From: a virus | IMG/VR virus record: IMGVR_UViG_3300036766_002288 | Span: 32,001-96,000 of that record | DNA: 64,000 nucleotides | Direction: 5' to 3' (one strand) | Shown: positions 1 through 64,000 of the stretch, in pieces | How positions within the stretch are numbered: position 1 is the first letter of the stretch | How the letters are laid out: every line of letters starts with the position of its first letter | Program-made: the position numbers and the translations under genes | The notes under the pieces: model-generated | What the model saw: the letters and a program-made list of their open reading frames with translations, nothing else | The model's database searches: none | Told to the model about the DNA's origin: nothing

Positions 1-2
1 GG

Positions 3-770
3 TTTGAAACTCGTCGTAGACTTATGCCTTTAAATCCTGCTGTCTGCCGTTTAGATGGTAAGAATTTCCACAATTTTTGTCGTGGTTTAGAAAGACCTTA
101 CGATGAACGCCTATCATCATTAATGTGTGACCTTACTACTTTCCTTGCCAAGGAGTTTTGCGCAGTTGCCGCCTATACTCAAAGTGATGAAATTACTCTT
201 GTGTGGAATCAGGAAAGGTTTGATTCTGAAATCTTCTGTGATGGCAAGATTCAGAAAATGAATTCTTTATTGGCAGCTAGAACTTCTGTCAAATTTAATT
301 CATTACTGTCCCAATACATTCCAGAAAAAGTCAGTATGGAACCGATCTTTGACTGCCGAATTTTCTCTTTGCCGAACACTACGGAAGCTGCCAACGTGTT
401 CTTGTGGAGAGAAATTGATGCTGCGCGTAACAGCGTTCAAATGGCAGGGCGTGCTTATTTTTCTCATAATGAAGTGCAGGATAAGAATGGTTCAGAAATT
501 CAGGAAATGCTTTTCTCAAAAAAGAACATTAACTGGAATGATTATCCTGCGTTTTTTCGCAGAGGTAGATATATATTACGGAGAATTAAAAAAGGAATAT
601 TGAAATTTGAAGAAATAGAAACACTGCCACTAAAACACCACGCCCGCAGTAATCCAGAATTAGTTTGTGAACGAAATGTTTATGAAGAAGTTCATTTACC
701 ACCGTTAAGGAAAATAGTCAATCGAGAAAGAGTTTTATTTTATAATGAGGAACCTAAAACAAAGGAATAG
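3..770 (+). CDS. thg1: tRNA-His guanylyltransferase Thg1-like protein (probably 5'-truncated by window edge)
   Basis: RLDGKNFH, AYTQSDEITL, FDCRIF and WREIDAARNS motifs; frame open back to window start. Confidence 0.9.
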   Translation, partial: FETRRRLMPLNPAVCRLDGKNFHNFCRGLERPYDERLSSLMCDLTTFLAKEFCAVAAYTQSDEITLVWNQERFDSEIFCDGKIQKMNSLLAARTSVKFNSLLSQYIPEKVSMEPIFDCRIFSLPNTTEAANVFLWREIDAARNSVQMAGRAYFSHNEVQDKNGSEIQEMLFSKKNINWNDYPAFFRRGRYILRRIKKGILKFEEIETLPLKHHARSNPELVCERNVYEEVHLPPLRKIVNRERVLFYNEEPKTKE

Positions 771-772
771 AA

Positions 773-1324
773 TTGAGTAAAATCAAAGTAACATGCAATT
801 TTTGTAAAAAAAGGGTCATTAAGAATGCAGCAATTGTCAAATACCAACAAAAAAGAAATAAACCTTTTTATTGCGGATACAGTTGTTCTAACAAATCAAG
901 AACTGAAGTCATCATAACAATATGTCAATGGTGTAAAAAATCTTATTCCCCAAAATGGAACAAAGCATCGTCTACTTTCTGTTCCATTAAATGCGGGAGT
1001 TTGTATAGTTCCCATCAAAGACATGTGAAGTATATAGAAAGATGGAAATTAGGATTAGAAAACGGAAATACTAGTAAGAATGGCGTCATGGTATCGTCCC
1101 ACATTCGCAAATATTTGTTTAAAAAATACAAAAGCAAATGCAGCGAATGCGGCTGGCATAAAATTCATCCTATAACGAGGCGAATACCTTTAGAAATTGA
1201 CCATTTGGATGGAAATTGGAAAAATAATTGTGAGAGCAACTTACGTTTAATTTGTCCTAATTGCCATTCACTATCCCCTAATTTTCGAGCATTGAACAAA
1301 GGCAGGGGAAGAAAAAACAATTAA
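773..1324 (+). CDS. HNH endonuclease with N-terminal Zn-binding repeats
   Basis: CSECGW...LEIDHLDGNWKNNCESNLRLICPNCH; FYCGYSC/FCSIKC repeats. Confidence 0.9.
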   Translation: MSKIKVTCNFCKKRVIKNAAIVKYQQKRNKPFYCGYSCSNKSRTEVIITICQWCKKSYSPKWNKASSTFCSIKCGSLYSSHQRHVKYIERWKLGLENGNTSKNGVMVSSHIRKYLFKKYKSKCSECGWHKIHPITRRIPLEIDHLDGNWKNNCESNLRLICPNCHSLSPNFRALNKGRGRKNN

Positions 1325-1353
1325 CCCAGATTTAGTAAGCATAGGTTAAAATT

Positions 1354-1566
1354 ATGGATGTAGCATTTTTTATGGGACTTGTTTCTGGAGTCTTTATAGG
1401 TTTAGGCTTCAGTCTATTTGTGTGCAAACACGTTAAGAAGGCAGTCTACGAGGCTATAGTGGAAGCCTTAAATACCAAAAAGACGAAACGAAAAGAAGAT
1501 ATTCTTAACGAAGACGAAGAAGAAGATTGGTGGAAGCCGAAAGGCTGGAGACCAGATGATGAATAA
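1354..1566 (+). CDS. small membrane protein
   Basis: N-terminal hydrophobic helix, acidic tail, co-oriented in operon. Confidence 0.6.
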   Translation: MDVAFFMGLVSGVFIGLGFSLFVCKHVKKAVYEAIVEALNTKKTKRKEDILNEDEEEDWWKPKGWRPDDE

Positions 1567-2131
1567 GTCGCAGATGCTAAGTCTGTTGGATGAGGAGGTT
1601 TGCAAATGTACTAAATGCCCAGAGTTAGTGACAAATCGCACACAAACAGTCCTAGACTCAGGCAATCCTGAGTCTAGGATTTTATTTGTTGGTGAAGCTC
1701 CTGGCCAGTCAGAAGATGAAAAAGGTGAAGTTTTTATAGGCAAAGCTGGGGAACTTCTAACCAATATTATAACTGCTTGTGGTCTCGATAGGGATCAAGA
1801 CACATATCTCATCAATCCCGTAAAATGTCGTCCACCGAATAATCGCAAGCCTTCCAAAATTGAACTGAGTAACTGTGCCCCGTTCTTTAAGTTGCAGATT
1901 AAGATTGCAAACCCAAAGTTTATAGTATGTCTAGGAGCAGTCGCTGCTAAGGCCATCCTTGATGTGGAAGAATCTGTTGGTATGTTGAGGGGGCGTTGGT
2001 TCAAATATGAGGACGGCATAGTAAACGCGGAAGTCCTAGTAACTTATCATCCAAGTTTTCTTCTAAGAAATCCTACCGCAAAAAAGGATGTTGCAGAAGA
2101 TATGCAGTTGTTGTTAGAGAAAATTAAATAG
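1556..2131 (+). CDS. udg: uracil-DNA glycosylase family 4 (Fe-S)
   Basis: CxxC start, LFVGEAPG, NPVKCRPPNNRKP, TYHPSFLLRN. Confidence 0.92.
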   Translation: MMNKSQMLSLLDEEVCKCTKCPELVTNRTQTVLDSGNPESRILFVGEAPGQSEDEKGEVFIGKAGELLTNIITACGLDRDQDTYLINPVKCRPPNNRKPSKIELSNCAPFFKLQIKIANPKFIVCLGAVAAKAILDVEESVGMLRGRWFKYEDGIVNAEVLVTYHPSFLLRNPTAKKDVAEDMQLLLEKIK

Positions 2132-2235
2132 TATGGCTCTGCTAGTAGTTCGGCTACCTTCGGTACTAGCCCCGTAACGGAGTCATCATTATGCTGTGGC
2201 ACCATTCGTCCGCTCGTCAACTGACCATACTATTT
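2126..2235. other. structured intergenic element closed by 11-bp inverted repeat
   Basis: AAATAGTATGG (2126-2136) / CCATACTATTT (2225-2235); inner GCTAGTA/TACTAGC and CCG-TAA-CGG stems; lies between convergent genes. Confidence 0.45.
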
Positions 2236-2744
2236 TAACTCTTCGGTCCTCTCTTCAAAGGCACAGGCTTCAGCTTTTCCATGTGACGGTCTGGTTTACC
2301 TTTAAGTTCGTGCATCATATTATAGACTTGTTTTGTAATTTCGAAAGCGTTCTCGCCTTTGCACTTCTCACTTGATTGCACACTAATTGTTTTTCTGTCT
2401 TTATTATAGAAGCCTTTGGACACTACGAAGCATTTGTGGGCAGGATTCCATGATACCACACAGACCCATTCGCCATCGTCCCAATTCCTGCTAGAGACCA
2501 ATACTCTTATTGGATTTTCGCCATAAACATGTTTAATATGGAAATTATGCTGTTTCAAGCCCGCCGAAACATACCCCAAAGCGATTTTGGCAAAACCATC
2601 TAGCACTTCATCTGGTTTGCTGCGGAAATTGACTTCGATGCTATATCTGGTGGCATTTGAACTCTCATTTAGCTCATCAGCCTGGACCATTAATAAAATA
2701 TCACCGACAGCGTGTTCATCAATATAATCTCTGAAATTTAGCAT
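2235..2744 (-). CDS. hypothetical protein with capsid-targeting-like N-terminus (MLNFRDYIDE)
   Basis: ORF track 2235..2843; likely ATG at 2744 avoids overlap with divergent gene. Confidence 0.7.
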   Translation of the reverse strand: MLNFRDYIDEHAVGDILLMVQADELNESSNATRYSIEVNFRSKPDEVLDGFAKIALGYVSAGLKQHNFHIKHVYGENPIRVLVSSRNWDDGEWVCVVSWNPAHKCFVVSKGFYNKDRKTISVQSSEKCKGENAFEITKQVYNMMHELKGKPDRHMEKLKPVPLKRGPKS

Positions 2745-2765
2745 ATCCACATTATATATATCTTC

Positions 2766-3080
2766 ATGAAGACTTTTAGAGAATGGGTTAAAAAAAGAAT
2801 TGATGAAGATGGGACTTTTACGAATCCTATGGATATTCAGCAAGCTGTAGGTAATGCTTTGAACCCCACTCCTGGTGGTAATCTTAACCCAAACTTAATA
2901 GCTACACAATTCGTGCAGAAAATGAGTAAACCTGTTCTACAAGCTATTGCAAACAATCCTGTAATGCAGAAGCTCCAAGCTGCACAAACACTAGCCAATA
3001 AGAAGGCAACTCCAAACCAAGTAGTTGCGCCGACTACAATGGCAAATCCAGTCACCCCAGGCGGACTGAACTATAATTAG
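2766..3080 (+). CDS. hypothetical Gln/Asn/Pro-rich protein, N-terminus MKTFREWVKKRIDE
   Basis: ORF track; T4 internal-protein-like N-terminus. Confidence 0.7.
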   Translation: MKTFREWVKKRIDEDGTFTNPMDIQQAVGNALNPTPGGNLNPNLIATQFVQKMSKPVLQAIANNPVMQKLQAAQTLANKKATPNQVVAPTTMANPVTPGGLNYN

Positions 3081-3979
3081 TCCATAGTAATTCCTAGAGT
3101 TGGTCCGTCTCCCCATCTGTAGATTAGGTCTTGACGCCAATCTTTAAGTCCCTCTTTGGATTCCTGTAGTAAAGCGGGACCGTCTAGTTGAACACCGCCA
3201 TTAGGCCCTGGAATGTTAGTCCATTTGCCACGAACACGTCCCAACATCGCCATAGCGTGATAAAAAGAACCAGTTATCATGGCGGTTGTAACCTGTTTAA
3301 AATCTGGTTTTTTCTGTAAGTAGTGAACCATTACGGCATTACATCCACACGGGGTAGGGTATAGTTTGATATTACAATAGCCATCAACCCATTCCCAGCC
3401 ACCTAACTGACTTGCCAATCTGTTATACATCTGTTCATACTGCTTATAAAGCACCCATTCTCCTGCTCTACCATAGATTGGAGTATTAGGGTCCATTAAA
3501 CCGCCCTGTATACTTGAATAAGCACCACCTGGGTAGTAGTATTCTATGGGAAGTACGCCGCCGATATCTGAGCCATTGAATGTAATATTAGGTTGTTCAC
3601 GGTAGTATACCATACGAATGAAGCCAACATCGGGGGGCATTGTATAAACGCTCTTGCCAGGTTGCGTATTGAATACATAATAGGTGAAATATTCACGACC
3701 TGCATATTCTTCAAACTCTAATAAGGCAAGGTCAACTGCTGCGTCTAATTGTTGGTCGTCTAATTCTATCTTAATGACTGGCGCACCTAATTGAAGAAGC
3801 ACTAAGTCTTTGATTTGCTCACGTACAATTTCACGACATGGACGCTTACCTATTTTACCACAACAGGCTGGCCCTGTTAAACCATTAGGGAACCCAGAGC
3901 CGTTGCCACTACATTGGTTGGCCTGAGATTGGCTAGGTCGGTTAATAAACAAAGTATTGTTGTTACAACTATTTGACAT
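3077..3979 (-). CDS. neck protein, T4 gp13-like
   Basis: LxLGAPVIKIELDDQQLDAAVDLAL motif and C-terminal GGVQLDG typical of gp13; gp14/gp15 nearby. Confidence 0.8.
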   Translation of the reverse strand: MSNSCNNNTLFINRPSQSQANQCSGNGSGFPNGLTGPACCGKIGKRPCREIVREQIKDLVLLQLGAPVIKIELDDQQLDAAVDLALLEFEEYAGREYFTYYVFNTQPGKSVYTMPPDVGFIRMVYYREQPNITFNGSDIGGVLPIEYYYPGGAYSSIQGGLMDPNTPIYGRAGEWVLYKQYEQMYNRLASQLGGWEWVDGYCNIKLYPTPCGCNAVMVHYLQKKPDFKQVTTAMITGSFYHAMAMLGRVRGKWTNIPGPNGGVQLDGPALLQESKEGLKDWRQDLIYRWGDGPTLGITMD

Positions 3980-4029
3980 TAACTGTATATATAATTGTTA
4001 AGAGGAAATATAGAATAGGGAGAGATAAA

Positions 4030-7000
4030 TTGTTTATTAAACCTTTTGAATTTGAGAGTTTTTTCAATAAAGACTGGAAGAAATTTATAGAGTCAGCCCT
4101 TTTTGAGGCACATCACAAGGCAAAAGAAGCCCTAAGTATGGGTGGTGGTGAAGTTCCAAAGATGCATTTCTTACCAGGAGACTATACAAAAGACCAAAAA
4201 TATTTTACACAATTCCATCCAGAGGCACTTGGTCATGCAGCAAAACAGAGATATGCGGATGACTTACTCAAGATGGGACAACATTGGGACGTAACTGGTA
4301 AGTTACCAGAAGACATGGATCGGGCGGAAGGTGGTTTTAGAACAATTATCAAAAAACCAGGGAGAAAAAGTGCAGAGGAAAGTGGTATTGACCGTTTTCG
4401 CGTCTATAAGCATGTATTAAGTGATATTCTAACTCCTGAAGAATACGCTGATTTGGATGACGAACAAAAAAAGGCATATGATGAAGCACCAACTGAAAAA
4501 GTGAAAGACGAAGAAAGCGGAGAAATGGTGCCAAAGAAGTTATTAAAGATTTACACAGGGCATTCACATCTTGCTAAAGCTCTAAGTGCGCCTGCAAAAA
4601 TAATTTCCAACCAACACGAATACGAAGGCAATACAAAATTCAAGCCAGGCATAGGCTTAAATGATATTAAAATGCACGATGCAGAAGGAAATGTAATAGA
4701 ACCAGACCCACAGCATGTTAAAGATTATTTGGCATCGGGTCATGGCCCATATGATTATGATCTTGGTAAGGTTCGCATGGTTCCAAAAGAACTTTATGAA
4801 AAATTATCTGACGATGAAATTATTGAAAGAATGCATCCAAAATGGAAGTCTTTATATGCACATATTGCAAAAGACCCAAATTGGACTAATATGCGTGATT
4901 CACTAAGGCACGGCGATAAGAAAATCGTTCGTGAAATCATGAGTAAAAACAAAAGTTTCAAAGAACTAAGTAACGCTATTGACAAAACAAAAAAGAAGAT
5001 GCAGGAAGAACCTGGACATAGCATGGCTGGTTTTGAGCCAATTAAGACCGAAAAAGCAACTTCTTTCATGAGTGATTGGATGCGAGCTAGTGCATTGGGC
5101 CTTTTGGGGCCTAGATTAAAAGAAGGAGAAATGGTAAAAGACCCTGTAACTGGAAAGAAAGTTCCAGTGCATCTAATGCCATCTGAAGAAGCTAGTAAAT
5201 ATTTTGGTGGTAGGAATTTTACAGCTGGTTTTCATGCTGGTTTATCGAGAGGCAGCAAAGATGGCAAAAAAGCACATCCAGGCGAACACATTAATCTAGA
5301 AATCCCTGTAATCCCAAGAATGGTTTCTTGGGAAGACCAAAGTGTGAGTGGTGCATCTTTAGGACATGAGCAGAAAAAGATATGGGTTCCTTATTTGTAT
5401 GATGCTAAAACTATACCACATATTCCTTGGAATACAGAACAAAAGGCTATAATGGCACACCGCAAAAATCCAGATTTGTTGCCTGGATTCGGTGATTCAG
5501 ACAAACCATTAACGCCCGAAGAGAAAGAAAAATTAACGGCAGCTTATGAAGACGCCATTAATAATAAAAATTCTAAAGGTGAGCCAACTGCCCAAGCATC
5601 AAAACTAAAACAAGACTCTACGTCCATTGATATTACTAATATAATGAATAATTGGGATTTGTTAACTCCAGAACAAAGAGAGCATGTCGTCAAGAATTCT
5701 AGGAGCTTATTGCAACACGCAAAAGCCATGCATGGAAAATTTGACACAGCGTCAGCTTCCGATAAGTATTCCCACTCAAACTACAGTCACGGACTTGGAT
5801 ATGACGTAAACAAAAGCAGTATAGGTTCTGCATACTTGCATTTAAATGAAGCTCATAGGAAAGCAGTTATAGATAAATATAGCAAGCAAATGGCTGAAGA
5901 AGCAACCAAGGGTGTTTATGGTTGGTTATATGGTTCTAAAGCCGCTGGCGCTATTATGCAAGGTGGAAAACAAGGAGATGAACAAAAACTATCTCAATCT
6001 GCACTTGTGCCGCAATATATTAAGGCCGCGATGGAAAACGTTACTCCAGAACTTATTGAGATTTCCAAATATTATCTCATGACATGGTTAAACGACTATT
6101 GGGTTGGTATTGACGATTCATCTGTAGGTTTAAATGCGGTCAAAGCACCTGCAATTATAGCCAATCCAGAGATTGCAACTAAAGAAAGAATAAATAAAGT
6201 TATATCACTAATGGCCACTCTATCACAAGGAGCAATTAGTAATGCACCACCAAGAAGGGCAAGAACAAAATTTGGCCATCAGACAGGTGCGACTTCTGAC
6301 ATTGGTGGGGATACAGACATTACTAATTTAACTTCTAAAGAAGATCAACAAAAGAAATATGGTCAGTGGCAACAAGATTGGTGGACAAATCGTCTCGCTA
6401 AGCATCCTGGGGAAAAAGTTGGAATGTCATGGAAAGGCAACTTAGGTGAATTCACGTTGCCTAAAATTGCCGAAGGTATCCGCCAAAGAGTTAAAGATTC
6501 CTTGGGCGGTGCTGCTAGCGCAGAAGTTGATAAAGCTATGGCAAAAGCTACAAAAAGAATGCAAATTGCTATTGAGGCAGCACAAGCTTTAACAGGTTAT
6601 TATGATAACGAATATTCGTTAGAAAAAAACGAAAAAGGTGAGCCAAAATATACAGAGGAAGAATTGGAAAAAATAGTAGACGAGCGTGTTAAAAAAGAAC
6701 TTCCAGAAACATTGGCAAAACAAGCGCCAGAACTATTCGCAAATATGAGTAAAGATGAAAAAGAAGATTTAGAAACAAGATTGAGAGAAAAACAACAATC
6801 TGCTGGCTCAATGTATCTGCATCACGATTCTGAAAAAGAAACTCCAGAATATATTAAAGAATTTGAAGAAGCTATGAATGAATTCTGGAGTAATGTTGCC
6901 ACAGAAGAATCAGCATACATGCCAAAATACGATGAAACTAATAAAAAGTTTATAGATGATACTTATAAGATTTACTTACCAGATTTTTGGAAAAGAGGTG

Positions 7001-7578
7001 AGACAGTAAACGCGGCGGACATTATTAAAAAAATAAGTGCCGTATACAGTGCTGTTTCACCTAATCCAGGGTCGAAAATGAAGGCAGTCATTAATAAAAA
7101 CTTAATGGCTAACGCATTTGATATTTATAAGCAAATTCTTCTTGACGCACACCAGGCTTCAGGCAAAACTGATGAACAAATGAAGCAAGAACTACAACAG
7201 GCTGGCTTAGGTACGGCGCATGATGAACCTGTTAAGGCCCCTCTACAAGCCCAGCCAATGCAGCAACAACCACAAGTAGCGGCTGTTGCTGCTAATGAGG
7301 TAGATGCTGTATTGGTTAATCTAGCTAAATATGATAGTGCAGCAGAATTCATAAAATTAGCTAATCAAATATTGACGAATGCAGATGAATTAAAGCAAAG
7401 TCCTAATCATGCTCTAATCGCGGACAAAATATTCCAGGCATTAGAAAAATGGAAAATCCGTAGAAATGAAAAAATGATTCAAAACTCTAAAGCAGGAATA
7501 CTGCCTGATATGGCAGAAACAAATGCTGTAAATACAGCATACAAGAAATTGAGAGACCTACATCAAACTTTGGCATAA
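4030..7578 (+). CDS. large hypothetical protein (~1180 aa), possible virion internal protein
   Basis: ORF track 3973..7578; probable TTG start at 4030 after AGGGAGAG; no recognisable catalytic motif. Confidence 0.75.
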   Translation: MFIKPFEFESFFNKDWKKFIESALFEAHHKAKEALSMGGGEVPKMHFLPGDYTKDQKYFTQFHPEALGHAAKQRYADDLLKMGQHWDVTGKLPEDMDRAEGGFRTIIKKPGRKSAEESGIDRFRVYKHVLSDILTPEEYADLDDEQKKAYDEAPTEKVKDEESGEMVPKKLLKIYTGHSHLAKALSAPAKIISNQHEYEGNTKFKPGIGLNDIKMHDAEGNVIEPDPQHVKDYLASGHGPYDYDLGKVRMVPKELYEKLSDDEIIERMHPKWKSLYAHIAKDPNWTNMRDSLRHGDKKIVREIMSKNKSFKELSNAIDKTKKKMQEEPGHSMAGFEPIKTEKATSFMSDWMRASALGLLGPRLKEGEMVKDPVTGKKVPVHLMPSEEASKYFGGRNFTAGFHAGLSRGSKDGKKAHPGEHINLEIPVIPRMVSWEDQSVSGASLGHEQKKIWVPYLYDAKTIPHIPWNTEQKAIMAHRKNPDLLPGFGDSDKPLTPEEKEKLTAAYEDAINNKNSKGEPTAQASKLKQDSTSIDITNIMNNWDLLTPEQREHVVKNSRSLLQHAKAMHGKFDTASASDKYSHSNYSHGLGYDVNKSSIGSAYLHLNEAHRKAVIDKYSKQMAEEATKGVYGWLYGSKAAGAIMQGGKQGDEQKLSQSALVPQYIKAAMENVTPELIEISKYYLMTWLNDYWVGIDDSSVGLNAVKAPAIIANPEIATKERINKVISLMATLSQGAISNAPPRRARTKFGHQTGATSDIGGDTDITNLTSKEDQQKKYGQWQQDWWTNRLAKHPGEKVGMSWKGNLGEFTLPKIAEGIRQRVKDSLGGAASAEVDKAMAKATKRMQIAIEAAQALTGYYDNEYSLEKNEKGEPKYTEEELEKIVDERVKKELPETLAKQAPELFANMSKDEKEDLETRLREKQQSAGSMYLHHDSEKETPEYIKEFEEAMNEFWSNVATEESAYMPKYDETNKKFIDDTYKIYLPDFWKRGETVNAADIIKKISAVYSAVSPNPGSKMKAVINKNLMANAFDIYKQILLDAHQASGKTDEQMKQELQQAGLGTAHDEPVKAPLQAQPMQQQPQVAAVAANEVDAVLVNLAKYDSAAEFIKLANQILTNADELKQSPNHALIADKIFQALEKWKIRRNEKMIQNSKAGILPDMAETNAVNTAYKKLRDLHQTLA

Positions 7579-7579
7579 T

Positions 7580-7759
7580 ATGGAAGAATTATCTTTTAAA
7601 AAATGGTTGATGGAGATGGGTGGCGCAACCGATGCCATAGTCGGCAGTTGCGCCTCAACTGCTGACTACCAAGTTCAAGGTGCGTGTAGTGATTTAAAAG
7701 CAAGAAAACCCAAGAGAAAAAAGAATGAACAATCTATCCCAGATGCTACAAAATCCTAA
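7580..7759 (+). CDS. 59-aa protein MEELSFKKWLMEMGG...
   Basis: read manually (below ORF-track cutoff); ATG 1 nt after upstream stop, TAA at 7757. Confidence 0.65.
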   Translation: MEELSFKKWLMEMGGATDAIVGSCASTADYQVQGACSDLKARKPKRKKNEQSIPDATKS

Positions 7760-7982
7760 AACAATGGTTTTGAGAAAATTCATGGTAGAGGTTTTAGGTA
7801 ATAAAATCGTAAATTATGAAGACTTGTTAACTAGAATTGGGGTTAATTTGGTTACGGAGAGTGACCTTCAAGCATTTACACACATGATTAATGACATATT
7901 GGGCGTGGGTTATCTAAAAGCAGTCACGGATTACAGGACTCAATTAAACGATATGGGTATTGAAGTTACTATCAAGGAATAA
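7725..7982 (+). CDS. hypothetical protein
   Basis: ORF track. Confidence 0.65.
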   Translation: MNNLSQMLQNPKTMVLRKFMVEVLGNKIVNYEDLLTRIGVNLVTESDLQAFTHMINDILGVGYLKAVTDYRTQLNDMGIEVTIKE

Positions 7983-8493
7983 AGTTCGGCTGATAATCAC
8001 TTATCTGTGACGTAACTATCCAGAAATTACTATCTCCATAACTTTCATTACTTTTAATTCTCCACCATCTCCTATCTGTATTCAGTGGAAAAATAACAGA
8101 GTTTTCAGGAACTTCCTGTTTGGTGATTAGTTTTAAATAAAGGTCCGTTGTTTCGTAAACTTTAGCTTCAAAAGTAAACTTATCACCATATTTTATTCTA
8201 TTGTAGTTGGACCCATAAAGCGGATCAACTTTGGTAATAACGGTAGCAGGAAGACACCACACATCAAATACGTCCACATCCTTTTCAGTACTTTCTTTAG
8301 ACTTTTCTATTACTATCCCAGCTTCTTTGATTTCGACCTTAATTTTTTCTGGTTCGGGTTGACTATAGGTTCTTTGCCCAAATTTGTTGTGGAACTTAAT
8401 CTCTTCGCTTTTCGGCCATAGCGATTGGGAATTCATTACAGGATTTGGCTTGCTGTAGCAGTATATGCTACCGTCCTTATTTTTGATGGCCAT
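7972..8493 (-). CDS. hypothetical, probably virion head-tail region protein
   Basis: N-terminus MAIKNKDGSIY resembles that of the gp14-like ORF (MTIKNCDGTPY). Confidence 0.6.
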   Translation of the reverse strand: MAIKNKDGSIYCYSKPNPVMNSQSLWPKSEEIKFHNKFGQRTYSQPEPEKIKVEIKEAGIVIEKSKESTEKDVDVFDVWCLPATVITKVDPLYGSNYNRIKYGDKFTFEAKVYETTDLYLKLITKQEVPENSVIFPLNTDRRWWRIKSNESYGDSNFWIVTSQISDYQPNFIP

Positions 8494-8532
8494 AATTTAA
8501 CACTTTTATAGGAATATAACTAAGCTATATGT

Positions 8533-9144
8533 ATGTATGATCCTAATTATCATAAAAACCGAGCCGAAAAACGTAAACTAAGAGGCCAATGCAGATATTG
8601 TGACAGCACAATATGTGCTAATTCCACAGTATCATGTAGTGCTTGTCTTAAAAGGTATAATAACTATAAGAAAAGAAGAAGGGTATTCGAGATATGCAGA
8701 AATTGCCCCAATAAAATCAGTAAAAGATCAAGTTGCCTATGTGATATGTGTCTCGATAAAAATAAGACAAGGATACACGGTTATGTGACAGATATAGACG
8801 AAACTTCTATAGCTAGAAGAAAATATGCTTCAATCAAGTCAAGTGCCAAAAAAAGAGATATTGATTTATCATTAAACATTAGTGAATTTATTGACTGGTA
8901 TATATCGCAACCTCCTGAATGTTATTATTGCGAAATACAGATCAACGAACTTAAAAAAATAAAAAGAAAAAAATCAATAATGACAATAGACAGAAAAGAA
9001 AACTCTCTTGGCTACACTTTGGACAATATTTGTCTGGCTTGTTTTCGCTGTAATAATATGAAAAGCAATTTTTTCAAGAGTAATGAGTGGAAAGAAATAG
9101 CATCCAAATACATTGTGCCAAGAATCAATGAGTATCATGCATAA
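8533..9144 (+). CDS. HNH-like (His-Me finger) homing endonuclease
   Basis: CYYCEI...TIDRKENSLGYTLDNICLACFRCNNMK; Cys-rich N-terminus. Confidence 0.8.
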   Translation: MYDPNYHKNRAEKRKLRGQCRYCDSTICANSTVSCSACLKRYNNYKKRRRVFEICRNCPNKISKRSSCLCDMCLDKNKTRIHGYVTDIDETSIARRKYASIKSSAKKRDIDLSLNISEFIDWYISQPPECYYCEIQINELKKIKRKKSIMTIDRKENSLGYTLDNICLACFRCNNMKSNFFKSNEWKEIASKYIVPRINEYHA

Positions 9145-9153
9145 ATAACTTAT

Positions 9154-9741
9154 ATGACTATTAAAAATTGCGACGGAACGCCTTATCAACTTTCTGGTTC
9201 ATTAGACCTTTTCGACCCAACAAGTCCAGATCATGCGCTTGTAAGTTCTTTTGATTCCCAGCTTATTGATATAGCAGGCTCACCTATATTTTACTACGAA
9301 GTCTTTATACAGACTCATAATACTTTAGATAGGTTATATCGTGAAGATCGCGGAAAGATTTTCTCTAACAACCCAATACAACTAAAAGGCTACTACGAAC
9401 CTATACCTTCTCAGAACTTCATCAACCAGTTTGGTATTGATGCACCAGATGAATTAAAGATTCAATTTAATTACAATGACGTGCTTAAAGCCATAGGTCA
9501 TCCGCCAAAGGTTGGGTCTAGAATTTTTACACCACTTAAATCTGAAAATTGGGTTGTTATTCAGAGAAATGCAGGGGACTTCTTCTTATATGACCAGTTA
9601 AGATTAACGCTTATAGTTCAGAGATTCCAGGAATCTGTTTCTACTGGCGAAGGTCGTGTTACTCAGAAACGACCCGACATTAACTTAAATACAGGTAGTG
9701 CAATAGTGGACAATAATAGCAACAATATAAAATGCAAATAA
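9154..9741 (+). CDS. neck/head-completion protein, T4 gp14-like
   Basis: LYREDRGKIF...QFGIDAPDEL pattern; position before gp15-like gene. Confidence 0.75.
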   Translation: MTIKNCDGTPYQLSGSLDLFDPTSPDHALVSSFDSQLIDIAGSPIFYYEVFIQTHNTLDRLYREDRGKIFSNNPIQLKGYYEPIPSQNFINQFGIDAPDELKIQFNYNDVLKAIGHPPKVGSRIFTPLKSENWVVIQRNAGDFFLYDQLRLTLIVQRFQESVSTGEGRVTQKRPDINLNTGSAIVDNNSNNIKCK

Positions 9742-9750
9742 GGATAAGTT

Positions 9751-10857
9751 ATGACGAACATGAAAGATGTAAATGCAGAGAAGTCTCTAGTCGAATGCCA
9801 AGATAGAGACAACGTAAACTCTGTAAACATTGATCCAGTTCCAAAACAATGTGACGATAATTGGCCTTCTCAGAAAAGAGTCCCAAGGAATCCACCTTTA
9901 GATTGGCGTCAAGTGCCCAAAATACCTGATACCAAACTAGGACAAACTGGAAACTGTGACCCTATTCAAACTGGTCAAATCGTAAATGATCTAGACACAC
10001 CAAACAGAGAAGTGGTTTATCGTTATGCTCGTGGCATACGTGCTAATGATGAAGCAATGTTGGATACATTTAGAAATATAAAAGTAATTGATGACCAAGG
10101 CCAGCAACACACTATTCCAATTATATGGGCCAGTCAAGAAAAAGCAGTAGATATGATACTGCAAGATAACGTTAGAAAAGATAATTCTTTAGTAGTTGAC
10201 AGAATCAGGCTCCCAATCATGGCGATTTGGAATAATGGCATGACTCCAGACCTAAAAAGATTTACTTACCAAAAAGCATACTCAATATTGCCTTGGTTAA
10301 GCATGGACGGGCATAGTCCTGGGTTTACTCAGCAAGAAAAATATCAGAAAGATACTTTTTTCGGGGTTACTAGAGGTTGGCCAGTAGACATAAGTTATGT
10401 TTTATACATATGGACTCTTTACGAAGAGGACATGAATCAAATTTTGGAACAATGTTTCTTAAAATTTTCTTCTGTTGCGTATCTACAAGTGAAGGGCGTT
10501 TATTGGGAAGTTATTGTTACACTGGATAGTACAGCCAACAATATTGACTTAGAACCAGGGGATGCCAAGGTCAGAGTTCTTAAATATCAACTCAACATGA
10601 CAGCAAAAAGTTACATTCCGCAGCCAATTTATAGGCTCAAGCATCTTCCACCGTCTATATGTTCAGACCCAACGGCCAAACCTGATGACTTAGTATTTCC
10701 AAGAACTCCTATGGCTCCTGACCTGGAAAATCCAGAAATGCCAGCAGGCGTCCCGATGAATACTATGGAAGTGATGACAGATGAAGAAATGAGAAAGGCT
10801 ATTGCGGAAGTCCGCAATAACTTAGCAGAACTTGAAAAATCTTTAATACAGAAATAA
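9751..10857 (+). CDS. tail terminator / sheath stabiliser, T4 gp15-like
   Basis: IPIIWASQEK, RIRLPIMAI, PVDISYVLYIWT...DMNQILEQ; directly upstream of sheath. Confidence 0.75.
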   Translation: MTNMKDVNAEKSLVECQDRDNVNSVNIDPVPKQCDDNWPSQKRVPRNPPLDWRQVPKIPDTKLGQTGNCDPIQTGQIVNDLDTPNREVVYRYARGIRANDEAMLDTFRNIKVIDDQGQQHTIPIIWASQEKAVDMILQDNVRKDNSLVVDRIRLPIMAIWNNGMTPDLKRFTYQKAYSILPWLSMDGHSPGFTQQEKYQKDTFFGVTRGWPVDISYVLYIWTLYEEDMNQILEQCFLKFSSVAYLQVKGVYWEVIVTLDSTANNIDLEPGDAKVRVLKYQLNMTAKSYIPQPIYRLKHLPPSICSDPTAKPDDLVFPRTPMAPDLENPEMPAGVPMNTMEVMTDEEMRKAIAEVRNNLAELEKSLIQK

Positions 10858-10859
10858 TT

Positions 10860-12116
10860 ATGAAAAAAACAGCACTAATAGGTCCAGCGGGCAAAGGCCC
10901 GATAAACACTCCAATATATGTTCACAACATACAAGAACTAGTTGATAATTTTGGGAGTCATTCAGACTTGGTAAGTACTGCTCAACATCTAATATTTTCT
11001 GGGCATACTCCTTTGATAGTAAGGGTGGCGGGGCCTCAATCTTTACAAACACCGTATGTGAGAATAAAAGACAAAAATCAAAAACTATGCATGGTTATTG
11101 GTGCTGACTCCCCAGGTTCAGAAGGCATCTTAACCAGCATAGATGTGAGTCATAATCAAGACGATACATTCAATTTAGAAGTTTATAACAGCGGTCAACG
11201 AGTAGAGTTTTGGGGTAATCTAAATTTACAGTCCGTCGAAGAGACAATTAATCTAGCTTCCAAGTGGATTAATTTAAAAATAGTAAACAAATCTTTACCC
11301 CCTCCTAAACTCTACCAATTAAAATGTGAAGAAAACTTATTCAACCCTCGCAAGGAAGATGAGCCTCACATATATTTAAATGGCCTAAGAACTTTAGAAG
11401 ATTTTGATATAGAATTTATTTCGATGCCAGGCTGTAGTTCAATCAAGGCTATTAATTTCGCCATAGAGCATTGTGAAGAAAGGGATCGAATTTTAGTAAT
11501 AGACTCCCCAAAAGGCTATAAGCTTTTGGAGACCTATAAATACTGCAAATATTTGACGCCATCGGACAACGCAATGATTGCATGGCCTTGGGTTCTTAAC
11601 AATAAATCATTCGCACCGCCTTCTGGGGTGATTCTATCCAATTTATTAAGTTGGTCCTTTGTGTGGCAACCTGGAAAATTAAAACTAACTGGCATTACTG
11701 GTACAGAGTTCGAGGCATTCTCAGATGAACTATCTTACATATCAAAAGAAAAACACATTATAAATATAATCAAAACAAACCCAGATTCTGTGATTAATAA
11801 CGTATTAAAAACACTGGATGGAAACAAAGTTTCAAAAAGAAGGCTATTAGCTGGTGTAAAGAGAGATATCAAGAAGGCGACCGTCGATTTGTTGCAGAAC
11901 TATAAGCCCACAGACCCTATCTTCAGGGGTAAATTTATGAGTGTAACCGAGTATATACTTAACCAGATCAGGGAGGATCAAGGAATTAATAATTCCTTGA
12001 TCCAGGTGAACGAATTGACAAAAGAGGAAGAATTTTCAGTAAGTATAGGGGTTCAACTAATAGATACTCTAGAATTTATAAATATCGAGTTTAAATTTCT
12101 TGATATAGGGGGATAA
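10860..12116 (+). CDS. short, divergent tail sheath-like protein (gp18 family)
   Basis: GPAGKGPINTP...ELVDNFG N-terminal sheath motif; C-terminal xxRRLL...GI...INIEF sheath domain. Confidence 0.75.
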   Translation: MKKTALIGPAGKGPINTPIYVHNIQELVDNFGSHSDLVSTAQHLIFSGHTPLIVRVAGPQSLQTPYVRIKDKNQKLCMVIGADSPGSEGILTSIDVSHNQDDTFNLEVYNSGQRVEFWGNLNLQSVEETINLASKWINLKIVNKSLPPPKLYQLKCEENLFNPRKEDEPHIYLNGLRTLEDFDIEFISMPGCSSIKAINFAIEHCEERDRILVIDSPKGYKLLETYKYCKYLTPSDNAMIAWPWVLNNKSFAPPSGVILSNLLSWSFVWQPGKLKLTGITGTEFEAFSDELSYISKEKHIINIIKTNPDSVINNVLKTLDGNKVSKRRLLAGVKRDIKKATVDLLQNYKPTDPIFRGKFMSVTEYILNQIREDQGINNSLIQVNELTKEEEFSVSIGVQLIDTLEFINIEFKFLDIGG

Positions 12117-12138
12117 ATAAAGATTAAGGAGATTCAAA

Positions 12139-12804
12139 ATGGCATGTGATATTGATACGTTAGACGAAGCTGCCGTAAGAACCGCTGCCGACCCGAATGA
12201 TTTATGCGGTGGTAATAAGCCTATGGGTCTTGGTGCATTGGGTAACGGAAGTATTATATTCAAACGAAAATTTCGTTGGACTTTGGAAATAGAATATTGC
12301 TGTAATAGTGATGGACCCCCTAAAGTCGTAGCTAAAGAATTCGTTAAAACTGGCAATAGACCACAAATTGAGTTTGATGAAGTTCAAATTGATTACTTGA
12401 ACGCCAGAACGTGGATTCCAGGCAAAGGCGTCTGGCAACCAATAGAGTTCACTTATTATGACGTTGCTGGGAACACAGCTGGAGTTGGTATTAATACAAG
12501 TTCCATTTTAGGTTGGATTGCAAGTATTTATGATTTCAATGAACCAGTATGTTTACCAATGAATAGTGCATTGCAAGCATATGAAGGTATCGGAAGACTT
12601 ATTCTATGGGATGGTTGCGGCAATCCTTTGGAAGGTTGGATATTAAGACATATGTGGCCAAAAACAGTTAATTGGGGTGATTTGGATATGACTAGCAATG
12701 ATGAATGCACAATCACATTGACGATGAGATATAGTGATGTATCCTACATTAGTTATTGCCCAGCACAAACTCTGGACAAGTGCCCATGCATTCCATGTCC
12801 ATAA
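12139..12804 (+). CDS. tail tube protein (gp19-like)
   Basis: KRKFRW...RPQIEFDEVQIDYLNARTWIPGKGVWQPIEFTYYD; WPKTVNWGDLD; TLTMRY. Confidence 0.8.
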   Translation: MACDIDTLDEAAVRTAADPNDLCGGNKPMGLGALGNGSIIFKRKFRWTLEIEYCCNSDGPPKVVAKEFVKTGNRPQIEFDEVQIDYLNARTWIPGKGVWQPIEFTYYDVAGNTAGVGINTSSILGWIASIYDFNEPVCLPMNSALQAYEGIGRLILWDGCGNPLEGWILRHMWPKTVNWGDLDMTSNDECTITLTMRYSDVSYISYCPAQTLDKCPCIPCP

Positions 12805-12819
12805 TTTCATTAAGTTTCG

Positions 12820-12850
12820 AAGAGGGGCGAATTTTCGTCCCTCTTTTTTT
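12820..12850 (+). terminator. intrinsic terminator
   Basis: AAGAGGGGCGAA/TTCGTCCCTCTT stem plus T-run after tube gene. Confidence 0.85.
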
Positions 12851-12873
12851 ATATATAAACAAAGAGGTATTAT

Positions 12874-13671
12874 ATGGTATGTCAAGGTCAGCCAATGGGC
12901 TTTTATCGTGGTGAATGGGGTTCAGATGGCACCACGTTAAATTTCAACCCAAAACAGAAATCCAGATGGCTATTTCAAATACAAAATATTACAAGCGGTG
13001 ATGCTGGGTCTGGGCCATTACCTTGCATTAGAGCATCACGACCTAAACTACAATTCCGCCAAATGCAAGCAGAACACTTAAATGAGACAATATCTTATCC
13101 AAGTAAACCAGATTGGCAACCAATTCAAATTGTAATCTACGATAGATGTATATCATTTGAACACCCAATTATGACATGGTTGAGACAGCAATATGATCCT
13201 AGTCCTGTTGGTTGCAGTGCTTGGTATCCCTGCATTGATCCTTTGTCTTTTAAGACCTGTGCGCAGTTACTTTTGCTAGATGGATGTGGTAATATTGTTG
13301 AATCATGGACATTGGAACATTGCTATCCAGAAAATGTTGATTTTGGTGAACTTGACATGTCAAACATGGAAATTATTACAGCTGATGTGACACTAAGATA
13401 TGACCGTGCATTTCAAACGTTTCCAGTTGAGCCACATCCTTTATACCCAAGTGAGCCACATCCTTTATACCCAAGCACTACTTGTACATCCTGTGTTGAT
13501 CCAACATGTGATGAGTCTGAAGAAGGCGGCAGTGGCGGTGTTGATAACTCTGGTGGTAGTCAAAATCAACCTTCCAATGATACTAATGTATTCCCACCTG
13601 GCCCTGGAGGGGTCCAGACTAATCCTGGTTTTGCCCCTAGAATTGTGATTCCTGATTTTAGTATGATTTAA
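12874..13671 (+). CDS. second tail tube-like protein with low-complexity C-tail
   Basis: KQKSRW...RPKLQF...EHLNETISYPSKPDWQPI; YPENVDFGELD; VTLRYD. Confidence 0.75.
   Translation: MVCQGQPMGFYRGEWGSDGTTLNFNPKQKSRWLFQIQNITSGDAGSGPLPCIRASRPKLQFRQMQAEHLNETISYPSKPDWQPIQIVIYDRCISFEHPIMTWLRQQYDPSPVGCSAWYPCIDPLSFKTCAQLLLLDGCGNIVESWTLEHCYPENVDFGELDMSNMEIITADVTLRYDRAFQTFPVEPHPLYPSEPHPLYPSTTCTSCVDPTCDESEEGGSGGVDNSGGSQNQPSNDTNVFPPGPGGVQTNPGFAPRIVIPDFSMI
13428..13475 (+). repeat. perfect tandem 24-nt duplication (EPHPLYPS x2)
   Basis: TGAGCCACATCCTTTATACCCAAG twice. Confidence 0.9.
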
Positions 13672-13901
13672 TATTCAAACAATCCAGGAAAAAGACTTTT
13701 ACATTCTTCAATAATGTCTTCCAATTGTTTTGTTCTACAGTCCAAAACTCGACAAGCCCCGCTTTTGTTTAGTCTGCCTTTTTTTGTATAAACTTTAGAT
13801 TCATTTGTTAATAAAGCATCTATAATTTTACCATAACCCTTATCTATCAGTATTTGAATGATCTCTTGTTGTTCAATCGCTTCAAGCGAATTTTTCGACA
13901 T
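13668..13901 (-). CDS. hypothetical protein
   Basis: ORF track; GGGG SD-like upstream. Confidence 0.65.
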   Translation of the reverse strand: MSKNSLEAIEQQEIIQILIDKGYGKIIDALLTNESKVYTKKGRLNKSGACRVLDCRTKQLEDIIEECKSLFPGLFEY

Positions 13902-13964
13902 AAAAACCCCCTATTTAAATTAGAATTGATTATATATTAAAATTACAGTGTTGCAACATTAATC

Positions 13965-14381
13965 TTATGGATCAAGGTCGGGACTGTCATCCCAATTATA
14001 AACTCCATATGGGCAATAAGTTACAGGATACCAGCATTCATCAGGCTGACACCAGTAATACCATCCGCCAATATGTGGATTCCAATAGCAGAATGTGCCG
14101 AAATTCACAAACCACTTATGATGGGTCCAATGATTCCATTTAAAACCTTTATAACTATAGCCCCAATTATACTTTACGACTCCGACTTGTTTGAAATGAG
14201 GGTGATTATGATTAATAATAACCGTTGTGTTGTTGTTGTTAATGGTGTTGTTGTGGTTATGATTTGGTGGGGTGTTTGGTTTTTTTGGTGGATTTGGTGG
14301 GGTTGGAACAGGGACAGGAAGGGCCGCACTTAAAGGAATGGAAACTACAAACGCTAAAACTAAACCTAATATATATTTCAT
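13965..14381 (-). CDS. secreted His/Trp/Tyr/Cys-rich protein
   Basis: signal peptide, Pro/Asn linker, YGxxF...HW...WYYWCxP...WYPVTYCP domain. Confidence 0.7.
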   Translation of the reverse strand: MKYILGLVLAFVVSIPLSAALPVPVPTPPNPPKKPNTPPNHNHNNTINNNNTTVIINHNHPHFKQVGVVKYNWGYSYKGFKWNHWTHHKWFVNFGTFCYWNPHIGGWYYWCQPDECWYPVTYCPYGVYNWDDSPDLDP

Positions 14382-14401
14382 AAAATCTCCTTAATTTTTA
14401 T

Positions 14402-14932
14402 TTAGAACTGACCTTTGGCAACGTAATTATTGGGATTGTTAGGTTTGTGTTTTAGTAGAACTTTTTCAACTTGGCTTTGTAAGAAATCGTGATATTTTTT
14501 CTTCAATTCGTTATAATTACGGGCAGTACGGTACAATTGTCGATAATGGTTTAGTATGCAAGTAGTCATATAATTGAATGCTTTGCCTTTAAGAGGGTCA
14601 AAACGATCAATTTTTTCAAAACAAATCATTACGCCTTCTTGTATAGCATCATCCATGTCTATCAAGTTAAATTTTCTTACAATGTTCTCCGATAAAGTTA
14701 AGAAAGCAACAGCTAATTGTGTCTGGGAGTCACTATAGGATTGTTTGGCTGTTGAATACAAGTCAGTTAAATTTTTCAATTTTTGATGAATTACAACGTT
14801 CTTATTCCCTCGCTTCTTTGACGCCTCTAAATCTTCAATACATATCTCGTATTTGATCTTTTCCCTTTTAGACTGTTGAAACCTATTAATAACTTCCTCA
14901 AATATTCTGTTATTAAGATATTCTGTACTCAA
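14402..14932 (-). CDS. sigma factor, T4 gp55-like late sigma
   Basis: DDAIQEGVMICFEKIDRFDPLKGKAFNYMTTCILN region-2 motif; TTG start after GGAGG. Confidence 0.8.
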   Translation of the reverse strand: MSTEYLNNRIFEEVINRFQQSKREKIKYEICIEDLEASKKRGNKNVVIHQKLKNLTDLYSTAKQSYSDSQTQLAVAFLTLSENIVRKFNLIDMDDAIQEGVMICFEKIDRFDPLKGKAFNYMTTCILNHYRQLYRTARNYNELKKKYHDFLQSQVEKVLLKHKPNNPNNYVAKGQF

Positions 14933-14966
14933 ATGCCTCCTAGAAGAAAAATTAAAGCCTATCTAT

Positions 14967-15833
14967 CTATGTCATATCACACGTTTTTCTTACTTTCTTC
15001 CATTCAGTCATTCTTTCGAGTGCCTCTAATTTAGCTTCTTCAAACCATTCTTGCGCCTGTTTATAATAGTCTGGACTGTATAGTTTGCCAGAAGTATAAC
15101 TCCTAATGTGGTCTATATTATCATCTGTTTGTCTGCTGAAATTTTCTTCATGCCCTATTAAATGAGGTTTAATCTTAAATTGTCTTAGGATCATATTGCC
15201 TAAGATTTCTGTATCTGGCCAATTTGGACGTAACGGACTAGGCTTATAATCTACGATATCATGCATATTACAGAGTCTTCTCAAACTCCAACCAAATCCT
15301 ATTTTGTCCATTACTGGCATGTGGTATATGGTTGCAGTGTGAGACACCATGCCACGCCAGTCGTTGTGCATTCTAGGGGACATTTCGTAGCCTACGACAG
15401 GTGAAACTGTGCTGGCCAATTGAACTAATTCTTTAATAAACCCTTGATTTCTTAGGAAACAATCTGCATGAGTAGCAAATAGAAACTCTGTCCTACATAA
15501 AGCAAAAGCAGTGTCCATCGCCATAGCTGGAAAATCACTTGGATGTTGCACCCCATTTAACTGAAAAAAATGCACTTCTAAATCATCCGCTTGCAAGCTA
15601 CGTATTCTTTCTAATTGCTTTCCCCTACTTCCAGTGTCAATAATCATTATGTAAGGCTGTTCTGTTTGGAGTCTCAACAATGCAATACATATTTCTAAAG
15701 TCTCAAAGGTATCCATCACAGGGATAACCGCAGTAACCTTATATTCCCAAGGTTTTTTAGGGGAATTTCCTTCCCACGGTGAAGTGGTTGTATTTATCCC
15801 AAAACCTCTTAATGGAGCAATGTCTTCTTTCAT
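14967..15833 (-). CDS. glycosyltransferase family 2 (GT-A)
   Basis: VTAVIPV...IIDTGS...ATHADCF (DxD-like). Confidence 0.75.
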   Translation of the reverse strand: MKEDIAPLRGFGINTTTSPWEGNSPKKPWEYKVTAVIPVMDTFETLEICIALLRLQTEQPYIMIIDTGSRGKQLERIRSLQADDLEVHFFQLNGVQHPSDFPAMAMDTAFALCRTEFLFATHADCFLRNQGFIKELVQLASTVSPVVGYEMSPRMHNDWRGMVSHTATIYHMPVMDKIGFGWSLRRLCNMHDIVDYKPSPLRPNWPDTEILGNMILRQFKIKPHLIGHEENFSRQTDDNIDHIRSYTSGKLYSPDYYKQAQEWFEEAKLEALERMTEWKKVRKTCDMT

Positions 15834-15852
15834 TTATTTACTCATTTAATTC

Positions 15853-16032
15853 ATGCAGTTAATCGAAGCACTCTATAAAATAGTAGAAAACCCTAGTTCT
15901 TTACAGAATTATAAAAACATCCAGGAATATTATCAAGAAAAAGGCATGGAAAATATTGCCGCAGCCTTCAGTAACCTCATAGAAGTGAGATATGCTAACA
16001 GTCCTAATATTGAACAAGACAAACAAGATTGA
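15853..16032 (+). CDS. 59-aa hypothetical protein MQLIEALYKIVENP...
   Basis: read manually; ATG 15853 to TGA 16030. Confidence 0.55.
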   Translation: MQLIEALYKIVENPSSLQNYKNIQEYYQEKGMENIAAAFSNLIEVRYANSPNIEQDKQD

Positions 16033-16912
16033 AAGAACTTTGCAATCTGCATTAAGTTTGAATCCAAAACAAATTTTAATTGGAACATACGTACCTATTA
16101 ATTCAAAATGGGAAGTCGTTGATCTGCACAATAACAACAATTACAGTGCAGATTTAAATAAATTAATAGAACGAACCAAGACGGACTGGATTTTTTATAT
16201 CAAAGAAAACGAGGTTGTTTTACAGACCGATGATATATCATGTCTAGATGAAAATGCAGCTTATGGTGTGCAAATATTACAAGACGATATCATTACAAAA
16301 GAACCTCGATTATGGAATAAGCGCAAGAAAGCTAATTTCAAAAATCCAGTTTTCGAAAAACTAAATATTAGCCCAACAAAATTCCTAGATATTATCCTTT
16401 ATCAAGAAAAATCCAACGACGAAAAAGAATCAAAAATACTAGAAGGCTGGAAAAAATCAAATCCTCTAGCTTTAGACCCGTACTATTACAAGGCTTTTTA
16501 TTCGTTAAGTAACAAAAATTTTAAAGAATTCAAGTCATTAATTACCTATTATCTATTTAATTCAAGACACAACGATACATCGTGTGTAATAGCCAGATAT
16601 TATCTGGCTTTTGTACAAGGTTTAATAGGAAATGAGACGGACGAAGCCATCAATAATTTGGTACTTTGTCTTGCTGAAAATCCATTAATGGCAGAATTTT
16701 GGTGTTTGTTGGGAGATATATTCGTCAAATCTAACAATTTCGAAAAAGCTAATATTTTTTATCAAAATGCAATTTTACTAGGCGGTAGGCGATTGAAACT
16801 GGACGAATGGCCAATGCACATCTCAAAATATCAAGATTATCCCAAAGAAATGATTGAAAAATGCACCAAACTAGTTGATACAGCCCAGCAAATAACAATT
16901 AAGCCTGGCTAA
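15992..16912 (+). CDS. degenerate glycosyltransferase-like / TPR-containing protein
   Basis: TDWIFY..ENE, EPRLW, TPR-like AEFWCLLGDIF...A..FYQNA. Confidence 0.6.
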   Translation: MLTVLILNKTNKIERTLQSALSLNPKQILIGTYVPINSKWEVVDLHNNNNYSADLNKLIERTKTDWIFYIKENEVVLQTDDISCLDENAAYGVQILQDDIITKEPRLWNKRKKANFKNPVFEKLNISPTKFLDIILYQEKSNDEKESKILEGWKKSNPLALDPYYYKAFYSLSNKNFKEFKSLITYYLFNSRHNDTSCVIARYYLAFVQGLIGNETDEAINNLVLCLAENPLMAEFWCLLGDIFVKSNNFEKANIFYQNAILLGGRRLKLDEWPMHISKYQDYPKEMIEKCTKLVDTAQQITIKPG

Positions 16913-17279
16913 AATCTAATTCATTTACAATGACCGTAACTTGGTCTTCCCATCTACTAACAGCTATAGATTTTGTCCCAGGTGCAAGTTCTTTCAACTT
17001 GCTTTCTAGTTGGTCAACATGACAGTTAATAACAGTCCAGTTGTTTTTTACCAATGGTGGCAATTCAAAGTCTGGATTAACTACTTCTTGATTAGGATAC
17101 CGATCTCTTAATTGCTGCGATGCGTATTTAAGGATGTTTCTATAAATAGGCAGATTGCATGGGCAACTTGGGTTTTTCTCGTACTTAATAATGTCTTCGT
17201 GAAGCTCAGGGGGCAGGCTTTGTCTAAAGTTGGTATCTTTCAAAGCCTCCTGCACCTCTTTTATTGATATCTTGTTCAT
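16899..17279 (-). CDS. hypothetical protein
   Basis: ORF track; likely start MNKISIKE. Confidence 0.6.
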   Translation of the reverse strand: MNKISIKEVQEALKDTNFRQSLPPELHEDIIKYEKNPSCPCNLPIYRNILKYASQQLRDRYPNQEVVNPDFELPPLVKNNWTVINCHVDQLESKLKELAPGTKSIAVSRWEDQVTVIVNELDFSQA

Positions 17280-17529
17280 TATCATTCTTGGTTTCAAGTT
17301 CTTTTTCCTTAATTTTTTTGGCGGAAAGAAGTCGGCCACATTTTGGGCATTTATATTTCTTTGGCAAAGAAATTAGCGGTGATGGCTTCGAAGTTCTGCC
17401 AGTTTCTGGGTCTAATTTGGGTATCCCGCCTTGTATCTTACTTCTTTTATACTCAACTAATTTTATATTAGCCCCATCTGAATAGAGATTAAACCCACAA
17501 ATTTCACAGTTCAATCTATAGTAAGCCAT
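17224..17529 (-). CDS. Zn-ribbon hypothetical protein
   Basis: CEICG and CPKCG motifs. Confidence 0.65.
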   Translation of the reverse strand: MAYYRLNCEICGFNLYSDGANIKLVEYKRSKIQGGIPKLDPETGRTSKPSPLISLPKKYKCPKCGRLLSAKKIKEKELETKNDNEQDINKRGAGGFERYQL

Positions 17530-17846
17530 TATTTCCCTTCTTCACTAGGCGGCATATTTATAAATGTTGCTGCTTCTAAATAATTCATAAATACTGCAAC
17601 AAAATTTGCTATGAAACTAGACGCAAACCCGCCTACTATGATCTGCCAAGGTGCGATAGTGGGAAATGCCGCCCAAGCACAAAATAATCCACACCAAAAC
17701 CCAGAACATTGGTAACAATGAATTAATTTTGCAATTTTTTCTGGAAGGTGTTTATCAAAACCATCTCTTATTGGCTGCATAATCGTGCTGTCCACGACAA
17801 TATGAGTCAACCCAATAGACCCAAAAATAAACAAAATAATTTCCAT
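17529..17846 (-). CDS. small membrane protein (DUF1360-like)
   Basis: CYQCSGFWCG motif between hydrophobic helices. Confidence 0.6.
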   Translation of the reverse strand: MEIILFIFGSIGLTHIVVDSTIMQPIRDGFDKHLPEKIAKLIHCYQCSGFWCGLFCAWAAFPTIAPWQIIVGGFASSFIANFVAVFMNYLEAATFINMPPSEEGK

Positions 17847-17860
17847 AAAATCTCCTAAGA

Positions 17861-18229
17861 TTAACGTATTAGAGTAATAGATAATTTATCTGCATTTCTG
17901 CTAATAGCAATATTATTGTATCCATTACAATTAGTCAATGCGCTTTCGAGCGGACCCACTAGAGATAACTCTAAATTTTTCACAATATGGTGGTCTAAAC
18001 GTTCAATGAATACCATGTGATTAAATAACCTCGCCAGTTTCTCTACGTGGGTTCCATCGAGAGCATTCAGCAGATCAAGAAGTGCCTGCTTTCTCATGTG
18101 TGTGAGAGCAGGAAATCGGTAGCTTAAAAGCCATTGGTCAAAGATATGTCTAAGGTCTGGAAGGGCTATTTTTACCTTGGAATTTTTAAACAACAATGTT
18201 TCTACATTTTGCAGATTTATAGTTATCAT
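17861..18229 (-). CDS. hypothetical protein
   Basis: ORF track. Confidence 0.65.
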   Translation of the reverse strand: MITINLQNVETLLFKNSKVKIALPDLRHIFDQWLLSYRFPALTHMRKQALLDLLNALDGTHVEKLARLFNHMVFIERLDHHIVKNLELSLVGPLESALTNCNGYNNIAISRNADKLSITLIR

Positions 18230-18257
18230 ACTACTTTATTTAGTAAAAGGAGATTAT

Positions 18258-19349
18258 ATGACAGACATGAATAGAGGTCAAGAGAATAATCCAGAGTCCC
18301 CAATACAGTTTAAGGGAAAGGCACCTCCACAATTTTTCAAAGCTTTAAAACAGTTAAAAGAAGAAAAAAACGACTCTGATATTTCTCGTGGCAAAGACCC
18401 ATATGCGGACATAAGTGCTGCGGCTCCCGCTCCCGAAGAAATGCCAACAGCACCTACCCCACCGCCTGTGCAAAAGAAGCAATATACACCACCAAAACAG
18501 CATCAAACCAAAGCTCGTGTAACTGGTAGTCCCCAATTAGAAGACTTACTAGCTAATTTGATTGACCAAGGCGTGACATATGATGAAATCACGCTCCCAT
18601 CTAGGGGTGTTTTCTATAGCGGCAATGATGGCCCAGCCAATGGTGTATTGCATGTCAGGTCGATGACAGGTGAAGAAGAACAGATTTTATCTACACCTCG
18701 ATATGTTAAAAGGGGTACAGCTATTAATATGATCTTTCAGCGATGTGTTAAGGAAAATATCAAAGCTGATACACTATTAACGGTAGACAGAACTTACTTA
18801 CTAATTTGGTTGAGAGGTATATCTTATGGACATGAATATGAAGTGGAAATTAAATGCCCTGATTGCGATAAGAAATTCAACCATACGATCAATTTAAGTG
18901 AATTAATGGTAAATTACTGCCCAGCGGACATGTCTCCTCCATTAATGGACGTATTGCCCAAGTGTGGATATAAATTCATTTGGCATTTGCCAAAAGGCAT
19001 GGATGAAAATAAAGTTCAAGACTACAGAGATAAAAGGTTAAAGGAATTTGGTGATTCTGGAACCGATGATAGCTTAATATATAGAATGTCTTTAATGTTG
19101 GACGAGATAGAAGGCGTTAAAGATAAGACGGAATTGATGCTTCTTTTAAAAAAGCTGCCAATTCAGGATGTTTCATACTTAAGGAGTTTAACCCTGGACC
19201 CACCTTTTGGCGTTGATACGAAGTGCCAGATTACCTGTGCTTCTTGCTATCACGACTTTGAGGTTGAGTTACCATTGGAGGCAGGTTTTTTCTTCCCACG
19301 GCACAAACGGAAGAAGGAGGGGACATCCTCGGATTCTGGAAATATCTGA
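18258..19349 (+). CDS. baseplate hub / tail assembly chaperone, T4 gp26-like
   Basis: ITLPSRGVFY...RSMTGEEEQIL...DRTYLLIWLRGISYG...CPDC...CASC...LPLEAGFFFP; SD AAAGGAG before 18258. Confidence 0.75.
   Translation: MTDMNRGQENNPESPIQFKGKAPPQFFKALKQLKEEKNDSDISRGKDPYADISAAAPAPEEMPTAPTPPPVQKKQYTPPKQHQTKARVTGSPQLEDLLANLIDQGVTYDEITLPSRGVFYSGNDGPANGVLHVRSMTGEEEQILSTPRYVKRGTAINMIFQRCVKENIKADTLLTVDRTYLLIWLRGISYGHEYEVEIKCPDCDKKFNHTINLSELMVNYCPADMSPPLMDVLPKCGYKFIWHLPKGMDENKVQDYRDKRLKEFGDSGTDDSLIYRMSLMLDEIEGVKDKTELMLLLKKLPIQDVSYLRSLTLDPPFGVDTKCQITCASCYHDFEVELPLEAGFFFPRHKRKKEGTSSDSGNI
19286..19292 (+). other. candidate -1 slippery heptamer T-TTT-TTC
   Basis: in-frame GGT TTT TTC; -1 frame open 19268-19504. 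Confidence 0.5.
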
Positions 19350-19504
19350 TGGATGAGCAATTCTTTTTCTTATATCATCTAAATACTTCTAGGACGGATT
19401 TTTTGAAGTATCCTATAAATGAGAGAAAGTATTTAATAGCTAAATTTATTGAGCAGAAAGAAAAAGAACATGAGTATATGGAAAAAGCGAGAAGGAAGAC
19501 TTAA
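19349..19504 (+). CDS. small gp51 C-terminal-like ORF (MDEQFFFLYHL...YPINERKYLI)
   Basis: read manually; resembles gp51 tail motif P-x-E-R-x-x-x-I; TGATG overlap with upstream gene. Confidence 0.7.
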   Translation: MDEQFFFLYHLNTSRTDFLKYPINERKYLIAKFIEQKEKEHEYMEKARRKT

Positions 19505-19615
19505 TTTCAAGAATTATTGGCTTCAGAAAAGCGAACAGAAAAGAGAAGAAAAAGAATGGAATACAAAATTAGAAGAAATCGCCAAAACAGTCACTAAATT
19601 CATCAGGAGTAATTA

Positions 19616-20362
19616 ATGGGCGTAATCAAAGATCGTTATCAAAATCCTGTAATCGGTGACACGGTAATTTTAAAACTATTTGTTTTAAATTCCAACATGA
19701 GTGCCGAAGTACAGACCATAAACAATGTCAAAATATTTTATTTAGACCGTGCTTCAGTAACACCTTTGAACCCTGACGGTCGTGTATTAATACAGACCAT
19801 ACCAGGAACAGATGTAACAAATCCTGCTCAAGGCGAATATAATCTAAGTTTGTATTTAGACCCTCTTATCTACGTCAATACTGGTCGCTATATCGACGAA
19901 TGGGAAGTGGTATTCAATCCTGGGGATTTACCAGCGACCCTAGATCACCTTTTCCAAGTATACCCTGACTTATGGTTCACTACTCCGATACCTATAGTCT
20001 ATGATTTCAGTTTTTATTTCCAGCCAAATAAAATCAGGCAGGGAAGTAAAAAGTTTATTGAAATCGAAATCATTCCGAATGTGCCGCGTGCAACCGATTT
20101 GCAGGCTTATTATGAAAACTTGGCAATCTCCGCGCAATTATTTGTCTACATAGAACAACAATGCGGAGATTGCCTTCCTTGTGAACAAGATTTAAGAACT
20201 GTGGTTGATGGACAACCCGCACAATATAGAGAGAAAAATAGAGGTTACTACTTCATAGACACTGAGAATTTTGACTGCGGAATTTATGATATGTGGTTTA
20301 AATTAGATTTTGGCGGAAGTGTGTATGTGGGGGATCGAAATCAATTACAAATATACAGTTAA
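19616..20362 (+). CDS. hypothetical virion structural protein
   Basis: beta-rich, in tail/baseplate context, SD AGGAG. Confidence 0.7.
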   Translation: MGVIKDRYQNPVIGDTVILKLFVLNSNMSAEVQTINNVKIFYLDRASVTPLNPDGRVLIQTIPGTDVTNPAQGEYNLSLYLDPLIYVNTGRYIDEWEVVFNPGDLPATLDHLFQVYPDLWFTTPIPIVYDFSFYFQPNKIRQGSKKFIEIEIIPNVPRATDLQAYYENLAISAQLFVYIEQQCGDCLPCEQDLRTVVDGQPAQYREKNRGYYFIDTENFDCGIYDMWFKLDFGGSVYVGDRNQLQIYS

Positions 20363-20370
20363 GGAGACAA

Positions 20371-20853
20371 ATGAAAAATGAAGCAAGAAAAGATTTTACT
20401 AGAAGGGTTACAACTAAGGAAAGTAATGTAAAACAAAACCCTATGGGGTTCGCTGGTCATCCAGTTACATCACCATCTATAGTAGTGCCAAGAAAATCAA
20501 GATGGCTCTTAACAAATAAAGAACATCCAAATTTTCACTGGTGGATGAAGTCACTAATAACTGATTACGTAAACAAAAAAATTAAAATTGAAGTATATGA
20601 TGATTCGAAAGGCGACGTTTTTAATTGGAGTCAAGACATACTAAATACACCAAAAACACATGGACCTTTACACCTAGCTCACCTAGACGGCCACGGAACA
20701 ACAATTTCATCTATTACATTTTCAGATTTAAAATTAGTTGAACACTTAACCGAATATGAGTATGGCACAAACGATGTGCTATTGCATAAAGTCACCGTTG
20801 GCTACTCCAAAGTTGAACGACAAAATGAAATTAAAGAAGCTTCCAAGTCGTAA
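20371..20853 (+). CDS. third tube-like protein
   Basis: PRKSRW...EVYDD...FNW...LDGHG...EYEYGTND...VTVGY tube-fold pattern. Confidence 0.55.
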   Translation: MKNEARKDFTRRVTTKESNVKQNPMGFAGHPVTSPSIVVPRKSRWLLTNKEHPNFHWWMKSLITDYVNKKIKIEVYDDSKGDVFNWSQDILNTPKTHGPLHLAHLDGHGTTISSITFSDLKLVEHLTEYEYGTNDVLLHKVTVGYSKVERQNEIKEASKS

Positions 20854-20870
20854 CAATAAAGATTGATTGA

Positions 20871-20901
20871 CGCCTTACTATACTAATTGTATAGTGAGGC
20901 G
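20871..20901 (+). promoter_or_regulatory. 13-bp hairpin covering the RBS of the resolvase gene, overlapping a TTGACG-17-TATAGT promoter
   Basis: CGCCTTACTATAC/GTATAGTGAGGCG; ATG at 20904. Confidence 0.55.
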
Positions 20902-20903
20902 TT

Positions 20904-21566
20904 ATGGAAGAATTACTCTACGAATTAGCATATCAGTTATTCAAGGTGGACAACAGTGAGCATACTGTCGAACTCCTAAAAAAAGTCAAAAAACTAGACA
21001 AGAGCAAATTCCAAGAAGCTATTAGCGGCATGGATGTAGAAGATTTAGTAGGCAAAAAGCCTAAAAAGAAAAGACTTAATTCTGGAGTAAAAGGTAAGTC
21101 TGGAGAACGTTCATTAGTCAAATTGTTCAATGAGCGATTCACTGAATTACTAAGTAAAAATAAGAGTTGGGGAGAATTTCATAGGGTGGTTGGTTCTGGG
21201 AATCTTTGGAGCCAAGCAAACTTATCACAAAGATCAGAAGAAATGCATAGCGGTGATGTAGTCTGTGAGAATCTTAAATTTGTAATCGAATCTAAAAATG
21301 GCTATGATGATATCGACCTAATTTCCTTACTTGAAGAAGGCAATAAAGACATAGATTCATTCCTGCAACAAGTAACCAATGATAGTGTGAGAAGTGGAAA
21401 GAAACCACTGCTCATATGGAAGAAGGCAAGGAGACCTAGACTCGCATTTATAAAGGACTTAGGTGAACATGCAGACAAGTTTAAAGGGGCTATGATGCAA
21501 TACAAAGAATGGACCATTATATGCTTAGAAGACTTGTTAAAATTACCAGATGAGTTTTTCTTTTAA
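20904..21566 (+). CDS. Holliday junction resolvase (PD-(D/E)XK, Hjc-like)
   Basis: KGKSGERSL...RVVGSG...GDVV...FVIESK motifs. Confidence 0.8.
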   Translation: MEELLYELAYQLFKVDNSEHTVELLKKVKKLDKSKFQEAISGMDVEDLVGKKPKKKRLNSGVKGKSGERSLVKLFNERFTELLSKNKSWGEFHRVVGSGNLWSQANLSQRSEEMHSGDVVCENLKFVIESKNGYDDIDLISLLEEGNKDIDSFLQQVTNDSVRSGKKPLLIWKKARRPRLAFIKDLGEHADKFKGAMMQYKEWTIICLEDLLKLPDEFFF

Positions 21567-22099
21567 AGTGCAAATCTAAAACCAAAACTATATCGGTCAC
21601 ATTCTGTGTAAACACAATGCCAGTAAGGTTGTCCCTTGATTACTTGGAATGCTCTAAAATTCCATCCTTTATTCTCCCATTCAGTGTGGACTTTATTGTT
21701 CTTGTAATAGCGGAAAAAACTCTTTTTGTTCTCTTCCGCTTTAGTTGCATATACTCTCCAACCAACCATATTTGAGTTAGTATGCCAGCCCATATATCCT
21801 TTAGGGGTATAGTGAAACCTCCCTGATATAGAAATCAGTTCACTATTTGGGAATAATGCCTGTGCAAGCTGTTTTAATTTGGTCTCATCCTTCAAGTGTT
21901 CCATGTAATACATGTGAACATTAGGAGCAATTAATACGTCACTTTTTGAATTGATAGTTTCCAGCAAATCTTGCTCGGAAAGTTTAGGGTCAGGATCAGG
22001 AGAGCCAACAATCTTCCCAAGTGGTTTATAGGCAGCAATTACCTTATCAAGCTCTGAAGCTAAATTAAGTAGTCTTTGATTGACTGGCATTTTTATCAT
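21563..22099 (-). CDS. cupin/2OG-oxygenase-like (DSBH) hypothetical protein
   Basis: GYMGWHTN...WHCV...RYSFGF. Confidence 0.5.
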   Translation of the reverse strand: MIKMPVNQRLLNLASELDKVIAAYKPLGKIVGSPDPDPKLSEQDLLETINSKSDVLIAPNVHMYYMEHLKDETKLKQLAQALFPNSELISISGRFHYTPKGYMGWHTNSNMVGWRVYATKAEENKKSFFRYYKNNKVHTEWENKGWNFRAFQVIKGQPYWHCVYTECDRYSFGFRFAL

Positions 22100-22553
22100 A
22101 ATTATTTTCCTTCAATCTCTTTTCATACCACACTTCAAGTCTTTTCATACAGTCTGGATAGTCCTCAGAAAACACTATGGACAATACTCTTTCCATATCA
22201 TTATATTGTTCTTTTATTTCTTCCAATTCAGGTACAGGAGTAGGACCGAATACATCTTCCAAAATTTTCATACATGCTGCTTTTTCTTCAATTGTTTTTG
22301 GAGTCAATTCTGTTACAGGTTTTCCAGTTTCTTGTAGGTGGTAGTCTTTTTCAAAGTCTTCAAATATAATATCTGATAAAGCAAAATCTAGTGAATTAAG
22401 ATCATGTAATAACCCACAATCGCAAAATGCGCCTCTTTGACCATGCTTATTGGAAGCATAAATTCTACAGTCACAATGATGCCTGACGGCACCACCGCAA
22501 AAATATCGACGACGGATATGTAATAACTTATTTATTTCTGAATGAATACTCAT
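22065..22553 (-). CDS. hypothetical protein
   Basis: ORF track; HHCDC and CDCG motifs. Confidence 0.65.
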   Translation of the reverse strand: MSIHSEINKLLHIRRRYFCGGAVRHHCDCRIYASNKHGQRGAFCDCGLLHDLNSLDFALSDIIFEDFEKDYHLQETGKPVTELTPKTIEEKAACMKILEDVFGPTPVPELEEIKEQYNDMERVLSIVFSEDYPDCMKRLEVWYEKRLKENNYDKNASQSKTT

Positions 22554-23014
22554 TGTTGTCCCGTTGTTTGCTGGGCCATATTTGTAGGCGGTGTTGGCAT
22601 TTGTTGCACAGGGCCTGTAGGTTGACCTGGCGGCGGCGGTTCAGGAGCTTTTGGTTTTTCCTCTTCGCCAGTACCAAGTTTATTAACAGGAGTCCTTAAC
22701 TTGCCAGAAAGTTTCTCTAATTCTGCTCTTACACCATTGAAAACTTCTGGCAGATCACCTTTTTCTTCAATGGCTTTCATTAGGGCTACGCCGCATTTCT
22801 GCAATACTTTAAGGTATTTGTGTTCTGAGCGGGGCCAACTTCCATGAAGAATTCTACGAATCTGGCCCGCAATCTCTTCACTATTCTTTACTTGTTGCCT
22901 TGCACCCATCTGTTTGCCAGCTTGCAATAACTCATGAATTCCAGTTAATATATCATTTATTCTATCACCCAGATATTCTTTTTGTTCTGTAAGCAAAAAT
23001 TGTTTGAATCGCAT
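22550..23014 (-). CDS. hypothetical protein, N-terminus MRFKQFLLTE, Pro/Gln tail
   Basis: ORF track; capsid-targeting-like start. Confidence 0.7.
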   Translation of the reverse strand: MRFKQFLLTEQKEYLGDRINDILTGIHELLQAGKQMGARQQVKNSEEIAGQIRRILHGSWPRSEHKYLKVLQKCGVALMKAIEEKGDLPEVFNGVRAELEKLSGKLRTPVNKLGTGEEEKPKAPEPPPPGQPTGPVQQMPTPPTNMAQQTTGQQ

Positions 23015-23019
23015 ATTAC

Positions 23020-24657
23020 TTATGTAGTAATCAACGATTCAGATTTGTGCTTCATACTAGCTTTAATTAAGCCATCAAACAAAGGTGCAGGTGCATTCAA
23101 GCGACTCTTAAATTCTGGGTGCGCTTGAGTTCCAACAAAGAAAGGATGTGATTCAGACTCTAATTCCATCATTTCCACTAAGTTAGTCACAGGATTAGTC
23201 CCAGAAACTTTAAACTTACCTAACGTGGCAAGTGAAGAAACATATTCAGAATTAACCTCATAACGATGGCGATGCCGTTCACTTATTAACTTCTTTTTAT
23301 ATAAACACTGGACAATACTATCTTTGACTAAATCACACTCATACGCACCCAATCGCATTGTTCCAGATTTCTTTTTAATGCTCTCTTGCCCTTCTACAAA
23401 GTGAATTACAGGATGCTTGGCATCTTTATCAAACTCTATACTGTTCGCACCTTCTAGCATACAAATATTACGTGCAACCTCAATTACGGCACATTGTAAG
23501 CCAAGACAAATGCCTAAGAAAGGTATTTTTTTCTCTCTTACATACTTAATTGCTCTGATCTTACCTTCAATACCAGAAGAATCAAACCCACCTGGAACTA
23601 TTATGCCATCTACATCTTCGAAATATTTCCAGACACCACGCATGTCTTTGGGTTGTTCAAGTTCCTTTGAGTTAATCCAACCAATTGTTACTTTTACTTC
23701 ATTTGCAACGGCAGCATGATATATGGCTTCTTTCAACGACAGATAAGCTTCGTCACAATTATCGTATTTGCCTACAATGGCTATATTAATGGTTGGCATG
23801 TCTACGTTGCCAACATACTTCTCAACCAAGTCACGATACTTGTGTATTCTGCATCCGTTTCTTTTCAGATGGAATTTGTCTACGATTAAATCATCAATGT
23901 GCCTTTCATAAAACTCAATTGGCACTTGATAAATTGTCTTAACATCTGGTGCGTCAAATACAGCTTCTCTAGGCACGTTAGTTAAATGTGAAATCTTATC
24001 CAGAATCTTTGGTGGAATTTCCCTGTCTATTCTGCAAAGAAGGATATCAGGCTGAATACCAAAAGATTGTAATTCTTTAATACTATTCTGCAATGGTTTG
24101 GTTTTAAATTCCTTGATGGTAGGAATCCACAAAATTGGGGCTACCATAACAACCAATACGTCATTCCAGTTTTTTTGCTTAAATTGCCTGATGGCTTCAA
24201 GATAAGGCCCGCTTTCAAGATCACCAACAGTACCACCTATTTCGCATATAACAATATCCGATTCCTTTCCTAACTGTGTAAGTCTATCCTGAATCTTATC
24301 TGTGAGATGTGGAATGATTTGTACAGTCTGTCCTAAATATTTTCCATCTTCTTCTTCAGTTAGCAACTCTTTGTATAAAGTCCCACTTGTGAGAATGTTT
24401 TTTGATGAAACTTCGATGCCTATAATACGTTCATAATGACCTAAATCGAGGTCAGTTTCGGTACCATCATCACATAGGAAACATTCCCCATGTTCACGGG
24501 GCGCAAGAACCCCAGCGTTGGTATTGAAATAAGGATCAAATTTGATTGGCTGCACTTTAAGTCCTCTTAAACTTAAGAGAAACCCAATAGATGCAGCAGC
24601 AATTCCCTTACCACCACCAGATATTACACCGCCAAGAACAATAATATACTTACACAT
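23020..24657 (-). CDS. pyrG: CTP synthase
   Basis: GGVISGGGKG, DGTETDLDLGHYER, GICLGLQ, ERHRHRYE, QAHPEF. Confidence 0.97.
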   Translation of the reverse strand: MCKYIIVLGGVISGGGKGIAAASIGFLLSLRGLKVQPIKFDPYFNTNAGVLAPREHGECFLCDDGTETDLDLGHYERIIGIEVSSKNILTSGTLYKELLTEEEDGKYLGQTVQIIPHLTDKIQDRLTQLGKESDIVICEIGGTVGDLESGPYLEAIRQFKQKNWNDVLVVMVAPILWIPTIKEFKTKPLQNSIKELQSFGIQPDILLCRIDREIPPKILDKISHLTNVPREAVFDAPDVKTIYQVPIEFYERHIDDLIVDKFHLKRNGCRIHKYRDLVEKYVGNVDMPTINIAIVGKYDNCDEAYLSLKEAIYHAAVANEVKVTIGWINSKELEQPKDMRGVWKYFEDVDGIIVPGGFDSSGIEGKIRAIKYVREKKIPFLGICLGLQCAVIEVARNICMLEGANSIEFDKDAKHPVIHFVEGQESIKKKSGTMRLGAYECDLVKDSIVQCLYKKKLISERHRHRYEVNSEYVSSLATLGKFKVSGTNPVTNLVEMMELESESHPFFVGTQAHPEFKSRLNAPAPLFDGLIKASMKHKSESLITT

Positions 24658-24661
24658 ATCA

Positions 24662-24862
24662 TCAATAACTCCATTTACTATCGTTTCTTAGGGTTTTAAT
24701 TTGATTCACGGTAATAGGTTTATCTGCACAGGAAGAACAAAAACTTAACCCGAAGTTAAGTTCTACAAATCCTAAAAGTCTTTTCAACTGGATTAGCTCA
24801 ATAAGGCTTTCAGTACTAGGAGTTTCTCTTAGGCACATGCAACATATTGTTTGATAGGTCAT
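24662..24862 (-). CDS. small Cys-containing hypothetical protein
   Basis: CCMC and CSSC motifs. Confidence 0.55.
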   Translation of the reverse strand: MTYQTICCMCLRETPSTESLIELIQLKRLLGFVELNFGLSFCSSCADKPITVNQIKTLRNDSKWSY

Positions 24863-25515
24863 GTATTTATACTAGTAAGTTCCAGTACTCTTTGCTGTGC
24901 AATGTCCACATAGTCTGGATTCATGTCCGCAATTATATACTTTCTATTTTCTTTTAGAGCCGCCACTGCTGTTGTGCCACTTCCAGCACATGGATCGAAA
25001 ACAATATCTCCGACATTAGAACTTACTCTAACCAAATACTGAAATAGTTCAAGTGGTTTCTGCGTAGGATGTTGCTGATTTCTCACAACAGGATACTTCC
25101 ATACAGTATTTTTACAATGTTCATTAAAAACTGCCTTTTTCTTTTTGCCATAAACACAACACTCAACCCCAGAAAGCCATATGTACTGACCATTCATTGG
25201 GCTAGGATTTGCTTTTTCCCAAATACACAATCTAGTAGATAACTTAGCGGATACCATCTCTGCCCTTAAAAAACTGACTTGTTCTGTTGAACAAAAAACA
25301 TAAATGCTTCCTTTTGTAACTCTAATTACATCTTTCAAAAAGACCTCTAAATCAAAAGTCTCAGTATCCGCAGCCTGCTTATCCAAATCTCTTAGCCCAT
25401 TTGAACTCCGATTAATGACACCATACGGTATATCCGTTAGTGTCATTTCAACACTATTGTCCGCCATTGTCTTCATCAAACCTATACAATCGCCACTAAT
25501 AATTTTGTTTGTCAT
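24859..25515 (-). CDS. DNA amino-methyltransferase (N4-C/N6-A, beta class)
   Basis: LTDIPY catalytic motif, HPTQKP, VFDPCAGSGTT SAM motif. Confidence 0.88.
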   Translation of the reverse strand: MTNKIISGDCIGLMKTMADNSVEMTLTDIPYGVINRSSNGLRDLDKQAADTETFDLEVFLKDVIRVTKGSIYVFCSTEQVSFLRAEMVSAKLSTRLCIWEKANPSPMNGQYIWLSGVECCVYGKKKKAVFNEHCKNTVWKYPVVRNQQHPTQKPLELFQYLVRVSSNVGDIVFDPCAGSGTTAVAALKENRKYIIADMNPDYVDIAQQRVLELTSINT

Positions 25516-25565
25516 GTTTTGGAAAAACCAAGCTAACAACAGTAGATACTAGCAAAAGGAGAAAT

Positions 25566-26339
25566 ATGACACAAATACTTCAGACTAAAACAAAATGGGG
25601 CGGTCTTGGATGGCACCCAGGTTTACCAAAATTCGGTTCAGCACAATATATCCCACAGGTTGCAACGCTTCCTGTATCAGTTGATCTAAGGCCAAACTGC
25701 CCAGCAGTCTATGACCAAGGACAACTAGGCTCATGCACGGCCAATGCCGTAGGTGGTTTAGCACAATTCCTGATGATGAAGGAACAGCATACTTCATTTG
25801 TTCCTTCTAGGCTAGCAATTTATTATTGGGAAAGAGTCATTGAAAACAGTGTAAGTCAAGACAGCGGAGCTTCTATTTCTGATAGTCTAGCTGTCGTCAG
25901 CAACACTGGTTGCCCACACGAATCGCTTTGGTGGTACAATATCAATAAATTTGCAGTCCGTCCAAACAATAAAGTAGTCGCAGACGCCAATAAGCACAAG
26001 ATCACAAGTGCTATGCAAGTTAACAACACTAGCTTGGCAACGATGCAATCCTGTCTAAGCAGTGGATTCCCAATTACAATTGGCTTCACTGTATACTCAA
26101 GTTTCGAATCAAGCCAAGTTGCAAGAACAGGCATTGTCCCAATGCCAAATTCGCATGAACAAATTCTTGGTGGTCACGCAGTCCTAATTGTAGGCTATGA
26201 CAATACTCGTAATTGGTTCATTGTTCGCAATTCATGGGGCGCGGGTTGGGGTGCCGCTGGTTATTTCTATATGCCTTACCAATATTTCACAAATTCTAAT
26301 TTGGCATCCGATGCATGGACAGCCAGATTAATAGCGTAA
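25566..26339 (+). CDS. papain-like cysteine protease (C1A)
   Basis: DQGQLGSCTANA, GGHAVLIVGYD, RNSWGAGWG...GYFYMPY. Confidence 0.92.
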   Translation: MTQILQTKTKWGGLGWHPGLPKFGSAQYIPQVATLPVSVDLRPNCPAVYDQGQLGSCTANAVGGLAQFLMMKEQHTSFVPSRLAIYYWERVIENSVSQDSGASISDSLAVVSNTGCPHESLWWYNINKFAVRPNNKVVADANKHKITSAMQVNNTSLATMQSCLSSGFPITIGFTVYSSFESSQVARTGIVPMPNSHEQILGGHAVLIVGYDNTRNWFIVRNSWGAGWGAAGYFYMPYQYFTNSNLASDAWTARLIA

Positions 26340-26342
26340 CAT

Positions 26343-26373
26343 AAAAAAAGGGGGTTTTAAAACCCCCTTTTTT
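26343..26373. terminator. bidirectional intrinsic terminator
   Basis: AAAAAAAGGGGGTTTTAAAACCCCCTTTTTT palindrome between convergent genes. Confidence 0.9.
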
Positions 26374-26376
26374 CTT

Positions 26377-29300
26377 TCATATCGCTTTTTTGAAATCAAC
26401 TGGACACGCACCACCTGCACATTCAACATGCGCAAAATCTACGTCTTCTTCTAAAACCTTCTTGATCTTGTTCAAGGTATCTTCATATTCTGCCTTTGTA
26501 ACAGGTTGTTCTGGAAGATACTCATAACTAGATTTTTCTTCTTGGGGCATGATTGAACAACACTTAACCAATGGCTGATACTTCTGCACCGTCTTTGCAA
26601 AGTCCCTATAGCATACCTTGGCAGGCAAATACTTCAAAGTATAAGATATTTGATTAGCGGTATCCTTTTTCAAAAGCACGCCATTCTCATCGACACCATA
26701 CAACCAATACTTTTCCCCTAACATTATCCATTGATATTGTTCTTCTGGTGTAGCTTCTGCCGCTGTAACTAACTTGTTGCCCATGCCTAATTCAACAATG
26801 ATAGGCATTGTCGGAAAGCCTACTATAGTTGTATTCTGGTACTTTTTAAGTTCTCTAATTGGATATCCAGCCTTCTTGTATGTCTGAATGAGTGGGTCAT
26901 TACTACTGAATTGCACCCATCTCATGAACCATAACATTGAAGGTAAGTGCCACGCCTCTGTAAGCCCGAATAATTTTGAATTAGTTCCTGCTGGCTTTAA
27001 GGTTGTGTCTGTATGTGGCGGGGACATACCATATTTCTTTGAGTAAATCTCTGCCTCTTCCTGAACTGCCCTTTTGAATCTGGCCAAAGTCATCCAGAAG
27101 GCTTTAGATTTTTCCTCATCAATTAAATCTCTAAATCCTAACTTAAAGAACTTCCATGCAAATTCATGAATGCCAGTCATGCCAACACCAATTCTGTTGG
27201 TACGTAGTACCTCTTTCTTGTAAAGAGCATCCATTGTATTAACGCGAATAAGTGCCCTGGCAACTGCTCTAAACGCTTCTTCAGCTTCATCTAGACTGTC
27301 GGCATGGAATGGCACCAAATCACCAATGGTACAGTATGCTCCAAATAATGCGATTGCTATCTCGCCACAGTTATGTGCCCTTATGCCATTTGCATCAAAT
27401 TCATGCACAGTTTCAACACCACAGTCATAAACATCTTCATCGCCAATATGTTCAATAGATTCAATCTTGGCAACAAAGTTTTCCTTATAAATACCACGCT
27501 CAATAGAATTGATAGCAGCATTCAAAGCCGATGCTTTATCAGGCTCACGAAACCCTATTAAATCTGAAAACTGCAAAAGATTATCTTTACTAATGTGCAA
27601 TTCGTGAGACGGTTGGCACCAATACAATTTTTCTCCACCATTACCATCAGGCATTTTCTTGTAACCAGCTTCTTTTCTATCTTTGTAAACAGAAGATATA
27701 ATGCCCAATCTTGAAAGCATTCTTTGTATCGTATAGAGTCTTGGTAAATTAGACTGTGAAAGGCGCACACTTATACCTTTGTTTTTATTTTTACAAACAG
27801 TACCGTCCGCGTCGAACAATCCACCTAGCAATCCGCAGTAAAAATTACTGCCCATTTCTTCAACGGATTTCAACAGATTTTTAGTCAATGGCTCTAGCAA
27901 TGGTTCAGCTAACTTGTTTAATGCAACACAACTAATCGTTCTGCTGTCGTTAATTTCGTTTAATTGACCGCCTTCAAAATTAGCCTTAACCTTCATGTCT
28001 AGCGACTCAATACATTTCAAGGTCGCATCTATCATGTGATCTTTATTCTCACCCCAGAATCTTAAATAAGTGCAATATTTTTCTGGATTAAATCCACCAT
28101 CACCAATTATTTCACCAATCAACCACCCTTCGCCAAAAGTGCCATTGCCATCCCATCGAACATTACGCTGATTGGCAAGAACTAAATGATCGCCTATATT
28201 CAAATCTTTTACTTCAACCCATGAATGCTCATAGTTATAGCCACCATGCAATTTTGAACGTTTGTTTTTCTCAACCAATAATGGATGATTATCAGTTGCC
28301 TTCAAAGTATAGCCACGATTCGTCTTAATCAGATACACGGGCTTGCGACCTGTCTTCCAAAATCCAGAGGCATTGAATGATTTGCCATTGACGATAGCAT
28401 TAAATGGCTTGTTGATTAAATCAGCAACTTGTCTTGGACCATCAGATGTTTGCACCCATGTATCTGCTGTGACACAAGGATTACAGATCATGTAATACTG
28501 TTTTTTCAATGCTTTGCGTAGCAGCCGATTCATGTAAAGATTGGTATCGTCATTAAGCTGATACTTCTTACTACCAATTAAATCACCTTTAGAAAGTTCT
28601 TCTAACCCTTCACGATTCTCATTTAATTTATCGACGTTAATTAGTCCAGGCTCACCAGTGCTGTCTGCATAAGCTGCTGATGTAACTAATTTGAAAACTT
28701 TTCTGGCGTGCTTGGCAAGTGGAGTATGATAATCTGGATTGCTTCTTTTCAACTCTATTAGTTTCCAGAATTCCTTATCAACCATTACGCTGTTGTTGGA
28801 ACTCCATAAGAACCCATTGGGTTTAACAACGTAGCCTTCTCTTAGTTCTATTATTTCTTCAACACTCTTGTCGTAATATTCAATTGGACGCTTAATGGTG
28901 ATGAAGTCGAAAACTGTTACGTCTTTCCAGAACTTAGTGGACATTCTTGCCGCACGTCTTGCCCCACCTACGAGGACACATTCTGCGAAATAGTGGTCAA
29001 TATACATCGTTTGCATGAACGGCGTAAGTCCTGCGCCCTTGAGGGTCAAAGCCTTATAAAATGCATTCATTAAAGGAACGGGACCACTTGCTGGCCTATT
29101 TTGCATCCCTTTGATTGGGGTGCCCTTCGCTCTCACCTTAGAAAAATCTAGAATTAGTAGTTTATCTTTGTGTATTTTCTCAAACGCGGCATTTTCCCAT
29201 ATCTCTAATGCCTTTGCCCAACCTTCTCTAGTATCTTCAACGACATGCCATAATGTATCCTTGCCGCTACCATATTTATGTTTTGCATCCCGCACAGACT

Positions 29301-29739
29301 CATGTGCCATATAGTCATAGTCTGGGTGCGATTCATCTATTACACAACGTACATTTGGGGCATTATCCCAATTTACGAGCATGATATCATCATCATAGGA
29401 ACGGCCAACACCAGAGCCGTTCATTAACAAATAGAACAATGCAAAACTTGTAGCACTAGTAGAACAGTTTGTAAAAACTTCAATATTACGATTTGGTTGT
29501 GTTTCATCACCATGTTGCAGGTGCCTGCCGCTCATCAATATGGTGGCTTTTGATAGGTGCTTATAAAGAACTTTGTATTCTTGCTCTTGTTCTTCTTTTG
29601 TCCTGCATAATAAGGAATTGCCTAAAGCAACACGATGAGCAACGTCATCCCAACTCTCCCATTTGCCATTAGCTTTTTTTCTTAAAATGGTACGCTCTGC
29701 GACCGCCTGGCCCATACCAGGGTGAAAATTCTTCGACAT
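26377..29739 (-). CDS. nrdJ: class II (B12-dependent) ribonucleotide reductase containing an intein
   Basis: FTNCS, VLVGGARRAA, GEPGLIN, NP|CGEI, TLKPAGT; no small subunit adjacent. Confidence 0.88.
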   Translation of the reverse strand: MSKNFHPGMGQAVAERTILRKKANGKWESWDDVAHRVALGNSLLCRTKEEQEQEYKVLYKHLSKATILMSGRHLQHGDETQPNRNIEVFTNCSTSATSFALFYLLMNGSGVGRSYDDDIMLVNWDNAPNVRCVIDESHPDYDYMAHESVRDAKHKYGSGKDTLWHVVEDTREGWAKALEIWENAAFEKIHKDKLLILDFSKVRAKGTPIKGMQNRPASGPVPLMNAFYKALTLKGAGLTPFMQTMYIDHYFAECVLVGGARRAARMSTKFWKDVTVFDFITIKRPIEYYDKSVEEIIELREGYVVKPNGFLWSSNNSVMVDKEFWKLIELKRSNPDYHTPLAKHARKVFKLVTSAAYADSTGEPGLINVDKLNENREGLEELSKGDLIGSKKYQLNDDTNLYMNRLLRKALKKQYYMICNPCVTADTWVQTSDGPRQVADLINKPFNAIVNGKSFNASGFWKTGRKPVYLIKTNRGYTLKATDNHPLLVEKNKRSKLHGGYNYEHSWVEVKDLNIGDHLVLANQRNVRWDGNGTFGEGWLIGEIIGDGGFNPEKYCTYLRFWGENKDHMIDATLKCIESLDMKVKANFEGGQLNEINDSRTISCVALNKLAEPLLEPLTKNLLKSVEEMGSNFYCGLLGGLFDADGTVCKNKNKGISVRLSQSNLPRLYTIQRMLSRLGIISSVYKDRKEAGYKKMPDGNGGEKLYWCQPSHELHISKDNLLQFSDLIGFREPDKASALNAAINSIERGIYKENFVAKIESIEHIGDEDVYDCGVETVHEFDANGIRAHNCGEIAIALFGAYCTIGDLVPFHADSLDEAEEAFRAVARALIRVNTMDALYKKEVLRTNRIGVGMTGIHEFAWKFFKLGFRDLIDEEKSKAFWMTLARFKRAVQEEAEIYSKKYGMSPPHTDTTLKPAGTNSKLFGLTEAWHLPSMLWFMRWVQFSSNDPLIQTYKKAGYPIRELKKYQNTTIVGFPTMPIIVELGMGNKLVTAAEATPEEQYQWIMLGEKYWLYGVDENGVLLKKDTANQISYTLKYLPAKVCYRDFAKTVQKYQPLVKCCSIMPQEEKSSYEYLPEQPVTKAEYEDTLNKIKKVLEEDVDFAHVECAGGACPVDFKKAI
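27370..28476 (-). mobile_element. 369-aa intein with LAGLIDADG endonuclease
   Basis: starts CVTADTWV, ends VYDCGV...AHN followed by extein Cys; LIGEIIGDG and LGGLFDADG motifs. Confidence 0.92.
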
Positions 29740-29832
29740 ATTATCTCCTCAATTCAATCTTTAATGTTGTGGATGTATCTAAGTAGCAATGCAAAAAAAT
29801 TTCTACTATTAAAAGTTAATAATTAAAATGAA

Positions 29833-31836
29833 TCATGTAACCACTGTGCTGACTTCATCTTTCATCTCTAAACATATTGAGTCACAACCAGATAGCATTT
29901 CCAATAATGCTTCATTGTGGTCAATAACAAAAACCTGTTTTTCTTTCGCTAACTCGCAAATCATTCTGTAAATACCAAGAACCCCAATAGCATCAACATT
30001 CATTGTTACTTCGTCTAGAAATATGACCGAAGGGGACGCACCAGAATTTAAAGAAGACACAAATGCCCATGCAGCGGCAACTGTTAGATTCAGTCTTCTT
30101 CTTTGCCCGCCCGACATTCCGTGATACACGTAAGGTCTTCCATTGAATGGATAACGGTCAATTGTTTCTTCGAGTTCGTTATTAAACGTCAATTTGATTT
30201 TATTGTCAATCAAAAATTGTAACCAGTATTCAATTCTGTCATTAAGTGTGGGAATGATACCATCAATGACATATTTCCTGATACCAGTATCCCCAAATGC
30301 CTTTACCCAAAATTCGTAATAAGGTAACAAATCTTCATTTTCCTTAATTTCATCCTTTTTCTTGTTACAGTCTTGGGCTTTAGTATTCAAATCATTGATG
30401 GCAGTGAGTTTAATTGCTTCAAAAGGTGATGAGCCTTTCATCTGCTCCTGTTTCTCAGTTGCTAGTTTCTTCAAATTTTCAAATTGCTCAGCAAGCAGCA
30501 ACTCTGAAATGTTAGAATCAGGCATTGTAACCTTACACAATTCATTAATCGCAAGATGCACACTATTGATTTCTTTGTTAACGTCATTTACCTTGTTTCC
30601 ATAATCTGCGATGACTCTTTCGCCCTTATTTTTAATAGTGTCCAGGCTCGTCAAATTGAGCAACTCGGTGTCGTGTTTTGTTTTAACCTCTTGTAAAAGT
30701 GGCTCATTCTCTTCCAGAACCTTCTTTGCCTGTGTAACGACCTTCGTAAAATTGGTCTCATTAACAACACCTAAACAATAAGGACATTCTTTATTGGTCT
30801 TTTCAGCTATTTCCCTAATACACTTCTGGTTATCAGATATTAGTTTTTCTAACTCGTCTTTTTTCTTCTTAAACACACTTATTGTTTCTTTAGAAGTTTT
30901 AATACTGGCAACAAGTTCATCACAACTGTTTTTGATTGCATTCAAAGCTCGCTGATAAGCTTCTTTTTTCTCTTCCAGGGTTGGCACCTTCTGTTTTAAA
31001 TCTGCTATCTGTTCTTGGGCATCTTGATAAGATGCAAGCGCCGCCCCCGTACTAGATTGCTCCAGTTCATCCCTTTTCTTTTTGATATCAGATAATAATT
31101 CATCTAATTCCTTCTTTAACTTTTCACGCCATTCATGTTCCTGTTTCTCTATTTGAGAAATTCTCGATACACATTCATCCTTCTGCACAACTAGAAACTC
31201 ATATTCTTTGCCAAGGTCTTTGATCTTAGTTTTAAGGTTCTTCTTCAGGTCATTAGTTTTTTCGAAATGGTTTCTATATTTTTCAAGTGACAAAATATTC
31301 TCAACAATCTCGCGTTTCTTGGTACTATCACATTCCAAAAACGGATGTGTATTATCATCACTAAAAATAAATATGTTTATAAACGACTCGTAAGTGAGAC
31401 CAATTTTTGATTCTATTTCAGCTTGCGCCCCTTTGCCCTTCGAAATTTCAGTATCCTTATTCCATATCCCCTCAGCACTCTTCCAAAGTCTTAATACTTG
31501 CTTATTATCACTATTTCTTTCCCTGACAACTCTATAATCATCCCACCTTACTTCTACAACTAGCTTCTTACCATCTTTGTTATTGATGAGATTAAGATGT
31601 GTTAATTTAGTTGGCTTCTTGATGGTTCTACCATAAAGACCATAAACTATGATTTCTGGTATACTGCTTTTACCACTTCCATTAGAAGCTTTCTCACTAT
31701 CTTCATCCACTACATCTAAATTCCTGCCTTTAATGGCCACAATATTCCCGTAAGACTTGAAGTCAATTTCAATTCCATCTTCGCCAAAGCACAGAAAATT
31801 TTGTGCTTTGGCGTATTTAAAATCCAAATTTATCAT
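29833..31836 (-). CDS. SMC/Rad50-like recombination ATPase (T4 gp46/SbcC)
   Basis: NGSGKSS Walker A, CPYC hook, MSGGQRRR signature, IFLDE Walker B. Confidence 0.92.
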   Translation of the reverse strand: MINLDFKYAKAQNFLCFGEDGIEIDFKSYGNIVAIKGRNLDVVDEDSEKASNGSGKSSIPEIIVYGLYGRTIKKPTKLTHLNLINNKDGKKLVVEVRWDDYRVVRERNSDNKQVLRLWKSAEGIWNKDTEISKGKGAQAEIESKIGLTYESFINIFIFSDDNTHPFLECDSTKKREIVENILSLEKYRNHFEKTNDLKKNLKTKIKDLGKEYEFLVVQKDECVSRISQIEKQEHEWREKLKKELDELLSDIKKKRDELEQSSTGAALASYQDAQEQIADLKQKVPTLEEKKEAYQRALNAIKNSCDELVASIKTSKETISVFKKKKDELEKLISDNQKCIREIAEKTNKECPYCLGVVNETNFTKVVTQAKKVLEENEPLLQEVKTKHDTELLNLTSLDTIKNKGERVIADYGNKVNDVNKEINSVHLAINELCKVTMPDSNISELLLAEQFENLKKLATEKQEQMKGSSPFEAIKLTAINDLNTKAQDCNKKKDEIKENEDLLPYYEFWVKAFGDTGIRKYVIDGIIPTLNDRIEYWLQFLIDNKIKLTFNNELEETIDRYPFNGRPYVYHGMSGGQRRRLNLTVAAAWAFVSSLNSGASPSVIFLDEVTMNVDAIGVLGIYRMICELAKEKQVFVIDHNEALLEMLSGCDSICLEMKDEVSTVVT

Positions 31837-32876
31837 ATTAATTCCTTAATACAGGTTATGCCAATTTCAATTAATTTTGTCTTATCAAGGTCGCCTGTGT
31901 CAGACTCCTTAGCATAAGTCTCAATCATTTCATCTTCTTTGTTTAAAATTGCTTTTGCATTTTGCACGACCTGTTTTTGATCGACTTTCATTTTTGGGCG
32001 AATCTCTAAAGTGCCTGGCTTTTTTTCCTGAATACTCTTCCTAATGTCAATCAAGTCCGTCGTATTAGCAGCTGTGTTCAACCTGACAAAATTTTTCTCA
32101 ATATCAAAGTTAGCGATATTGTCATCATCTGCGATTAAATGTTTTGGACTGAAATTATTTACAACGTACTCCTTTTTGCCAGAAGCTGGGTCGTAAATAA
32201 TGATGTGCTTTTCTTGAAAAGCTTCGCTAAAAGTTAATTGTAATGGCGACCCAATATATTCGACATTGCCTAGCTTCTGTTCTCCATGATAATGCCCTAA
32301 AAACACCTGCTCCCAATGTGTGAATAATTCAGGCCCAACTTTAACCATGTCCCCATCATGCTCTAAAATAACATCAGCCAAACTACTAAAAAGACCATGT
32401 AGCTCAGCACCATGTACCGCTAAATGACCTACTAATAATTTGTTTTGATTTTTTTCTAGAGTTTTTAAATGTTCGATTGGATTGCGAACGAATGGGAGAA
32501 AATCAATGATATTCCCAGCAATTTCTATTGAACATGCTTTGTCAATAATGGTTACTTTTGGCAACGCCGAAAAAGGCAAAACACTATTAATGTCCCATTT
32601 GTCTTGGAACCAAAGATCGTGATTGCCTAGAAGTAACCAAAGATTTATGCTGCCATCACAGTATTTTGACAATATGTCAAATGTTAAACAATAGGTGTGA
32701 ATATCTATTTTTTGGCGATCTTGAAGCAAATCGCCAGCAAAAACAATGTCCTTGATACCCCTGGTCTTAGCAGTTTCAAACACCCACTCTAAAGCTTTCA
32801 GACAATCTTGGAGTCGTTCAAAACTCCTCTTGTGCGTGTAAATGTGTGAATCTGCAAAAAGTAATATTTCACTCAT
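31833..32876 (-). CDS. Mre11-like nuclease (T4 gp47/SbcD)
   Basis: ADSH, AGDL, GNHD, FLGHYH, YIGSP motifs. Confidence 0.92.
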   Translation of the reverse strand: MSEILLFADSHIYTHKRSFERLQDCLKALEWVFETAKTRGIKDIVFAGDLLQDRQKIDIHTYCLTFDILSKYCDGSINLWLLLGNHDLWFQDKWDINSVLPFSALPKVTIIDKACSIEIAGNIIDFLPFVRNPIEHLKTLEKNQNKLLVGHLAVHGAELHGLFSSLADVILEHDGDMVKVGPELFTHWEQVFLGHYHGEQKLGNVEYIGSPLQLTFSEAFQEKHIIIYDPASGKKEYVVNNFSPKHLIADDDNIANFDIEKNFVRLNTAANTTDLIDIRKSIQEKKPGTLEIRPKMKVDQKQVVQNAKAILNKEDEMIETYAKESDTGDLDKTKLIEIGITCIKELI

Positions 32877-32911
32877 ACCAAGGATTATAGCAATGTATCC
32901 GAAAATAACAA

Positions 32912-33247
32912 TTACTTTTTGGTTTCGTTACCTGATAGTAACTTCTCAAGTATCTTCCAAACATTGATTTCAGGCATTTTGAAAATAGGTTGCATTCCTG
33001 CGGCTCCACCTGCACCGCCGCCTGGTGGTGGCATACCGCCCCCTGGACCCCCTCCTAAACCACCTAATGAAGGTGGTGGACCACCTCCTAATGGTGGCAT
33101 ACCGCCCCCTGGACCTCCCAATGGCCCTGCGCCTGGTGGTAATGAAGCTGGACCTCCTCCTGGTGGACCGCCTGCTGGGGCGGGTGGTGGCCCTGGTGGG
33201 GCTTCATTCAAAATAACTTCACTTAGGAACTTTTTAAAAGTTTTCAC
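32912..33247 (-). CDS. Pro/Gly low-complexity protein, N-terminus MKTFKKFLSEVILNEA
   Basis: ORF track; GGPPP/GGGMPP repeats. Confidence 0.7.
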   Translation of the reverse strand: MKTFKKFLSEVILNEAPPGPPPAPAGGPPGGGPASLPPGAGPLGGPGGGMPPLGGGPPPSLGGLGGGPGGGMPPPGGGAGGAAGMQPIFKMPEINVWKILEKLLSGNETKK

Positions 33248-33259
33248 TTAATATATAGT

Positions 33260-34147
33260 ATGGTTACTAAAATAAGCAAGGGGTTAGCTATGCATAATTT
33301 AGAAATTGGCCCATTATCCTTAACTTTCATGAGAACGGTTCGCGTTAAAGAAGTCGATACTTCTAATCTTCCGCCTGGTATGGGCTGCATGGATATTTAC
33401 AAAGTTTCTGATTATGGTGAAAATTGTCCCAATTCCTGGGATAGAGATGCTTATTTCATAGCAATGCACGACATTGAAGCCATGTGGATGAATTTTCAGT
33501 GCTGCACTCCTGTCGCCATATTAATCAGCGCAGGTAACATCAACGCTATTTCTGGAGAAGAATTTGAAAACAAACTAGCCAAGGACAATTATTTAATAGC
33601 CCCACCACAACCTTGGCTAGATGGTTGGAAAAGCAACGATGGTAGTGTTTATCAATTCGTTTCAACCACGGCAGGCGAAGGATTAAGTGTCGGAGAACAG
33701 ATTTCAAAAACTAAAGATCATGCAATGCAAATTTCAGTATTTGAACCAAAAGACCCAGAAAAATTACGTAATACATTGAATACACCAAGAACAACTTGGG
33801 GTATGTCTGATGACGATGAATGTATTGCTAGTGATTATGACTTTTGCAAATGTGGGTCATTAAAAATGTGCGCAAGTGAAATGGCAGTCGGAAAAGGTGG
33901 AAAAATAATACAAAAAATATACGAAGACCCACATGGAATTGAAGAGTGGAAAGAAAATCCTACAAAAACTGTAAAGGTTTACTTAATTAATGCTGCACAG
34001 TTTGCAGAAATTACAAATAAGGAAATGCCACCAACGCCAGTCAGTAATCAAGAATACCAAGGTATGTGGTATGGACTAGACGACAACCACCTTAATGGCA
34101 CAACTGGTTCGGCAATTTTCAATAATTTAAAAAGTGTAGGAACCTAA
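33260..34147 (+). CDS. conserved hypothetical protein
   Basis: EAMWMNF, PQPWLDG, YQFV motifs resembling a widespread uncharacterised family. Confidence 0.7.
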   Translation: MVTKISKGLAMHNLEIGPLSLTFMRTVRVKEVDTSNLPPGMGCMDIYKVSDYGENCPNSWDRDAYFIAMHDIEAMWMNFQCCTPVAILISAGNINAISGEEFENKLAKDNYLIAPPQPWLDGWKSNDGSVYQFVSTTAGEGLSVGEQISKTKDHAMQISVFEPKDPEKLRNTLNTPRTTWGMSDDDECIASDYDFCKCGSLKMCASEMAVGKGGKIIQKIYEDPHGIEEWKENPTKTVKVYLINAAQFAEITNKEMPPTPVSNQEYQGMWYGLDDNHLNGTTGSAIFNNLKSVGT

Positions 34148-34149
34148 TC

Positions 34150-34470
34150 ATGAAGACAATTTTTGCTCTAATTTTCGGACTAACCTTGTTTCTAACAACA
34201 GTTATGGCCGATGCGCAAGTAATAGTGACAAGACGAGAATCAAAAATTTATTATCCTGTTGCTATACAAAATAGCCAGTGGCGAACTTTTTTTGTCGCAC
34301 CACATGGCTTTTACTACGATAATCGTGGTCACTTAACACCAGTTGGTTTTCGTTTCCATACCACGTTTAGACGTGGCGACCATGTATATGGCAGGGTAGT
34401 AAGACTACGTGTAGTAGCTACTCCAGTAGTAACTTTTGGTGCATGGACGTATACTCCAGAATGGCGATAA
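34150..34470 (+). CDS. small secreted hypothetical protein
   Basis: signal peptide MKTIFALIFGLTLFLTTVMADA. Confidence 0.6.
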   Translation: MKTIFALIFGLTLFLTTVMADAQVIVTRRESKIYYPVAIQNSQWRTFFVAPHGFYYDNRGHLTPVGFRFHTTFRRGDHVYGRVVRLRVVATPVVTFGAWTYTPEWR

Positions 34471-34477
34471 AAAGTTC

Positions 34478-34505
34478 TTGACAAGTCAGAAATTCATGCT
34501 AAGAT
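34478..34505 (+). promoter_or_regulatory. sigma70-type promoter of tRNA region
   Basis: TTGACA-16nt-TAAGAT with TGn extended -10. Confidence 0.75.
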
Positions 34506-34570
34506 AACAGTGTAAGATTTTTATCTAGAAAAATTTGGGTCCGTTGCATATATTAAGTAAGGAATTTAAA

Positions 34571-34648
34571 ATGTTTAATTTATCCGTAAGTTTGCTGTCC
34601 AGTTTATCATCGTTACTCTATAGTAACGCGGGAAGAGGGACCGAGTAA
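34571..34648 (+). CDS. Ser/Leu/Tyr-rich leader peptide MFNLSVSLLSSLSSLLYSNAGRGTE
   Basis: SD TAAGGA at 34558; 14 of codons 4-18 are Ser/Leu/Tyr; followed by terminator. Confidence 0.8.
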   Translation: MFNLSVSLLSSLSSLLYSNAGRGTE

Positions 34649-34667
34649 GCATACGGATTTCAGGGTT

Positions 34668-34710
34668 AAAAACCCACCGTGAGCCGAAAGGTTTACGGTG
34701 GGTTTTTTGT
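34668..34710 (+). terminator. attenuator terminator hairpin
   Basis: 18-bp stem AAAAACCCACCGTGAGCC/GGTTTACGGTGGGTTTTT, GAAA loop, T-tract. Confidence 0.9.
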
Positions 34711-34713
34711 TGG

Positions 34714-34725
34714 GTTCTTTGACAA
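34714..34725 (+). promoter_or_regulatory. boxA-like antitermination site
   Basis: GTTCTTTGACAA resembles rrn boxA (GCTCTTTAACAA); 15 nt before first tRNA. Confidence 0.55.
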
Positions 34726-34740
34726 TTTGGCTAGATTCTT

Positions 34741-34823
34741 GGTAGGTTCGGCATTGGCAAGCCAGCTTATTTCGAAAATAAGTAAACCGAAAGGTTTTGA
34801 GAATTCAACTTTCTCACCTACCG
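34741..34823 (+). tRNA. tRNA-Ser(CGA)
   Basis: GGTAGGT/ACCTACC-G, CTTAT-TTCGAAA-ATAAG, long variable arm. Confidence 0.85.
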
Positions 34824-34852
34824 CTATACCTTAGTTGTACTGACTAAGGAAA

Positions 34853-34938
34853 GGGTGCTGTTCCACACGCTTGTCTGTAAAACAAGTGCCATTAATATGT
34901 GTGGTGGATGGCGATGGGTTCAAATCCTACGGTGCCCA
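34853..34938 (+). tRNA. aberrant tRNA-Tyr(GTA)-like gene lacking a normal D-arm
   Basis: CTTGT-CTGTAAA-ACAAG, T-loop TTCAAAT, A73; D region only ~9 nt. Confidence 0.6.
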
Positions 34939-34946
34939 CTTGAAAT

Positions 34947-35029
34947 GTAGCGTTTGGGCATTGGCAAGCCCCACTGACTGTAAATCAGCCGCCCTATGGG
35001 CATTGTAGATTCGACTCCTGCACGCTGCA
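34947..35029 (+). tRNA. tRNA-Tyr(GTA)
   Basis: GTAGCGT/ACGCTGC-A, CTGA-CTGTAAA-TCAG, GCCC/GGGC variable arm. Confidence 0.8.
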
Positions 35030-35036
35030 CTGACTT

Positions 35037-35125
35037 GGAGTAAATTGAAAGTGGCTATTCTAATCACTCCGCTAAAGTGACAGGTGGGGAAACCCGCCTT
35101 GTGAGTTCGACGCTCACTTACTCCG
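35037..35125 (+). tRNA. tRNA-Ser(GCT)
   Basis: GGAGTAA/TTACTCC-G, TCACT-CCGCTAA-AGTGA (C33), 7-bp variable arm. Confidence 0.8.
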
Positions 35126-35126
35126 C

Positions 35127-35187
35127 TTCAATAAATTTTCCAAAAATTTATTGAACGGTTACTCTTGTATTATTATACAAGGAGTAA
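35127..35187 (+). promoter_or_regulatory. AT-rich palindrome plus RBS-sequestering hairpin upstream of HNH gene
   Basis: TTCAATAAATTTT/AAAATTTATTGAA then TTACTCTTGTAT/ATACAAGGAGTAA covering AAGGAG. Confidence 0.6.
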
Positions 35188-35190
35188 TCT

Positions 35191-35742
35191 ATGAAAAATT
35201 TAGAAGTCGAAATTATGACATTAAGGGAAGATGGGCATTCTTACAACGCCATAGCAAAAAAACTAAATTGTTCTAAAGGCACAATTAGTTATTATTGCGG
35301 TGAAGGACAAAAACAAAAAAGTAAAACAAGGATTCAGAATAGAAGAAAAAATACTGTAATTTCGAAACGTGTTGAAAACTTTCAAATTGATAGAAAAATA
35401 AGAGACAAATCTGAAGATTTTCAACGGGAAAGAATAATTGTTAAGAGTAAAACTCGTTTAGGCAAACGGTCTTTGACATTTACTTGGAGAGATGTAATTG
35501 ATAAATTCGGATGGGAAACAATATGTTATCTAACTGGAAGGGCTATAAATTTAAGAGAGCCGAAAACTTATCAGTTTGACCATATACATCCTTACGGCAA
35601 AGGAGGAAGTTCAACTTTAGATAATTTAGGTATTCTTATTAAAGAAGTAAATCAAGCTAAGGCAGACATGACCGTTGAAGAATTTTTAAATCTATGTAAA
35701 GACGTTTTGGAATATAATGGCTATGAAGTAAAACGTTTGTAA
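35191..35742 (+). CDS. HTH-HNH homing endonuclease
   Basis: N-terminal HTH (GHSYNAIAKKLNCSKGTISYY); CYLTG...FDHIHP...NLG...NQAK. Confidence 0.88.
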   Translation: MKNLEVEIMTLREDGHSYNAIAKKLNCSKGTISYYCGEGQKQKSKTRIQNRRKNTVISKRVENFQIDRKIRDKSEDFQRERIIVKSKTRLGKRSLTFTWRDVIDKFGWETICYLTGRAINLREPKTYQFDHIHPYGKGGSSTLDNLGILIKEVNQAKADMTVEEFLNLCKDVLEYNGYEVKRL

Positions 35743-35760
35743 ATGGAAGCTTCCGCTTAT

Positions 35761-35834
35761 GGCACAGTAGGCAATTAGCAGACCACTTTCGCTTAAAACG
35801 AGAGATGCTGTCAGTGCAAATCTGACCTGTGCTA
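35761..35834 (+). tRNA. short-variable-loop tRNA, Leu anticodon TAA
   Basis: GGCACAG/CTGTGCT-A; CTTTCG-CTTAAAA-CGAGAG; T-loop TGCAAAT. Confidence 0.7.
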
Positions 35835-35838
35835 CTTT

Positions 35839-35912
35839 GGCGACGTAGGCAATTAGCAGACCACTTAGACTCAGACTCTGAGATGCTGTCAGTGCAAGTC
35901 TGACCGTCGCTA
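35839..35912 (+). tRNA. short-variable-loop tRNA, Leu anticodon CAG
   Basis: GGCGACG/CGTCGCT-A; CTTAGA-CTCAGAC-TCTGAG; T-loop TGCAAGT. Confidence 0.7.
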
Positions 35913-35918
35913 CTTTTT

Positions 35919-35992
35919 GGCAACGTAGGCAATTAGCAGACCACTTTCTTTCAAACGGAGAGATGCTATGGGTGCGAGTCCCATCGTTGCTA
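35919..35992 (+). tRNA. short-variable-loop tRNA, Leu anticodon CAA
   Basis: GGCAACG/CGTTGCT-A; CTTTCT-TTCAAAC-GGAGAG; T-loop TGCGAGT. Confidence 0.7.
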
Positions 35993-35994
35993 CT

Positions 35995-36168
35995 ATGATA
36001 CCTAGACGTTTCAGAATACTATCTTCGTCCTCAATTATGACAGAATTAGGGATCAAAGACACCTATGGTGTTTTCTTTCCTGACTTTGGCACATTCATTA
36101 TAATGTCTGAAGAAAGAGGAATAGATGAGTTTGATGGTTGTCCCGAAGATGTTGAGTGGTTGGACTAG
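35995..36168 (+). CDS. small hypothetical protein
   Basis: ATG just after tRNA; ORF-track start overlaps the tRNA. Confidence 0.5.
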   Translation: MIPRRFRILSSSSIMTELGIKDTYGVFFPDFGTFIIMSEERGIDEFDGCPEDVEWLD

Positions 36169-36175
36169 ATAGTAT

Positions 36176-36922
36176 ATGGCTATTTTCCTAGAACATGTGA
36201 ATAAGCGAGATTTAAATAAAAGATTATTTGAAACTTTTGGCAAGTACAAAGTCTTCATTGTAGACGGCCAAGCCATTAGAAAACTTAATCTAACTGACCA
36301 TGAGTTTACTGATTCCGCCATCCATGCTACCTTTCCTAAATTAATACCAGATAAGGAAATATGGATAGATGATGTAATCAAACCGAATGAAAGATTTATA
36401 TTGATAAGTAATTTACTATCATTATACAAGTATTTAAGTAAAGAATCCTTGGACAAAGCTTATGATAAAGCATTGAAAAAAGAAAAGTCGATGAGGGAAA
36501 AGGTAGACAACGTAAGATTACATCCAGAAAAAACGAATGAAAGAGCGTCACCGAAGGTTTACAAGAGTCTATATGGTAAGATTGGAGATGTTAAGATTTG
36601 GTTGGTAGATGGGGAATACGTAAGAGATAAGTATAAGACAGATTATACCGAAGGTGGACACGATTACGTATACAAATGGATTCCACACAATGAAATTTGG
36701 ATTGAGTCCACAATGCATAAGTCTGAAATGCCTTTGATCGTTTTACATGAATTTGTGGAAAGAACATTGATGAAGACCAAGGGAATAGAGTATGATAAGG
36801 CACATACGATTGCATCGAAAGTGGAATTTGCAAAAGAAGATAAGTTTGATAGGAACGATGTTTTATCCATGACTGAGGATAAGGCATTGAAGATGGACGA
36901 GACGCGAGTGGTTAGCAACTGA
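36176..36922 (+). CDS. hypothetical protein with internal duplication (VDG..IR/VR...IP..EIWI), HE-x2-E motif
   Basis: two similar ~110-aa halves; 3' end overlaps tRNA-Ser. Confidence 0.7.
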   Translation: MAIFLEHVNKRDLNKRLFETFGKYKVFIVDGQAIRKLNLTDHEFTDSAIHATFPKLIPDKEIWIDDVIKPNERFILISNLLSLYKYLSKESLDKAYDKALKKEKSMREKVDNVRLHPEKTNERASPKVYKSLYGKIGDVKIWLVDGEYVRDKYKTDYTEGGHDYVYKWIPHNEIWIESTMHKSEMPLIVLHEFVERTLMKTKGIEYDKAHTIASKVEFAKEDKFDRNDVLSMTEDKALKMDETRVVSN

Positions 36923-36977
36923 TTTTGAAAATCAGGGGACCGAAAGGTTCTGTGGGTTCGAATCCCATCTCGATCCG
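36895..36977 (+). tRNA. tRNA-Ser(TGA) with bulged acceptor stem
   Basis: GGACGAG/CTCG-A-TCC-G; CTGAT-TTTGAAA-ATCAG; long arm. Confidence 0.75.
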
Positions 36978-36980
36978 CTT

Positions 36981-37067
36981 GGAGCGTTGGCAGAGTGGCT
37001 GAATGCGCTAGTCTTGAAAACTAGAGTCCCCTCACGGGGACCGAGGGTTCAAATCCTTCACGCTCCG
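36981..37067 (+). tRNA. tRNA-Ser(TGA), canonical
   Basis: GGAGCGT/ACGCTCC-G; CTAGT-CTTGAAA-ACTAG; long arm. Confidence 0.92.
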
Positions 37068-37069
37068 TA

Positions 37070-37114
37070 CAATAAAATTATCATAATTTTTATTGAACCC
37101 TAACTATGTTAGGG
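37070..37114 (+). promoter_or_regulatory. AT-rich palindrome plus RBS-sequestering hairpin upstream of HNH gene
   Basis: CAATAAAATTAT/ATAATTTTTATTG then CCCTAAC/GTTAGGG just before ATG 37116. Confidence 0.6.
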
Positions 37115-37115
37115 C

Positions 37116-37640
37116 ATGAAAGAACAAATATTAAAACTCCGTGCAGAAGGTTTGTCTTATAGGGAAATCTGTGCCCGATTAGACTGCTCAAAAAGTGTAG
37201 TGTCCTACCATTGTGGGGATGGACAAAAAGTAAAAACTAGGATTAGGGCACAAAAAAGACGAGGCAGGGCGGTTGTAGATAATAAAATTTATAGATTCAA
37301 AAATAAAAAAGCCTTGAGAGACAAAACGAACGATTTCCAACGAAGAGAAGGGGGCAAGCTTAAAATTAGAAAAATTATTTTTAATTATGAAGATGTAATG
37401 CAAAAATTTGGAGAAACCCCTATATGCTATTTAACGGGAAGAGAAATAAATTTAGAAGACACAAAAAACTATCACTTTGACCATATTATACCAGCAACGC
37501 GCGGCGGCTCAAACGATATAGATAATTTAGGACTAGCGTGTAAAGAAGCAAATAAAGCTAAGTCAGATATGACAATAAATGAGTTTATACAAATTTGTAA
37601 AGAAGTATTAGAGCATAATGGTTACAGGGTAATTAAGTAA
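37116..37640 (+). CDS. HTH-HNH homing endonuclease (paralogue of 35191)
   Basis: GLSYREICARLDCSKSVVSYH; CYLTG...FDHIIP...NLGLACKEANKAK. Confidence 0.88.
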   Translation: MKEQILKLRAEGLSYREICARLDCSKSVVSYHCGDGQKVKTRIRAQKRRGRAVVDNKIYRFKNKKALRDKTNDFQRREGGKLKIRKIIFNYEDVMQKFGETPICYLTGREINLEDTKNYHFDHIIPATRGGSNDIDNLGLACKEANKAKSDMTINEFIQICKEVLEHNGYRVIK

Positions 37641-37642
37641 TT

Positions 37643-37729
37643 GGACGGTTTGGACATTGGCAAGTCCCCTTAGTTGGAAACTAAGTACACCCGAAAGGGT
37701 GTGTAGAGTTCGAATCTCTAACCGCTCCG
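37643..37729 (+). tRNA. tRNA-Ser(GGA) with bulged acceptor stem
   Basis: GGACGGT/ACCG-C-TCC-G; CTTAG-TTGGAAA-CTAAG; long arm. Confidence 0.8.
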
Positions 37730-37734
37730 CTTAT

Positions 37735-37811
37735 GGCGCAGTGATGCAACCTTCGGCAGACATTCTTGACTTAGAATCAAGATTATATGGGTTCGAATCC
37801 CATCTGCGCTA
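37735..37811 (+). tRNA. short-variable-loop tRNA, Leu anticodon TAG
   Basis: GGCGCAG/CTGCGCT-A; CTTGA-CTTAGAA-TCAAG; variable loop ATTAT. Confidence 0.75.
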
Positions 37812-37827
37812 GTATAATAGTGAAAAT

Positions 37828-37910
37828 GCGGTAGTGGCGGAACGGTATACGCGCTTGCTTGAGGTGCAAGTCCCTTAAGTGGGATGTGGGTTCGACTCCC
37901 ACCTACCGCA
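37828..37910 (+). tRNA. tRNA-Leu(GAG)
   Basis: GCGGTAG/CTACCGC-A; CTTGC-TTGAGGT-GCAAG; long arm. Confidence 0.9.
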
Positions 37911-37912
37911 CT

Positions 37913-38155
37913 ATGAAAACTACATATTATCGACAATGCAAATTGCAGAAAAAGAACACCTTCCAAACCAGCTATATTCCAGAAGAATTTGCTGTTATGA
38001 ATAAGATTATTAAACTACGTGACAACAACGTATGGGATGATGGCTGGAAGGTCATCGCAGTTAGTTCTTCACGGCACGCAGATGATAACCTGCCTGACTC
38101 TCATTCTTCAATTAAGGCACATCGTAGGGCAACTGGTGATTCACAAAGGAAATAA
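37913..38155 (+). CDS. hypothetical protein
   Basis: ATG after tRNA; in frame with ORF-track 37859. Confidence 0.6.
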   Translation: MKTTYYRQCKLQKKNTFQTSYIPEEFAVMNKIIKLRDNNVWDDGWKVIAVSSSRHADDNLPDSHSSIKAHRRATGDSQRK

Positions 38156-38156
38156 T

Positions 38157-38441
38157 ATGTGTTTCATATATGATGAATACGCCGAACTTTACAAAGAAAA
38201 AGACGTAAAGGCAAAAAAAGAACACAAATGTTCTGAATGCGCCAGAACTATCTTTAAAAATGAGACGTATCAATATATTTTCACAATATTTCAAGGTGAT
38301 GCGACCACTACAAAGATTTGTTCAGATTGCAAGGATAAAAGACAAAAAATACATGATATAGAGATTAGTCATGGATGTAGCGAAAATGAATCTTGGCCTC
38401 CTTTAGGCGAACTAAGGGAATATTTACAACATTATGAATGA
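38157..38441 (+). CDS. Zn-finger hypothetical protein
   Basis: HKCSECARTI...ICSDC; SD AAAGGA. Confidence 0.65.
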   Translation: MCFIYDEYAELYKEKDVKAKKEHKCSECARTIFKNETYQYIFTIFQGDATTTKICSDCKDKRQKIHDIEISHGCSENESWPPLGELREYLQHYE

Positions 38442-38462
38442 TATATACTGTAAAGGAGTATC

Positions 38463-38660
38463 ATGGACAAGCGTGAATACCGACAACTAAAAAGGACTTT
38501 AAAAAAAGAAGGCAACAAAAAGGCACGAAAAAAACTTAAAAATGACTTAAGAGACAATCCTGAAGAAACCCATTGGTCAGAGATAGATTACGGCAACTGT
38601 AAGACCGAAGATATGAAAAAATACAGCAGAGGACATGAAGATGAATATAGGTCTATTTGA
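38463..38660 (+). CDS. small basic hypothetical protein
   Basis: SD AAGGAG; ORF track. Confidence 0.6.
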   Translation: MDKREYRQLKRTLKKEGNKKARKKLKNDLRDNPEETHWSEIDYGNCKTEDMKKYSRGHEDEYRSI

Positions 38661-39210
38661 TATGGACGGTAGCTTAGCTGATTATGAAGGTCAACTAAGG
38701 AAGGATTTGACCAAATGTCTTGGTGAAGAAGATTTGAAAAAGTTCGATGAGTTAGGCATGTGGAAAGCTGACGACCAAGAACCATTTAAATCACTCATTA
38801 GACTGATTAAGAATCAACCTTGTTGGTGGAAGAATCTCCCAGTAATGCAGAAAGGACTGGATATTTTCCACCTTGCTGTGCAGATTGGTTTTAAGAACCA
38901 TATTTTAACTAAGGGTCCAAAACATTATCCAAGGGCGTGGAAAGAAAAAGTTGAATGGTCTCAGCATTTATTTGGCAAGGATATTGACATTCATATAACA
39001 TCGGATAAAGGGTTAGTTTACGGCAGATTTTTATATGACGATTATCCTGATTATATGTTAAAATGGCTTGGGAGGCGTCCAAGGGGTTTGGGTATTATGC
39101 CAGTGAACAATTTCAATAAGGATTTTAACCATCCACAGGTAATTAAATGGGATGGAATAAACTATGATGAAGTGAAGGAAGCGTTGATAAAATGTTTCAA
39201 TAGGGGCTAA
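38641..39210 (+). CDS. HAD-family 5'(3')-deoxyribonucleotidase-like protein
   Basis: FDMDGSLAD motif I; LYDDYP motif IV. Confidence 0.8.
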   Translation: MNIGLFDMDGSLADYEGQLRKDLTKCLGEEDLKKFDELGMWKADDQEPFKSLIRLIKNQPCWWKNLPVMQKGLDIFHLAVQIGFKNHILTKGPKHYPRAWKEKVEWSQHLFGKDIDIHITSDKGLVYGRFLYDDYPDYMLKWLGRRPRGLGIMPVNNFNKDFNHPQVIKWDGINYDEVKEALIKCFNRG

Positions 39211-39231
39211 GTGGCAAAACGGTATACGCAG
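39205..39231 (+). pseudogene. decayed 5' fragment of tRNA-Leu
   Basis: 22/27 identity to first 27 nt of tRNA-Leu(CAA) at 39752; no anticodon or T arm follows. Confidence 0.65.
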
Positions 39232-39263
39232 AAATAAAAATTAAAACGTGTTTACTATATTAG

Positions 39264-39749
39264 TTGATGAGAAAAAGAAAATGGAATGACGAGCAATTAA
39301 TAGAAGCTGTTAAAACAAGCAAATCGGTGATGGAAGTATTGAAAAAAATTGGCTTAGGTTTAAGTGGTGGCTCCCATGCTTTGGTAAAAATGAGGATTAA
39401 ACATCTTAAAATTGATAATTCTCATTTTACAGGAAAAGGATGGTGCAGAGGGGAAAAGCACGAGGAATTCATTAAGCGAGTACTTCAGTATCCTTTAGAA
39501 CAAGTTTTAGTCAGAGATTCAACTTATCAGAACACACATGCCTTGAAAAAAAGACTTATAAAAGAAGGATTATTAATAAACGAATGTTGTAATTGTAAAC
39601 TAACCACATGGCTCAATGAGCCTATCAGTTTACAATTACATCATAAAGATGGAGATAGATGTAATAATTTGATTGGAAATCTATCAATACTATGTCCAAA
39701 TTGTCATAGTCAAACATCTACATTTGCAGGTAAGAGTAAAAGAAAATAA
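39264..39749 (+). CDS. HNH homing endonuclease
   Basis: CCNCKL...LQLHHKDGDRCNNLIGNLSILCPNCHSQT. Confidence 0.9.
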   Translation: MMRKRKWNDEQLIEAVKTSKSVMEVLKKIGLGLSGGSHALVKMRIKHLKIDNSHFTGKGWCRGEKHEEFIKRVLQYPLEQVLVRDSTYQNTHALKKRLIKEGLLINECCNCKLTTWLNEPISLQLHHKDGDRCNNLIGNLSILCPNCHSQTSTFAGKSKRK

Positions 39750-39751
39750 AC

Positions 39752-39832
39752 GGCCAAGTGGCGGAATGGTATACGCGGCACACTCAAAATGTGTTGTCCT
39801 TGGGCATGTGGGTTCGACTCCCACCTTGGCTA
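39752..39832 (+). tRNA. tRNA-Leu(CAA)
   Basis: GGCCAAG/CTTGGCT-A; GCACA-CTCAAAA-TGTGT; long arm. Confidence 0.92.
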
Positions 39833-39835
39833 CTT

Positions 39836-39997
39836 ATGAATACAAGTCTCAAATATCATGAAAAGATTTGGAAAGAATCCAGTTTTTTAACAAAGATTAA
39901 ATTTATTTTTTTTGGTTCGATCATATTCATGATCTTAATCGTTGGGTATTGTTGGGACAATGGAATTAAGAAGACATTGGATTTATTCAAAGAATGA
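39836..39997 (+). CDS. small membrane protein
   Basis: single hydrophobic helix; ATG after tRNA. Confidence 0.55.
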   Translation: MNTSLKYHEKIWKESSFLTKIKFIFFGSIIFMILIVGYCWDNGIKKTLDLFKE

Positions 39998-40419
39998 GCG
40001 TATTTCTATATAATTTTGAGCTTTTAACATGGATGCAATGGAAGATAAACTATCTTCCAGGCATTAGGGTTCAATGTGATTTCAGCAAGATTAATGCTAC
40101 ACCAGCGGTTCATATTGCAACTACGACAGATCAAATACGTTATCCTTGGTATGAAAATGGTGATTGGCGGGATGGGACTCCGTTGTGGTTCAAAGTTGGT
40201 GGTGGCCAGGTATTATGGCGGGGGCCTGCTGTAAGATATAAAGGTGTTTATTTAATTTTAGATGGGTGTCATAGGCTTCTTGACTTACAGCCAAGTATTG
40301 TTATAATGGATTATATTGATTTGAAGCAGGAAGAAATTTGTTATTTTAGTGACCTTTTAGGGATGTGGAACAATGACAATCCAAGAAGCGGCTGGTTTTT
40401 TGGTAAAACACCTGAATGA
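39994..40419 (+). CDS. ParB/Srx-like domain protein
   Basis: YLILDGCHRL motif. Confidence 0.5.
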   Translation: MSVFLYNFELLTWMQWKINYLPGIRVQCDFSKINATPAVHIATTTDQIRYPWYENGDWRDGTPLWFKVGGGQVLWRGPAVRYKGVYLILDGCHRLLDLQPSIVIMDYIDLKQEEICYFSDLLGMWNNDNPRSGWFFGKTPE

Positions 40420-40561
40420 TCCAGAAACATTTATTGTTTCTGTTCGGGATAATGAAATCTTTGTAGACGTTAATTGGATTTATCGTAAGTATGAAATAGA
40501 TCAATTAGGCGGCAGTTGGAACGGGTTTCCAGTGAAAACAGGTCGCATAAGTTGTTGGTAA
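40373..40561 (+). CDS. small hypothetical protein
   Basis: ORF track. Confidence 0.55.
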   Translation: MTIQEAAGFLVKHLNDPETFIVSVRDNEIFVDVNWIYRKYEIDQLGGSWNGFPVKTGRISCW

Positions 40562-40565
40562 GCAG

Positions 40566-40777
40566 CAATCGTGGCGGGTAGTGAGCATAGCAGGGGCGAA
40601 AACGCAAATATTCCGCGAACGAAGGACTGGGCGAGTGAGTGGTGAGCGATCTTTCTTTATTCATGGATGAATAAGTGGCTTATTAGAGGCGAAGTTCATC
40701 TAACTATGACAACCAGAAAGAGCGGCGGATATTCTAATCGGCGGTATCAAAAGGCGTGACACCTGCATAGTCGATTG
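40566..40777 (+). ncRNA. unidentified multibranched structured RNA directly upstream of tRNA-Leu
   Basis: GC-richer non-coding gap; nested stems CAATCG/CGATTG, GCAGG/CCTGC, AATATTCCGC/GCGGATATT, TCTTTCT/AGAAAGA, TTATTCA/TGAATAA, TTAGA/TCTAA. Confidence 0.55.
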
Positions 40778-40779
40778 AT

Positions 40780-40861
40780 GGCCAAGTGGTGGAACGGTAT
40801 ACACAGCAGACTTAAAATCTGCCGCCCGTTGGGCTTGCGGGTTCAACTCCCGCCTTGGCCA
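40780..40861 (+). tRNA. tRNA-Leu(TAA)
   Basis: GGCCAAG/CTTGGCC-A; GCAGA-CTTAAAA-TCTGC; long arm. Confidence 0.92.
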
Positions 40862-40865
40862 CTAT

Positions 40866-41000
40866 ATGTCTTTCATAATAAATTTAACCTTTCTGCCAGT
40901 ATCAATATTTGCATACTTACTATTCCAAAAATGGTATAAACCAATTACAATTCCAGGCATACTATATCATTACATTGAAACTGGTAAATGGGGAAACTAG
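40866..41000 (+). CDS. 44-aa hydrophobic peptide
   Basis: read manually MSFIINLTFLPVSIFAYLLF...; fills gap. Confidence 0.45.
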   Translation: MSFIINLTFLPVSIFAYLLFQKWYKPITIPGILYHYIETGKWGN

Positions 41001-41003
41001 CCA

Positions 41004-41567
41004 ATGGAAAGAACTGAACTAACTGATGGCGGATACATATTGTATCAACCAGATTTCTATAATACAAAAATCGCAGATAATCTCTTCAACTTGTTACTAG
41101 ATGTTCCCTGGAAACAAGAGACATTTTCTTGGGGCAAATTTCCTAGACTCACATCTTATTACGCCGATGAAGGTGTAAAATATGAATATTCTGGAGTCAC
41201 CCACAAAGCTTTGGTATGGCCAGGAATTCTCTCAGCGGTAAAAGATAAAACTCAACAAGTTGTTGGTGAGAAATTTAACAGTCTATTGTTAAATTTCTAC
41301 AGGGATGGTGCGGATTCTATTGGCTGGCATTCAGATGATGAGAAAGAATTAGGAATAAATCCAATCATTGCATCTATTTCATTGGGTGCTGAAAGAACAT
41401 TCAATGTTAGGCACAAAAGAACTAAGGAAAAGTGGTCTATAGTTTTAAAGAATGGAAGTTTAATAGTTATGGGTGGTACAATGCAACATCATTGGCAGCA
41501 TTGTGTGCCAAAGACAACCAAGCCAGTTTTTGCAAGAATAAACCTTACTTTTAGGAACATTTTATGA
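41004..41567 (+). CDS. alkB: AlkB-family 2OG-Fe(II) dioxygenase (ALKBH2/3-like)
   Basis: NFYRDGADSIGWHSDDE, SISLGAER, HCVPK...RINLTFR. Confidence 0.92.
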   Translation: MERTELTDGGYILYQPDFYNTKIADNLFNLLLDVPWKQETFSWGKFPRLTSYYADEGVKYEYSGVTHKALVWPGILSAVKDKTQQVVGEKFNSLLLNFYRDGADSIGWHSDDEKELGINPIIASISLGAERTFNVRHKRTKEKWSIVLKNGSLIVMGGTMQHHWQHCVPKTTKPVFARINLTFRNIL

Positions 41568-41962
41568 GTTCATACAAAGAAGCATGTCAAGTTACAAAAG
41601 AGACTGATAAGTTATTTACAGCATACGATTTTCATCCAAGTGATTTGGTTGTAATTGGTCATGAAGAAGGCACACAGTTAGTGTATAAAAGTGCCTTCTT
41701 AAAAGAATGGAAAGATTACATCTTCGTTTTCACAGAGCATCATGGGACTTTAGTTTACCATAAATACGATTTATCTTATTATAATCAATACACTACCAAG
41801 GAAATAGAAAAGCTAAAATTCACATTTCATAAGGATATATGTCAAGACTGCAAAATTGAATTCAAAGTTGAAGATTTAAGGTATGGCTATCATCCAGAAC
41901 GATATGAGGAAATCAGCATTCTTTGTAATGGTTGCTATGAAAAGGCTTGTGACTTACCCTGA
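41564..41962 (+). CDS. hypothetical protein with C-terminal CxxC pairs
   Basis: ORF track. Confidence 0.6.
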   Translation: MSSYKEACQVTKETDKLFTAYDFHPSDLVVIGHEEGTQLVYKSAFLKEWKDYIFVFTEHHGTLVYHKYDLSYYNQYTTKEIEKLKFTFHKDICQDCKIEFKVEDLRYGYHPERYEEISILCNGCYEKACDLP

Positions 41963-44900
41963 TACCTTTTTAATATAAATGCCATTCGTTGCTAGCTCAA
42001 AAGTTAAATACTCAATATATTCTTTAGCTGATTTTAGATTCCAACCCAATGCTTCTCTAGCTAGTTTTATTGCTTGAATCTTATCTCCCTGTTCTATTTT
42101 GCTCTCCATGTCCATTATTGTTTTTTTGTCTAAAAACGGCTTGCCAGGCATATCATGGTAGTGCTGAACCATTATTTCATGTGCTTTTTCTTGAGATAAA
42201 GGAGAAATGGCATAAATTGTTTTAGCATCAAAATATTTTTGTATTGCTAATTCTTTTAAATAGGTTTTTTTGATATCAAACAATTGATTTGGACTATAAT
42301 TAGCACCTAATGCGGCGTTGACCTTAGTTAAAATATCTTCAATTGGATAACTAGGGTTGTAATATTTAGTAGAAATAATTGCCCTCGCTACTTTCAAATC
42401 CATTGGGAAAAGGAATGCCTTCAATGGATTAAAGCTGTTTTTCAAAGAATCAATAATTTTAGCACCTGTATCTATGGGAGCAGGAGCAGTTGCTAGTTCC
42501 ATATCATCTGCTTCGATAGCATAACTACCGCCACTAGGAAACTTAACACTATAACCATGTTCAAAATCTGATTGTGGAATTTTGTAAACAATTGTTCCAA
42601 CCATACCTTTGTGATAACCATTTATGATCTTAACTGGATCGCCATTTTTGAATTCTTTTTTAGGTTTTGAAGACAACTCAATATTCACCACCTTAATAGG
42701 TGCCTCGCCACCATCATCAAACTTAATATGCACCATGTTATCTTTGTAAGCGCCTGTATAAGTTTTAGTTATATGACCAGTCAGACCTGCATACATTCCA
42801 TCTTTGACTTTTACAAAGTCTCCGACTTTAAAATCCTTTTTAGACCCCGCCGCCACTGGTGCTACTAATTGCAGATTGCCTGCATGTACCAAATATTCAT
42901 ATCCAGCACCGCCAGACTTTATTTTATAAAGATTATCACCTACAATTTTCTCTTTAACGACGCCAGTTATTCCATTATGTTCACCGCCAGTAACTTTAAC
43001 GGTTGCCCCAATTTCAAACGTTTTTGACTGACCCTTCTTGCCTGTTATTTCGAACTGATTTGGTGCTAAAATTTGATCTTGTTTGCCACCGAAGGCAATG
43101 TCTAAAGCAATAGTATAATTTGTTCCGTGGTTCACCTTAACGGTGCCTGTAAAACCTGCAAAACTACCATCTATTACCTTAACAATGTCCCCCACTTCTG
43201 GGGTGGGCGATTTATCTAATTCGATATCATTTTTATAGAAAAGATACGGGGAATCGGATGACCCTAATGTAACCATATAATTCCCATTTTCAGTCTTGTG
43301 CTTAAATTTACCTTTTTTGCCTGTGTGCAAACCATTTTTAACTTTAATAGGATCGCCTGCCTTAAAATCTTCTTTTTCCTTAACAGAATCATCCTTCTTC
43401 AAATCCCCCTGAGAGAAATACAAATTTTGCTTTTTACTATCAAGGGGACTTTCTACGGCGACAATCCACACACCTTCAGTTGAAGTTGAGGTTACAATCT
43501 CACCTTTCTTGCCCTTGTAATCACCATTAGTTATGATTACAGGGTCGCCTACTTTATATGATGGTCTTGTTTTTTCATCCTTTTGCAAATCGTAGTTTGA
43601 ATAGGGAATTAGGTTTACAAGACCAAGATCGACTTGATAGGGATATGGGTCTTCGGCGGCTTTTATATTTTTGATAAAACCTTTCATGCCTTTATGACTT
43701 CCATATTTGATAGTAACATGGTCGCCTACTTTAAGGCCCAGAAGCGACTTGCCACCGCTAGCGGAATCGTCTTTCTTGAAGTAATCTGAGGAATACCATT
43801 GTTCATCGGCTTCCCCACCATGCGGCATCGTTACAAGAACACTCCATGAATGCCCATTATAACTTTTGAGAACACCTTTTGAGCCGTTATAAGTGCCATG
43901 AGTGATGATTACATGGTCCCCTACCTTATTCCCTTTTTCGTCTGGGAAGCTGCTGGCTTTCTTTTCAACAACTTCAAATCTATGTCTCTTAAAAGCCTTT
44001 GTAGGCTTATCTGCGAACTCGACGTTGAAATAAGGAAAATCGTATTTGTAAATCTTATCTATGACGGTTCCAGTTTGGCCAACATATCCACTAGAACCAC
44101 CTATAATCTTAACCTTGTCACCAATATCTACATCAGAAGGATGTGGGGGCTGATTAATTGGGGTTCCTGTGTATGTCGGCTGTGGAACAGGTTTACCCTT
44201 ATTAACCTTGGCCCAATATTCTTGATTAACTTGTCCCATAGAGTATGGGGCTGGTCCATAATTGCCAGTTACAGGGCTTGATACTGATTGATTTATAATA
44301 TGTTGACTAGCATATTGTTCTGGGGTAATATCTTTAGGCTTACTTTCCCAATAAGTATCATTAGGATAGTTTTTTTCATGTTCAGCTTTCTTTTTCTCAT
44401 ATTGAGATTGCTGCATCTGATTATATATCTCTGCCTTTTTCTTTAGAATTTCAGGCCAATCTTTCTCAAAGTCCAAAAAAGTTTTGCCTGTCTTGAGCTT
44501 AATACCAATTTTGGCCACTTCCCGCATTGAAGGACTAATATGCTCAAACATTTCGTGGGGAGAAACTAGATCACGTTTATGGTCAAGTGATTTCTGAATC
44601 CAATCATACTTATTATCTTTCCTATAACTTTTTAATTTAGTGAATACACTACCAGTATTATGTTGTAAGTCGTAAACATGGTCAATGTAGGCGATTATCT
44701 TATTTGGCGTTTCGGCATCATTTAGGTGTGTCCAACCATCAGCAATACCTCCCCAGGCTTTGCCACCATATGAACTACCCCATTTTGCATTATAAAATAG
44801 CCAACTGGCTAGCTTTGCCCATTCTTCATCTGTTCCACCTGCATGTTTCAGAGCTTTGTATGAAGTGGTATAACCATCATCACTGTTTTTAGCTGTAGTC

Positions 44901-45454
44901 GGTATATGGATACGATCCATTATTTCTGCTGTTTCTGGATTTTGTAAATTTCTTAAAGCGAGTGTGTAATTCCTTAGTAAACTTGCTTCTTTTGGACCGA
45001 GTTCCTTTTTCACTCTTTCAATTAAAAGTTTAGGCTTATTTCTTTCACTATCATATAAGTGTCTTAATTCGGCGGAAATAGAAAACATAACTGCTTCCAA
45101 TAGTTCCTTTTTAAGGGCTGGCAGTAGTTTATTGCCTACTTCATATAGAGCATGATAGAATTTGTCCTCTACGGTCATGGACATATCACCATAATGTCTC
45201 GTATCTGGTGGAAGTCCTTTTTCTTCTCTTTCTTTATTCTGAAGTGCATTAGCTTTTTCTGTATCTTCTCCACCAAAATCCATTGGTTTTAGATACATGT
45301 GAATACCAGGCGGAAGAAGATATTCGAGCATGTAAAAGTCGTACATTTGCTGTTGTCTATCTTCTGGGACATGGTATGTCCATGAACCAAATACACCTTC
45401 TAGTATTGGATTATAATCTTTTTTATTTAACCAATTAGCGAACTTGTCTAGCAT
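41954..45454 (-). CDS. ~1170-aa protein with nine KOW repeats and C-terminal ribosomal L7/L12-CTD-like motif
   Basis: repeated (K/E)xGDxVxIxxGx(Y/H)xGxxG; GDKIQAIKLAREALGWNLKSAKEYIE; ATG 45454 preceded by ATAAATA. Confidence 0.8.
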   Translation of the reverse strand: MLDKFANWLNKKDYNPILEGVFGSWTYHVPEDRQQQMYDFYMLEYLLPPGIHMYLKPMDFGGEDTEKANALQNKEREEKGLPPDTRHYGDMSMTVEDKFYHALYEVGNKLLPALKKELLEAVMFSISAELRHLYDSERNKPKLLIERVKKELGPKEASLLRNYTLALRNLQNPETAEIMDRIHIPTTAKNSDDGYTTSYKALKHAGGTDEEWAKLASWLFYNAKWGSSYGGKAWGGIADGWTHLNDAETPNKIIAYIDHVYDLQHNTGSVFTKLKSYRKDNKYDWIQKSLDHKRDLVSPHEMFEHISPSMREVAKIGIKLKTGKTFLDFEKDWPEILKKKAEIYNQMQQSQYEKKKAEHEKNYPNDTYWESKPKDITPEQYASQHIINQSVSSPVTGNYGPAPYSMGQVNQEYWAKVNKGKPVPQPTYTGTPINQPPHPSDVDIGDKVKIIGGSSGYVGQTGTVIDKIYKYDFPYFNVEFADKPTKAFKRHRFEVVEKKASSFPDEKGNKVGDHVIITHGTYNGSKGVLKSYNGHSWSVLVTMPHGGEADEQWYSSDYFKKDDSASGGKSLLGLKVGDHVTIKYGSHKGMKGFIKNIKAAEDPYPYQVDLGLVNLIPYSNYDLQKDEKTRPSYKVGDPVIITNGDYKGKKGEIVTSTSTEGVWIVAVESPLDSKKQNLYFSQGDLKKDDSVKEKEDFKAGDPIKVKNGLHTGKKGKFKHKTENGNYMVTLGSSDSPYLFYKNDIELDKSPTPEVGDIVKVIDGSFAGFTGTVKVNHGTNYTIALDIAFGGKQDQILAPNQFEITGKKGQSKTFEIGATVKVTGGEHNGITGVVKEKIVGDNLYKIKSGGAGYEYLVHAGNLQLVAPVAAGSKKDFKVGDFVKVKDGMYAGLTGHITKTYTGAYKDNMVHIKFDDGGEAPIKVVNIELSSKPKKEFKNGDPVKIINGYHKGMVGTIVYKIPQSDFEHGYSVKFPSGGSYAIEADDMELATAPAPIDTGAKIIDSLKNSFNPLKAFLFPMDLKVARAIISTKYYNPSYPIEDILTKVNAALGANYSPNQLFDIKKTYLKELAIQKYFDAKTIYAISPLSQEKAHEIMVQHYHDMPGKPFLDKKTIMDMESKIEQGDKIQAIKLAREALGWNLKSAKEYIEYLTFELATNGIYIKKVSG

Positions 45455-45501
45455 TGTAATATTTATGTTCTTTTCTCTCAATTTTGTTGGTAAATACTAA
45501 A

Positions 45502-46347
45502 ATGAGTGTGTCACTTGATGAGTTAGTTAATTGTGATGGGCAATTAGTCTATGCTATTGATGAAGAAGAGAACGTCTACATAGGTATTTTGTATTATAAA
45601 CCAGAGAACGGTGAATTTTCGGTTGAAATTTGGGAAGATTCGTGCTGCGCGATGGCAATAATGACTCCAGACGACCTTATTTACTTAATTTGTAATAATC
45701 CTAGCGGAACAGTAATAACATTCTTTGACCCAGACTTGTTTGATTTAAATACGACTTGGACAGTTCCTGATGGTATTTTTTCTGTATTTGTCGAATGCTG
45801 GGGCGCGGGTGGATATGGCAATACTAATATTAGTGGTGCATTTGGAGGTGGTGGAGGTGGTGGGGGTGCTTACGCTGCTAGTATAGTGTCAGTAATGCCT
45901 GGAGATGTTTATAGTATAACGATTACAAATACTAATTGTAATCCTAACTTCGTTTCAACCATATTTGGGTCAAATTTAGTTACTGCTGCTGCGGGGAGTT
46001 GTGCTAATGCTCTTGGCATAGGTGGGGCAGGCGGGCAAGTGGCAGATAGTATAGGCACTACTAGATTTGCTGGTGGAAATGGTGGGGATGGGGACACATC
46101 TGTTGGAGGTAGTGGCGGCGGTGGTGGGGCATGTGCAGGGCCAGGTGGACCAGGAAATGCTGGGGCAATTGTCACTGGTGGTGTCGGAGATGGTGATTTA
46201 GCAGGCAGTGGCGGGGCAGGAGCGGCATTGCCTGCAACTCCTGCCGATTTTGGTGGACTTTATGGTGGAGGTGGAGGTGGTGGAGCAAGTGGTGGAGCAA
46301 TAGAAGGAGCAAATGGACCCCCAGGAATTATTCGTTTAACATATTGA
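45502..46347 (+). CDS. protein with one Gly-rich beta repeat unit (tail-fibre/adhesin-like)
   Basis: TWTVPDGIFSVFVECWGAGG...GGGAYA...GIIRLTY; same unit as 50238-54821. Confidence 0.7.
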   Translation: MSVSLDELVNCDGQLVYAIDEEENVYIGILYYKPENGEFSVEIWEDSCCAMAIMTPDDLIYLICNNPSGTVITFFDPDLFDLNTTWTVPDGIFSVFVECWGAGGYGNTNISGAFGGGGGGGGAYAASIVSVMPGDVYSITITNTNCNPNFVSTIFGSNLVTAAAGSCANALGIGGAGGQVADSIGTTRFAGGNGGDGDTSVGGSGGGGGACAGPGGPGNAGAIVTGGVGDGDLAGSGGAGAALPATPADFGGLYGGGGGGGASGGAIEGANGPPGIIRLTY

Positions 46348-46373
46348 CATTCTTGATTTTTGTGCTATATATT
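46344..46373 (+). promoter_or_regulatory. sigma70-type promoter
   Basis: TTGACA...TGcTATATATT upstream of HNH/tRNA. Confidence 0.55.
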
Positions 46374-46379
46374 AATTAG

Positions 46380-46910
46380 ATGAAATACACCAAGGAACTA
46401 CTTGAGGCCATAGTAAAAGAAAGCTTATCAGTAGCCCAAGTTATAAAGAAATTAGGACTAAAACAAGCTGGTGGTACGCATCATTACATTTCAAAAAAGC
46501 TTAAGTGCTTTGAAATTAATGTTGAGCATTTTACTGGACGCGCAAGTAACCACGGAGACATGCATAAAGGTGGCCCAGCTAAAAGAACGTGGCAAGAAAT
46601 ACTAGTTTTAAGAGAAGATGGTAAAAGACAAAGAGCATTTGTATTAAGACGTGCATTGATTGAATCTGGAAGCAATTACGAATGCAGTATATGTAATATT
46701 AAAGAATGGTTTGGCAAGACAATAATTCTAGAAGTAGACCATCTAAATGGCGATTATTGTGATGACAGAAAAGAAAATATAAGATTTATGTGCCCGAATT
46801 GTCATAGTCAATCACCTAAATATTGTGGCAGTAAGGGTTACACAACTATAACTAGCACTGCCAAATCGCAGAAAGAAAGAAGGAAGAGAGTACAGTTGGC
46901 CAAGTGGTGA
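46380..46910 (+). CDS. HNH homing endonuclease (paralogue of 39264)
   Basis: CSICNI...LEVDHLNGDYCDDRKENIRFMCPNCHSQ; stop lies inside downstream tRNA. Confidence 0.9.
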   Translation: MKYTKELLEAIVKESLSVAQVIKKLGLKQAGGTHHYISKKLKCFEINVEHFTGRASNHGDMHKGGPAKRTWQEILVLREDGKRQRAFVLRRALIESGSNYECSICNIKEWFGKTIILEVDHLNGDYCDDRKENIRFMCPNCHSQSPKYCGSKGYTTITSTAKSQKERRKRVQLAKW

Positions 46911-47001
46911 AATGGCATACACGCAGGTCTTATTGGTTAAACAACCAGCAATAGAAGCCTGTGCCCGTAAGGGCGTGCGGGTTCAAGTCCCGCCTTGGCC
47001 A
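46898..47001 (+). tRNA. tRNA-Leu (TAG if spliced) with 21-nt insertion in anticodon loop
   Basis: GGCCAAG/CTTGGCC-A, intact D/T/variable arms, CAGGT/GCCTG stem enclosing a 28-nt loop. Confidence 0.75.
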
Positions 47002-47005
47002 CTTT

Positions 47006-47341
47006 ATGAGTCGATACGGATTTGATTTAGATGGAACTCTTGATGTTCCTTCCATAGCACAACTCGCCAATGATTTATATGACGCAGGACACGAAATATA
47101 CATAGTCACAGGTGGGTTTGGCGATCATGGAGAATGGACAATTTCTGAGCGCGAAAAGAAATTAGCCAGACTTGGTGTTAAATACACAGAAATCATTCGT
47201 TGTTTAAAACCCTCTTTTGAAGAAATTGGTAAAGAGAAAGGTCGTATTTGCAAAGAAAGAAAAATTTCTTTGTTATTTGACGACTCAGAAACTTATATCC
47301 AGCAATCTAAAGGGGCGGTCCAATGTCTGAAAGTGATCTAA
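47006..47341 (+). CDS. small HAD-like hydrolase
   Basis: GFDLDGTLD and LLFDDSE motifs. Confidence 0.65.
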   Translation: MSRYGFDLDGTLDVPSIAQLANDLYDAGHEIYIVTGGFGDHGEWTISEREKKLARLGVKYTEIIRCLKPSFEEIGKEKGRICKERKISLLFDDSETYIQQSKGAVQCLKVI

Positions 47342-47553
47342 AACAACTTATTCTTGAAAAAGGCGGCGTAGCTGCCATTAAACATTACCGTGAAATCAAT
47401 AAATGCAATTTAAAAGAAGCAGTCCAAGCAATAGATTCACTTGGCCCATTGCCACGTATCTTTAAATCAACTACTCCATGTCCAGATTGTGGCAAATTGC
47501 TTAGAACAGATTTAGCAAAACAATGTTTTGAATGTGGAAAGGATTGGCATTAA
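47323..47553 (+). CDS. L7/L12-CTD-like motif plus Zn ribbon
   Basis: GGVAAIKHYREINKCNLKEAVQAID; CPDCG...CFECG. Confidence 0.55.
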   Translation: MSESDLKQLILEKGGVAAIKHYREINKCNLKEAVQAIDSLGPLPRIFKSTTPCPDCGKLLRTDLAKQCFECGKDWH

Positions 47554-47874
47554 ATGGAACTTCATGGTTCAGATTTAGTTTTTGAGAATGTGAAAGTACC
47601 AATTTCAGAAGATTTGGTTATACCTATAATCAAAACTCACTGGCCTGAGTTGGTCTACGAAGCAATGATGGAAAATGGTGATCTGCACTTGTTCATGCAC
47701 CCAAATCAACACGCTGAAGAATCTTGGGACGATGAAGGTTGGTCTGAAGAAAATGACATAACTTTGATTTACATGATTTGGGATGAATCGAAGGCTGAAC
47801 TGACTTTTGTGATTGACGATGAGAAGAAAAACAAGTATATCGTAGATGACATACAGAAAGGTCTTGGGTTCTAA
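47554..47874 (+). CDS. acidic hypothetical protein
   Basis: ORF track. Confidence 0.6.
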   Translation: MELHGSDLVFENVKVPISEDLVIPIIKTHWPELVYEAMMENGDLHLFMHPNQHAEESWDDEGWSEENDITLIYMIWDESKAELTFVIDDEKKNKYIVDDIQKGLGF

Positions 47875-47877
47875 ATC

Positions 47878-48315
47878 ATGCGATGGCTCTTACTTGCTTT
47901 ACTCTGCGTAGGTTGTGCAGAACTACCTTCTGCCAAAGAAAAAGAAGAAGAATTGCAAATACGTAAAAAAAGACACGATGCTGAGTGTGAGGAATGGCGG
48001 ACGAGAATTTTTGATGTAGTTAAGGTTTCGACGGAAGAAGATAAAAAATACACTGAGTCTATGCTGCATTGGTTGAATACTAATCTAGATGATCCTGATA
48101 TTGTTCAGTGGATTAGTAAGGAATACTCCAGATGCAAAAAGTATGGTACGTCAAAAACTGAAATTCTTGTAAAGATTAGGGTAATTGATAGTCAAGGGAT
48201 CAAAAAGATTCACGAGTATTATTTCATATTCGACTTTGACAAAATCCAAAATGCCTACCCCAGATATACTCACCCAAGAAAAATTACCATTATACCACCA
48301 CCCTACTTAGGTTAA
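47878..48315 (+). CDS. putative lipoprotein
   Basis: MRWLLLALLCVGC lipobox-like signal. Confidence 0.6.
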   Translation: MRWLLLALLCVGCAELPSAKEKEEELQIRKKRHDAECEEWRTRIFDVVKVSTEEDKKYTESMLHWLNTNLDDPDIVQWISKEYSRCKKYGTSKTEILVKIRVIDSQGIKKIHEYYFIFDFDKIQNAYPRYTHPRKITIIPPPYLG

Positions 48316-48316
48316 C

Positions 48317-48532
48317 ATGGTTGACTACGAAGGATTTCACCTTAATCAGGCAAGTGCTTTTCTCCAGTTTATCCGCACTGGCGAGAAGTTTGGGTATAGT
48401 AAATGTTGTGTATTTCAATTTGCATCTGACTCAATATCCGATAAATTGCCGTTTAAACTACGTGGTCTCATAAAAAGAGAAGATGGGAAAATCTACGTTC
48501 CATGTGACTCCTGTACAGGGTTAAGATTATGA
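48317..48532 (+). CDS. small hypothetical protein
   Basis: GYSKCC and VPCDSC motifs. Confidence 0.55.
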   Translation: MVDYEGFHLNQASAFLQFIRTGEKFGYSKCCVFQFASDSISDKLPFKLRGLIKREDGKIYVPCDSCTGLRL

Positions 48533-48750
48533 AAGATGCTGTAACCATCTACTATTGTGGTCAAGGTTGTATCTATCGGTGTCCAGAGTGCCATAAGGCG
48601 GATAGATTGCCCTATGACAGGCCACCTGCTACAAAAACATGTCGTTTTTGTGAAAAAGAATTTGAACTCATACAAGTAAGTTCAATGAACGATGAATTGT
48701 ATGGAGTCATTCAAGAAATTAATGCTCCTGATGCTTATTGGGAAGATTAA
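48529..48750 (+). CDS. small Zn-ribbon protein
   Basis: CPECH...CRFCE. Confidence 0.55.
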   Translation: MKDAVTIYYCGQGCIYRCPECHKADRLPYDRPPATKTCRFCEKEFELIQVSSMNDELYGVIQEINAPDAYWED

Positions 48751-48751
48751 T

Positions 48752-48919
48752 ATGTTTTGCTGGCTATTTGGACATACAATATACGTTGAAGATATGGGCG
48801 GCACTCTTATAGAATGCTGCGAGTGTTGTAATTGGGTTGGCAGATATGTAAATTACGATATAGAGGTTAAACATGAACGAGACCCTGATAAGGAAAGAAA
48901 AACTTCCGAAGGGACTTAG
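48752..48919 (+). CDS. small hypothetical protein MFCWLFGH...
   Basis: C-x-LFGH start typical of small phage ORFs. Confidence 0.5.
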   Translation: MFCWLFGHTIYVEDMGGTLIECCECCNWVGRYVNYDIEVKHERDPDKERKTSEGT

Positions 48920-49361
48920 CTATCCTTTACAGACACAGGATATTGTTAATGGATTACATACTGAGTCCTTGGCCATTTTTTACCGTTATGATTGTAGTAA
49001 CCCAGGAAAAATGAACAAATGGACTGTAATAGATTTATTTGACTTACATTGTTATCCTGATAAAACTAGGACTCTCGTAGGTAATAATTTTTCTATAGGT
49101 ATCACTTCAATCGAATCTAAGTTAAGGAAAAAATTTAGAGAAATACTGTGTAAGGAAGTGTTGCCACTTGCAAAGACATGGCAGGAATTGAACAACAAGG
49201 GAAAAAATTTATCTGTTCATTATCGAGTATTTCAGGATGACTATCTAGGTTATGGCGGCATATATATGGAAGAAAACCGATATGGGCCTAAAAAGAAAAT
49301 CTTATATCGGAATGATAGCTTTAACATAGATGAAGATTTAAAGGTGATTTATGAAAAATAA
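48873..49361 (+). CDS. hypothetical protein
   Basis: ORF track. Confidence 0.6.
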   Translation: MNETLIRKEKLPKGLSYPLQTQDIVNGLHTESLAIFYRYDCSNPGKMNKWTVIDLFDLHCYPDKTRTLVGNNFSIGITSIESKLRKKFREILCKEVLPLAKTWQELNNKGKNLSVHYRVFQDDYLGYGGIYMEENRYGPKKKILYRNDSFNIDEDLKVIYEK

Positions 49362-49369
49362 CAAACTCC

Positions 49370-49708
49370 GTGGGTGCGAGAAGCATAAGTTTTTCTCACA
49401 CTACGGAGGTTTCTATGAAAAGGTGGCACGAAGAGTATAATGTCTTTCATCGTCAGTGGAAGATACATCGCAAGTCTCACGTTGAGTCTAATAAGGACTC
49501 AAGTAGAAATCGTATTGGCAAAGACCCATACGAAGTCGATTGTAGTTGCGATGAGCAGGTAGGTCGTTTCAGGAAAATGGATGCTTGGGATTGTGGCAAT
49601 CCACACTGTCAGGTGTGCCATTACAACAAATATCCTAAACGGGAATTGACAAATGGTGAAGTAAAGTCTAACATCTCTTTCAAGGAACAGTTGAAGGAAA
49701 GAGATTAG
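49370..49708 (+). CDS. hypothetical Cys/His protein
   Basis: DCGNPHCQVCH motif. Confidence 0.6.
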   Translation: MGARSISFSHTTEVSMKRWHEEYNVFHRQWKIHRKSHVESNKDSSRNRIGKDPYEVDCSCDEQVGRFRKMDAWDCGNPHCQVCHYNKYPKRELTNGEVKSNISFKEQLKERD

Positions 49709-49713
49709 TTAGT

Positions 49714-49837
49714 GGCCGAATAGTCTAACGGTATGGCGGTAGAATTACATTACGTGGCTTTGGCTGAAAATGCCGATATTATAGTTTCCACATAATCCCT
49801 AATCTACAGATGGCGGGTTCAATTCCCTCTTCGGCCA
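49714..49837 (+). tRNA. tRNA with 52-nt insertion in anticodon loop (identity uncertain; Val(TAC) if spliced at 37/38)
   Basis: GGCCGAA/TTCGGCC-A; D-loop AACGGTA; GTAGA/TCTAC stem enclosing 59 nt; T-loop TTCAATT. Confidence 0.7.
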
Positions 49838-49850
49838 ATTAGGAGAATTT

Positions 49851-50039
49851 ATGACCCTTGAATACTTGCTATTTAGATTCTGTATGGCAACAGCCATATC
49901 TACAATATTCGTATTAACTTGTCTAATGGATAAGTTTCATGGTCCAGTGAGTGTAATTATTTTTACCTTGATAACCATAATGATGATTGTCAAGGCAGGA
50001 TTAGCTTATAATGACTTTCAAAGAAGAACTGACGTATAA
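49851..50039 (+). CDS. small membrane protein
   Basis: two hydrophobic segments; SD AGGAG. Confidence 0.55.
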   Translation: MTLEYLLFRFCMATAISTIFVLTCLMDKFHGPVSVIIFTLITIMMIVKAGLAYNDFQRRTDV

Positions 50040-50241
50040 AATAGAAGTATACCTTAAAGGTTGGATTACTATTAGGGAATTGAACGCTTGGCTTGCTCCA
50101 ACTGGCTGGGATATCCATTTGTGGGGCACGCCCGAGGAACAAGAGATGTGTTATTCCACTTCTCTATACATATGGGAATACAAATATTGGCCCATAAAAG
50201 AGTTTAGGGAGAAGTTAGCTAAGATAATTAACAAAAATTAG
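50011..50241 (+). CDS. small hypothetical protein
   Basis: ORF track. Confidence 0.55.
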   Translation: MTFKEELTYKIEVYLKGWITIRELNAWLAPTGWDIHLWGTPEEQEMCYSTSLYIWEYKYWPIKEFREKLAKIINKN

Positions 50242-53200
50242 GTCACGCATTTTCTAGTTATAGAAAGAATAATTTCCAAACTTACATCAGATACGCCACC
50301 TTTAAACGCCAGTCTAGTTATAGCTATAGTCTTAAACACTTGCGTTGTTCCTGCCTTAACTGATAAAACGGCATTTGGATTATCATTTATTTTAACTGAA
50401 ACGTCGTCCGTGCCATTGTTATTAATTTGGGTAAATTTAGAATACCCGCAATCTATAACAATGAAATTCGAAGCAAATGTATCAGTCGTCAAAACCATAT
50501 AGTCAGCATACACACGCTCAGGTGGTGGTTTACTTAGTATGTCCACAAACGCAATGGATGGCGGAAGTGCAAGTGTCGTAAAGTTGTCCCAATAATCACA
50601 ATCGGCAAACGTTGTATTGTCCACAGCTTCACGATTGATAAGATTAGCACCCGCATTATACATCGTTCTTTGCTTACTTGGCTGGAATATCTTACCTGTA
50701 ATCGGGTTTATGTCCAAATAACCCTGTTCTCCAACACGATTTAAATGTACATTATATAATCCACAAACAATTTCATTTGGAGTAGGCGGTGGAGGAGGTG
50801 GTGGAGAAGAAGCTGGATAAAATATCCTTACTAATCCACTGCCACCATTGCCACCATTGCCACCTCCACCACCTCCACCACCTCCACCTGCTGGAAAGCC
50901 ACTAAAACCATCTCCACCAGAGCCACTACCGCCTGGGCCACTAGGATAACCGCCACCGCTTATACCAGGACTTGTTCCTGAACCATCTCCCCCTGAACCT
51001 AATAAACCAGCACTGCCACCGCCCCCACCGCCAGCACCCGTTATACCATCGGCACCATTTCCACCACCGTTAGCTATATCTCCTATACCAGTGGGAGCGC
51101 CAGGAGCGCCAGAAGTTCCACTGGCATTACCGCCAGCTGGGGCAGTAAGTAATGGTGTAATACCATCTGTATCATAAAATACGGTAGTGCCACTTGAGGC
51201 AACAGTGATAAAATAAACTTCGCCAGGAACTACATCAATAGTAATTTGTGAAAAAGCACCACCACCGCCACCGCCACCGCCTGGACCACTTAAACCTGCA
51301 CCGCCAAGGCCACCATTGCCAGGAGTTCCGCTACCACCACCATTAGTGCCACCTGCGCCAGGAGAATCAGTAGTAGAATTACCACCGTTTCCACCAGCAC
51401 CAGCACCACCAGCGGCACCGCCACCGCCTGCACCACCACTACTGGTAGCACTACCGCCTGCACCACCACTATAATTAACATCTCCTGTACCATCAGCTGC
51501 GGAGCCACCTAGTCCCCCTGCCCCGCCGACTGCACCATTTCCCCCAAAAGCTTGGGCTAATGGAGTAATTCCGTTTGTATCAAAAAATGTAGAAGTACCG
51601 CCCGCGCCGCCTACGGTTCCGCCAGCACCTACTTGAATATTATAATCTTGGGAGCCTTCTAAGCCTACATCAAATGTCGTTGTAGCATACGCACCACCGC
51701 CACCACCGCCACCTGCTGCTCCACCACCGCCCCCACCGATAACTTCTACAGTTATGGTCCAGCTGCCAGGAGGTATAGTAACTATATTAGAGCCTGGAGT
51801 TGTAAAAGTAAAAATAATAGGTGGGTCAAACCCATCAGTATAAGAAACAATCACAATGCCAGTAGCCCCATTGCCAGAAGTTCCGCCAAAAGCAGCACCA
51901 CCGCCACCACCACCAACAACATTACCATTAGCGCCATCACTGCTACCTCCACCACTGCCAGAGCTACCAACACCGCCTGGACCAGTTCCTTGAACAATTA
52001 TGGAATTAATTCCAGGAGGAACAGTCCAAGTAGTTGAACTAACAATATTATTAAAATTTTGCGGGTTACTATTATTGGTTGTTATTTGTAATATGCCTTG
52101 TGCCCCAAGACCACCTGCCTGTATTGTGAATGGCGCGCCACCACCACCACCACCACCACCACCTGGGATGACGCCTGGAAGACCTATGGCCCCAGCAAGT
52201 CCACCACCGCCACCAGCACCAGGAATAAGACTACCGCCACCAACGGCGCTTCCGCCGTCGCCGCCAGCACCAGTATCCCCAGCGATACCAACGTTACCAC
52301 TAATGCCTGAAAACACTGAGGAATTACCTATTGAATAATATGCATTACCACCAGCACCAGGCAACGCCATTTGAGCTTGACTACCAACCGCAGCATAAAG
52401 TTTAAAATCGTTTAAAGTTATTGTTGGCAAATATGGTTCAGGAACATCAACAAATGCAGTTCCCCCAGAAGGTTGTGCAGGAACATACACTGAGTATGTT
52501 CTACCTGGGATAACAGATAGTATTGATTCAGCATAAGCTCCACCACCGCCGCCACCGCCGCCACTATTATTGTCACCACTAGCTCCACTACCACCATGAC
52601 CTATCGCTTGTATAGTAGCACCAGTTTGGTTTGCACCAGGAGTCCAAGTACGGGAACCTACCTGAGTAAACACCAATGGATTAGTAGGGTCAGCATAAGT
52701 TAATCTAATGAAACCTGGACCGCCAAGGACGCCGAGACCTGTAATACCGCCACCACCTCCACCACCGCCAAAACTATATCCATCTATATTAGCTGGGGGA
52801 AATCCGCCATTTAGACTTCCTGCTCCACCATTACCACCATTTTGGCCAGGATCGCCACCATATAAACCACCAATATTGTTAGTAGTAGTATGACCAATGC
52901 CAACTTCACCAGCAGAACCGCCACCACCTCCACCAATGCCGCCACTTTGATTAGCACCACCGCCGCCGTCGTATGTTATATCGCCTATAGAACTTGAGGC
53001 TAAACCGCCACCACCTCCTATAGTGCCAGCGGCATTAACACCAGCATCTGCTTTAACTAATTCATCAAGACCATTAGTATCATAGAAAATACTATTTGGA
53101 TTGCCACCAAACTGTCCAATATGAACAAAGTATGTTGCCCCCGAAGTTACAGCGACAGTTTTAGCAGCATAGGCACCGCCACCGCCGCCGCCACCACCAG

Positions 53201-54821
53201 AGCCGATTGTATCTCCATCGCCACCTAATCCACCTATTCCTACTGCCTCAACAACTACGGATGTGACTCCTATTGGCGCAGTCCAAGTAAAATCATAAGT
53301 ATAAAAATTGGTAAAATTTAATTGGACTATTGAAGTTGGTGGTGGAGGTGCTGGTGGGCCGTTATATAATAATTGCACAAGACCATTAGCACCTGCACCA
53401 CCTGGGAAGCCATTAGCACCCCCGCCGCCACCGCCGCCATTAGTGCCAGAATTGCCAGGCAGTCCTGCATTACCACCATTACCGCCCGTGCCAGCTAACG
53501 TACCAAAGAAAGAACCTGGATTTCCACCGAAACCACCTGTTATGTTGTTTGATGGTTGACCACCCCAAGTGCCGCCGATATATGTAGTACCACCACTGGC
53601 ACCACCGCCTGAGCCTGGAATGAATATATTACCAGTGCCACCACCGTTACCGCCTGGACTAATATAAGTGCCTGTACAATTTGCTGGTACAGCAACACAA
53701 CCACCTGTCCCACCTGTAGTAGGGTTCCCTGCTGCTGCACCGCCACCAGATTGCACTAGTGGTGTAATGCCATTAGTGTCGAAAAAAGTAGTTGAAGCAC
53801 CAGGATTACCAGGGGTTCCACCTACACCAACAGTAATATTATAAGTTAGACCTGGCGTGGTCGCTACTACTCTTTGTGAATAAGCACCACCTCCACCACC
53901 AGAGCCTCCAACACCGCCAGAACCTGTACCACCACCACCTCCACCACCAATTGTCTGTACTACTACAGAAGAAACACCTGGGGGTGCAACCCACGGAGTT
54001 GGGGGACCGCCACCACCAAAAGTTTCTGTTGTTGCGGTAGGAAAATATGTTAAACGAATAACACCTTGCGCACCACTTTCGCCAAGTGAATTAAAATGTT
54101 GACTTATTGCACCGCCGCCACCGCCACCACCATAAAAACTGCCTGGGGTTCCTGGTATGCCTGTAAGTGATCCTGGGCCACTACATGCTGGGAAAGCCCC
54201 CTCATATATTCCACCAGCGCCAGTTCCACCATCTCCACCTAAACTACCACCCTTTGAGCCGCCAGCACCGCCAATACCACCAAAATCACCCGAAACAGCG
54301 CCTCCATCTTGACCTACATGCCCTAATCCTGCATTATCTGCGGCACCACCACCGCCGCCGCCGCCTGGACCGATACAAGATGCACCACCTGTAGTGCCAC
54401 CACCACTTCCACCACTTCCACCACTTCTCCTAATATCACCTAGACAGTCTACATCAAGACCACCAGCACCAGCTGGCGGTCCTGTTCCAAAAGCATCGCC
54501 GCCACTATGACCTCCTACAGATACTACTTTAGGATTTGATGCTATGTCTGAAAAAACAGTGTAACCAAATGCCCCTGAACCACTACACCCGCCCCTGCCC
54601 GCATTTTTAAATCCATTATATACATCGCCTGGTATTACATCCACTACACTAGCACTATAAGCACCACCGCCGCCACCGCCACCGCTATTGGCACTGCTTA
54701 AATAAGAACCGCAACCACCACCACCACCAGGGCCAATACATTCAACAAAAACACTAATTACATTAGCTGGAACTGTCCACTGATCGGTTTCATCTGGAGT
54801 CGATAAAAGTAAAACTGTCAT
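50238..54821 (-). CDS. 1527-aa Gly-rich multi-repeat protein (tail fibre/adhesin-like)
   Basis: about seven units starting W-T-x-P-x-G-V-x-S-x-x-V and ending G-x-I-x-L-x-Y, poly-Pro linkers, non-repetitive C-terminal domain. Confidence 0.8.
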   Translation of the reverse strand: MTVLLLSTPDETDQWTVPANVISVFVECIGPGGGGGCGSYLSSANSGGGGGGGAYSASVVDVIPGDVYNGFKNAGRGGCSGSGAFGYTVFSDIASNPKVVSVGGHSGGDAFGTGPPAGAGGLDVDCLGDIRRSGGSGGSGGGTTGGASCIGPGGGGGGGAADNAGLGHVGQDGGAVSGDFGGIGGAGGSKGGSLGGDGGTGAGGIYEGAFPACSGPGSLTGIPGTPGSFYGGGGGGGAISQHFNSLGESGAQGVIRLTYFPTATTETFGGGGPPTPWVAPPGVSSVVVQTIGGGGGGGTGSGGVGGSGGGGGAYSQRVVATTPGLTYNITVGVGGTPGNPGASTTFFDTNGITPLVQSGGGAAAGNPTTGGTGGCVAVPANCTGTYISPGGNGGGTGNIFIPGSGGGASGGTTYIGGTWGGQPSNNITGGFGGNPGSFFGTLAGTGGNGGNAGLPGNSGTNGGGGGGGANGFPGGAGANGLVQLLYNGPPAPPPPTSIVQLNFTNFYTYDFTWTAPIGVTSVVVEAVGIGGLGGDGDTIGSGGGGGGGGAYAAKTVAVTSGATYFVHIGQFGGNPNSIFYDTNGLDELVKADAGVNAAGTIGGGGGLASSSIGDITYDGGGGANQSGGIGGGGGGSAGEVGIGHTTTNNIGGLYGGDPGQNGGNGGAGSLNGGFPPANIDGYSFGGGGGGGGITGLGVLGGPGFIRLTYADPTNPLVFTQVGSRTWTPGANQTGATIQAIGHGGSGASGDNNSGGGGGGGGAYAESILSVIPGRTYSVYVPAQPSGGTAFVDVPEPYLPTITLNDFKLYAAVGSQAQMALPGAGGNAYYSIGNSSVFSGISGNVGIAGDTGAGGDGGSAVGGGSLIPGAGGGGGLAGAIGLPGVIPGGGGGGGGGAPFTIQAGGLGAQGILQITTNNSNPQNFNNIVSSTTWTVPPGINSIIVQGTGPGGVGSSGSGGGSSDGANGNVVGGGGGGAAFGGTSGNGATGIVIVSYTDGFDPPIIFTFTTPGSNIVTIPPGSWTITVEVIGGGGGGAAGGGGGGGAYATTTFDVGLEGSQDYNIQVGAGGTVGGAGGTSTFFDTNGITPLAQAFGGNGAVGGAGGLGGSAADGTGDVNYSGGAGGSATSSGGAGGGGAAGGAGAGGNGGNSTTDSPGAGGTNGGGSGTPGNGGLGGAGLSGPGGGGGGGGAFSQITIDVVPGEVYFITVASSGTTVFYDTDGITPLLTAPAGGNASGTSGAPGAPTGIGDIANGGGNGADGITGAGGGGGGSAGLLGSGGDGSGTSPGISGGGYPSGPGGSGSGGDGFSGFPAGGGGGGGGGGNGGNGGSGLVRIFYPASSPPPPPPPTPNEIVCGLYNVHLNRVGEQGYLDINPITGKIFQPSKQRTMYNAGANLINREAVDNTTFADCDYWDNFTTLALPPSIAFVDILSKPPPERVYADYMVLTTDTFASNFIVIDCGYSKFTQINNNGTDDVSVKINDNPNAVLSVKAGTTQVFKTIAITRLAFKGGVSDVSLEIILSITRKCVT

Positions 54822-55056
54822 AAGGCTATTTATGGCAGCAATAACGTAAAATGGTGTTGATTTATTTTATTATTTGTGTTAACATTCAATGGGAACAAAA
54901 ATCCCAAGGCTTGGTTTCGCCACAAAAATTAATGCAAAAATTTTTGTAATCGAAAATCATAGTTTTCCAAGCAAATGACCACCAAATTCTGTATTTATCT
55001 GAATAGGCCCAGCCGAATGTCATGAATGTGAACATATATTATTTAGGTAAAATTTA

Positions 55057-55233
55057 ATGGAAATTACTCCTCAAGAAGGTGGATGTTGGTATTGTCATAA
55101 AAAAGATGAATTCCTAATATTCTCCCGCGAATTTGACACCTACCTCCACATTAAATGTTTGAAAAAAGCACTAGCTGACGATCCTAGAGATAGGGAAGCA
55201 AAGATAATGATGCGAGAGTTTGAATACGATTAA
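55057..55233 (+). CDS. 58-aa hypothetical protein (CWYCH...H..C)
   Basis: read manually; ATG 55057 to TAA 55231. Confidence 0.55.
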   Translation: MEITPQEGGCWYCHKKDEFLIFSREFDTYLHIKCLKKALADDPRDREAKIMMREFEYD

Positions 55234-55667
55234 CGATTGACGAAGAACGCTATATTGCCAGTCTTATCCTGGTAGAAATGAACACCACGTCCTGCACCCA
55301 TAGCATATTGCGCACTTGGTTGTAATGGTAATTCTCCAGTTTTGATTTTACGACTTATTGCTTGAACTAAGGCCGTATCTGGTAGATTTCTAAGTGTCCC
55401 ATTAGTTGGCATTCCAGGCATTTTACTTAAATAAGTCTTAATGCCAGTTTCAATGCTATTCATATCTTGATAACCTTGCTGCTGCTGCTGATATGGCTTG
55501 GCTTGTTGATTAGGCTGGCCTGCTTGGGGAGCTACATTTTTCTGTTGATTTTGGGCTTTCCAGAATCGTTGATAGGAAGGATTAGCCCACATTGCTGGGT
55601 CAACACCTTGGGGTGCTGGTTCACTTGTCATCATTTCAGCTTCTACAAAGTCTTTGAAACTTAACAT
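55230..55667 (-). CDS. Gln-rich hypothetical protein, N-terminus MLSFKDFVEAE
   Basis: ORF track; capsid-targeting-like start. Confidence 0.7.
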   Translation of the reverse strand: MLSFKDFVEAEMMTSEPAPQGVDPAMWANPSYQRFWKAQNQQKNVAPQAGQPNQQAKPYQQQQQGYQDMNSIETGIKTYLSKMPGMPTNGTLRNLPDTALVQAISRKIKTGELPLQPSAQYAMGAGRGVHFYQDKTGNIAFFVNR

Positions 55668-55687
55668 ATAACTTATATATATGTCAT

Positions 55688-55912
55688 ATGAGATTTTTCG
55701 AAGTATTAGATTTGATGCAAGGTGATTACCAAGTCTATGGAATAGACACTTTAGGCGGTCACAAATTCATCTGGGGTGGAAATGATATCAACCAAGCCAA
55801 GCGAATTGCGTGGGACAATAAGAACAAATATTACGACACCACGATCAAATATAGGGGTAAAGAACTCCCAAAAGCTGGCAAATTAACTCCTAAACTACCT
55901 TACAATTATTAA
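55688..55912 (+). CDS. small hypothetical protein
   Basis: ORF track; divergent from 55667. Confidence 0.6.
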   Translation: MRFFEVLDLMQGDYQVYGIDTLGGHKFIWGGNDINQAKRIAWDNKNKYYDTTIKYRGKELPKAGKLTPKLPYNY

Positions 55913-56555
55913 GAAAGTTAGCTACAGAACCAGTTGGCACACTATCTATACGCTTAGCTGGCGAGCCTATATAAACACCTTTTTCTGACAAATCTGCTGT
56001 CACTAAAGCATTAGCCCCAATAATTATGTTATTCCCGATAGTAATATCGTCTTTAATCACACAGCCAGCACCAAAAAAGTTTGAATTGCCTATTTTACAG
56101 TTACCACAAATAATAGCACCTGGACCGACATGATTGTACGAACCTAGCATAGTGTGGTGGCCAATTGACGCATTGCGATTGATGTAGTTAAAGTCTCCAA
56201 GATTTGCTTTGGCTGCTACGGTAGAATGTGGCCCAAAATAGTTCCCAAAACCCACTCCAACATTCATGCATACCCAAGAACGAGCATGGGTCAAATTATT
56301 AAAGTGTTTGGGTTCTTTCCCAATCTGTCCCAAAAACTTAGACTTATTTGGGTCAACGAACCCAAATATTCTTTTTTCAAATTCGTAAGAAATTGGCATA
56401 GCCAAATATTTTTTAACAGTTATTGGTTTAGAATAACCAAAATCGACTTTACTCTTTTGGTTTAGAACGATTTGTCCTAAGCTTTCTTCATTGGAGCTAA
56501 TAGCATCAATAATATCCCAAACTAAGTCTCCAGCACCAAATATGGTCCATGACAT
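55890..56555 (-). CDS. sugar O/N-acetyltransferase (NeuD/PglD-like, hexapeptide repeats)
   Basis: IFGAG start; LbH repeats IGNSNFFGAG/IGNNIIIGANALV; GVYIGSPAK. Confidence 0.85.
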   Translation of the reverse strand: MSWTIFGAGDLVWDIIDAISSNEESLGQIVLNQKSKVDFGYSKPITVKKYLAMPISYEFEKRIFGFVDPNKSKFLGQIGKEPKHFNNLTHARSWVCMNVGVGFGNYFGPHSTVAAKANLGDFNYINRNASIGHHTMLGSYNHVGPGAIICGNCKIGNSNFFGAGCVIKDDITIGNNIIIGANALVTADLSEKGVYIGSPAKRIDSVPTGSVANFLNNCKVV

Positions 56556-56568
56556 GGATAAATACCTT

Positions 56569-57213
56569 ATGTTTTGTGTAATAACACCTGTTTTTGATGG
56601 TTGTGCTGAATCTGTAAATCTCTTAATTCAGGATTTACTGAGACAGACCTTCCCTAATTTCCAACAAGTGTTAATTAGCAACGGTCCTTCGCCAAGAATA
56701 AAAGAATTAGTAGAAAAAGTCAATGATAATAGATTCATTTACAAAGAATATTATCCACAAGAAGATACATCAACACCGCCTAAACTAATCGAGAATATAG
56801 GTAAAAGAAGAAATCAGTGTATGAGCAGTTTTGATGCAGACAGATACTTCTTTTTCGACGCTGATTTAAAGATATTAGATGAGGATTTCTTTAACAAGAC
56901 CAGCAAAGTTCATGATAAGGCAGACATACTTATAAGTAAAATCATATGTTATGGCAGAATATTGCCAGAAATGCCTATTAAAAAAGGACACATTGACTTG
57001 GCAAATTATTCATTTTCTAGAAAAATAGCTCAAAAATATAGTTATCCAACGGTATACGAACAGGCAACTGATATCTCATTTGATTGGCGGTTCTACACAA
57101 AGATAAAAAACGAAGGGAATTACTTCACTGATATTTTGTATGCCCACAAAGACGGACATAATAGCTATCAGAACCTTAGTTTGTTATACATAAAATGGGT
57201 AAACACTAGATAG
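56569..57213 (+). CDS. glycosyltransferase family 2
   Basis: VITPVFD...LISNGP...FFFDAD (DxD); ATAAATA 4 nt before ATG 56569. Confidence 0.75.
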   Translation: MFCVITPVFDGCAESVNLLIQDLLRQTFPNFQQVLISNGPSPRIKELVEKVNDNRFIYKEYYPQEDTSTPPKLIENIGKRRNQCMSSFDADRYFFFDADLKILDEDFFNKTSKVHDKADILISKIICYGRILPEMPIKKGHIDLANYSFSRKIAQKYSYPTVYEQATDISFDWRFYTKIKNEGNYFTDILYAHKDGHNSYQNLSLLYIKWVNTR

Positions 57214-57523
57214 GCCATCTAACTAAGTAAAGATTAAACAGCCAGTCGATCATGGCTGTATAGTAAACAACTACACCCAGGAACATAATATAAACACAAT
57301 AATCACTTTCTTTATAATGATAGCAGACAATAAATGACGTGTAGACAACTACTCTACTAACCCAAACGGCGGTATATATACCAAACACTTTGATGCAATA
57401 TGACATCAATGGGAAAGTTTCATTTTCCCATTGATTTCCAATGTAACGTGTGGTAAGCTCCATGTCTATTGTGTGTATTAGGACTAAAAGTAGAAGAAAC
57501 AACCAGAAAAGAAAAGTTTTCAT
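57206..57523 (-). CDS. membrane protein (DUF5658-like)
   Basis: IDMELT...E.FPLM pattern with hydrophobic helices. Confidence 0.55.
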   Translation of the reverse strand: MKTFLFWLFLLLLVLIHTIDMELTTRYIGNQWENETFPLMSYCIKVFGIYTAVWVSRVVVYTSFIVCYHYKESDYCVYIMFLGVVVYYTAMIDWLFNLYLVRWPI

Positions 57524-57554
57524 CTCTACTATATAAGGAATAGGAGATAGTAAA

Positions 57555-58491
57555 ATGAATAAGAAAAACAAAAAACCAGAAGTAAATCTTGCAAATCAAG
57601 TCCCCCAATCCTGTCTTTGACAATTCTAATGAAATCATCCTAGAAATTCAGTTTGGAACAGGTGGGGAAGATAGCAAACTTTTCACCTATGACCTGTTCT
57701 CAGCATACGTAAAATACGCAGAACGAAACGGACTAAATGTAGAAATTTTAAATGACGAAAATGGCCACATCGTTGCCCAAGTTAAAGGAACCAACGCTGG
57801 TCAATATTTCAGAAATGAAACAGGTAAACATATAGTCCAACGAGTCCCACCAACAGAGTCTAAAGGACGAAGACAAACCTCCGTCATCTCTGTTGCTGTA
57901 CTACCACTACCACCTGAGAATAAATATAAACCATTACCAGATAACGAGTTAGATATAATTGCTCAATGTGGTAGTGGCCCAGGTGGGCAGCATCAGAATA
58001 AGTCGGCAACGACAATAAGGATGAAGCATTTACCAACAGGGTTATCTGTTCATATAGTAGGAAGGTCGCAATTAGCGAATAAAAAGGAAGCTTTAAAGAT
58101 ATTGACTACGAAGGTCAATGAGAAGTTCATAACTGATGAAACCGAGAAGCATAATTATCTGAGAAGAAAAACCTTGGGGGATGGTGCTAGGGGTGATAAG
58201 ATAAGGACATACAACTTTATTGATTCCAGGGCTACTGACCATAGGTTCAATATAAAAACTGGCAACATTAAAGGGGTAATGCGTGGTGATTTTACCTTGC
58301 TTTACCCTAAAGAAGAAGTTAGAATAGAGCCTAAATTCATGCACATTGCTGATGCCAGATGTTTAGAACTCAGTAAGGGTGATGCGATGACCGAGAACGA
58401 AGAAAAGCATACTGACGTATGTGATTGGTGTTTGGAGTATGTTTTGGATGGCAAAAAACCATCTCATTCTGCGCCTTCAAAAATAAATTAA
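57555..58491 (+). CDS. prfA: class I peptide chain release factor, RF1-type, probably translated via +1 frameshift at 57615-57621
   Basis: RVPPTESKGR (PxT) and GSGPGGQH motifs; SD TAGGAG + ATG 57555 opens 21 codons ending CTT TGA C; main body is in the +1 frame. Confidence 0.85.
57615..57621 (+). promoter_or_regulatory. prfB-type +1 frameshift site CTT-TGA-C
   Basis: identical to the bacterial RF2 shift core; lacks the internal SD. Confidence 0.6.
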
Positions 58492-58509
58492 TATCCCTAA
58501 ATATCTGGT

Positions 58510-58839
58510 ATGATAAATTACTGGATAGAACGAGCAGAAGAAATCATTGAAAAGGAAGTGGTCCTAGTAAAAAACTCAGGAGAGACGAGAATGTGGTTTG
58601 ATAAAATGTTCTCGTCTCTCCCGATTATTTACCCTAACAAAAAGCCATCACGACCAGATGAATTTACGCCTCGAATAGGCTCTGCCAAACATTTAAAACT
58701 GACTCGTTTTGGCATAGAAGCAGTTTTAAAAACACATAGAAAATATCAAAGACTTAATTTCTATGTCCTTCATGATAAGATTAATCAGCCACATGAACCA
58801 TTTTGGGTAATTTTTTACAATGGACAAACTCATATTTGA
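58510..58839 (+). CDS. hypothetical protein
   Basis: ORF track. Confidence 0.6.
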   Translation: MINYWIERAEEIIEKEVVLVKNSGETRMWFDKMFSSLPIIYPNKKPSRPDEFTPRIGSAKHLKLTRFGIEAVLKTHRKYQRLNFYVLHDKINQPHEPFWVIFYNGQTHI

Positions 58840-59350
58840 GTGGTTACAAAGCCACCACACAAGTTTTCTCAATCAAAACATGCTGAACATTACCGCTATG
58901 GGCAGTACCACAATTTTGGTACTACTACTTCTAGCGGGGTTATCATATACTGGATTTATCTTAAAAGATTGGAAACAGGCCCTTTATGGCGGCATTTGCG
59001 TATTGCTTAGTCTTGGCACAGTGGAAATTGGCAAATATGCGATTCAAAGAGAACGACCTATCGCTCATGATAAAGTGATTAGTACGCCCAATTCTCCTAG
59101 TATGCCTAGTGGTCACTCTGCTATGTCTATGTCCGTCTTAGGTATTTTGGCCTTAATGGTGCAGAAGTCAAGATTTTGGGTTATTGTTAGTATATTGGCG
59201 TCTTTGTTGATCGGGTTTAGCAGAATATATTTAGGGGTTCATTGGTTTACGGATGTATTAGTAGGTTGGTTTATTGGCGCAGTTTATTTCTATATATTTT
59301 ACAGTTTGGCCATAAATAATAGGTATGCTAGAGTTCAAGCAATGGATTGA
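58820..59350 (+). CDS. PAP2-family membrane phosphatase
   Basis: KxxxxRERP, PSGH, SRIYLGVHWFTD motifs. Confidence 0.9.
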   Translation: MDKLIFEWLQSHHTSFLNQNMLNITAMGSTTILVLLLLAGLSYTGFILKDWKQALYGGICVLLSLGTVEIGKYAIQRERPIAHDKVISTPNSPSMPSGHSAMSMSVLGILALMVQKSRFWVIVSILASLLIGFSRIYLGVHWFTDVLVGWFIGAVYFYIFYSLAINNRYARVQAMD

Positions 59351-59681
59351 AGCGAATCAAACGCCTATTTGGAAGGCCAAAAAGAAAGAAATAATACCTT
59401 TCTGGAAGGCTTTGCCCAATAATCTGCCATTGATTCCTTATAATGTGGTGCCAAAGGGACACCAAGGTTCCACCCATGCTTACGATGGCATAAGAATCAC
59501 AGGAAGTCGCCAATTTGTAAATTCCGCAATATCAAAACTCAAAGATATGCTAAATTATGAAGGGGATAGGACAAAATTGTACTTGCTTTATCGCCAACAA
59601 GTTGATAAAAATAGTCAGAGTCCTTTACCTAACTCGTTCGTTTTCTATGTCCAGGTTAAAGAGAGAGCAAAGAAACAGTGA
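59325..59681 (+). CDS. hypothetical protein, N-terminus MLEFKQWIEA
   Basis: ORF track; ATAAATA upstream. Confidence 0.7.
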   Translation: MLEFKQWIEANQTPIWKAKKKEIIPFWKALPNNLPLIPYNVVPKGHQGSTHAYDGIRITGSRQFVNSAISKLKDMLNYEGDRTKLYLLYRQQVDKNSQSPLPNSFVFYVQVKERAKKQ

Positions 59682-59890
59682 CTTACGAAAAATTGACAAA
59701 ACTTGAGAGACAGTACAAAGATTGGCTTGCTAAAAAACCATTTTTTGTAAATACCAAAGTTGAAATGTCAGAAGGCAAGAATTGGGCCATCTGGATCAAT
59801 TATAAAAAAGGTATGACCATCGCCACTAAGAAAGAAATAGCTACAGAACTAGGTGATATCCCTTTGAAATTTAACGAAATCAAGGAGTAA
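59678..59890 (+). CDS. small hypothetical protein
   Basis: ORF track. Confidence 0.55.
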   Translation: MTYEKLTKLERQYKDWLAKKPFFVNTKVEMSEGKNWAIWINYKKGMTIATKKEIATELGDIPLKFNEIKE

Positions 59891-59893
59891 GTC

Positions 59894-60121
59894 ATGCAAC
59901 TCGATGCTAAGCTTTCGTCTTATGACATGGACAATCTCATTACAGCAATCACAGCAGACCTGACCAATGGGATTATAACTGCAACCAAAGATAAATGTGC
60001 TATTAAGTACGGCGGTAGTGAAAAACTACCATCGTCCCTACAAACGGCTGTAGAAAGATTGTTGAATGCTGCCTTCAAAGAAGGCTGCAAATGTGGTAAA
60101 GGCGGTTTCTCGCCCTATTGA
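59894..60121 (+). CDS. small hypothetical protein
   Basis: SD AAGGAG; ORF track. Confidence 0.55.
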   Translation: MQLDAKLSSYDMDNLITAITADLTNGIITATKDKCAIKYGGSEKLPSSLQTAVERLLNAAFKEGCKCGKGGFSPY

Positions 60122-60145
60122 CATTCCCGAAAATCGTAGTAAGAT
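60118..60145 (+). promoter_or_regulatory. sigma70-type promoter
   Basis: TTGACA-16nt-TAAGAT, same hexamers and spacing as 34478. Confidence 0.7.
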
Positions 60146-60184
60146 ACCAACAGTGATACTTTCCTTTTTTCTAGGAGAATTCCG

Positions 60185-60406
60185 ATGAATCCCAATTTCT
60201 ATTCGCATCTGTTGAACATGTTTGTTTATGGTTTGAGTGGTATTGCCTTGATGTTTCTAGGGTTTAAGCTACTTGATTGGTGTACTCCCTGGATGCACTT
60301 TAAGACAGAAATTGTTGAAAAGCAAAATATCGCAGTAGGCATTGTAGTCGCTGCACTTATTTTAGGCGTCTCTGCAATTGTTTCGTCAATTCTTTTAGCC
60401 CCTTGA
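60185..60406 (+). CDS. DUF350 (YjfL-like) membrane protein
   Basis: LLDWCTP...EIVEKQNIAVGIVVAALILG. Confidence 0.8.
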   Translation: MNPNFYSHLLNMFVYGLSGIALMFLGFKLLDWCTPWMHFKTEIVEKQNIAVGIVVAALILGVSAIVSSILLAP

Positions 60407-60430
60407 GTTTAACCAAACAGGGGGATTAAA

Positions 60431-60763
60431 ATGAAAACAACTAAATCTATTGCACTAGTTCTAATTTCCTCTGCATTAGTGTTTGGGGGCTGGGGCACTC
60501 CACTTTGTTTTACAAATCGTAGTTCCCCTAGTGGCCAAGTTACTAGCAGTGGTGGAACCTATTACAGCGGCGGCGGTTCAAGCTGGCCTAGCTTCTTCTA
60601 CTTTGGTGGCTGGGGTAGCACCCATAATTATTATGGGGGCAGTAGTTCCCCAAGTAGTTATACACATACTGAAAGCCATAGCAGTAGCTCTGGTGGTGTA
60701 GTTAGCCGTGGCGGATTTGGCGGAACTGGAAGTGGAACAGGTATTGGGGGAGGTGGTGGTTAA
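60431..60763 (+). CDS. Ser/Gly-rich exported protein (YjfM/DUF1190-like position)
   Basis: signal-like N-terminus, C-terminal VSRGGFG motif. Confidence 0.6.
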   Translation: MKTTKSIALVLISSALVFGGWGTPLCFTNRSSPSGQVTSSGGTYYSGGGSSWPSFFYFGGWGSTHNYYGGSSSPSSYTHTESHSSSSGGVVSRGGFGGTGSGTGIGGGGG

Positions 60764-61170
60764 TGTTTAGTATTATACATTGTGACCAGTGTAGCAAGTC
60801 TGGCATGTTTGATATCGCAGTAAAATTCATACTGGAGATTCATTCATGTGAAAAGTGTAGCAATCATAAATCAGAAGAGTGGCAGTACTATTTCTGTAAT
60901 ACTGATTGCTTGATGCGATGGCTTAGAGAAAAAGAGATCGAAAAAGAAGGATTTCCCTGCAAAGATTGTCGTAATCGTGAAGGGGCTTCAACGGGGTGGC
61001 AGTGGGGGTTTGAGGTTAATGGTACTTGCAAGACATGTGACGGTAAAAAGAGAGTGAAAGGTCATAGAAAACAACAATGGGAACATAATCAAGAAGCAGC
61101 GGCCCGAGAAGCGCTCAATTCACTTATTGGCGGCAAAGTGGCGGACAATAGAAATGATGTGGAGATTTAA
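60763..61170 (+). CDS. Cys-rich hypothetical protein
   Basis: multiple CxxC motifs. Confidence 0.6.
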   Translation: MFSIIHCDQCSKSGMFDIAVKFILEIHSCEKCSNHKSEEWQYYFCNTDCLMRWLREKEIEKEGFPCKDCRNREGASTGWQWGFEVNGTCKTCDGKKRVKGHRKQQWEHNQEAAAREALNSLIGGKVADNRNDVEI

Positions 61171-62349
61171 ATGGACAGAATTAAGACTACTCCCCGTAAA
61201 GATTGGCAAAAAACCGTAGAGTCACAGGGACTTTACTACCACACCATTCCGAATCATCAACCTACCTTTAACCCTGCAAATCCAGAAAACACTAACCCTC
61301 AAGAAAAAGACCGTGTTTATTGGGATGAAAGTGCATATTATCAATTCTCTTCCAGAGAAGTCGATGAAATTGAAGAATGCACTTATTGGTTAAACAAAAT
61401 CTGTCTTGAAGCAGTCGATCACATCATAGAAAACAATCTTTTCGACAAAGTTGGTGTGCCCCCTGCATTCGTAGAATGGATTAAGCAAAGTTGGGAAAAC
61501 GACGAACATACCATCTATGGCAGATTCGATCTTTGGTATAACGGCAACGAACCGCCTAAGCTCTTGGAATACAATGCTGATACTCCTACAGGGCTACTTG
61601 AAGCATCAGTCGTGCAATGGCATTGGATGAAGGATACACAAGAGTTTTTCGATCAATATAACAGCATCCATGAAAAATTGATTGAAATCTTCAAGACTCT
61701 GAAGAATGAATGGGAGGGTAGGTTCTACTTTGCCGCCATTGCTCAGAATCTTGAAGATTATATGACAGTGACCTATCTCCGTGATGTAGCAATACAAGCA
61801 GGTTGGGACACTGAATATATCAACATGGAGGACTTAGGTTGGGATAAAACTCGGGAAAGATTCGTTGATGCTAAAGAACGAATGATCTTTAATTGTTTCA
61901 AGTTATATCCTTGGGAATGGATGTTAAAAGAAGAATTCGGTCAGCATTTATTGAAGAACCGTTGTCGTTGGATGGAAGCCCCTTGGAAGACTCTCTTAAG
62001 CAACAAGGGTATTTTGCCAATTCTATCAGACCTTTATCCTAAGAGTGAATACTTGTTGAAAGCTTCGTTTGAACCGCTAAACTGCAAGTATGTCAAGAAG
62101 CCAATTCATGGGAGAGAAGGTGCTAATTTAGAAGTTATTGAAAAGGATAAGACGCTCATCAAGACAGAAGGGCCTTATACTGGACCTGTTGTCTATCAAG
62201 AATATAAACAATTGCCTAATTTTGATGGCAATTATCCAGTAATTGGTAGTTGGATGGTCAATGGCTATGCGTGTGGTATAGGGATTAGGGAAGATGTTAA
62301 TCCAATAACTCAAAACACTAGTAGATTTGTCCCACATGTTTTCTCGTAA
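61171..62349 (+). CDS. glutathionylspermidine synthase family ATP-grasp protein (YgiC/YjfC-like)
   Basis: YGRFDL, LLEYNADTPTGLLEAS, FKLYPWEW, LSNKGIL, KKPIHGREG. Confidence 0.92.
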   Translation: MDRIKTTPRKDWQKTVESQGLYYHTIPNHQPTFNPANPENTNPQEKDRVYWDESAYYQFSSREVDEIEECTYWLNKICLEAVDHIIENNLFDKVGVPPAFVEWIKQSWENDEHTIYGRFDLWYNGNEPPKLLEYNADTPTGLLEASVVQWHWMKDTQEFFDQYNSIHEKLIEIFKTLKNEWEGRFYFAAIAQNLEDYMTVTYLRDVAIQAGWDTEYINMEDLGWDKTRERFVDAKERMIFNCFKLYPWEWMLKEEFGQHLLKNRCRWMEAPWKTLLSNKGILPILSDLYPKSEYLLKASFEPLNCKYVKKPIHGREGANLEVIEKDKTLIKTEGPYTGPVVYQEYKQLPNFDGNYPVIGSWMVNGYACGIGIREDVNPITQNTSRFVPHVFS

Positions 62350-62677
62350 AATAATAGCCATTCTCTATTTGGTAAGTGGTACTAAGTTCTATTTCGAATG
62401 GTTATTGATTACCAATCCAGTTTCCAAAAATCCAGCAATTAAGCTTTTTTGGGGTTGGGCAAAAGAATCCTATACGGCAAAAGACCCAAGTACCAGGCTT
62501 AGATTGGCTTGGGGCTTGGGTCTAGTTCATATGTGGCTAGGAGTAGGCTTTGCTGCAATAGATGGTGGTATTGAACTAACTAACTTACTTGTAAACTTTT
62601 ACCCTATTTTTGTGCAGATTTACATTGGCTATCGCTGCTGGAGTGTTATAATAAGAAAGAAAAAGCGAGTGACGTAA
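62327..62677 (+). CDS. membrane protein
   Basis: hydrophobic helices; N...N.YP..VQ.Y...R pattern. Confidence 0.55.
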   Translation: MSHMFSRKIIAILYLVSGTKFYFEWLLITNPVSKNPAIKLFWGWAKESYTAKDPSTRLRLAWGLGLVHMWLGVGFAAIDGGIELTNLLVNFYPIFVQIYIGYRCWSVIIRKKKRVT

Positions 62678-62697
62678 AAAAACATCACTCGCTTTTT
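62660..62697 (+). terminator. intrinsic terminator
   Basis: AAAAAGCGAGTGA/TCACTCGCTTTTT. Confidence 0.85.
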
Positions 62698-62748
62698 ATA
62701 GGAGGTTAACACTTACTTTCTAACATAGTAAAGGTTTAAAATTAAATT

Positions 62749-63432
62749 ATGATGACTTGCAAATTTACCAAAGATGGCTTTATGTCTGTAAAATGGAACC
62801 CAGCCAAAAAGAGGGAAGATGTATTCAAACCTAAGCATCCAGTAAGTCATATTAACAATATCTGTGAAATTGAAGAAGGTGTAACCCTACGTGACATAAT
62901 GAATTTAGTTGCTAATGATAAAATGCTAACTACATTCGTGTCGCTTTACTCCAGTGTAAACCACATAGAAGAGTTCCATGAAGAATTGAATGTTAAATAT
63001 AACAAAAAAGAAAAAGAATGTGATTACCTTGAAGTCCACAGAGTAGGTGATTTATTTGAAAATGAATTAAATTGTTGGACTGATATCTCTGGGGTAAATA
63101 CCAAAGAAACATGCAAGTATTGTAATGATGAAGCATGGCCAGATCACAAACATTATATATCCTATTCTTATACTCCGCTTTACAAATATGCAATGTTACC
63201 TGTTAAGTTAGACAAAAGATTCACTGTCAGGGATTTCAAAAAGGATAAAATCCTTTTAAACGTAACTCAAGATTTCGCTTTGATTGATATATTACATGCA
63301 ATTTATTTCGATATTTCATTTCATGGTGGACCTAAAGACAGGGATAAGTTCTGCAAGAGCTTGAAAAGACAAGTTAAGAATTTAGACAAAACTAAGACTT
63401 TCCCCCTCGACGACCTATTTAAAAAGGAGTGA
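62749..63432 (+). CDS. hypothetical protein
   Basis: ORF track; C-terminal DISFHGGP..RD. Confidence 0.65.
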   Translation: MMTCKFTKDGFMSVKWNPAKKREDVFKPKHPVSHINNICEIEEGVTLRDIMNLVANDKMLTTFVSLYSSVNHIEEFHEELNVKYNKKEKECDYLEVHRVGDLFENELNCWTDISGVNTKETCKYCNDEAWPDHKHYISYSYTPLYKYAMLPVKLDKRFTVRDFKKDKILLNVTQDFALIDILHAIYFDISFHGGPKDRDKFCKSLKRQVKNLDKTKTFPLDDLFKKE

Positions 63433-63434
63433 AT

Positions 63435-64000
63435 ATGTGTATTTTTAGCGGACACGTAGATTATGTTGGTGATACAAAAATATTTGCAAGAATACAAGAT
63501 GGTATACAACATTTAGTATACCAAATGAGTATGGGAGCGTCTAAAGATGTTGCAATGATTCTCCCATTGCCTGTGTCTTCTCACAAGGAGGACGCTGTTA
63601 AATTTATCAGCCTAGAAGCCTATCCTGAATTTTTCAAAGACGTTGCCAAAAGTTTTGTAAGAGCAACTAAAAGTATTAGCAGAGGTATTGGCTGCGCAAG
63701 TCTGAGGACATTACAAGTGCATGAAGTCGGAGATTTTATTGCATCGTTTGTGCCACATAGAATGAGTTTTCATAGGTTAAATGAAGTTTTTAGATTGCCA
63801 GATAACGCTTGGAGTAATTTACCAGATTATAATGACTATGGATATGCTGTATTCCAATTAAAACCTGACCCAGCCAATGCAAAGCAAGAAGTCCATCCTA
63901 TGGCTTTTAGTTTTCCAAGTCGTTTTGAATCCAAACTGTTCTTCCCCACAGTCCATTTGCATGGTGAAAAATTTCATGAAAAAGAACATTTTGACCACAA
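63435..64000 (+). CDS. conserved hypothetical protein, 3'-truncated by window edge
   Basis: read manually: MCIFSGHV...TKIFAR...AMILPLPV...HPMAFSFP; SD AAGGAG. Confidence 0.7.
   Translation, partial: MCIFSGHVDYVGDTKIFARIQDGIQHLVYQMSMGASKDVAMILPLPVSSHKEDAVKFISLEAYPEFFKDVAKSFVRATKSISRGIGCASLRTLQVHEVGDFIASFVPHRMSFHRLNEVFRLPDNAWSNLPDYNDYGYAVFQLKPDPANAKQEVHPMAFSFPSRFESKLFFPTVHLHGEKFHEKEHFDH

What the first reader, a model, noticed from the sequence alone, without database searches (positions are those of the whole stretch)
34478..34740. Leader-peptide transcription attenuator gating a phage Ser/Leu/Tyr tRNA array
Seen: promoter (34478), SD, then a 25-codon uORF (34571-34648). Codons 4-18 are 14/15 Ser, Leu or Tyr and deliberately mix synonymous codons: Ser TCC, AGT, TCA, TCG; Leu TTA, TTG, CTG, CTC; Tyr TAT. 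These are read by the anticodons encoded downstream (GGA, GCT, TGA, CGA; TAA, CAA, CAG, GAG; GTA). An 18-bp terminator follows (34668-34710). Alternative pairings exist. Protector: CGTTACT/AGTAACG (34611-17/34622-28), GTCC/GGAC, TCCGTA/TACGGA. Antiterminator: CGCGG (34627-31)/CCGTG (34677-81) plus GGGTT/AACCC, which together occupy the terminator 5' arm. Established: this is the layout of trp/thr/ilv/leu attenuators. Inference: a ribosome stalled on Ser/Leu codons frees CGCGG and allows readthrough, so the phage senses shortage or cleavage of host class II tRNAs (e.g. by anticodon-nuclease defences or starvation) and makes replacements on demand. I know attenuators controlling amino-acid biosynthesis genes, not phage tRNA arrays.
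Basis: partly seen in the sequence, partly recalled or inferred. Interest (0 to 1): 0.95.

Follow-up and report, generated by a model that had tools for sequence, protein, structure and literature searches.

The report
Leader-peptide attenuator before phage tRNA array
A huge uncultured phage places a short gene built almost entirely of serine, leucine and tyrosine codons, followed by a transcription stop signal, in front of its cluster of Ser/Leu/Tyr tRNA genes; this is the layout bacteria use to sense amino-acid supply, here apparently reused to sense tRNA supply, which has not been described before.

Summary
At 34478-34740 a sigma-70-type promoter, a Shine-Dalgarno site, a 25-codon ORF (14 of 15 central codons Ser/Leu/Tyr), a 17-18 bp terminator and a boxA-like box precede an array limited to class II (Ser/Leu/Tyr) tRNAs. 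The tract is the richest Ser/Leu/Tyr window in all six frames of the 187-kb record.

I found the same unit in 11 other uncultured huge-phage contigs, one cut by its contig end. It occurs once per phage, always at the head of a class II (once a Ser-led mixed) array, never at the ~45 class I tRNAs of the 595-kb relative LR756511.1.

- The frame, start and SD are kept, and ORF indels are multiples of three.
- Synonymous Ser/Leu codons are more varied than codon usage predicts and address nearly every anticodon in the array.
- A long-range helix (codons 4-10 with the 10 nt after the stop) and the terminator show compensatory changes.

No Rfam family, paper or RNA data covers it. The scan had noted this stretch only in an overlapping window. 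It is most likely a ribosome-mediated attenuator; function is untested.

The parts
34478..34505 (+). Sigma-70-type promoter, TTGACA - 16 nt - TAAGAT
   Evidence: Scan gives 10/12. The same TTGACA-16-TA(A/T)GAT promoter (10-11/12) lies 58-89 nt upstream of the leader start in 8 close relatives.
34545..34556 (+). Conserved 5'-UTR box TGCATATATTAA. Function unknown; it may be the -10 of a second promoter.
   Evidence: Present in most relatives 20-35 nt before the start codon. A promoter-like match TAGAAA-17-TATATT lies at 34526-34554. Not followed up.
34559..34563 (+). Shine-Dalgarno AAGGA, 7 nt before the ATG
   Evidence: Sequence read. An (A)AGGA(A) or GGAG motif stands 5-10 nt before the start codon in all 11 complete leaders.
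34571..34648 (+). Leader ORF of 25 codons plus TAA. Codons 4-18 (34580-34624) are the Ser/Leu/Tyr tract. Codons 19-25 are a spacer.
   Evidence: The frame is open only in frame 0. Ser/Leu/Tyr make up 54-62% of the leader codons in frame 0 (46% in L013), against 4-35% in the other frames. All indels inside the ORF among relatives are multiples of 3.
34582..34600 (+). Region 1: 5' strand of the long-range helix P1/P1b (ATCCGTAAGTTTGCT + GTCC), lying in codons 4-10
   Evidence: MFE fold, RNAalifold consensus and pair counts.
34611..34628 (+). Inner hairpin P2, CGTTACT / AGTAACG
   Evidence: In LR756511.1 the hairpin is CGTTGCT/AGCAACG, a change that is both compensatory and synonymous.
34638..34658 (+). 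Region 2: 3' strand of P1b/P1 (GGAC ... AGTAAGCATACGGAT). It spans the last codons, the stop codon and the 10 nt after it. The conserved motif is GC(T)nnGCGGA.
   Evidence: The 1:2 duplex is stronger than shuffles in all 11 leaders, z -1.9 to -3.7.
34649..34684 (+). Predicted antiterminator. GC 34649-50, TACGG 34652-56 and GGGTT 34663-67 pair with AACCC 34671-75, CCGTG 34677-81 and GC 34683-84 of the terminator 5' arm.
   Evidence: Constrained folds. The post-stop region fits its own terminator better than 32 foreign ones, mean z -1.96. There is no covariation above shuffles.
34668..34712 (+). Intrinsic terminator: 17-18 bp stem, GAAA loop, T-run
   Evidence: Stability is -28.7 kcal/mol. Relatives have 16-22 bp stems at -29 to -41 kcal/mol with many compensatory changes. 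The stem starts 18-24 nt after the stop codon in most relatives, 11 nt in L068 and 29 nt in L015.
34713..34730 (+). boxA-like box GGTTCTTTGACAATTTGG between the terminator and the first tRNA
   Evidence: 13 of 17 positions match the E. coli rrn boxA-spacer ugcucuuuaacaauuua (PMC2724277). TCTTTGA(C/A)AA is kept 13-16 nt before the first tRNA in 8 leaders (the window included) and 52 nt before it in L015. It lies too close to the tRNA to be that tRNA's promoter.
34741..40862 (+). Regulated genes: the class II tRNA array, interspersed with HTH-HNH endonuclease ORFs. It holds Ser cga, gct, tga, gga; Tyr gta; and Leu taa, cag, caa, tag, gag, some of them twice.
   Evidence: ARAGORN and Rfam; Pfam for the HNH ORFs.

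Best explanation
This is a ribosome-mediated (leader-peptide) transcription attenuator that sets how many transcripts started at the promoter at 34478 run on into the phage's class II tRNA array.

The proposed logic follows the classical model.

- **No ribosome on the leader.** Region 1 (codons 4-10) pairs with region 2 (last codons, stop codon and the next 10 nt). The terminator then forms and transcription ends at about 34708.
- **Fast translation.** A ribosome that reads the leader without delay reaches the TAA and covers region 2. The terminator again forms.
- **Stalled ribosome.** A ribosome that waits at any of the 14 Ser, Leu or Tyr codons covers or holds open region 1 and leaves region 2 free. 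Seven spacer codons keep it off region 2. Region 2 plus the GGGTT just downstream then pairs with the terminator 5' arm as that arm emerges, and polymerase reads through. The boxA-like box that follows may then make the polymerase resistant to termination.

The tract uses many synonymous codons that together address nearly every anticodon encoded downstream. The element would therefore report the decoding capacity for exactly the codons the array serves, and would shut off again once the phage tRNAs are abundant. That makes it a feedback loop on tRNA supply.

**Shown:** the sequence elements, their conservation, the frame, the codon statistics, covariation in helix 1:2 and in the terminator, and exclusive linkage to class II arrays.

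**Inferred:** translation of the ORF, formation and effect of the antiterminator, response to tRNA level, and the boxA function.
For: **Conservation**
- There are 12 copies in all: the window, 10 other complete leaders and one copy cut by its contig end.
- Model R1 finds exactly one copy per phage record in 1.4 Mb, including the whole 595-kb LR756511.1.
- It finds none elsewhere in 1.1 Mb of related loci, none in 823 kb of prokaryote MAG loci that carry the same neighbouring gene, and none at the class I tRNA clusters of LR756511.1.

**Coding signs**
- SD and start codon are kept, and ORF indels are 3, 6, 9 or 12 nt.
- The Ser/Leu/Tyr excess is specific to frame 0.
- The order of S, L and Y varies between relatives while the composition is kept.

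**Codon design**
- The tract is the top-ranking Ser/Leu/Tyr window of the whole record.
- Distinct Ser+Leu codons number 101 against 81.6 +/- 3.7 expected.
- The rare TCG codon, read only by tRNA-Ser(cga), is in all 11 leaders.
- Leader codons address 10 of 10 class II anticodons in L008 and L024, and all Ser/Leu/Tyr anticodons in the window.
- L015 has two Cys and two Phe codons in its leader, and its array alone carries two tRNA-Cys genes plus a tRNA-Phe.

**Structure**
- RNAalifold recovers P1, P1b and the terminator. 17 of 28 pairs show double compensatory change.
- P1 is paired in 84.6% of cells against 19-49% when slid, and 1 of 500 shuffles reaches that value.
- Masking the ribosome footprint switches region 2 onto the terminator 5' arm in all 11 leaders, at -12.5 to -30.5 kcal/mol. 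A ribosome at the stop codon leaves only -1.3 to -8.7.
- Region 2 fits its own terminator better than 32 foreign strong terminators, mean z -1.96, with 8 of 11 at or below 6%.
- The direct-path barrier from the antiterminator state to the terminator state is 5.0-15.6 kcal/mol. The same script gives 5.8 for E. coli trpL and 15.6 for hisL.
Against: - There is no expression, Term-seq or ribosome data. No RNA run holds this DNA.
- The antiterminator is the weak link. Against dinucleotide shuffles its mean z is only -1.1, and it is not better than shuffles in L006, L008, L023 and L068. trpL and hisL give -2.6.
- On the alignment the antiterminator is kept mostly by invariant bases, with no covariation above shuffles.
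- The antiterminator helices (-11 to -20 kcal/mol) are much weaker than the terminator (-29 to -41).
- The sequences are related, so the statistics over 11 leaders are not independent.
- In the most divergent copy (L013/L109) the array continues with Ile and two Pro tRNAs, while the leader has no Pro codon. Leader content therefore does not track array content strictly.
- Promoter-like sites inside the array could feed distal tRNAs independently.
- Making more tRNA would not relieve stalling caused by amino-acid starvation, so the circuit only makes sense if tRNA itself is limiting.
Confidence: 0.7

Rival explanations
1. This is a fixed terminator with an independent small gene. The promoter, micro-ORF and terminator form a short self-contained transcript. 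Entry into the tRNA array is decided by something else, such as a Nus/boxA-type or phage-encoded antitermination factor, internal promoters, or timing of infection. Ribosome position would play no part.
For: - The terminator is very strong (-29 to -41 kcal/mol) relative to the proposed antiterminator.
- A conserved boxA-like box follows it.
- Antiterminator covariation is absent.
- Promoter-like sites exist inside the array.
Against: - It does not explain why the ORF is built from the very codons the array decodes, with excess synonymous variety.
- It does not explain why a helix links codons 4-10 to the 10 nt after the stop codon, with compensatory changes.
- It does not explain why the motif sits within a ribosome footprint of the stop codon in all copies.
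- It does not explain why region 2 fits its own terminator better than foreign ones.
- The peptide order is not conserved, and the peptide matches no Pfam or PHROG family.
Confidence: 0.12
2. This is an untranslated structured leader RNA. The conserved fold would serve processing, stability, or binding of a protein or a tRNA, and the open frame with its Ser/Leu/Tyr bias would be a by-product of a pyrimidine-rich strand.
For: - The fold is very stable, z = -8, with covarying helices.
- Third-position excess variability is only modest: 0.35 against 0.23 and 0.29.
Against: - SD and start are kept in all 11 complete leaders.
- Every ORF indel is a multiple of three, while indels after the stop codon are not.
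- The bias is specific to frame 0 and includes purine-rich AGT/AGC Ser codons.
- No Rfam family, T-box included, matches at E <= 1.
Confidence: 0.08
3. The element is translation-coupled but works by a different logic. Leader translation might, for example, open P1 to expose a nuclease or Rho entry site, or the nascent Ser/Leu/Tyr peptide might act as an arrest peptide. The output would then not be a simple read-out of tRNA supply.
For: - The antiterminator is weak.
- The N-terminal residues (H-T-F-S-A) and the C-terminal residues (R-W/G-T-E) are fairly conserved within subgroups.
Against: - An intrinsic terminator with a U-tract is kept at a fixed distance from the stop codon.
- The three-way complementarity 1:2, 2:3, 3:4 is the classical design.
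- The conserved terminal residues coincide with the strands of P1 and P1b, so RNA pairing explains them.
Confidence: 0.08

Closest known systems
Leader-peptide attenuators of enterobacterial amino-acid operons (trpL, hisL, leuL, thrL, ilvL, pheL)
   Same: The parts are the same: promoter, SD, a short ORF enriched in regulatory codons, mutually exclusive pairings 1:2, 2:3 and 3:4, and a U-tract terminator. Region 2 lies within a ribosome footprint of the stop codon, as in trpL. The refolding barrier falls in the same range as trpL and hisL under one script.
   Different: - The regulated genes are tRNAs, not enzymes.
- The sensor mixes three amino acids and most of their synonymous codons instead of a run of one codon.
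- It is carried by phages.
- The terminator is far stronger than the antiterminator.
- There is no sequence or Rfam relationship.
pheST (pheM leader) attenuator of E. coli, recalled from memory
   Same: Leader-peptide attenuation is applied to a gene of the translation apparatus that handles the sensed amino acid.
   Different: The target there is an aminoacyl-tRNA synthetase, with a single amino acid and a bacterial chromosome. I did not examine it here.
T-box riboswitches
   Same: They also couple tRNA status to read-through of a terminator, through an antiterminator.
   Different: A T-box binds uncharged tRNA directly and needs no translation. No T-box match was found, and the present element has a conserved ORF.
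rrn / lambda boxA Nus-factor antitermination
   Same: The box after the terminator matches the rrn boxA-spacer at 13 of 17 positions. As in rrn operons, it precedes a long untranslated stable-RNA operon.
   Different: Here it follows an attenuator, so only read-through transcripts would carry it. Binding of NusB/NusE is untested.
Phage tRNAs as counter-defence (T5 tRNA-Tyr against retron PtuAB, PMC11555353; tRNA-Lys against PARIS, PMC11464382; anticodon-loop variants, PMC10264068)
   Same: Phage-encoded tRNAs replace host tRNAs that are lost during infection.
   Different: Those reports describe the tRNAs, not a sensor controlling their synthesis. No link between this array and any nuclease was shown here. 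The bacterial Schlafen studied in PMC13056530 cleaves Lys, Ala and Met tRNAs and is not class II-specific.

Membership tests
Ribosome-mediated (leader-peptide) transcription attenuator | Promoter-proximal short ORF with a ribosome-binding site | tested here: met
   A promoter scoring 10-11/12, an SD and an ATG/GTG start are kept in relatives. ORFs run 21-29 codons.
Ribosome-mediated (leader-peptide) transcription attenuator | ORF enriched in codons that correspond to the regulated product | tested here: met
   14 of 15 codons are Ser/Leu/Tyr, the top window of the 187-kb record. Ser/Leu/Tyr make up 46-62% of the leader codons in all 11 leaders. The codons address nearly all anticodons of the array.
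Ribosome-mediated (leader-peptide) transcription attenuator | Intrinsic terminator between the ORF and the regulated genes | tested here: met
   A 16-22 bp GC-rich stem plus a T-run starts 11-29 nt after the stop codon. It shows compensatory changes.
Ribosome-mediated (leader-peptide) transcription attenuator | Protector pairing 1:2 between the coding region and downstream RNA | tested here: met
   Paired in 84.6% of cells against 19-49% when slid. 1 of 500 shuffles reaches that value. Duplex z is -1.9 to -3.7 in all 11 leaders.
Ribosome-mediated (leader-peptide) transcription attenuator | Antiterminator pairing 2:3 that excludes the terminator | tested here: inconclusive
   It is predicted in all 11 leaders and fits its own terminator better than foreign ones, mean z -1.96. 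Mean z against shuffles is only -1.1, and there is no covariation.
Ribosome-mediated (leader-peptide) transcription attenuator | Geometry: a ribosome at the stop codon masks region 2, and a ribosome at a regulatory codon leaves it free | tested here: met
   The region 2 motif begins 1-10 nt after the stop codon in all copies. At least 3-7 non-regulatory codons separate the tract from the stop codon.
Ribosome-mediated (leader-peptide) transcription attenuator | Read-through rises when the cognate charged tRNA is short, and the leader is translated | not testable with these tools
   No RNA run holds this DNA. The phage is uncultured and has no cultured relative.
Curated Rfam leader and riboswitch families (Trp, His, Leu, Thr leaders, T-box and others) | Match to a covariance model | tested here: not met
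   There is no hit on 34478-34740 at gathering score or at E <= 1.
boxA (NusB/NusE-binding antitermination element) | Similarity to the consensus GCUCUUUAACAA plus spacer, positioned early in a stable-RNA operon | tested here: met
   13 of 17 positions are identical to the rrn boxA-spacer. The box is present in 9 of the 11 complete leaders, the window included.
boxA (NusB/NusE-binding antitermination element) | Binds NusB/NusE and confers termination resistance | not testable with these tools
   This needs biochemistry or genetics.

The most novel reading that the evidence does not exclude
The element is the sensor arm of a counter-defence. Class II tRNAs (Ser, Leu, Tyr) would be depleted during infection, either by a host nuclease that recognises the long variable arm or by the phage's own shut-off of the host. 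The leader would detect the resulting ribosome stalling codon by codon and switch on a full replacement set. That set includes Leu-anticodon tRNAs that lack the long arm and would escape such a nuclease. This would be the first regulatory circuit known to measure decoding capacity in order to control tRNA synthesis, and the first evidence for class II-directed tRNA warfare in bacteria.
Probability: 0.2. Interest if true: 0.95.

Novelty: new variant of a known kind. Interest (0 to 1): 0.85.

Why it matters
Leader-peptide attenuation is a textbook mechanism, but it is known for genes that make or charge amino acids, not for tRNA genes. It is also known with one sensed amino acid, not a panel of synonymous codons that matches a set of isoacceptors. 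If it works as read, three things follow.

1. Ribosome speed on chosen codons can serve as a direct gauge of tRNA supply.
2. Huge phages would be seen to regulate, not just carry, their translation components.
3. The puzzle of why these phages keep class II tRNAs in a separate array would become testable.

The unit is compact, about 270 nt, and has E. coli-like promoter, SD and terminator signals. It can therefore be tested in a laboratory strain even though the phage is uncultured. It could also serve as a codon-specific reporter of tRNA availability.

Tried and rejected
- **RNA evidence.** No RNA holder is listed. Laying DNA contigs of four sediment and freshwater runs showed only strain variants, including a G.U to U.G swap in the terminator. 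It gave no expression information.
- **Pattern scans of viral contigs.** Scans returned only contigs already found, plus one chance match (L110).
- **Cultured relatives.** A protein search of cultured phages found only LR756511.1 and a distant unrelated record.
- **Genome scan.** The neighbouring gene has homologues in many bacterial and archaeal MAGs. None carries the leader, and no host could be inferred.
- **Other tRNA arrays.** I looked for matching leaders in front of the class I clusters of LR756511.1 and of L014, L059, L103 and L104. None was found.
CGCGG/CCGTG is rejected.
- **Simple duplex test of 2:3.** Against shuffles this was weak, mean z -0.7. It was replaced by a fold-based test and a foreign-terminator test.
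- **Controls.** The post-stop test cannot see the antiterminators of thrL and leuL, because their region 2 lies inside the ORF.
- **Phage synthetases.** No Pfam match to Seryl_tRNA_N, tRNA-synt_1b or tRNA-synt_1 in five records.
- **The TTGACA at 34719.** It is rejected as the promoter of the first tRNA, because a -10 would fall inside the tRNA.
- **Bacterial Schlafen paper.** It gives no class II specificity.
- **Literature searches.** No report of leader-peptide control of tRNA genes turned up.
Full report
**The stretch itself**

The window is part of a 187-kb IMG/VR virus record, estimated at about 37% complete. It is therefore a fragment of a very large phage. It comes from sediment metagenomes.

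At 34478-34505 there is a TTGACA-16-TAAGAT promoter. AAGGA lies at 34559-63. An ATG ORF of 25 codons, MFNLSVSLLSSLSSLLYSNAGRGTE, runs from 34571 to 34648.

A 17-18 bp hairpin with a GAAA loop and a T-run occupies 34668-34712. The first tRNA, Ser(cga), starts at 34741.

The array that follows, up to 40862, holds Ser cga, gct, tga, gga, Tyr gta, and Leu taa, cag, caa, tag, gag, some of them twice. HTH-HNH endonuclease ORFs lie between the tRNAs.

**Is it more than chance?**

Among 171,378 stop-free 15-codon windows in the six frames of the whole record, this is the only one with 14 Ser/Leu/Tyr codons. The best unrelated windows have 12. From base composition the chance per window is about 8e-8.

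The leader with its terminator folds at -60 kcal/mol. Shuffles give -31.5 +/- 3.5, so z = -8.

**Relatives**

A DNA search hit only the 595-kb uncultured phage LR756511.1. That phage has the same promoter, a 27-codon ORF (VHTFSASLRLSSYSLSSLLYSNVRRGT), a terminator and a Ser/Leu/Tyr array.

I then used the conserved upstream gene, a 295-aa protein with no Pfam or PHROG family, as an anchor in viral and metagenome contigs. With a small script I found the unit in L004/L005, L006/L007, L008, L013, L015, L023, L024, L026 and L068. Covariance model R1 added L009, which is cut by its contig end.

That makes 12 copies: 11 complete and distinct leaders, the window included, plus the truncated L009. Each is a 21-29 codon ORF with SD and ATG or GTG. 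Ser/Leu/Tyr codons make up 46-62% of each. A stop codon is followed by the motif GC(T)nnGCGGA, and the terminator stem starts 11-29 nt after the stop, usually 18-24 nt.

- R1 finds exactly one copy in each of five phage records, 1.4 Mb in all.
- It finds nothing else in 1.1 Mb of related loci.
- It finds nothing in 823 kb of prokaryote MAG loci that carry a homologue of the anchor gene.
- In LR756511.1 about 45 class I tRNAs lie at 220-291 kb. None has a leader plus terminator in front.

The element therefore goes with class II arrays, not with the anchor gene and not with tRNA genes in general.

**Signs of translation**

- SD and start codon are kept in all copies.
- In a MAFFT alignment that knows nothing of codons, every gap run inside the ORF is 3, 6, 9 or 12 nt. 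After the stop codon there are runs of 1, 2 and 10 nt.
- The Ser/Leu/Tyr excess is seen only in frame 0. The other two frames give 4-35% and mostly contain stops.
- Between relatives the order of S, L and Y changes while the composition is kept. Many replacements stay inside the set. This fits regulatory codons better than a functional peptide.
- Third positions vary somewhat more than first and second positions: 0.35 against 0.23 and 0.29.

**Codon design**

Summed over the 11 leaders, the number of distinct Ser and Leu codons is 101. Each phage's own codon usage predicts 81.6 +/- 3.7, and 0 of 5000 simulations reach 101. The leaders are related, so this is not 11 independent trials.

Rare codons that need a dedicated tRNA are used. 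TCG makes up 3-14% of Ser codons in 10 of the 11 loci (20% in GC-rich L015) and is read only by anticodon CGA. It is present in every leader.

In L008 and L024 the leader addresses 10 of 10 anticodons of the array. In the window it addresses all Ser, Leu and Tyr anticodons.

L015 has two Cys and two Phe codons in its leader. Its array is the only one with two tRNA-Cys genes, and it also has a tRNA-Phe.

Against a strict match, the array of L013/L109 goes on with Ile(tat) and two Pro tRNAs, while that leader has no Pro codon.

**RNA structure**

RNAalifold on the 11 sequences gives three elements:
- a long-range helix P1 that joins codons 4-7 to the 10 nt after the stop codon;
- its extension P1b (GTCC/GGAC);
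- the terminator.

17 of 28 pairs show changes on both sides that keep the pair. Examples in P1 are AGC/GCT becoming AAC/GTT in L026, GCT/AGC becoming GCA/TGC in L068, and CTA/TAG becoming CTT/AAG in L015.

P1 is paired in 84.6% of cells, against 19-49% when the partner columns are slid. 1 of 500 shuffles reaches that value. The 1:2 duplex beats shuffles in every leader, z -1.9 to -3.7.

**The switch**

I folded each leader with the terminator 3' arm absent and a ribosome footprint masked.

- **No ribosome.** P1 forms and the terminator 5' arm stays mostly free.
- **Ribosome held in the tract.** The post-stop motif and the GGGT just before the terminator pair with the terminator 5' arm in all 11 leaders, at -12.5 to -30.5 kcal/mol.
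- **Ribosome on the stop codon.** The motif is covered and only weak hairpins remain, at -1.3 to -8.7 kcal/mol.

In the window the antiterminator is GC 34649-50, TACGG 34652-56 and GGGTT 34663-67 pairing with 34671-84. The seven codons after the tract keep a stalled ribosome off region 2. This is the classical three-state logic.

**How good is the antiterminator?**

This is the weakest point.

- Against dinucleotide shuffles of the spacer the mean z is -1.1. It is strong only in L015 (-3.9) and L013 (-2.9), and fairly strong in L026 (-1.8) and the window (-1.6).
- The same script gives -2.6 for E. coli trpL and hisL. It cannot see thrL and leuL, whose region 2 lies inside the ORF.
- On the alignment the pairs are kept in 73% of cells, against 38-50% when slid, but without covariation above shuffles.
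- A fairer null is 32 other strong terminators from the same loci. Against these, each post-stop region fits its own terminator better: mean z -1.96, 8 of 11 at or below 6%, and 5 of 11 better than all 32.
- The terminator is much more stable than the antiterminator. The direct-path barrier from the antiterminator state to the terminator state is 5.0-15.6 kcal/mol, the same range as trpL (5.8) and hisL (15.6).

**After the terminator**

I compared it with the rrn boxA-spacer printed in PMC2724277; 13 of 17 positions agree.

TCTTTGA(C/A)AA is kept 13-16 nt before the first tRNA in 8 leaders (the window included) and 52 nt before it in L015. It cannot be the promoter of the first tRNA, because a -10 would fall inside that tRNA. 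A Nus-type antitermination role for read-through transcripts is a reasonable inference, but it is untested.

**Comparison with what is known**

No Rfam family matches the leader, even at E <= 1. Four full-text searches found no paper describing leader-peptide control of tRNA genes.

The element works like the trp/his class of attenuators. It meets the definition in every feature that can be read from sequence, except that the antiterminator is only moderately supported. It is not related to them by sequence.

It differs in four ways: the target is tRNA genes, the sensor is a panel of three amino acids and most of their synonymous codons, the carrier is a clade of huge phages, and a boxA-like box follows.

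These phages carry no SerRS, LeuRS or TyrRS signatures. Their tRNAs must therefore be charged by host enzymes.

**Verdict**

The interpretation as an attenuator is well supported by comparison and remains unproven by experiment.

Why the phage needs it is open. It could be simple feedback on its own tRNA supply, or detection of class II tRNA loss. I put 0.7 on a ribosome-mediated attenuator that responds to Ser/Leu/Tyr decoding.

Noticed in passing
window 35761-35993; also L004:13741-14416 and L006:12118-12193, 13572-13647, 14513-14588, 17728-17803: These Leu-anticodon tRNAs are only 75-76 nt long, so they lack the long variable arm. Canonical 82-84 nt tRNA-Leu genes lie beside them in the same array. 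The short forms are kept across the clade. They could be replacements that escape something recognising the class II arm.
   Followed up: partly
window 34713-34730 and the matching place in 8 relatives: A boxA-like box lies between the attenuator terminator and the first tRNA. 13 of 17 positions match the E. coli rrn boxA-spacer.
   Followed up: yes
window 34545-34556 and relatives: A conserved 5'-UTR box TGCATATATTAA lies 15-35 nt before the leader start codon. It may be the -10 of a second promoter. In the window's fold the SD pairs with 34534-34547.
   Followed up: no
window 35191-35742 and 37116-37640: Two paralogous HTH-HNH endonuclease ORFs sit between tRNA genes, as with homing endonucleases in other phage tRNA regions.
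   Followed up: partly
window 34825-34946, 36892-36976, 46898-47001, 49714-49837: These tRNA-like sequences are missed by ARAGORN at default settings or called with inserts. The first is a Tyr-like unit between Ser(cga) and Tyr(gta). The second is a Ser-like unit. The last two are long units of 104 and 124 nt that reach the Rfam tRNA threshold.
   Followed up: no
window 33260-34147 and 34150-34470: The upstream 295-aa protein has no Pfam or PHROG family but has a strongly conserved PPQPWLDGWK motif. Homologues at 30-43% identity occur in many bacterial and archaeal MAGs. The 106-aa ORF after it begins with a signal-peptide-like segment and is also kept in relatives.
   Followed up: partly
L011:6988-7247, L031 and L039: More distant relatives of the clade carry CTA-anticodon (amber suppressor-like) tRNAs and a tRNA with a four-base anticodon call. 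This hints at stop-codon recoding in some of these phages.
   Followed up: no
L001:3054-3068; L006, L008 and L024 after the leader stop codon: In leaders that end in TAG, the post-stop motif GCTTAGCGG supplies a second in-frame TAG two codons later. L001 has three TAGs. A ribosome reading through the first stop would therefore still halt on region 2.
   Followed up: no

Follow-up and report, generated by a model that had tools for sequence, protein, structure and literature searches.

In the textbook view, bacterial tRNA-Leu always carries a long variable arm, and the tertiary contact between G18 and Psi55 at the tRNA elbow is essentially invariant. Bacterial leucyl-tRNA synthetase (LeuRS) ignores the anticodon and need not recognise the long arm; what it reads is the Leu-type D-loop core, U8:A14 and, in most systems, A73. 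The LeuRS of Streptomyces coelicolor leucylates the type I tRNA-Leu(CAA) of that organism, as does human mitochondrial LeuRS, while that of E. coli does not; U8:A14 matters for charging of this tRNA, and deleting G18/G19 or U55/C56 hardly alters it (Fan et al. 2019, NAR, PMC6614811). Natural tRNAs without G18, G19, U55 and C56 are known among the non-proteinogenic tRNA-Gly of staphylococci, which act outside translation (PMC4574755), while phage tRNAs escape tRNA-targeting defences by changes in the anticodon loop (van den Berg et al. 2023, eLife, PMC10264068). A preliminary description of the locus discussed here had named mitochondrial tRNA-Leu and tRNA-Pyl as precedents; the Streptomyces tRNA is the nearer one.

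The genes concerned lie in a window of 64,000 nucleotides, bases 32001-96000 of a 187-kb IMG/VR record which, by the CheckV estimate, holds ~37% of a viral genome. The proteins of the record are of the T4-like giant myovirus type, and its tRNAs, as called with ARAGORN and Rfam, are almost all Ser, Leu or Tyr tRNAs. Arrays likewise restricted to Leu/Ser/Tyr, some with the addition of Phe, occur in four relatives (L004, L005, L196 and L223), and in these, as in the window, Leu is often represented by both short-arm and long-arm versions. The best promoter-like site at the head of the array, located by consensus scan only, occupies 34478-34505 on the + strand. No + strand terminator-like site was returned by the consensus scan between it and position 38000, which makes co-transcription of the array plausible. 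An HTH-HNH homing endonuclease gene (Pfam HTH_38 and HNH_4; 35191-35742, + strand) ends 18 nt upstream of the first short tRNA, and similar genes are scattered through the array at 37116-37640 and 39264-39749.

Canonical long-arm tRNA-Leu genes, called by ARAGORN and Rfam, are also found on the + strand of the array. A GAG gene at 37828-37910 is a member of the phage Leu set, while a CAA gene at 39752-39832 and a UAA gene at 40780-40861 duplicate short copies with the same anticodons. The sole CAG tRNA detected in the window is a short one, and ARAGORN's sole UAG call is a short gene beginning at 37735. Rfam adds tRNA-like genes missed by ARAGORN at 46898-47001, 49714-49837, 36895-36976 and 34947-35029; two of these four are over-long, at 104 and 124 nt, probably through interruption, and the others are a long-arm Tyr(GUA) gene and a Ser(UGA)-like gene with a weak match to the tRNA-Sec model (32.6 bits, below that model's cut-off). 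Elsewhere in the window are a B12-dependent ribonucleotide reductase gene (26377-29739, minus strand), split by an intein with a LAGLIDADG endonuclease domain, the CTP synthase gene pyrG (23020-24657) and a glutathionylspermidine-synthase-like gene (61171-62349). Neither LeuRS (PF00133, PF13603) nor a CCA-adding enzyme (PF01743) gave a match in the 187-kb record, which at ~37% of the genome does not amount to absence from the phage; a synthetase or modifying enzyme could be encoded outside it.

The three genes at the centre of this analysis stand in tandem on the + strand, with the anticodon UAA at 35761-35834 (35761-35835 in ARAGORN), CAG at 35839-35912 (35839-35913) and CAA at 35919-35992 (35919-35993). 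ARAGORN, the Rfam model RF00005 and direct reading of the sequence agree with the preliminary description that these are Leu-anticodon tRNAs of 74 nt without the long arm: a variable arm of more than 10 nt with a stem, as in canonical type II tRNA-Leu, is absent from each. The further traits reported there, G1:U72, A73, a 5-nt variable loop (AUGCU) and a TGC T loop, can be read in every copy, the T loop taking the form UGC(A/G)A(A/G)U. The segment U8-A9-GGCAAUUAGCAGACC-A is identical in all three, and the 7-nt anticodon loop contains U33. At the conserved positions, A18 and G55 are found instead of G18 and U55, with G19, U54 and C56 kept. Spacers of 4 and 6 nt separate the genes, and CCA is not encoded.

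Another element of that description, compensatory change from copy to copy, is confirmed for acceptor pairs 4-6, for the anticodon stem in its lower three pairs and for the T stem, which reads GUCAG/CUGAC or AUGGG/CCCAU. Watson-Crick pairing in the D stem is limited to G10:C and G11:C, alongside a C.A mismatch. The anticodon stem measures 6 bp in each copy, as had been claimed, but its top pair, C26:G44, is invariant in 97 of 98 aligned homologues, so that this pair is supported by conservation and not by covariation. Minimum-free-energy (MFE) folding of the single sequences returned no cloverleaf (z -1.3 to -1.65), and the structure must therefore be judged on homologues. It had been asked beforehand whether standard models would score the genes as ordinary tRNAs. 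RF00005 assigns 37.0, 35.4 and 34.9 bits to the UAA, CAG and CAA genes, over its gathering cut-off of 29 bits and far under the 57-60 bits of the long-arm neighbours, and the match to the UAA gene appears only under a more permissive run.

A fourth short-arm tRNA-Leu (UAG), at 37735-37811 on the + strand, belongs to a sister sub-lineage (51.5 bits with RF00005). It had been described as short-armed yet retaining GG/TTC, which is correct; it also has a 3-bp D stem, G1:U72 and A73, and in gene comparison resembles the chromosomal type I tRNA-Leu of Actinomycetes.

The 232-nt block of the three genes gave no blastn match in 50,697 phage records, and Megablast with 15 kb returned a sole match, to an unrelated tRNA-Leu in Phage Phass-1. 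Relatives of the three genes were found only with degenerate D-arm patterns, while members in Microbacterium phages were found by blastn with a consensus-like family member. Some 39 pattern matches in non-Planctomycete genomes, together with most metagenome matches, were chance occurrences in coding DNA and were discarded. There are 111 distinct family members, from uncultured phages, cultured Microbacterium phages and the chromosomal tRNA arrays of Planctomycetota; pattern-matched relatives occur in more than 70 species genomes of the latter and on other IMG/VR phage contigs. Among those of 122 pattern-matched tRNAs that ARAGORN could type, every anticodon is a Leu anticodon (UAG 54, CAG 32, CAA 14, UAA 10, GAG 6).

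Alignment of 98 distinct members (A1) strongly supports the cloverleaf: 98.6% of cells are paired, both-side changes occur in 16 of 20 pairs, none of 500 shuffles equals this, and no slid register comes close. Besides C26:G44, the invariant features are two D-stem pairs, U8, A9, A14, the loop AUG(C)U and A73, and U33 and a purine at 37 are retained in the anticodon loops. From the family alignment a covariance model (R1) was built, which scores the UAA, CAG and CAA genes at 84.9, 81.3 and 82.7 bits and the 37735 gene at 52.6 bits, generic tRNAs lying at or below ~55 bits. The genes are not peculiar to this phage; they fall in a widespread type I tRNA-Leu family whose members are annotated as tRNA-Leu in cultured actinophages. 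The sister form, to which the 37735 gene belongs, is also present on the chromosomes of Actinomycetes (from a sample of 151 genomes, in which G006, G024, G033, G039 and G052, flagged as unpublished, were counted but support no claim), as 73-74-nt tRNA-Leu(CAA/UAA) with the D arm GGCC-AAYNGGCAGA-GCC. Relative to it, the D stem of the family is one pair shorter and the anticodon stem one pair longer.

These homologues bear on the question of decay. Were the genes degenerating duplicates, their loop changes being neutral damage, one would expect low generic scores, the loss of two near-universal bases and redundancy with long-arm genes, all of which are seen. The stems, however, are all held by compensatory changes, between the copies as well as across 98 homologues. 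This makes pseudogenes the least credible of the explanations weighed here, and supports the view that the genes are paralogous, structurally maintained tRNAs rather than decay products.

Several variants were encountered alongside the family. The CAG gene at 35839-35912 is the orthologue of a UAG gene in two close phages (L001:504-577 and its counterpart in L002), from which it differs at 3 of 74 positions; one of these is wobble base 34, an anticodon shift from UAG to CAG. In four Planctomycete genomes a family member of 93-95 nt (L048:7210-7302, L081:2038-2132, L082:4597-4689 and L106:2993-3087, minus strand) carries, in place of the anticodon loop or within it, a conserved insert of ~20 nt that forms a hairpin (CUCGGGCACCGAC...GGUCG), and ARAGORN can assign it no anticodon; the insert could be an intron, or the whole a tRNA-derived regulatory RNA. 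At L059:408-479 and L101:4144-4213 (both minus strand) a family tRNA has kept its 5' portion as far as the anticodon stem's 3' strand, beyond which the sequence is unrelated; integration or recombination at this tRNA gene may have left such remnants. Phage arrays with family Leu tRNAs (L016, L031, L033, L035, L036) encode a tRNA-Tyr(GUA) of only 78-80 nt, where ~83-85 nt is usual for the long-arm tRNA-Tyr of bacteria, so that shortening of the variable arm may extend beyond Leu. Finally, ten Planctomycete arrays (L044, L047, L048, L097, L101, L118, L137, L146, L150, L156) contain a tRNA-Met(CAU) of 69-71 nt with an odd, very short D arm (of the type GGGCC-AGUGCUCA-GCC) and UGCGAC T loops.

Assigning an amino acid to the three genes is the central concern. 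We estimate at roughly 0.7 the probability that they are Leu-accepting tRNAs serving translation, an estimate made from sequence comparison. Firstly, the D loop, previously called Leu-like with G18>A, merits that name: the AAYNGGCAGA of the family is that of the canonical long-arm tRNA-Leu of Planctomycetes and of the chromosomal type I tRNA-Leu of Actinomycetes, and the three genes match it apart from G18>A. Secondly, a complete phage genome of 226 kb (G009; CheckV 100%) encodes 39 tRNAs covering 19 amino acids, in which all five Leu anticodons are borne by short tRNAs of 74-75 nt and the Ser tRNAs are long-armed. No LeuRS is encoded in this genome; the short tRNAs thus fill its Leu slot and must use the host enzyme. 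Within the stretches examined of L001 and L002, the short copies are likewise the sole UAA, UAG and CAA tRNAs, next to one long-arm GAG. The Planctomycete chromosomes are less informative. That their short copies might be the sole CUA/CUG decoders was considered and rejected, as a full canonical long-arm Leu set is present in Singulisphaera (G001) and Gimesia (G003), where the short gene is an extra copy inside a tRNA array and the long-arm set lies elsewhere; those genomes are therefore no proof of Leu identity.

Only LeuRS, SerRS and AlaRS ignore the anticodon, and by the identity rules the remaining synthetases would reject Leu anticodons. A class I body is nonetheless unusual for a bacterial tRNA-Leu, and might in principle present Leu anticodons while charged with another amino acid, in the service of deliberate mistranslation or recoding. 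We regard such mis-decoding as very improbable. The family lacks the G3:U70 that would address AlaRS (0/98) and has neither the long arm nor the G73 that would address SerRS; its D arm is of the Leu type, and a homologous type I tRNA has been leucylated experimentally. The codons of the phage are in keeping with charging by Leu. Against five bacterial PyrG homologues, to which overall identity is 41%, the pyrG positions with UUA, UUG and CUG codons have Leu (33-40%) or hydrophobic residues, and those with CUU and CUC codons follow the same pattern. Leu codons thus occupy Leu or hydrophobic positions whichever codon is used, be it read by a short or by a long tRNA, and, in this small sample of 3 to 18 codons per type, offer no hint of recoding. 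UUA and UUG account for 57% of the phage's Leu codons, which fits the presence of a short and a long tRNA for both, and with CUG the share is 63%.

We propose that the three genes encode leucine-accepting tRNAs on a class I body, without the long arm and with the D stem shortened and the anticodon stem lengthened by one pair each. They would probably be transcribed together with the rest of the Ser/Leu/Tyr array, excised by RNase P and a 3' nuclease, given their CCA by a host enzyme and charged by the host LeuRS, and would then decode UUA/UUG and CUG. As E. coli LeuRS fails on the S. coelicolor type I tRNA-Leu, their function would hinge on the LeuRS of the host. In the elbow, A18-G55 would take the place of G18-Psi55 with G19:C56 retained, and the L shape would on that account probably be preserved. 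Counting against such a role, the phage already has UAA and CAA long-arm tRNAs, which makes two of the three genes redundant; the generic scores of 35-37 bits, the two-pair D stem and the missing MFE cloverleaf also weigh against it.

The same redundancy, canonical long-arm genes of the array already serving two of the three anticodons, would suit RNAs that are tRNA-like but have no part in translation, whether as decoys for a host nuclease or modification enzyme that targets tRNAs or as aminoacyl donors kept off the ribosome. An altered elbow would suit them too, since it is a property of the staphylococcal tRNA-Gly (PMC4574755). Against this, G19:C56 is retained and 18 and 55 change together, which indicates that the elbow is preserved and not lost. 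The family, moreover, furnishes the entire Leu set of a complete phage with 39 tRNAs. U33, a purine at 37, five Leu anticodons and covarying anticodon stems would all be needless in a decoy. We judge a non-translational role improbable, if less so than mis-decoding, and the evidence from sequence and analysis points to charging with Leu in preference to either.

The elbow itself was examined across the 111 distinct members, of which 99 have G18/U55, 11 have A18/G55 and one has G18/C55; neither A18/U55 nor G18/G55 occurs among them. G55 is therefore found in 11 of 11 A18 members and in 0 of 100 G18 members (Fisher 2e-15, on sequences that are phylogenetically non-independent). Scanning metagenomes for the A18 form yielded one copy each in L223 and L213, as well as L196, a 4-kb contig in which A18/G55 family members cover all five Leu anticodons. 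In L001 and L002, a D loop with AG goes with a UGC T loop in the UAG copy, and GG goes with UUC in the UAA and CAA copies. T stems among the A18/G55 members are of at least four different kinds. Conversely, the CAA gene at 35919 and its orthologue in L001 (584-657, G18/U55) have the T stem AUGGG/CCCAU in common and differ at both 18 and 55. The 18/55 changes are thus visibly independent. Neutral decay would hardly keep two loop changes always paired, across four or more T-stem contexts as well as in further tRNA families, nor leave a contig such as L196 with five Leu anticodons, all A18/G55.

The coupling of 18 and 55, unbroken in 111 members, recurs in those other families. A UGC T loop is present in 57 of the 2014 unique tRNAs collected. 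Mapping position 18 through pairwise alignments with the nearest U55 relative proved too noisy for Thr and Met and was replaced by alignment per isotype and a scan for the column of highest mutual information with position 55. In Ala, Met and short Leu the column of the first G in the D-loop GG comes out on top; in Thr it ranks third, after two T-stem columns which mark lineage. An A in this D-loop column accompanies G55 in 12 of 12 Ala, 18 of 18 Thr, 12 of 12 Met and 9 of 10 short Leu tRNAs, the sole exception being a Leu(CAA) in L061 with GG and UGC. Single G55 examples for Ile and Phe obey the AG/UGC rule, and the lone Gln UGC example is very divergent from its nearest U55 relative. Among tRNAs with UUC, GG is missing from the D region in only 4 of 1859, and G19 and C56 are kept always. 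The preliminary description had read G18>A and U55>G as a paired change that suggests a remodelled elbow, and these comparisons bear out a compensated change, indicating that it is a true tertiary covariation and, as judged from the alignments, that the A18/G55 elbow is a recurrent trait of array tRNAs beyond Leu.

Two side observations concern these sequences. Ala, Thr, Met, Ile, Phe and Gln genes with UGC T loops were seen at Planctomycete loci between L041 and L157 (for example L041, L046, L058 and L146) and at L196:2952-3026, and these show AG in the D loop, bar the poorly aligned Gln. In alignments A1 and A2, position 57 is A in 10 of the 11 A18/G55 Leu members and G in most G18/U55 members; G55 tRNAs of non-Leu isotypes mostly keep G57.

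The natural reading is that A18-G55 would stand in for G18-Psi55 as a tertiary contact. On chemical grounds, Psi55 cannot form where 55 is G, nor Gm18 where 18 is A. What the swap is for, if anything, is less evident. It may be a neutral, near-isosteric exchange in Leu decoders, spread among tandem paralogues by gene conversion rather than by adaptation, and we give this somewhat less than an even chance. Such conversion is indicated by the UAA gene at 35761, whose entire T arm (GUCAG-UGCAAAU-CUGAC) is that of its neighbour; the L002 orthologue of this gene has GUGGG-UUCGAGU-CCCAC instead. The altered elbow is confined in the window phage to short Leu tRNAs, its other tRNAs keeping GG/TTC, so the swap is no genome-wide strategy; and the charging of type I tRNA-Leu is known to tolerate elbow changes. 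Its recurrence in unrelated families of mobile arrays (Ala, Thr, Met, Ile, Phe) fits neutrality less well, as does its presence in 57 of 2014 unique tRNAs, which is frequent for two near-universal positions.

Alternatively, and in our estimation unlikely though worth stating, A18-G55 may be a general alternative elbow, selected in the tRNAs of phages and mobile arrays, which would keep the L shape while hiding the tRNA from host factors that act on the T and D loops. Were this true, such tRNAs would be concealed from TruB (Psi55), from TrmH (Gm18) and from T-loop-cutting tRNases or defence systems. The short Leu tRNAs would then amount to a defence-proof supply of Leu, doubly unlike the tRNA-Leu of the host in arm and in elbow.

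Whichever of these origins applies to the swap, the three genes as Leu-accepting tRNAs bear on both textbook rules. The family, which is mostly phage- or array-borne, breaks the long-arm rule, and its A18/G55 subset breaks the G18-Psi55 rule in a strictly compensated manner. The short arm and the swapped elbow are widespread in phage and mobile tRNA arrays and barely described: the literature on short-arm tRNA-Leu of Planctomycetes and phages and on tRNA arrays yielded nothing beyond Fan et al. 2019, and no description of a natural A18/G55 covariation was found in it. Relative to the print found, what is new is how widely the family extends among phages and mobile arrays, the combination of 2-bp D and 6-bp anticodon stems and, above all, the compensated A18-G55 elbow. 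The latter provides a natural double mutant with which to test the purpose of Psi55, Gm18 and the 18-55 contact, and the genes are a concrete candidate for phage tRNAs designed unlike those of the host. It may also be predicted that LeuRS enzymes which charge type I tRNA-Leu are far commoner than the single Streptomyces case, a matter of relevance to the design of orthogonal tRNA/synthetase pairs. The practical effect on annotation is small, because pipelines already call these genes tRNA-Leu.

Set against known systems, the genes differ least from those of Actinomycetes and their phages. tRNA-Pyl resembles them in its 6-bp anticodon stem and in the loss of the canonical G18/Psi55 bases. Its anticodon, however, is CUA, its variable loop measures 3 nt, its D loop is tiny and a single nucleotide separates the acceptor stem from the D stem, whereas the window genes have Leu anticodons, a 5-nt variable loop, a U8-A9 linker and a D loop of at least 9 nt, and are not related to it. 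Human mitochondrial tRNA-Leu(UUR) is like the family in its short variable loop, its A73 and its charging by a LeuRS of bacterial type, but no sequence kinship of the family with mitochondrial type I tRNA-Leu was found, and mitochondrial tRNAs are structurally relaxed in general. The staphylococcal tRNA-Gly are, similarly, natural tRNAs without G18/U55 (PMC4574755), unlike which the window genes keep G19:C56, have Leu anticodons and show covariation of 18 and 55. The phage tRNAs that escape defences by anticodon-loop changes are similar in differing from host tRNAs at conserved positions, and suggest a possible rationale for the swap (PMC10264068); no elbow-directed nuclease is linked to the window phage.

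The type I tRNA-Leu of S. coelicolor and other Actinomycetes shares with the family a 5-nt variable loop, A73, U8:A14 and the D loop AAYNGGCAGA, and coexists with long-arm tRNA-Leu as in the window phage. The actinomycete genes have a 3-bp D stem, a 5-bp anticodon stem and G18/U55, like the window gene at 37735, whereas in the three genes the D stem is 2 bp and the anticodon stem 6 bp, with AUGCU and A18/G55; R1 gives the actinomycete genes 57-62 bits and the three genes 81-85. Two annotated tRNA-Leu genes of Microbacterium phage Zooman (OK040793, genes 114 and 117) are family members by R1 (80.6 and 74.4 bits) and agree with the window genes in D arm, in the 6-bp anticodon stem and in the loop AUGCU. 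Zooman differs in keeping GG/TTC and in its large array for many amino acids, where that of the window phage is of Ser/Leu/Tyr only. The three genes thus belong to the type I tRNA-Leu kind that is known in S. coelicolor and annotated in actinophages.

Follow-up and report, generated by a model that had tools for sequence, protein, structure and literature searches.

A modular 1,166-residue phage protein with nine KOW-type repeats and a leader resembling a T4 capsid-targeting sequence

Why should a T4-like huge phage encode a giant protein in which a long row of KOW-type repeats stands between two helical domains, when a nine-unit KOW array is, to our knowledge, otherwise a trait of eukaryotic Spt5? 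The gene lies in the window, a 64,000-nucleotide stretch of a viral record that includes T4-type tail and baseplate genes, and the phage that carries it has a genome of ~590 kb; an identical protein is already on record on a 590,099-bp contig. The giant reading frame that an earlier note had placed at 41954-45454 is confirmed, lies on the minus strand and, by the ORF list and translation, encodes 1,166 aa from an ATG at 45454. We take this ATG as the start, not the TTG at 45481 that opens a longer frame, because the homologues begin MLxKF. The protein consists of five parts: a leader, a conserved N-terminal domain (N-domain), a flexible linker, nine KOW-type repeats and a C-terminal domain. 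Their positions in the window, and the residues of the single KOW units, are:

41954..45454, minus strand: the entire gene, 1,166 codons and a stop codon at 41954-41956; from the ORF list and translation
45398..45454, minus strand: residues 1-19, leader MLDKFANWLNKKDYNPILE, which may be a capsid-targeting sequence and ends in a site of the prohead-protease type, I-L-E before G; from family conservation and AF2
44450..45397, minus strand: residues 20-335, conserved all-helical domain (phrog_20946 family); from alignments A1 and A3 and AF2
44123..44449, minus strand: residues 336-444, a long helix and then a flexible linker rich in P and Q; from AF2 and sequence
42455..44122, minus strand: residues 445-1000, nine KOW-type repeats; from Pfam, repeat alignment and HMM
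41957..42454, minus strand: residues 1001-1166, helical, family-specific C-terminal domain; from AF2 and homologues
42008..42088, minus strand: residues 1123-1149, KIQAIKLAREALGWNLKSAKEYIE, helix-turn-helix motif like L12 alpha4/alpha5; from a sub-cut-off PF00542 match and hhalign
KOW units 1-5: residues 445-511, 512-576, 577-635, 636-699 and 700-754
KOW units 6-9: residues 755-815, 816-877, 878-937 and 938-1000

In the linker region, AF2 places a helix at residues 333-362, pLDDT is low from about residue 390 and falls below 50 at 425-440, and the alignment of residues 336-444 with the orthologue P0003 contains 47 gap columns. Upstream of the gene, CATAAATA is no more than a near-match to the T4 late promoter, and the window shows no enrichment of the exact TATAAATA (8 seen versus 7.2 expected), both points against the head-cargo reading given below.

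The family members that open with the N-domain have in common the leader pattern M..F..W...[L/I]xE followed by G; a short N-terminal propeptide ending L/I-x-E is conserved among the relatives and here reads MLDKFANWLNKKDYNPILE before G. Two aromatic residues three apart, then [LIVMF]xE and then G, I, V or K, are present in 127 of 143 members with the domain at the front; in the background, 29% of 22-aa windows are positive. In T4, residues 4 and 7 of the capsid-targeting sequence MKTYQEFIAE serve targeting and residues 8 and 10 processing (PMC8442874, PMC9026906), and the gp21 prohead protease cleaves after L/I-x-E (PMC9026906). Judged by these patterns, the leader of the 1,166-aa protein resembles a T4 capsid-targeting sequence and also the rule by which the T4 prohead protease cleaves, and as a resemblance, the capsid-targeting-like start proposed in the earlier note stands. 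AF2 predicts residues 9-21 to be flexible (pLDDT <50), and after the leader, [LI]xE sites are depleted (4 seen versus 9 expected, P ~0.05), with none within residues 147-1065, a span picked post hoc. The leader is missing from the stand-alone homologues of siphophages SIO-2 and RcZahn. The [L/I]xE motif is short, and another possible role of the leader is as a structural or regulatory part within the N-domain.

Behind the leader lies the most conserved part of the protein, 73% identical to the orthologue and modelled by AF2 as all-helical (pLDDT 84, pTM 0.79), as the earlier note had read for this helical domain (YGGKAWGGIADGW...HNTGSVF). A PDB profile search with the domain gave no match, and its model is without a solved-fold match (best Foldseek E 0.34, best VIA Z 4.9). 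Residues D39, F40, Y41, E129, W234, D258, Y261, Q264, H265, K273, W285, L290 and K293 are invariant in alignments A1 and A3. The invariant D, E, H, Q, K and W residues, together with 73% identity here versus 32-40% in most KOW units, suggest an enzyme or a ligand binder, the target of which may be a nucleic acid or nucleotide-linked. The domain's family, phrog_20946, is a large and uncharacterised phage family with 2,936 cluster representatives (E <= 1e-3, clusters at 50% identity), in which the domain is found alone (280-350 aa), fused to variable binder modules or in giant proteins of 2,000-4,150 aa. The partner modules across the family are KOW, SH3_15, NHase_beta_C, ankyrin, OB, ProQ-C-like and a PHROG annotated as DNA-binding protein; the giant relatives combine the N-domain with GNAT domains and beta-solenoid regions, and their genes adjoin those for DUF932, PAPS-reductase and DUF5906.

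Because its start looks like a T4-like capsid-loading tag, the protein most likely travels inside the head and leaves it together with the DNA, rather than being a mimic of ribosomal L7/L12; we give about an even chance to its being modular cargo of the capsid, an internal or ejection protein, in a T4-like huge phage. The presence of the N-domain inside giant GNAT-bearing multidomain proteins is the pattern of polyvalent proteins, which are thought to travel with DNA (PMC5512222), and it counts for co-ejected cargo. The leader would work in the manner of the T4 capsid-targeting sequence, and its amphipathic F5..W8 helix would draw the protein into the core of the prohead, where cleavage after I17-L18-E19 by an S77 (gp21-type) prohead protease would follow. 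Once mature, the protein would remain in the head beside the packaged DNA, and the KOW array and the C-terminal helical domain would tether it to nucleic acid or protein or form a spacer like beads on a string. At infection, the protein would exit the head with the DNA, and the conserved N-domain would then be the effector. Speaking against such cargo, the KOW region is mildly basic (pI 8.8), unlike the highly basic T4 internal proteins.

The gene neighbourhoods of the family pull in two directions. In three IMG/VR relatives (L006, L011, L053), the family genes are directly upstream of Peptidase_S77, a scaffold-position gene (276-331 aa) and the Gp23 major capsid gene, and in L042, L049, L052 and L008, they lie <=10 kb from the S77 protease and/or Gp23 capsid gene, this adjacency being drawn from a few related clades and not independent evidence. 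The related 595-kb phage LR756511 also encodes an S77 protease. Against the cargo reading, the gene studied here and the family gene in LR756511 sit outside the head module, and neither an S77 protease nor a Gp23 gene was found in the 187-kb record, ~37% of the genome. The actual neighbours are an AlkB-like oxygenase, an HNH endonuclease and tRNAs, genes of DNA and RNA metabolism, and the AlkB synteny is retained in relatives L066 and L067; the stand-alone homologues of siphophages lie between a PPDK-like kinase, DSP-PTPases and DNA polymerase, away from head genes. Such surroundings would suit a nonpackaged cytoplasmic factor, a nucleic-acid-associated enzyme or regulator made during infection, with a catalytic N-domain, KOW units and C-terminal domain that hold DNA or RNA, and a leader conserved as part of the fold or as a regulatory peptide. 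The repeats match PHROGs annotated as transcription antiterminator and MotB-like regulator, and the KOW and OB domains of T4 MotB, which bind DNA, set a precedent (PMC7827196). We consider a cytoplasmic role possible, if rather doubtful: it leaves unexplained the family-wide, predicted-disordered leader ending [L/I]xE, the adjacency, in several T4-like relatives, to genes of the prohead protease and the capsid and the N-domain's occurrence within giant proteins of the polyvalent type.

If the protein is head cargo, its parts could also have the opposite roles, the N-domain being a packaging or anchoring adaptor (MuF-like; to scaffold, portal or inner core) and the KOW array with the C-terminal domain the delivered load. 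A conserved N-terminal domain with hypervariable C-terminal partners mirrors the layouts of MuF-toxin and polymorphic-effector proteins, MuF fusions having been described (PMC5512222). We regard this exchange of roles as unlikely, however, as the N-domain also exists alone, deep within giant proteins and in the kinase/phosphatase neighbourhood of siphophages, and the number of invariant polar residues in it rather suggests an active or ligand site.

The nine tandem KOW motifs of the earlier note are genuine. Pfam KOW (PF00467) scores 66.5 bits against a cut-off of 22.3 (E 1.2e-18), with five stretches significant individually, and the repeats also match KOW4_SPT5 (56.3 bits), SH3_KIN17_C (33.7 bits) and KOW2 and KOW5 of Spt5. 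All nine ~60-residue units align over their full length, and one repeat HMM recovers all nine; the array is collinear with the eight repeats that the HMM detects in the orthologue P0003. The copies are old, with a mean identity of 26% among the units and no tandem repeat found at the DNA level, and they are fast evolving, most of them, the first unit excepted, being 32-40% identical to the orthologue. Arrays of such size are very rare: P0003 and P0035 alone were recovered from 5.8 billion proteins, and in this sense of rarity, the idea that multi-KOW arrays are atypical of phages holds up.

SH3-like barrels in tandem are also typical of the wall-binding modules of endolysins, and one reading would be a cell-wall-binding or lytic protein, the repeats of which bind peptidoglycan; non-KOW, SH3-like wall-binding repeats were what the earlier note had named as its own refutation. 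The PDB sequence matches of the repeats are weak, and the tandem barrels of B. subtilis YdhK/DUF1541 (E 0.015) come ahead of Spt5 (E 0.3) and uL24 (E 0.54). Yet the Pfam matches include no SH3_3, SH3_4 or SH3_5 profile and no SH3b, lysozyme, amidase or peptidase family even at E <= 1, the KOW profiles outscore every other SH3-like family by far, and the N-terminus is hydrophilic and without a signal peptide; a role at the wall is barely credible.

The C-terminal domain was seen in this family alone (P0003, P0004, P0014, P0009, P0016, P0018, P0008, P0020, P0167, P0042, P0055 and P0043), and no shorter stand-alone version was found. The AF2 model of residues 985-1166 (pLDDT 88, pTM 0.81) has nine helices and zero strands, and the best fold hints are the RepB' helix bundle (Z 7.0) and small ribosomal helical proteins (Z 5.5-5.9); bL12 chains are not among the listed Foldseek or VIA matches. 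Within it, residues 1123-1149 match positions 10-36 of the 67 in PF00542 with 17.1 bits (E 0.0068), below the cut-off of 25.9, as is the 20.7 bits for the motif in a genome scan; when compared with three phage bL12 proteins by hhalign, it reaches a probability of 23% over 27 columns. The motif corresponds to helices 141-152 and 156-172 in the numbering of the model, and its 24-residue core has 11 identities, including the equivalents of V66, I69, K70 and R73, to what we take to be the alpha4-alpha5 sequence of E. coli L7/L12. It is conserved in the paralogues P0014 and P0016 and recurs in a 76-aa ORF at 47323-47553, and it is degenerate in many members (P0005, P0008, P0009, P0011). What survives of the L7/L12-like tail of the earlier note is, then, a two-helix motif of 27 residues; with the sub-cut-off PF00542 score, the hhalign result and an all-alpha model lacking the L12 beta-sheet, an L7/L12 C-terminal domain is not supported.

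These findings bear on the role that the earlier note had proposed, an injected scaffold coupling host RNA polymerase (RNAP), RNA and the ribosome or translational GTPases; in such a scaffold, the KOW units would bind RNAP or S10 in the manner of NusG/Spt5 and the hairpin would mimic the factor-binding helices of L7/L12. The KOW matches, the motif's likeness to L7/L12 with its retention in two paralogues and its second copy, and a phage clade that invests in translation, with tRNA arrays in the window and, next to the family gene of L066-L068, genes for bL12 and RF-1, can all be read in its favour. The bL12 proteins of the relatives are encoded by separate genes (131-134 aa). On the other hand, no NGN or NusG family appears among the Pfam matches even at E <= 1, and the KOW protein is therefore not a NusG/Spt5 relative; the units beyond the first evolve fast; the supposed L12 hairpin has the weaknesses given above; and sister proteins carry SH3_15, ankyrin, OB, ProQ-C-like or DNA-binding PHROG modules in place of the array, which argues for a variable binder or spacer and not for a dedicated RNAP-ribosome bridge. 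With a generic KOW fold and a short motif as the only links, the scaffold finds little support, and we consider it decidedly improbable. A bolder version, in which the ejected protein docks its nine KOW barrels and L12-like hairpin onto the RNAP-ribosome machinery (NusG/S10 sites, translational GTPases) and so delivers an N-domain enzyme of new fold in the first seconds of infection, is a long shot; if true, it would place beside the tRNA, release-factor and bL12 takeover genes of this phage a counterpart at the protein level.

Overall, proteins that are large and of unassigned role are numerous in huge phages, and the large phrog_20946 family is now defined around a helical domain without a solved-fold match; most of the members opening with it have a leader like that for capsid targeting in T4, and the binder modules that come after are interchangeable. 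New here are this N-domain family with its leader, its variable binder fusions and the position of its genes, in several T4-like relatives, beside those of the prohead protease and the capsid. Should the leader function as predicted, T4-like huge phages would be delivering a widespread set of proteins along with their DNA, and the family would be an obvious place to seek new host-takeover or anti-defence enzymes; the leader could also find use as a portable tag with which proteins are loaded into large capsids. A nine-unit KOW array in a phage cargo protein, if true, would widen the known uses of KOW barrels.

Among known systems, the C-terminal domain of bL12 shares a 27-residue helix-turn-helix (I.AIK..R..TG..LK.AK..) similar to alpha4-alpha5, whereas the motif of the KOW protein lies in an all-alpha context, without beta-sheet or helix alpha6, and the N-terminal L10-binding domain is absent. 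Spt5 has five to seven KOW units in tandem. The phage-encoded protein is like Spt5 and NusG in its KOW-type motif (Pfam matches to KOW, KOW2, KOW4 and KOW5) and like Spt5 in its tandem units, and differs in having nine of them, no NGN and unrelated N- and C-terminal domains. T4 MotB is likewise a phage protein with a KOW-type barrel, and the repeats match a PHROG annotated as MotB-like regulator; MotB, however, is a small, early cytoplasmic protein with one KOW and one OB domain and neither leader nor array. With polyvalent proteins (PMC5512222), the family shares the recurrence of the N-domain in giant GNAT-bearing proteins, neighbourhoods of the mobile-element type and the idea of entry with DNA, but the KOW protein has one conserved domain and binder repeats instead of several enzymatic effector domains, and the described LPD, MuF and other polyvalent-protein domains were not detected in it. 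The internal head proteins of T4 (IPI, IPII and IPIII) and Alt, bearing a capsid-targeting sequence and processed by gp21, differ in their leader of 10 residues versus 19 here; the internal proteins are small and highly basic versus 1,166 aa and mildly basic, and the mature parts are without sequence similarity, the packaging and cleavage of the KOW protein being predictions. Like them, nevertheless, it has a short leader with two aromatics three apart that ends L/I-x-E, a T4-like background in which relatives have an S77 prohead protease, genes of the family that adjoin protease, scaffold and capsid genes in some relatives and a proposed delivery into the host with the DNA.

The best-supported reading of the nine-KOW protein, judged from its sequence and its relatives, is that it would be a cargo packaged in the phage head and co-ejected. 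The capsid-targeting-like start proposed in the earlier note is borne out as a leader common to the family members that open with the N-domain (residues 20-335): a methionine, an aromatic-x-x-aromatic-hydrophobic motif, a variable stretch and [L/I/V/F]-x-E, then G, I, V or K, which in the KOW protein reads MLDKFANWLNKKDYNPILE/GVFG. The motif [LIVMF]xE occurs in 127 of the 143 domain-first members versus 29% of random 22-residue windows, and the AF2 model has pLDDT below 50 over residues 9-21. In phage T4, the sequence MKTYQEFIAE targets internal proteins to the prohead, with residues 4 and 7 serving targeting and residues 8 and 10 processing, and the protease gp21 cleaves after L/I-x-E (PMC8442874, PMC9026906). 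The leader of the KOW protein would direct it to the prohead and then be cut off. Past the leader, [LI]xE sites number 4 against 9 expected (P about 0.05), with none in residues 147-1065, an interval picked post hoc. Among the other ORFs of the 187-kb record, no clear leader of the capsid-targeting type was found.

The gene lies in an open frame at 41954-45454, on the minus strand only. The longest frame at the locus has a TTG start at 45481; we place the start at the ATG at 45454 because all homologues open with MLxKF and because a recorded 590,099-bp contig encodes the identical protein of 1,166 aa. The protein record carries a precomputed family assignment, PF26011. Scans for promoters, terminators and late promoters returned nothing above chance and were uninformative. 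The window belongs to a 187-kb IMG/VR record that is about 37% complete. It contains ten Ser/Leu tRNAs, genes of nucleotide metabolism, and tail and baseplate genes of T4 type; among named genomes, that of LR756511, an uncultured phage of 595 kb, is the closest. Several other genes of the window deserve mention in their own right:

41004-41567, plus strand: AlkB-like 2OG-Fe(II) oxygenase, convergent with the KOW gene, a pairing found also in two relatives (L066 and L067)
26377-29739, minus strand: ribonucleotide reductase gene, split by an intein that carries a LAGLIDADG endonuclease domain
50238-54821, minus strand: glycine-rich protein (Gly_rich_2) of 1,527 aa, weakly matching a tail-fibre-assembly PHROG; GC 0.47-0.49 versus 0.36-0.40 around it
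23020-24657, minus strand: CTP synthase
61171-62349, plus strand: glutathionylspermidine-synthase-like protein

In three IMG/VR loci (L006, L011 and L053), family genes, often as tandem pairs, stand directly upstream of a Peptidase_S77 gene, a gene for a 276-331-aa protein in scaffold position and a Gp23 major capsid gene, and in four further loci (L042, L049, L052 and L008), they lie less than 10 kb from the protease gene, the Gp23 capsid gene or both. This genome context agrees with reading the leader as capsid-targeting, the adjacency stemming from related clades and thus not counting as independent evidence. The KOW gene itself stands outside the head module in its own record, in whose roughly 37% complete sequence the S77 and Gp23 genes are absent; it stands outside likewise in LR756511, which does encode S77, at 526 kb. 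In four related loci, the family genes and the head-protease module have, directly upstream, a gene for a DUF6267 and cytidylyltransferase-like protein of 590-1,029 aa:

L006:3719-6808
L011:4701-6878
L053:6639-8882
L012:127-1899

The nine KOW repeats described from the sequence alone are confirmed by profile search: PF00467 scores 66.5 bits against a cut-off of 22.3 bits (E 1.2e-18), with five stretches individually significant. KOW4_SPT5 and SH3_KIN17_C also exceed their own Pfam cut-offs, and no bacterial SH3b family is found among the Pfam matches, even at E <= 1. The nine units can be aligned from end to end, and all nine are retrieved by an HMM made from these units:

Approximate first residues of the KOW units, each 55-67 residues long: 445, 512, 577, 636, 700, 755, 816, 878, 938

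The mean identity between units is 26% and no DNA-level tandem repeat was found across the array; the units are old copies. In a 1,156-aa orthologue (P0003), the repeat HMM picks out eight units, and the array is collinear with these. A search of 5.8 billion proteins with residues 445-1000 returned only this orthologue and one further protein (P0035), in which about twelve KOW-like units follow a different N-terminal domain, and by this measure, KOW arrays of such kind are very rare. The latter protein (L065:7470-10859), whose unrelated N-terminal domain spans 350 aa, represents another type of multi-KOW protein in phages and is flanked by Zeta-toxin and ADP-ribosylglycohydrolase genes. As the protein under study lacks an NGN domain, we call it a KOW-containing protein and not a NusG or Spt5 relative. 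No cleavage-type motif was found in the linkers between the KOW units, and the array would therefore stay in one piece; together with the C-terminal domain, it might act as a tether to DNA or other partners, or as a spacer.

The C-terminal tail had been likened to the CTD of ribosomal L7/L12, and here, the likeness stands for a short motif, not for a domain. The PF00542 match scores 17.1 bits, below the cut-off of 25.9 bits, and pairs residues 1123-1149 with 27 of the model's 67 positions; when seven C-termini of the family were made into a profile and compared by hhalign with three genuine bL12 proteins from phages, the probability was 23% over 27 columns; and the AF2 model of residues 985-1166 is all-helical (pLDDT 88, pTM 0.81), the motif forming its last two helices. 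Foldseek finds no match to the domain and VIA only middling helical ones (RepB' at Z 7.0, small eukaryotic ribosomal proteins at Z 5.5-5.9), scores too weak to name the fold. The domain is 45% identical to that of the 1,156-aa orthologue and confined to the protein's own family, with no shorter or stand-alone forms found; the motif is well preserved in two members (P0014 and P0016) and degenerate in four (P0005, P0008, P0009 and P0011).

The earlier note had suggested that the protein could be an injected scaffold coupling RNA polymerase and the ribosome. We leave this a small probability on account of three observations. The L12-like hairpin spans the region of the factor-binding helices of E. 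coli L7/L12, the motif appears again in a nearby 76-aa ORF, and true bL12 and RF-1 genes adjoin the family gene in relatives; a full bL12 was not found in the 187-kb record. The 76-aa ORF has a zinc-ribbon-like CxxC...CxxC tail after its hairpin, and the RF-1/PCRF and bL12-like genes of the relatives lie 2-8 kb away from the family gene:

47323-47553, plus strand: second L12-like hairpin (GVAAIKHYREINKCNLKEAVQAI), in the 76-aa ORF, PF00542 at 14.2 bits, below cut-off
L066:8231-8626, L067:5985-6386 and L068:7031-7435, minus strands: full-length bL12-like proteins of 131-134 aa, PF00542

The N-domain is 73% identical to that of the orthologue versus 32-40% in most KOW units, and is the conserved core of the protein; in the cargo reading, it would be the effector. 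Thirteen residues are invariant in 36 diverse N-domains (D39, F40, Y41, E129, W234, D258, Y261, Q264, H265, K273, W285, L290 and K293), a pattern that suggests an active or ligand site. Its AF2 model is all-helical (pLDDT 84, pTM 0.79) and matches no solved fold (best E 0.34 for Foldseek against PDB, best Z 4.9 for VIA against 48,161 chains); a PDB profile search gave nothing, ESM Atlas no usable match and BFVD only unnamed viral proteins. No profile or fold match favours an identity as aGPT-Pplase, HD-domain, HEPN or ADP-ribosylglycohydrolase protein. The domain profile retrieves 2,936 of 1.84 billion representatives with E <= 1e-3, 605 of them with E <= 1e-30, and 58 of 61 members scanned match phrog_20946, annotated as of unknown function. 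The domain is placed in four ways:

Alone, in proteins of 280-350 aa
N-terminal in proteins of 400-1,300 aa, with variable partners (SH3_15, NHase_beta_C, ankyrin, OB, ProQ-C-like, a PHROG annotated as DNA-binding protein)
Two or three times within one protein
Inside proteins of 2,000-4,150 aa with GNAT domains

The main rival to the head-cargo reading is a cytoplasmic role in association with nucleic acids. In the cultured siphophages Vibrio SIO-2 and Rhodobacter RcZahn, the homologues are stand-alone, lack the leader and are encoded near DNA polymerase, between a PPDK_N/PEP-utilizers kinase and DSP-PTPases:

L004:4130-9374 (RcZahn): kinase, DSP-PTPase(s) and stand-alone phrog_20946
L005:4516-9433 (SIO-2): the same cluster

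By BLAST, the SIO-2 protein VPEG_00063, annotated as thymidylate synthase, matches PTPases of RcZahn (E about 1e-9). A DSP-PTPase neighbour repeats in 9 of 56 loci, while the PPDK-like kinase is absent from the protein's own record and from the metagenomic loci; we treat a functional link to the kinase as a lead only.

Genes for the giant N-domain proteins adjoin DUF932, PAPS-reductase-like and DUF5906 genes, and these GNAT-bearing proteins and their neighbours fit the pattern of polyvalent proteins (PMC5512222). Family members with short leaders, such as MGFKEWLNLLE/IFG, come close in form to the T4 sequence MKTYQEFIAE.
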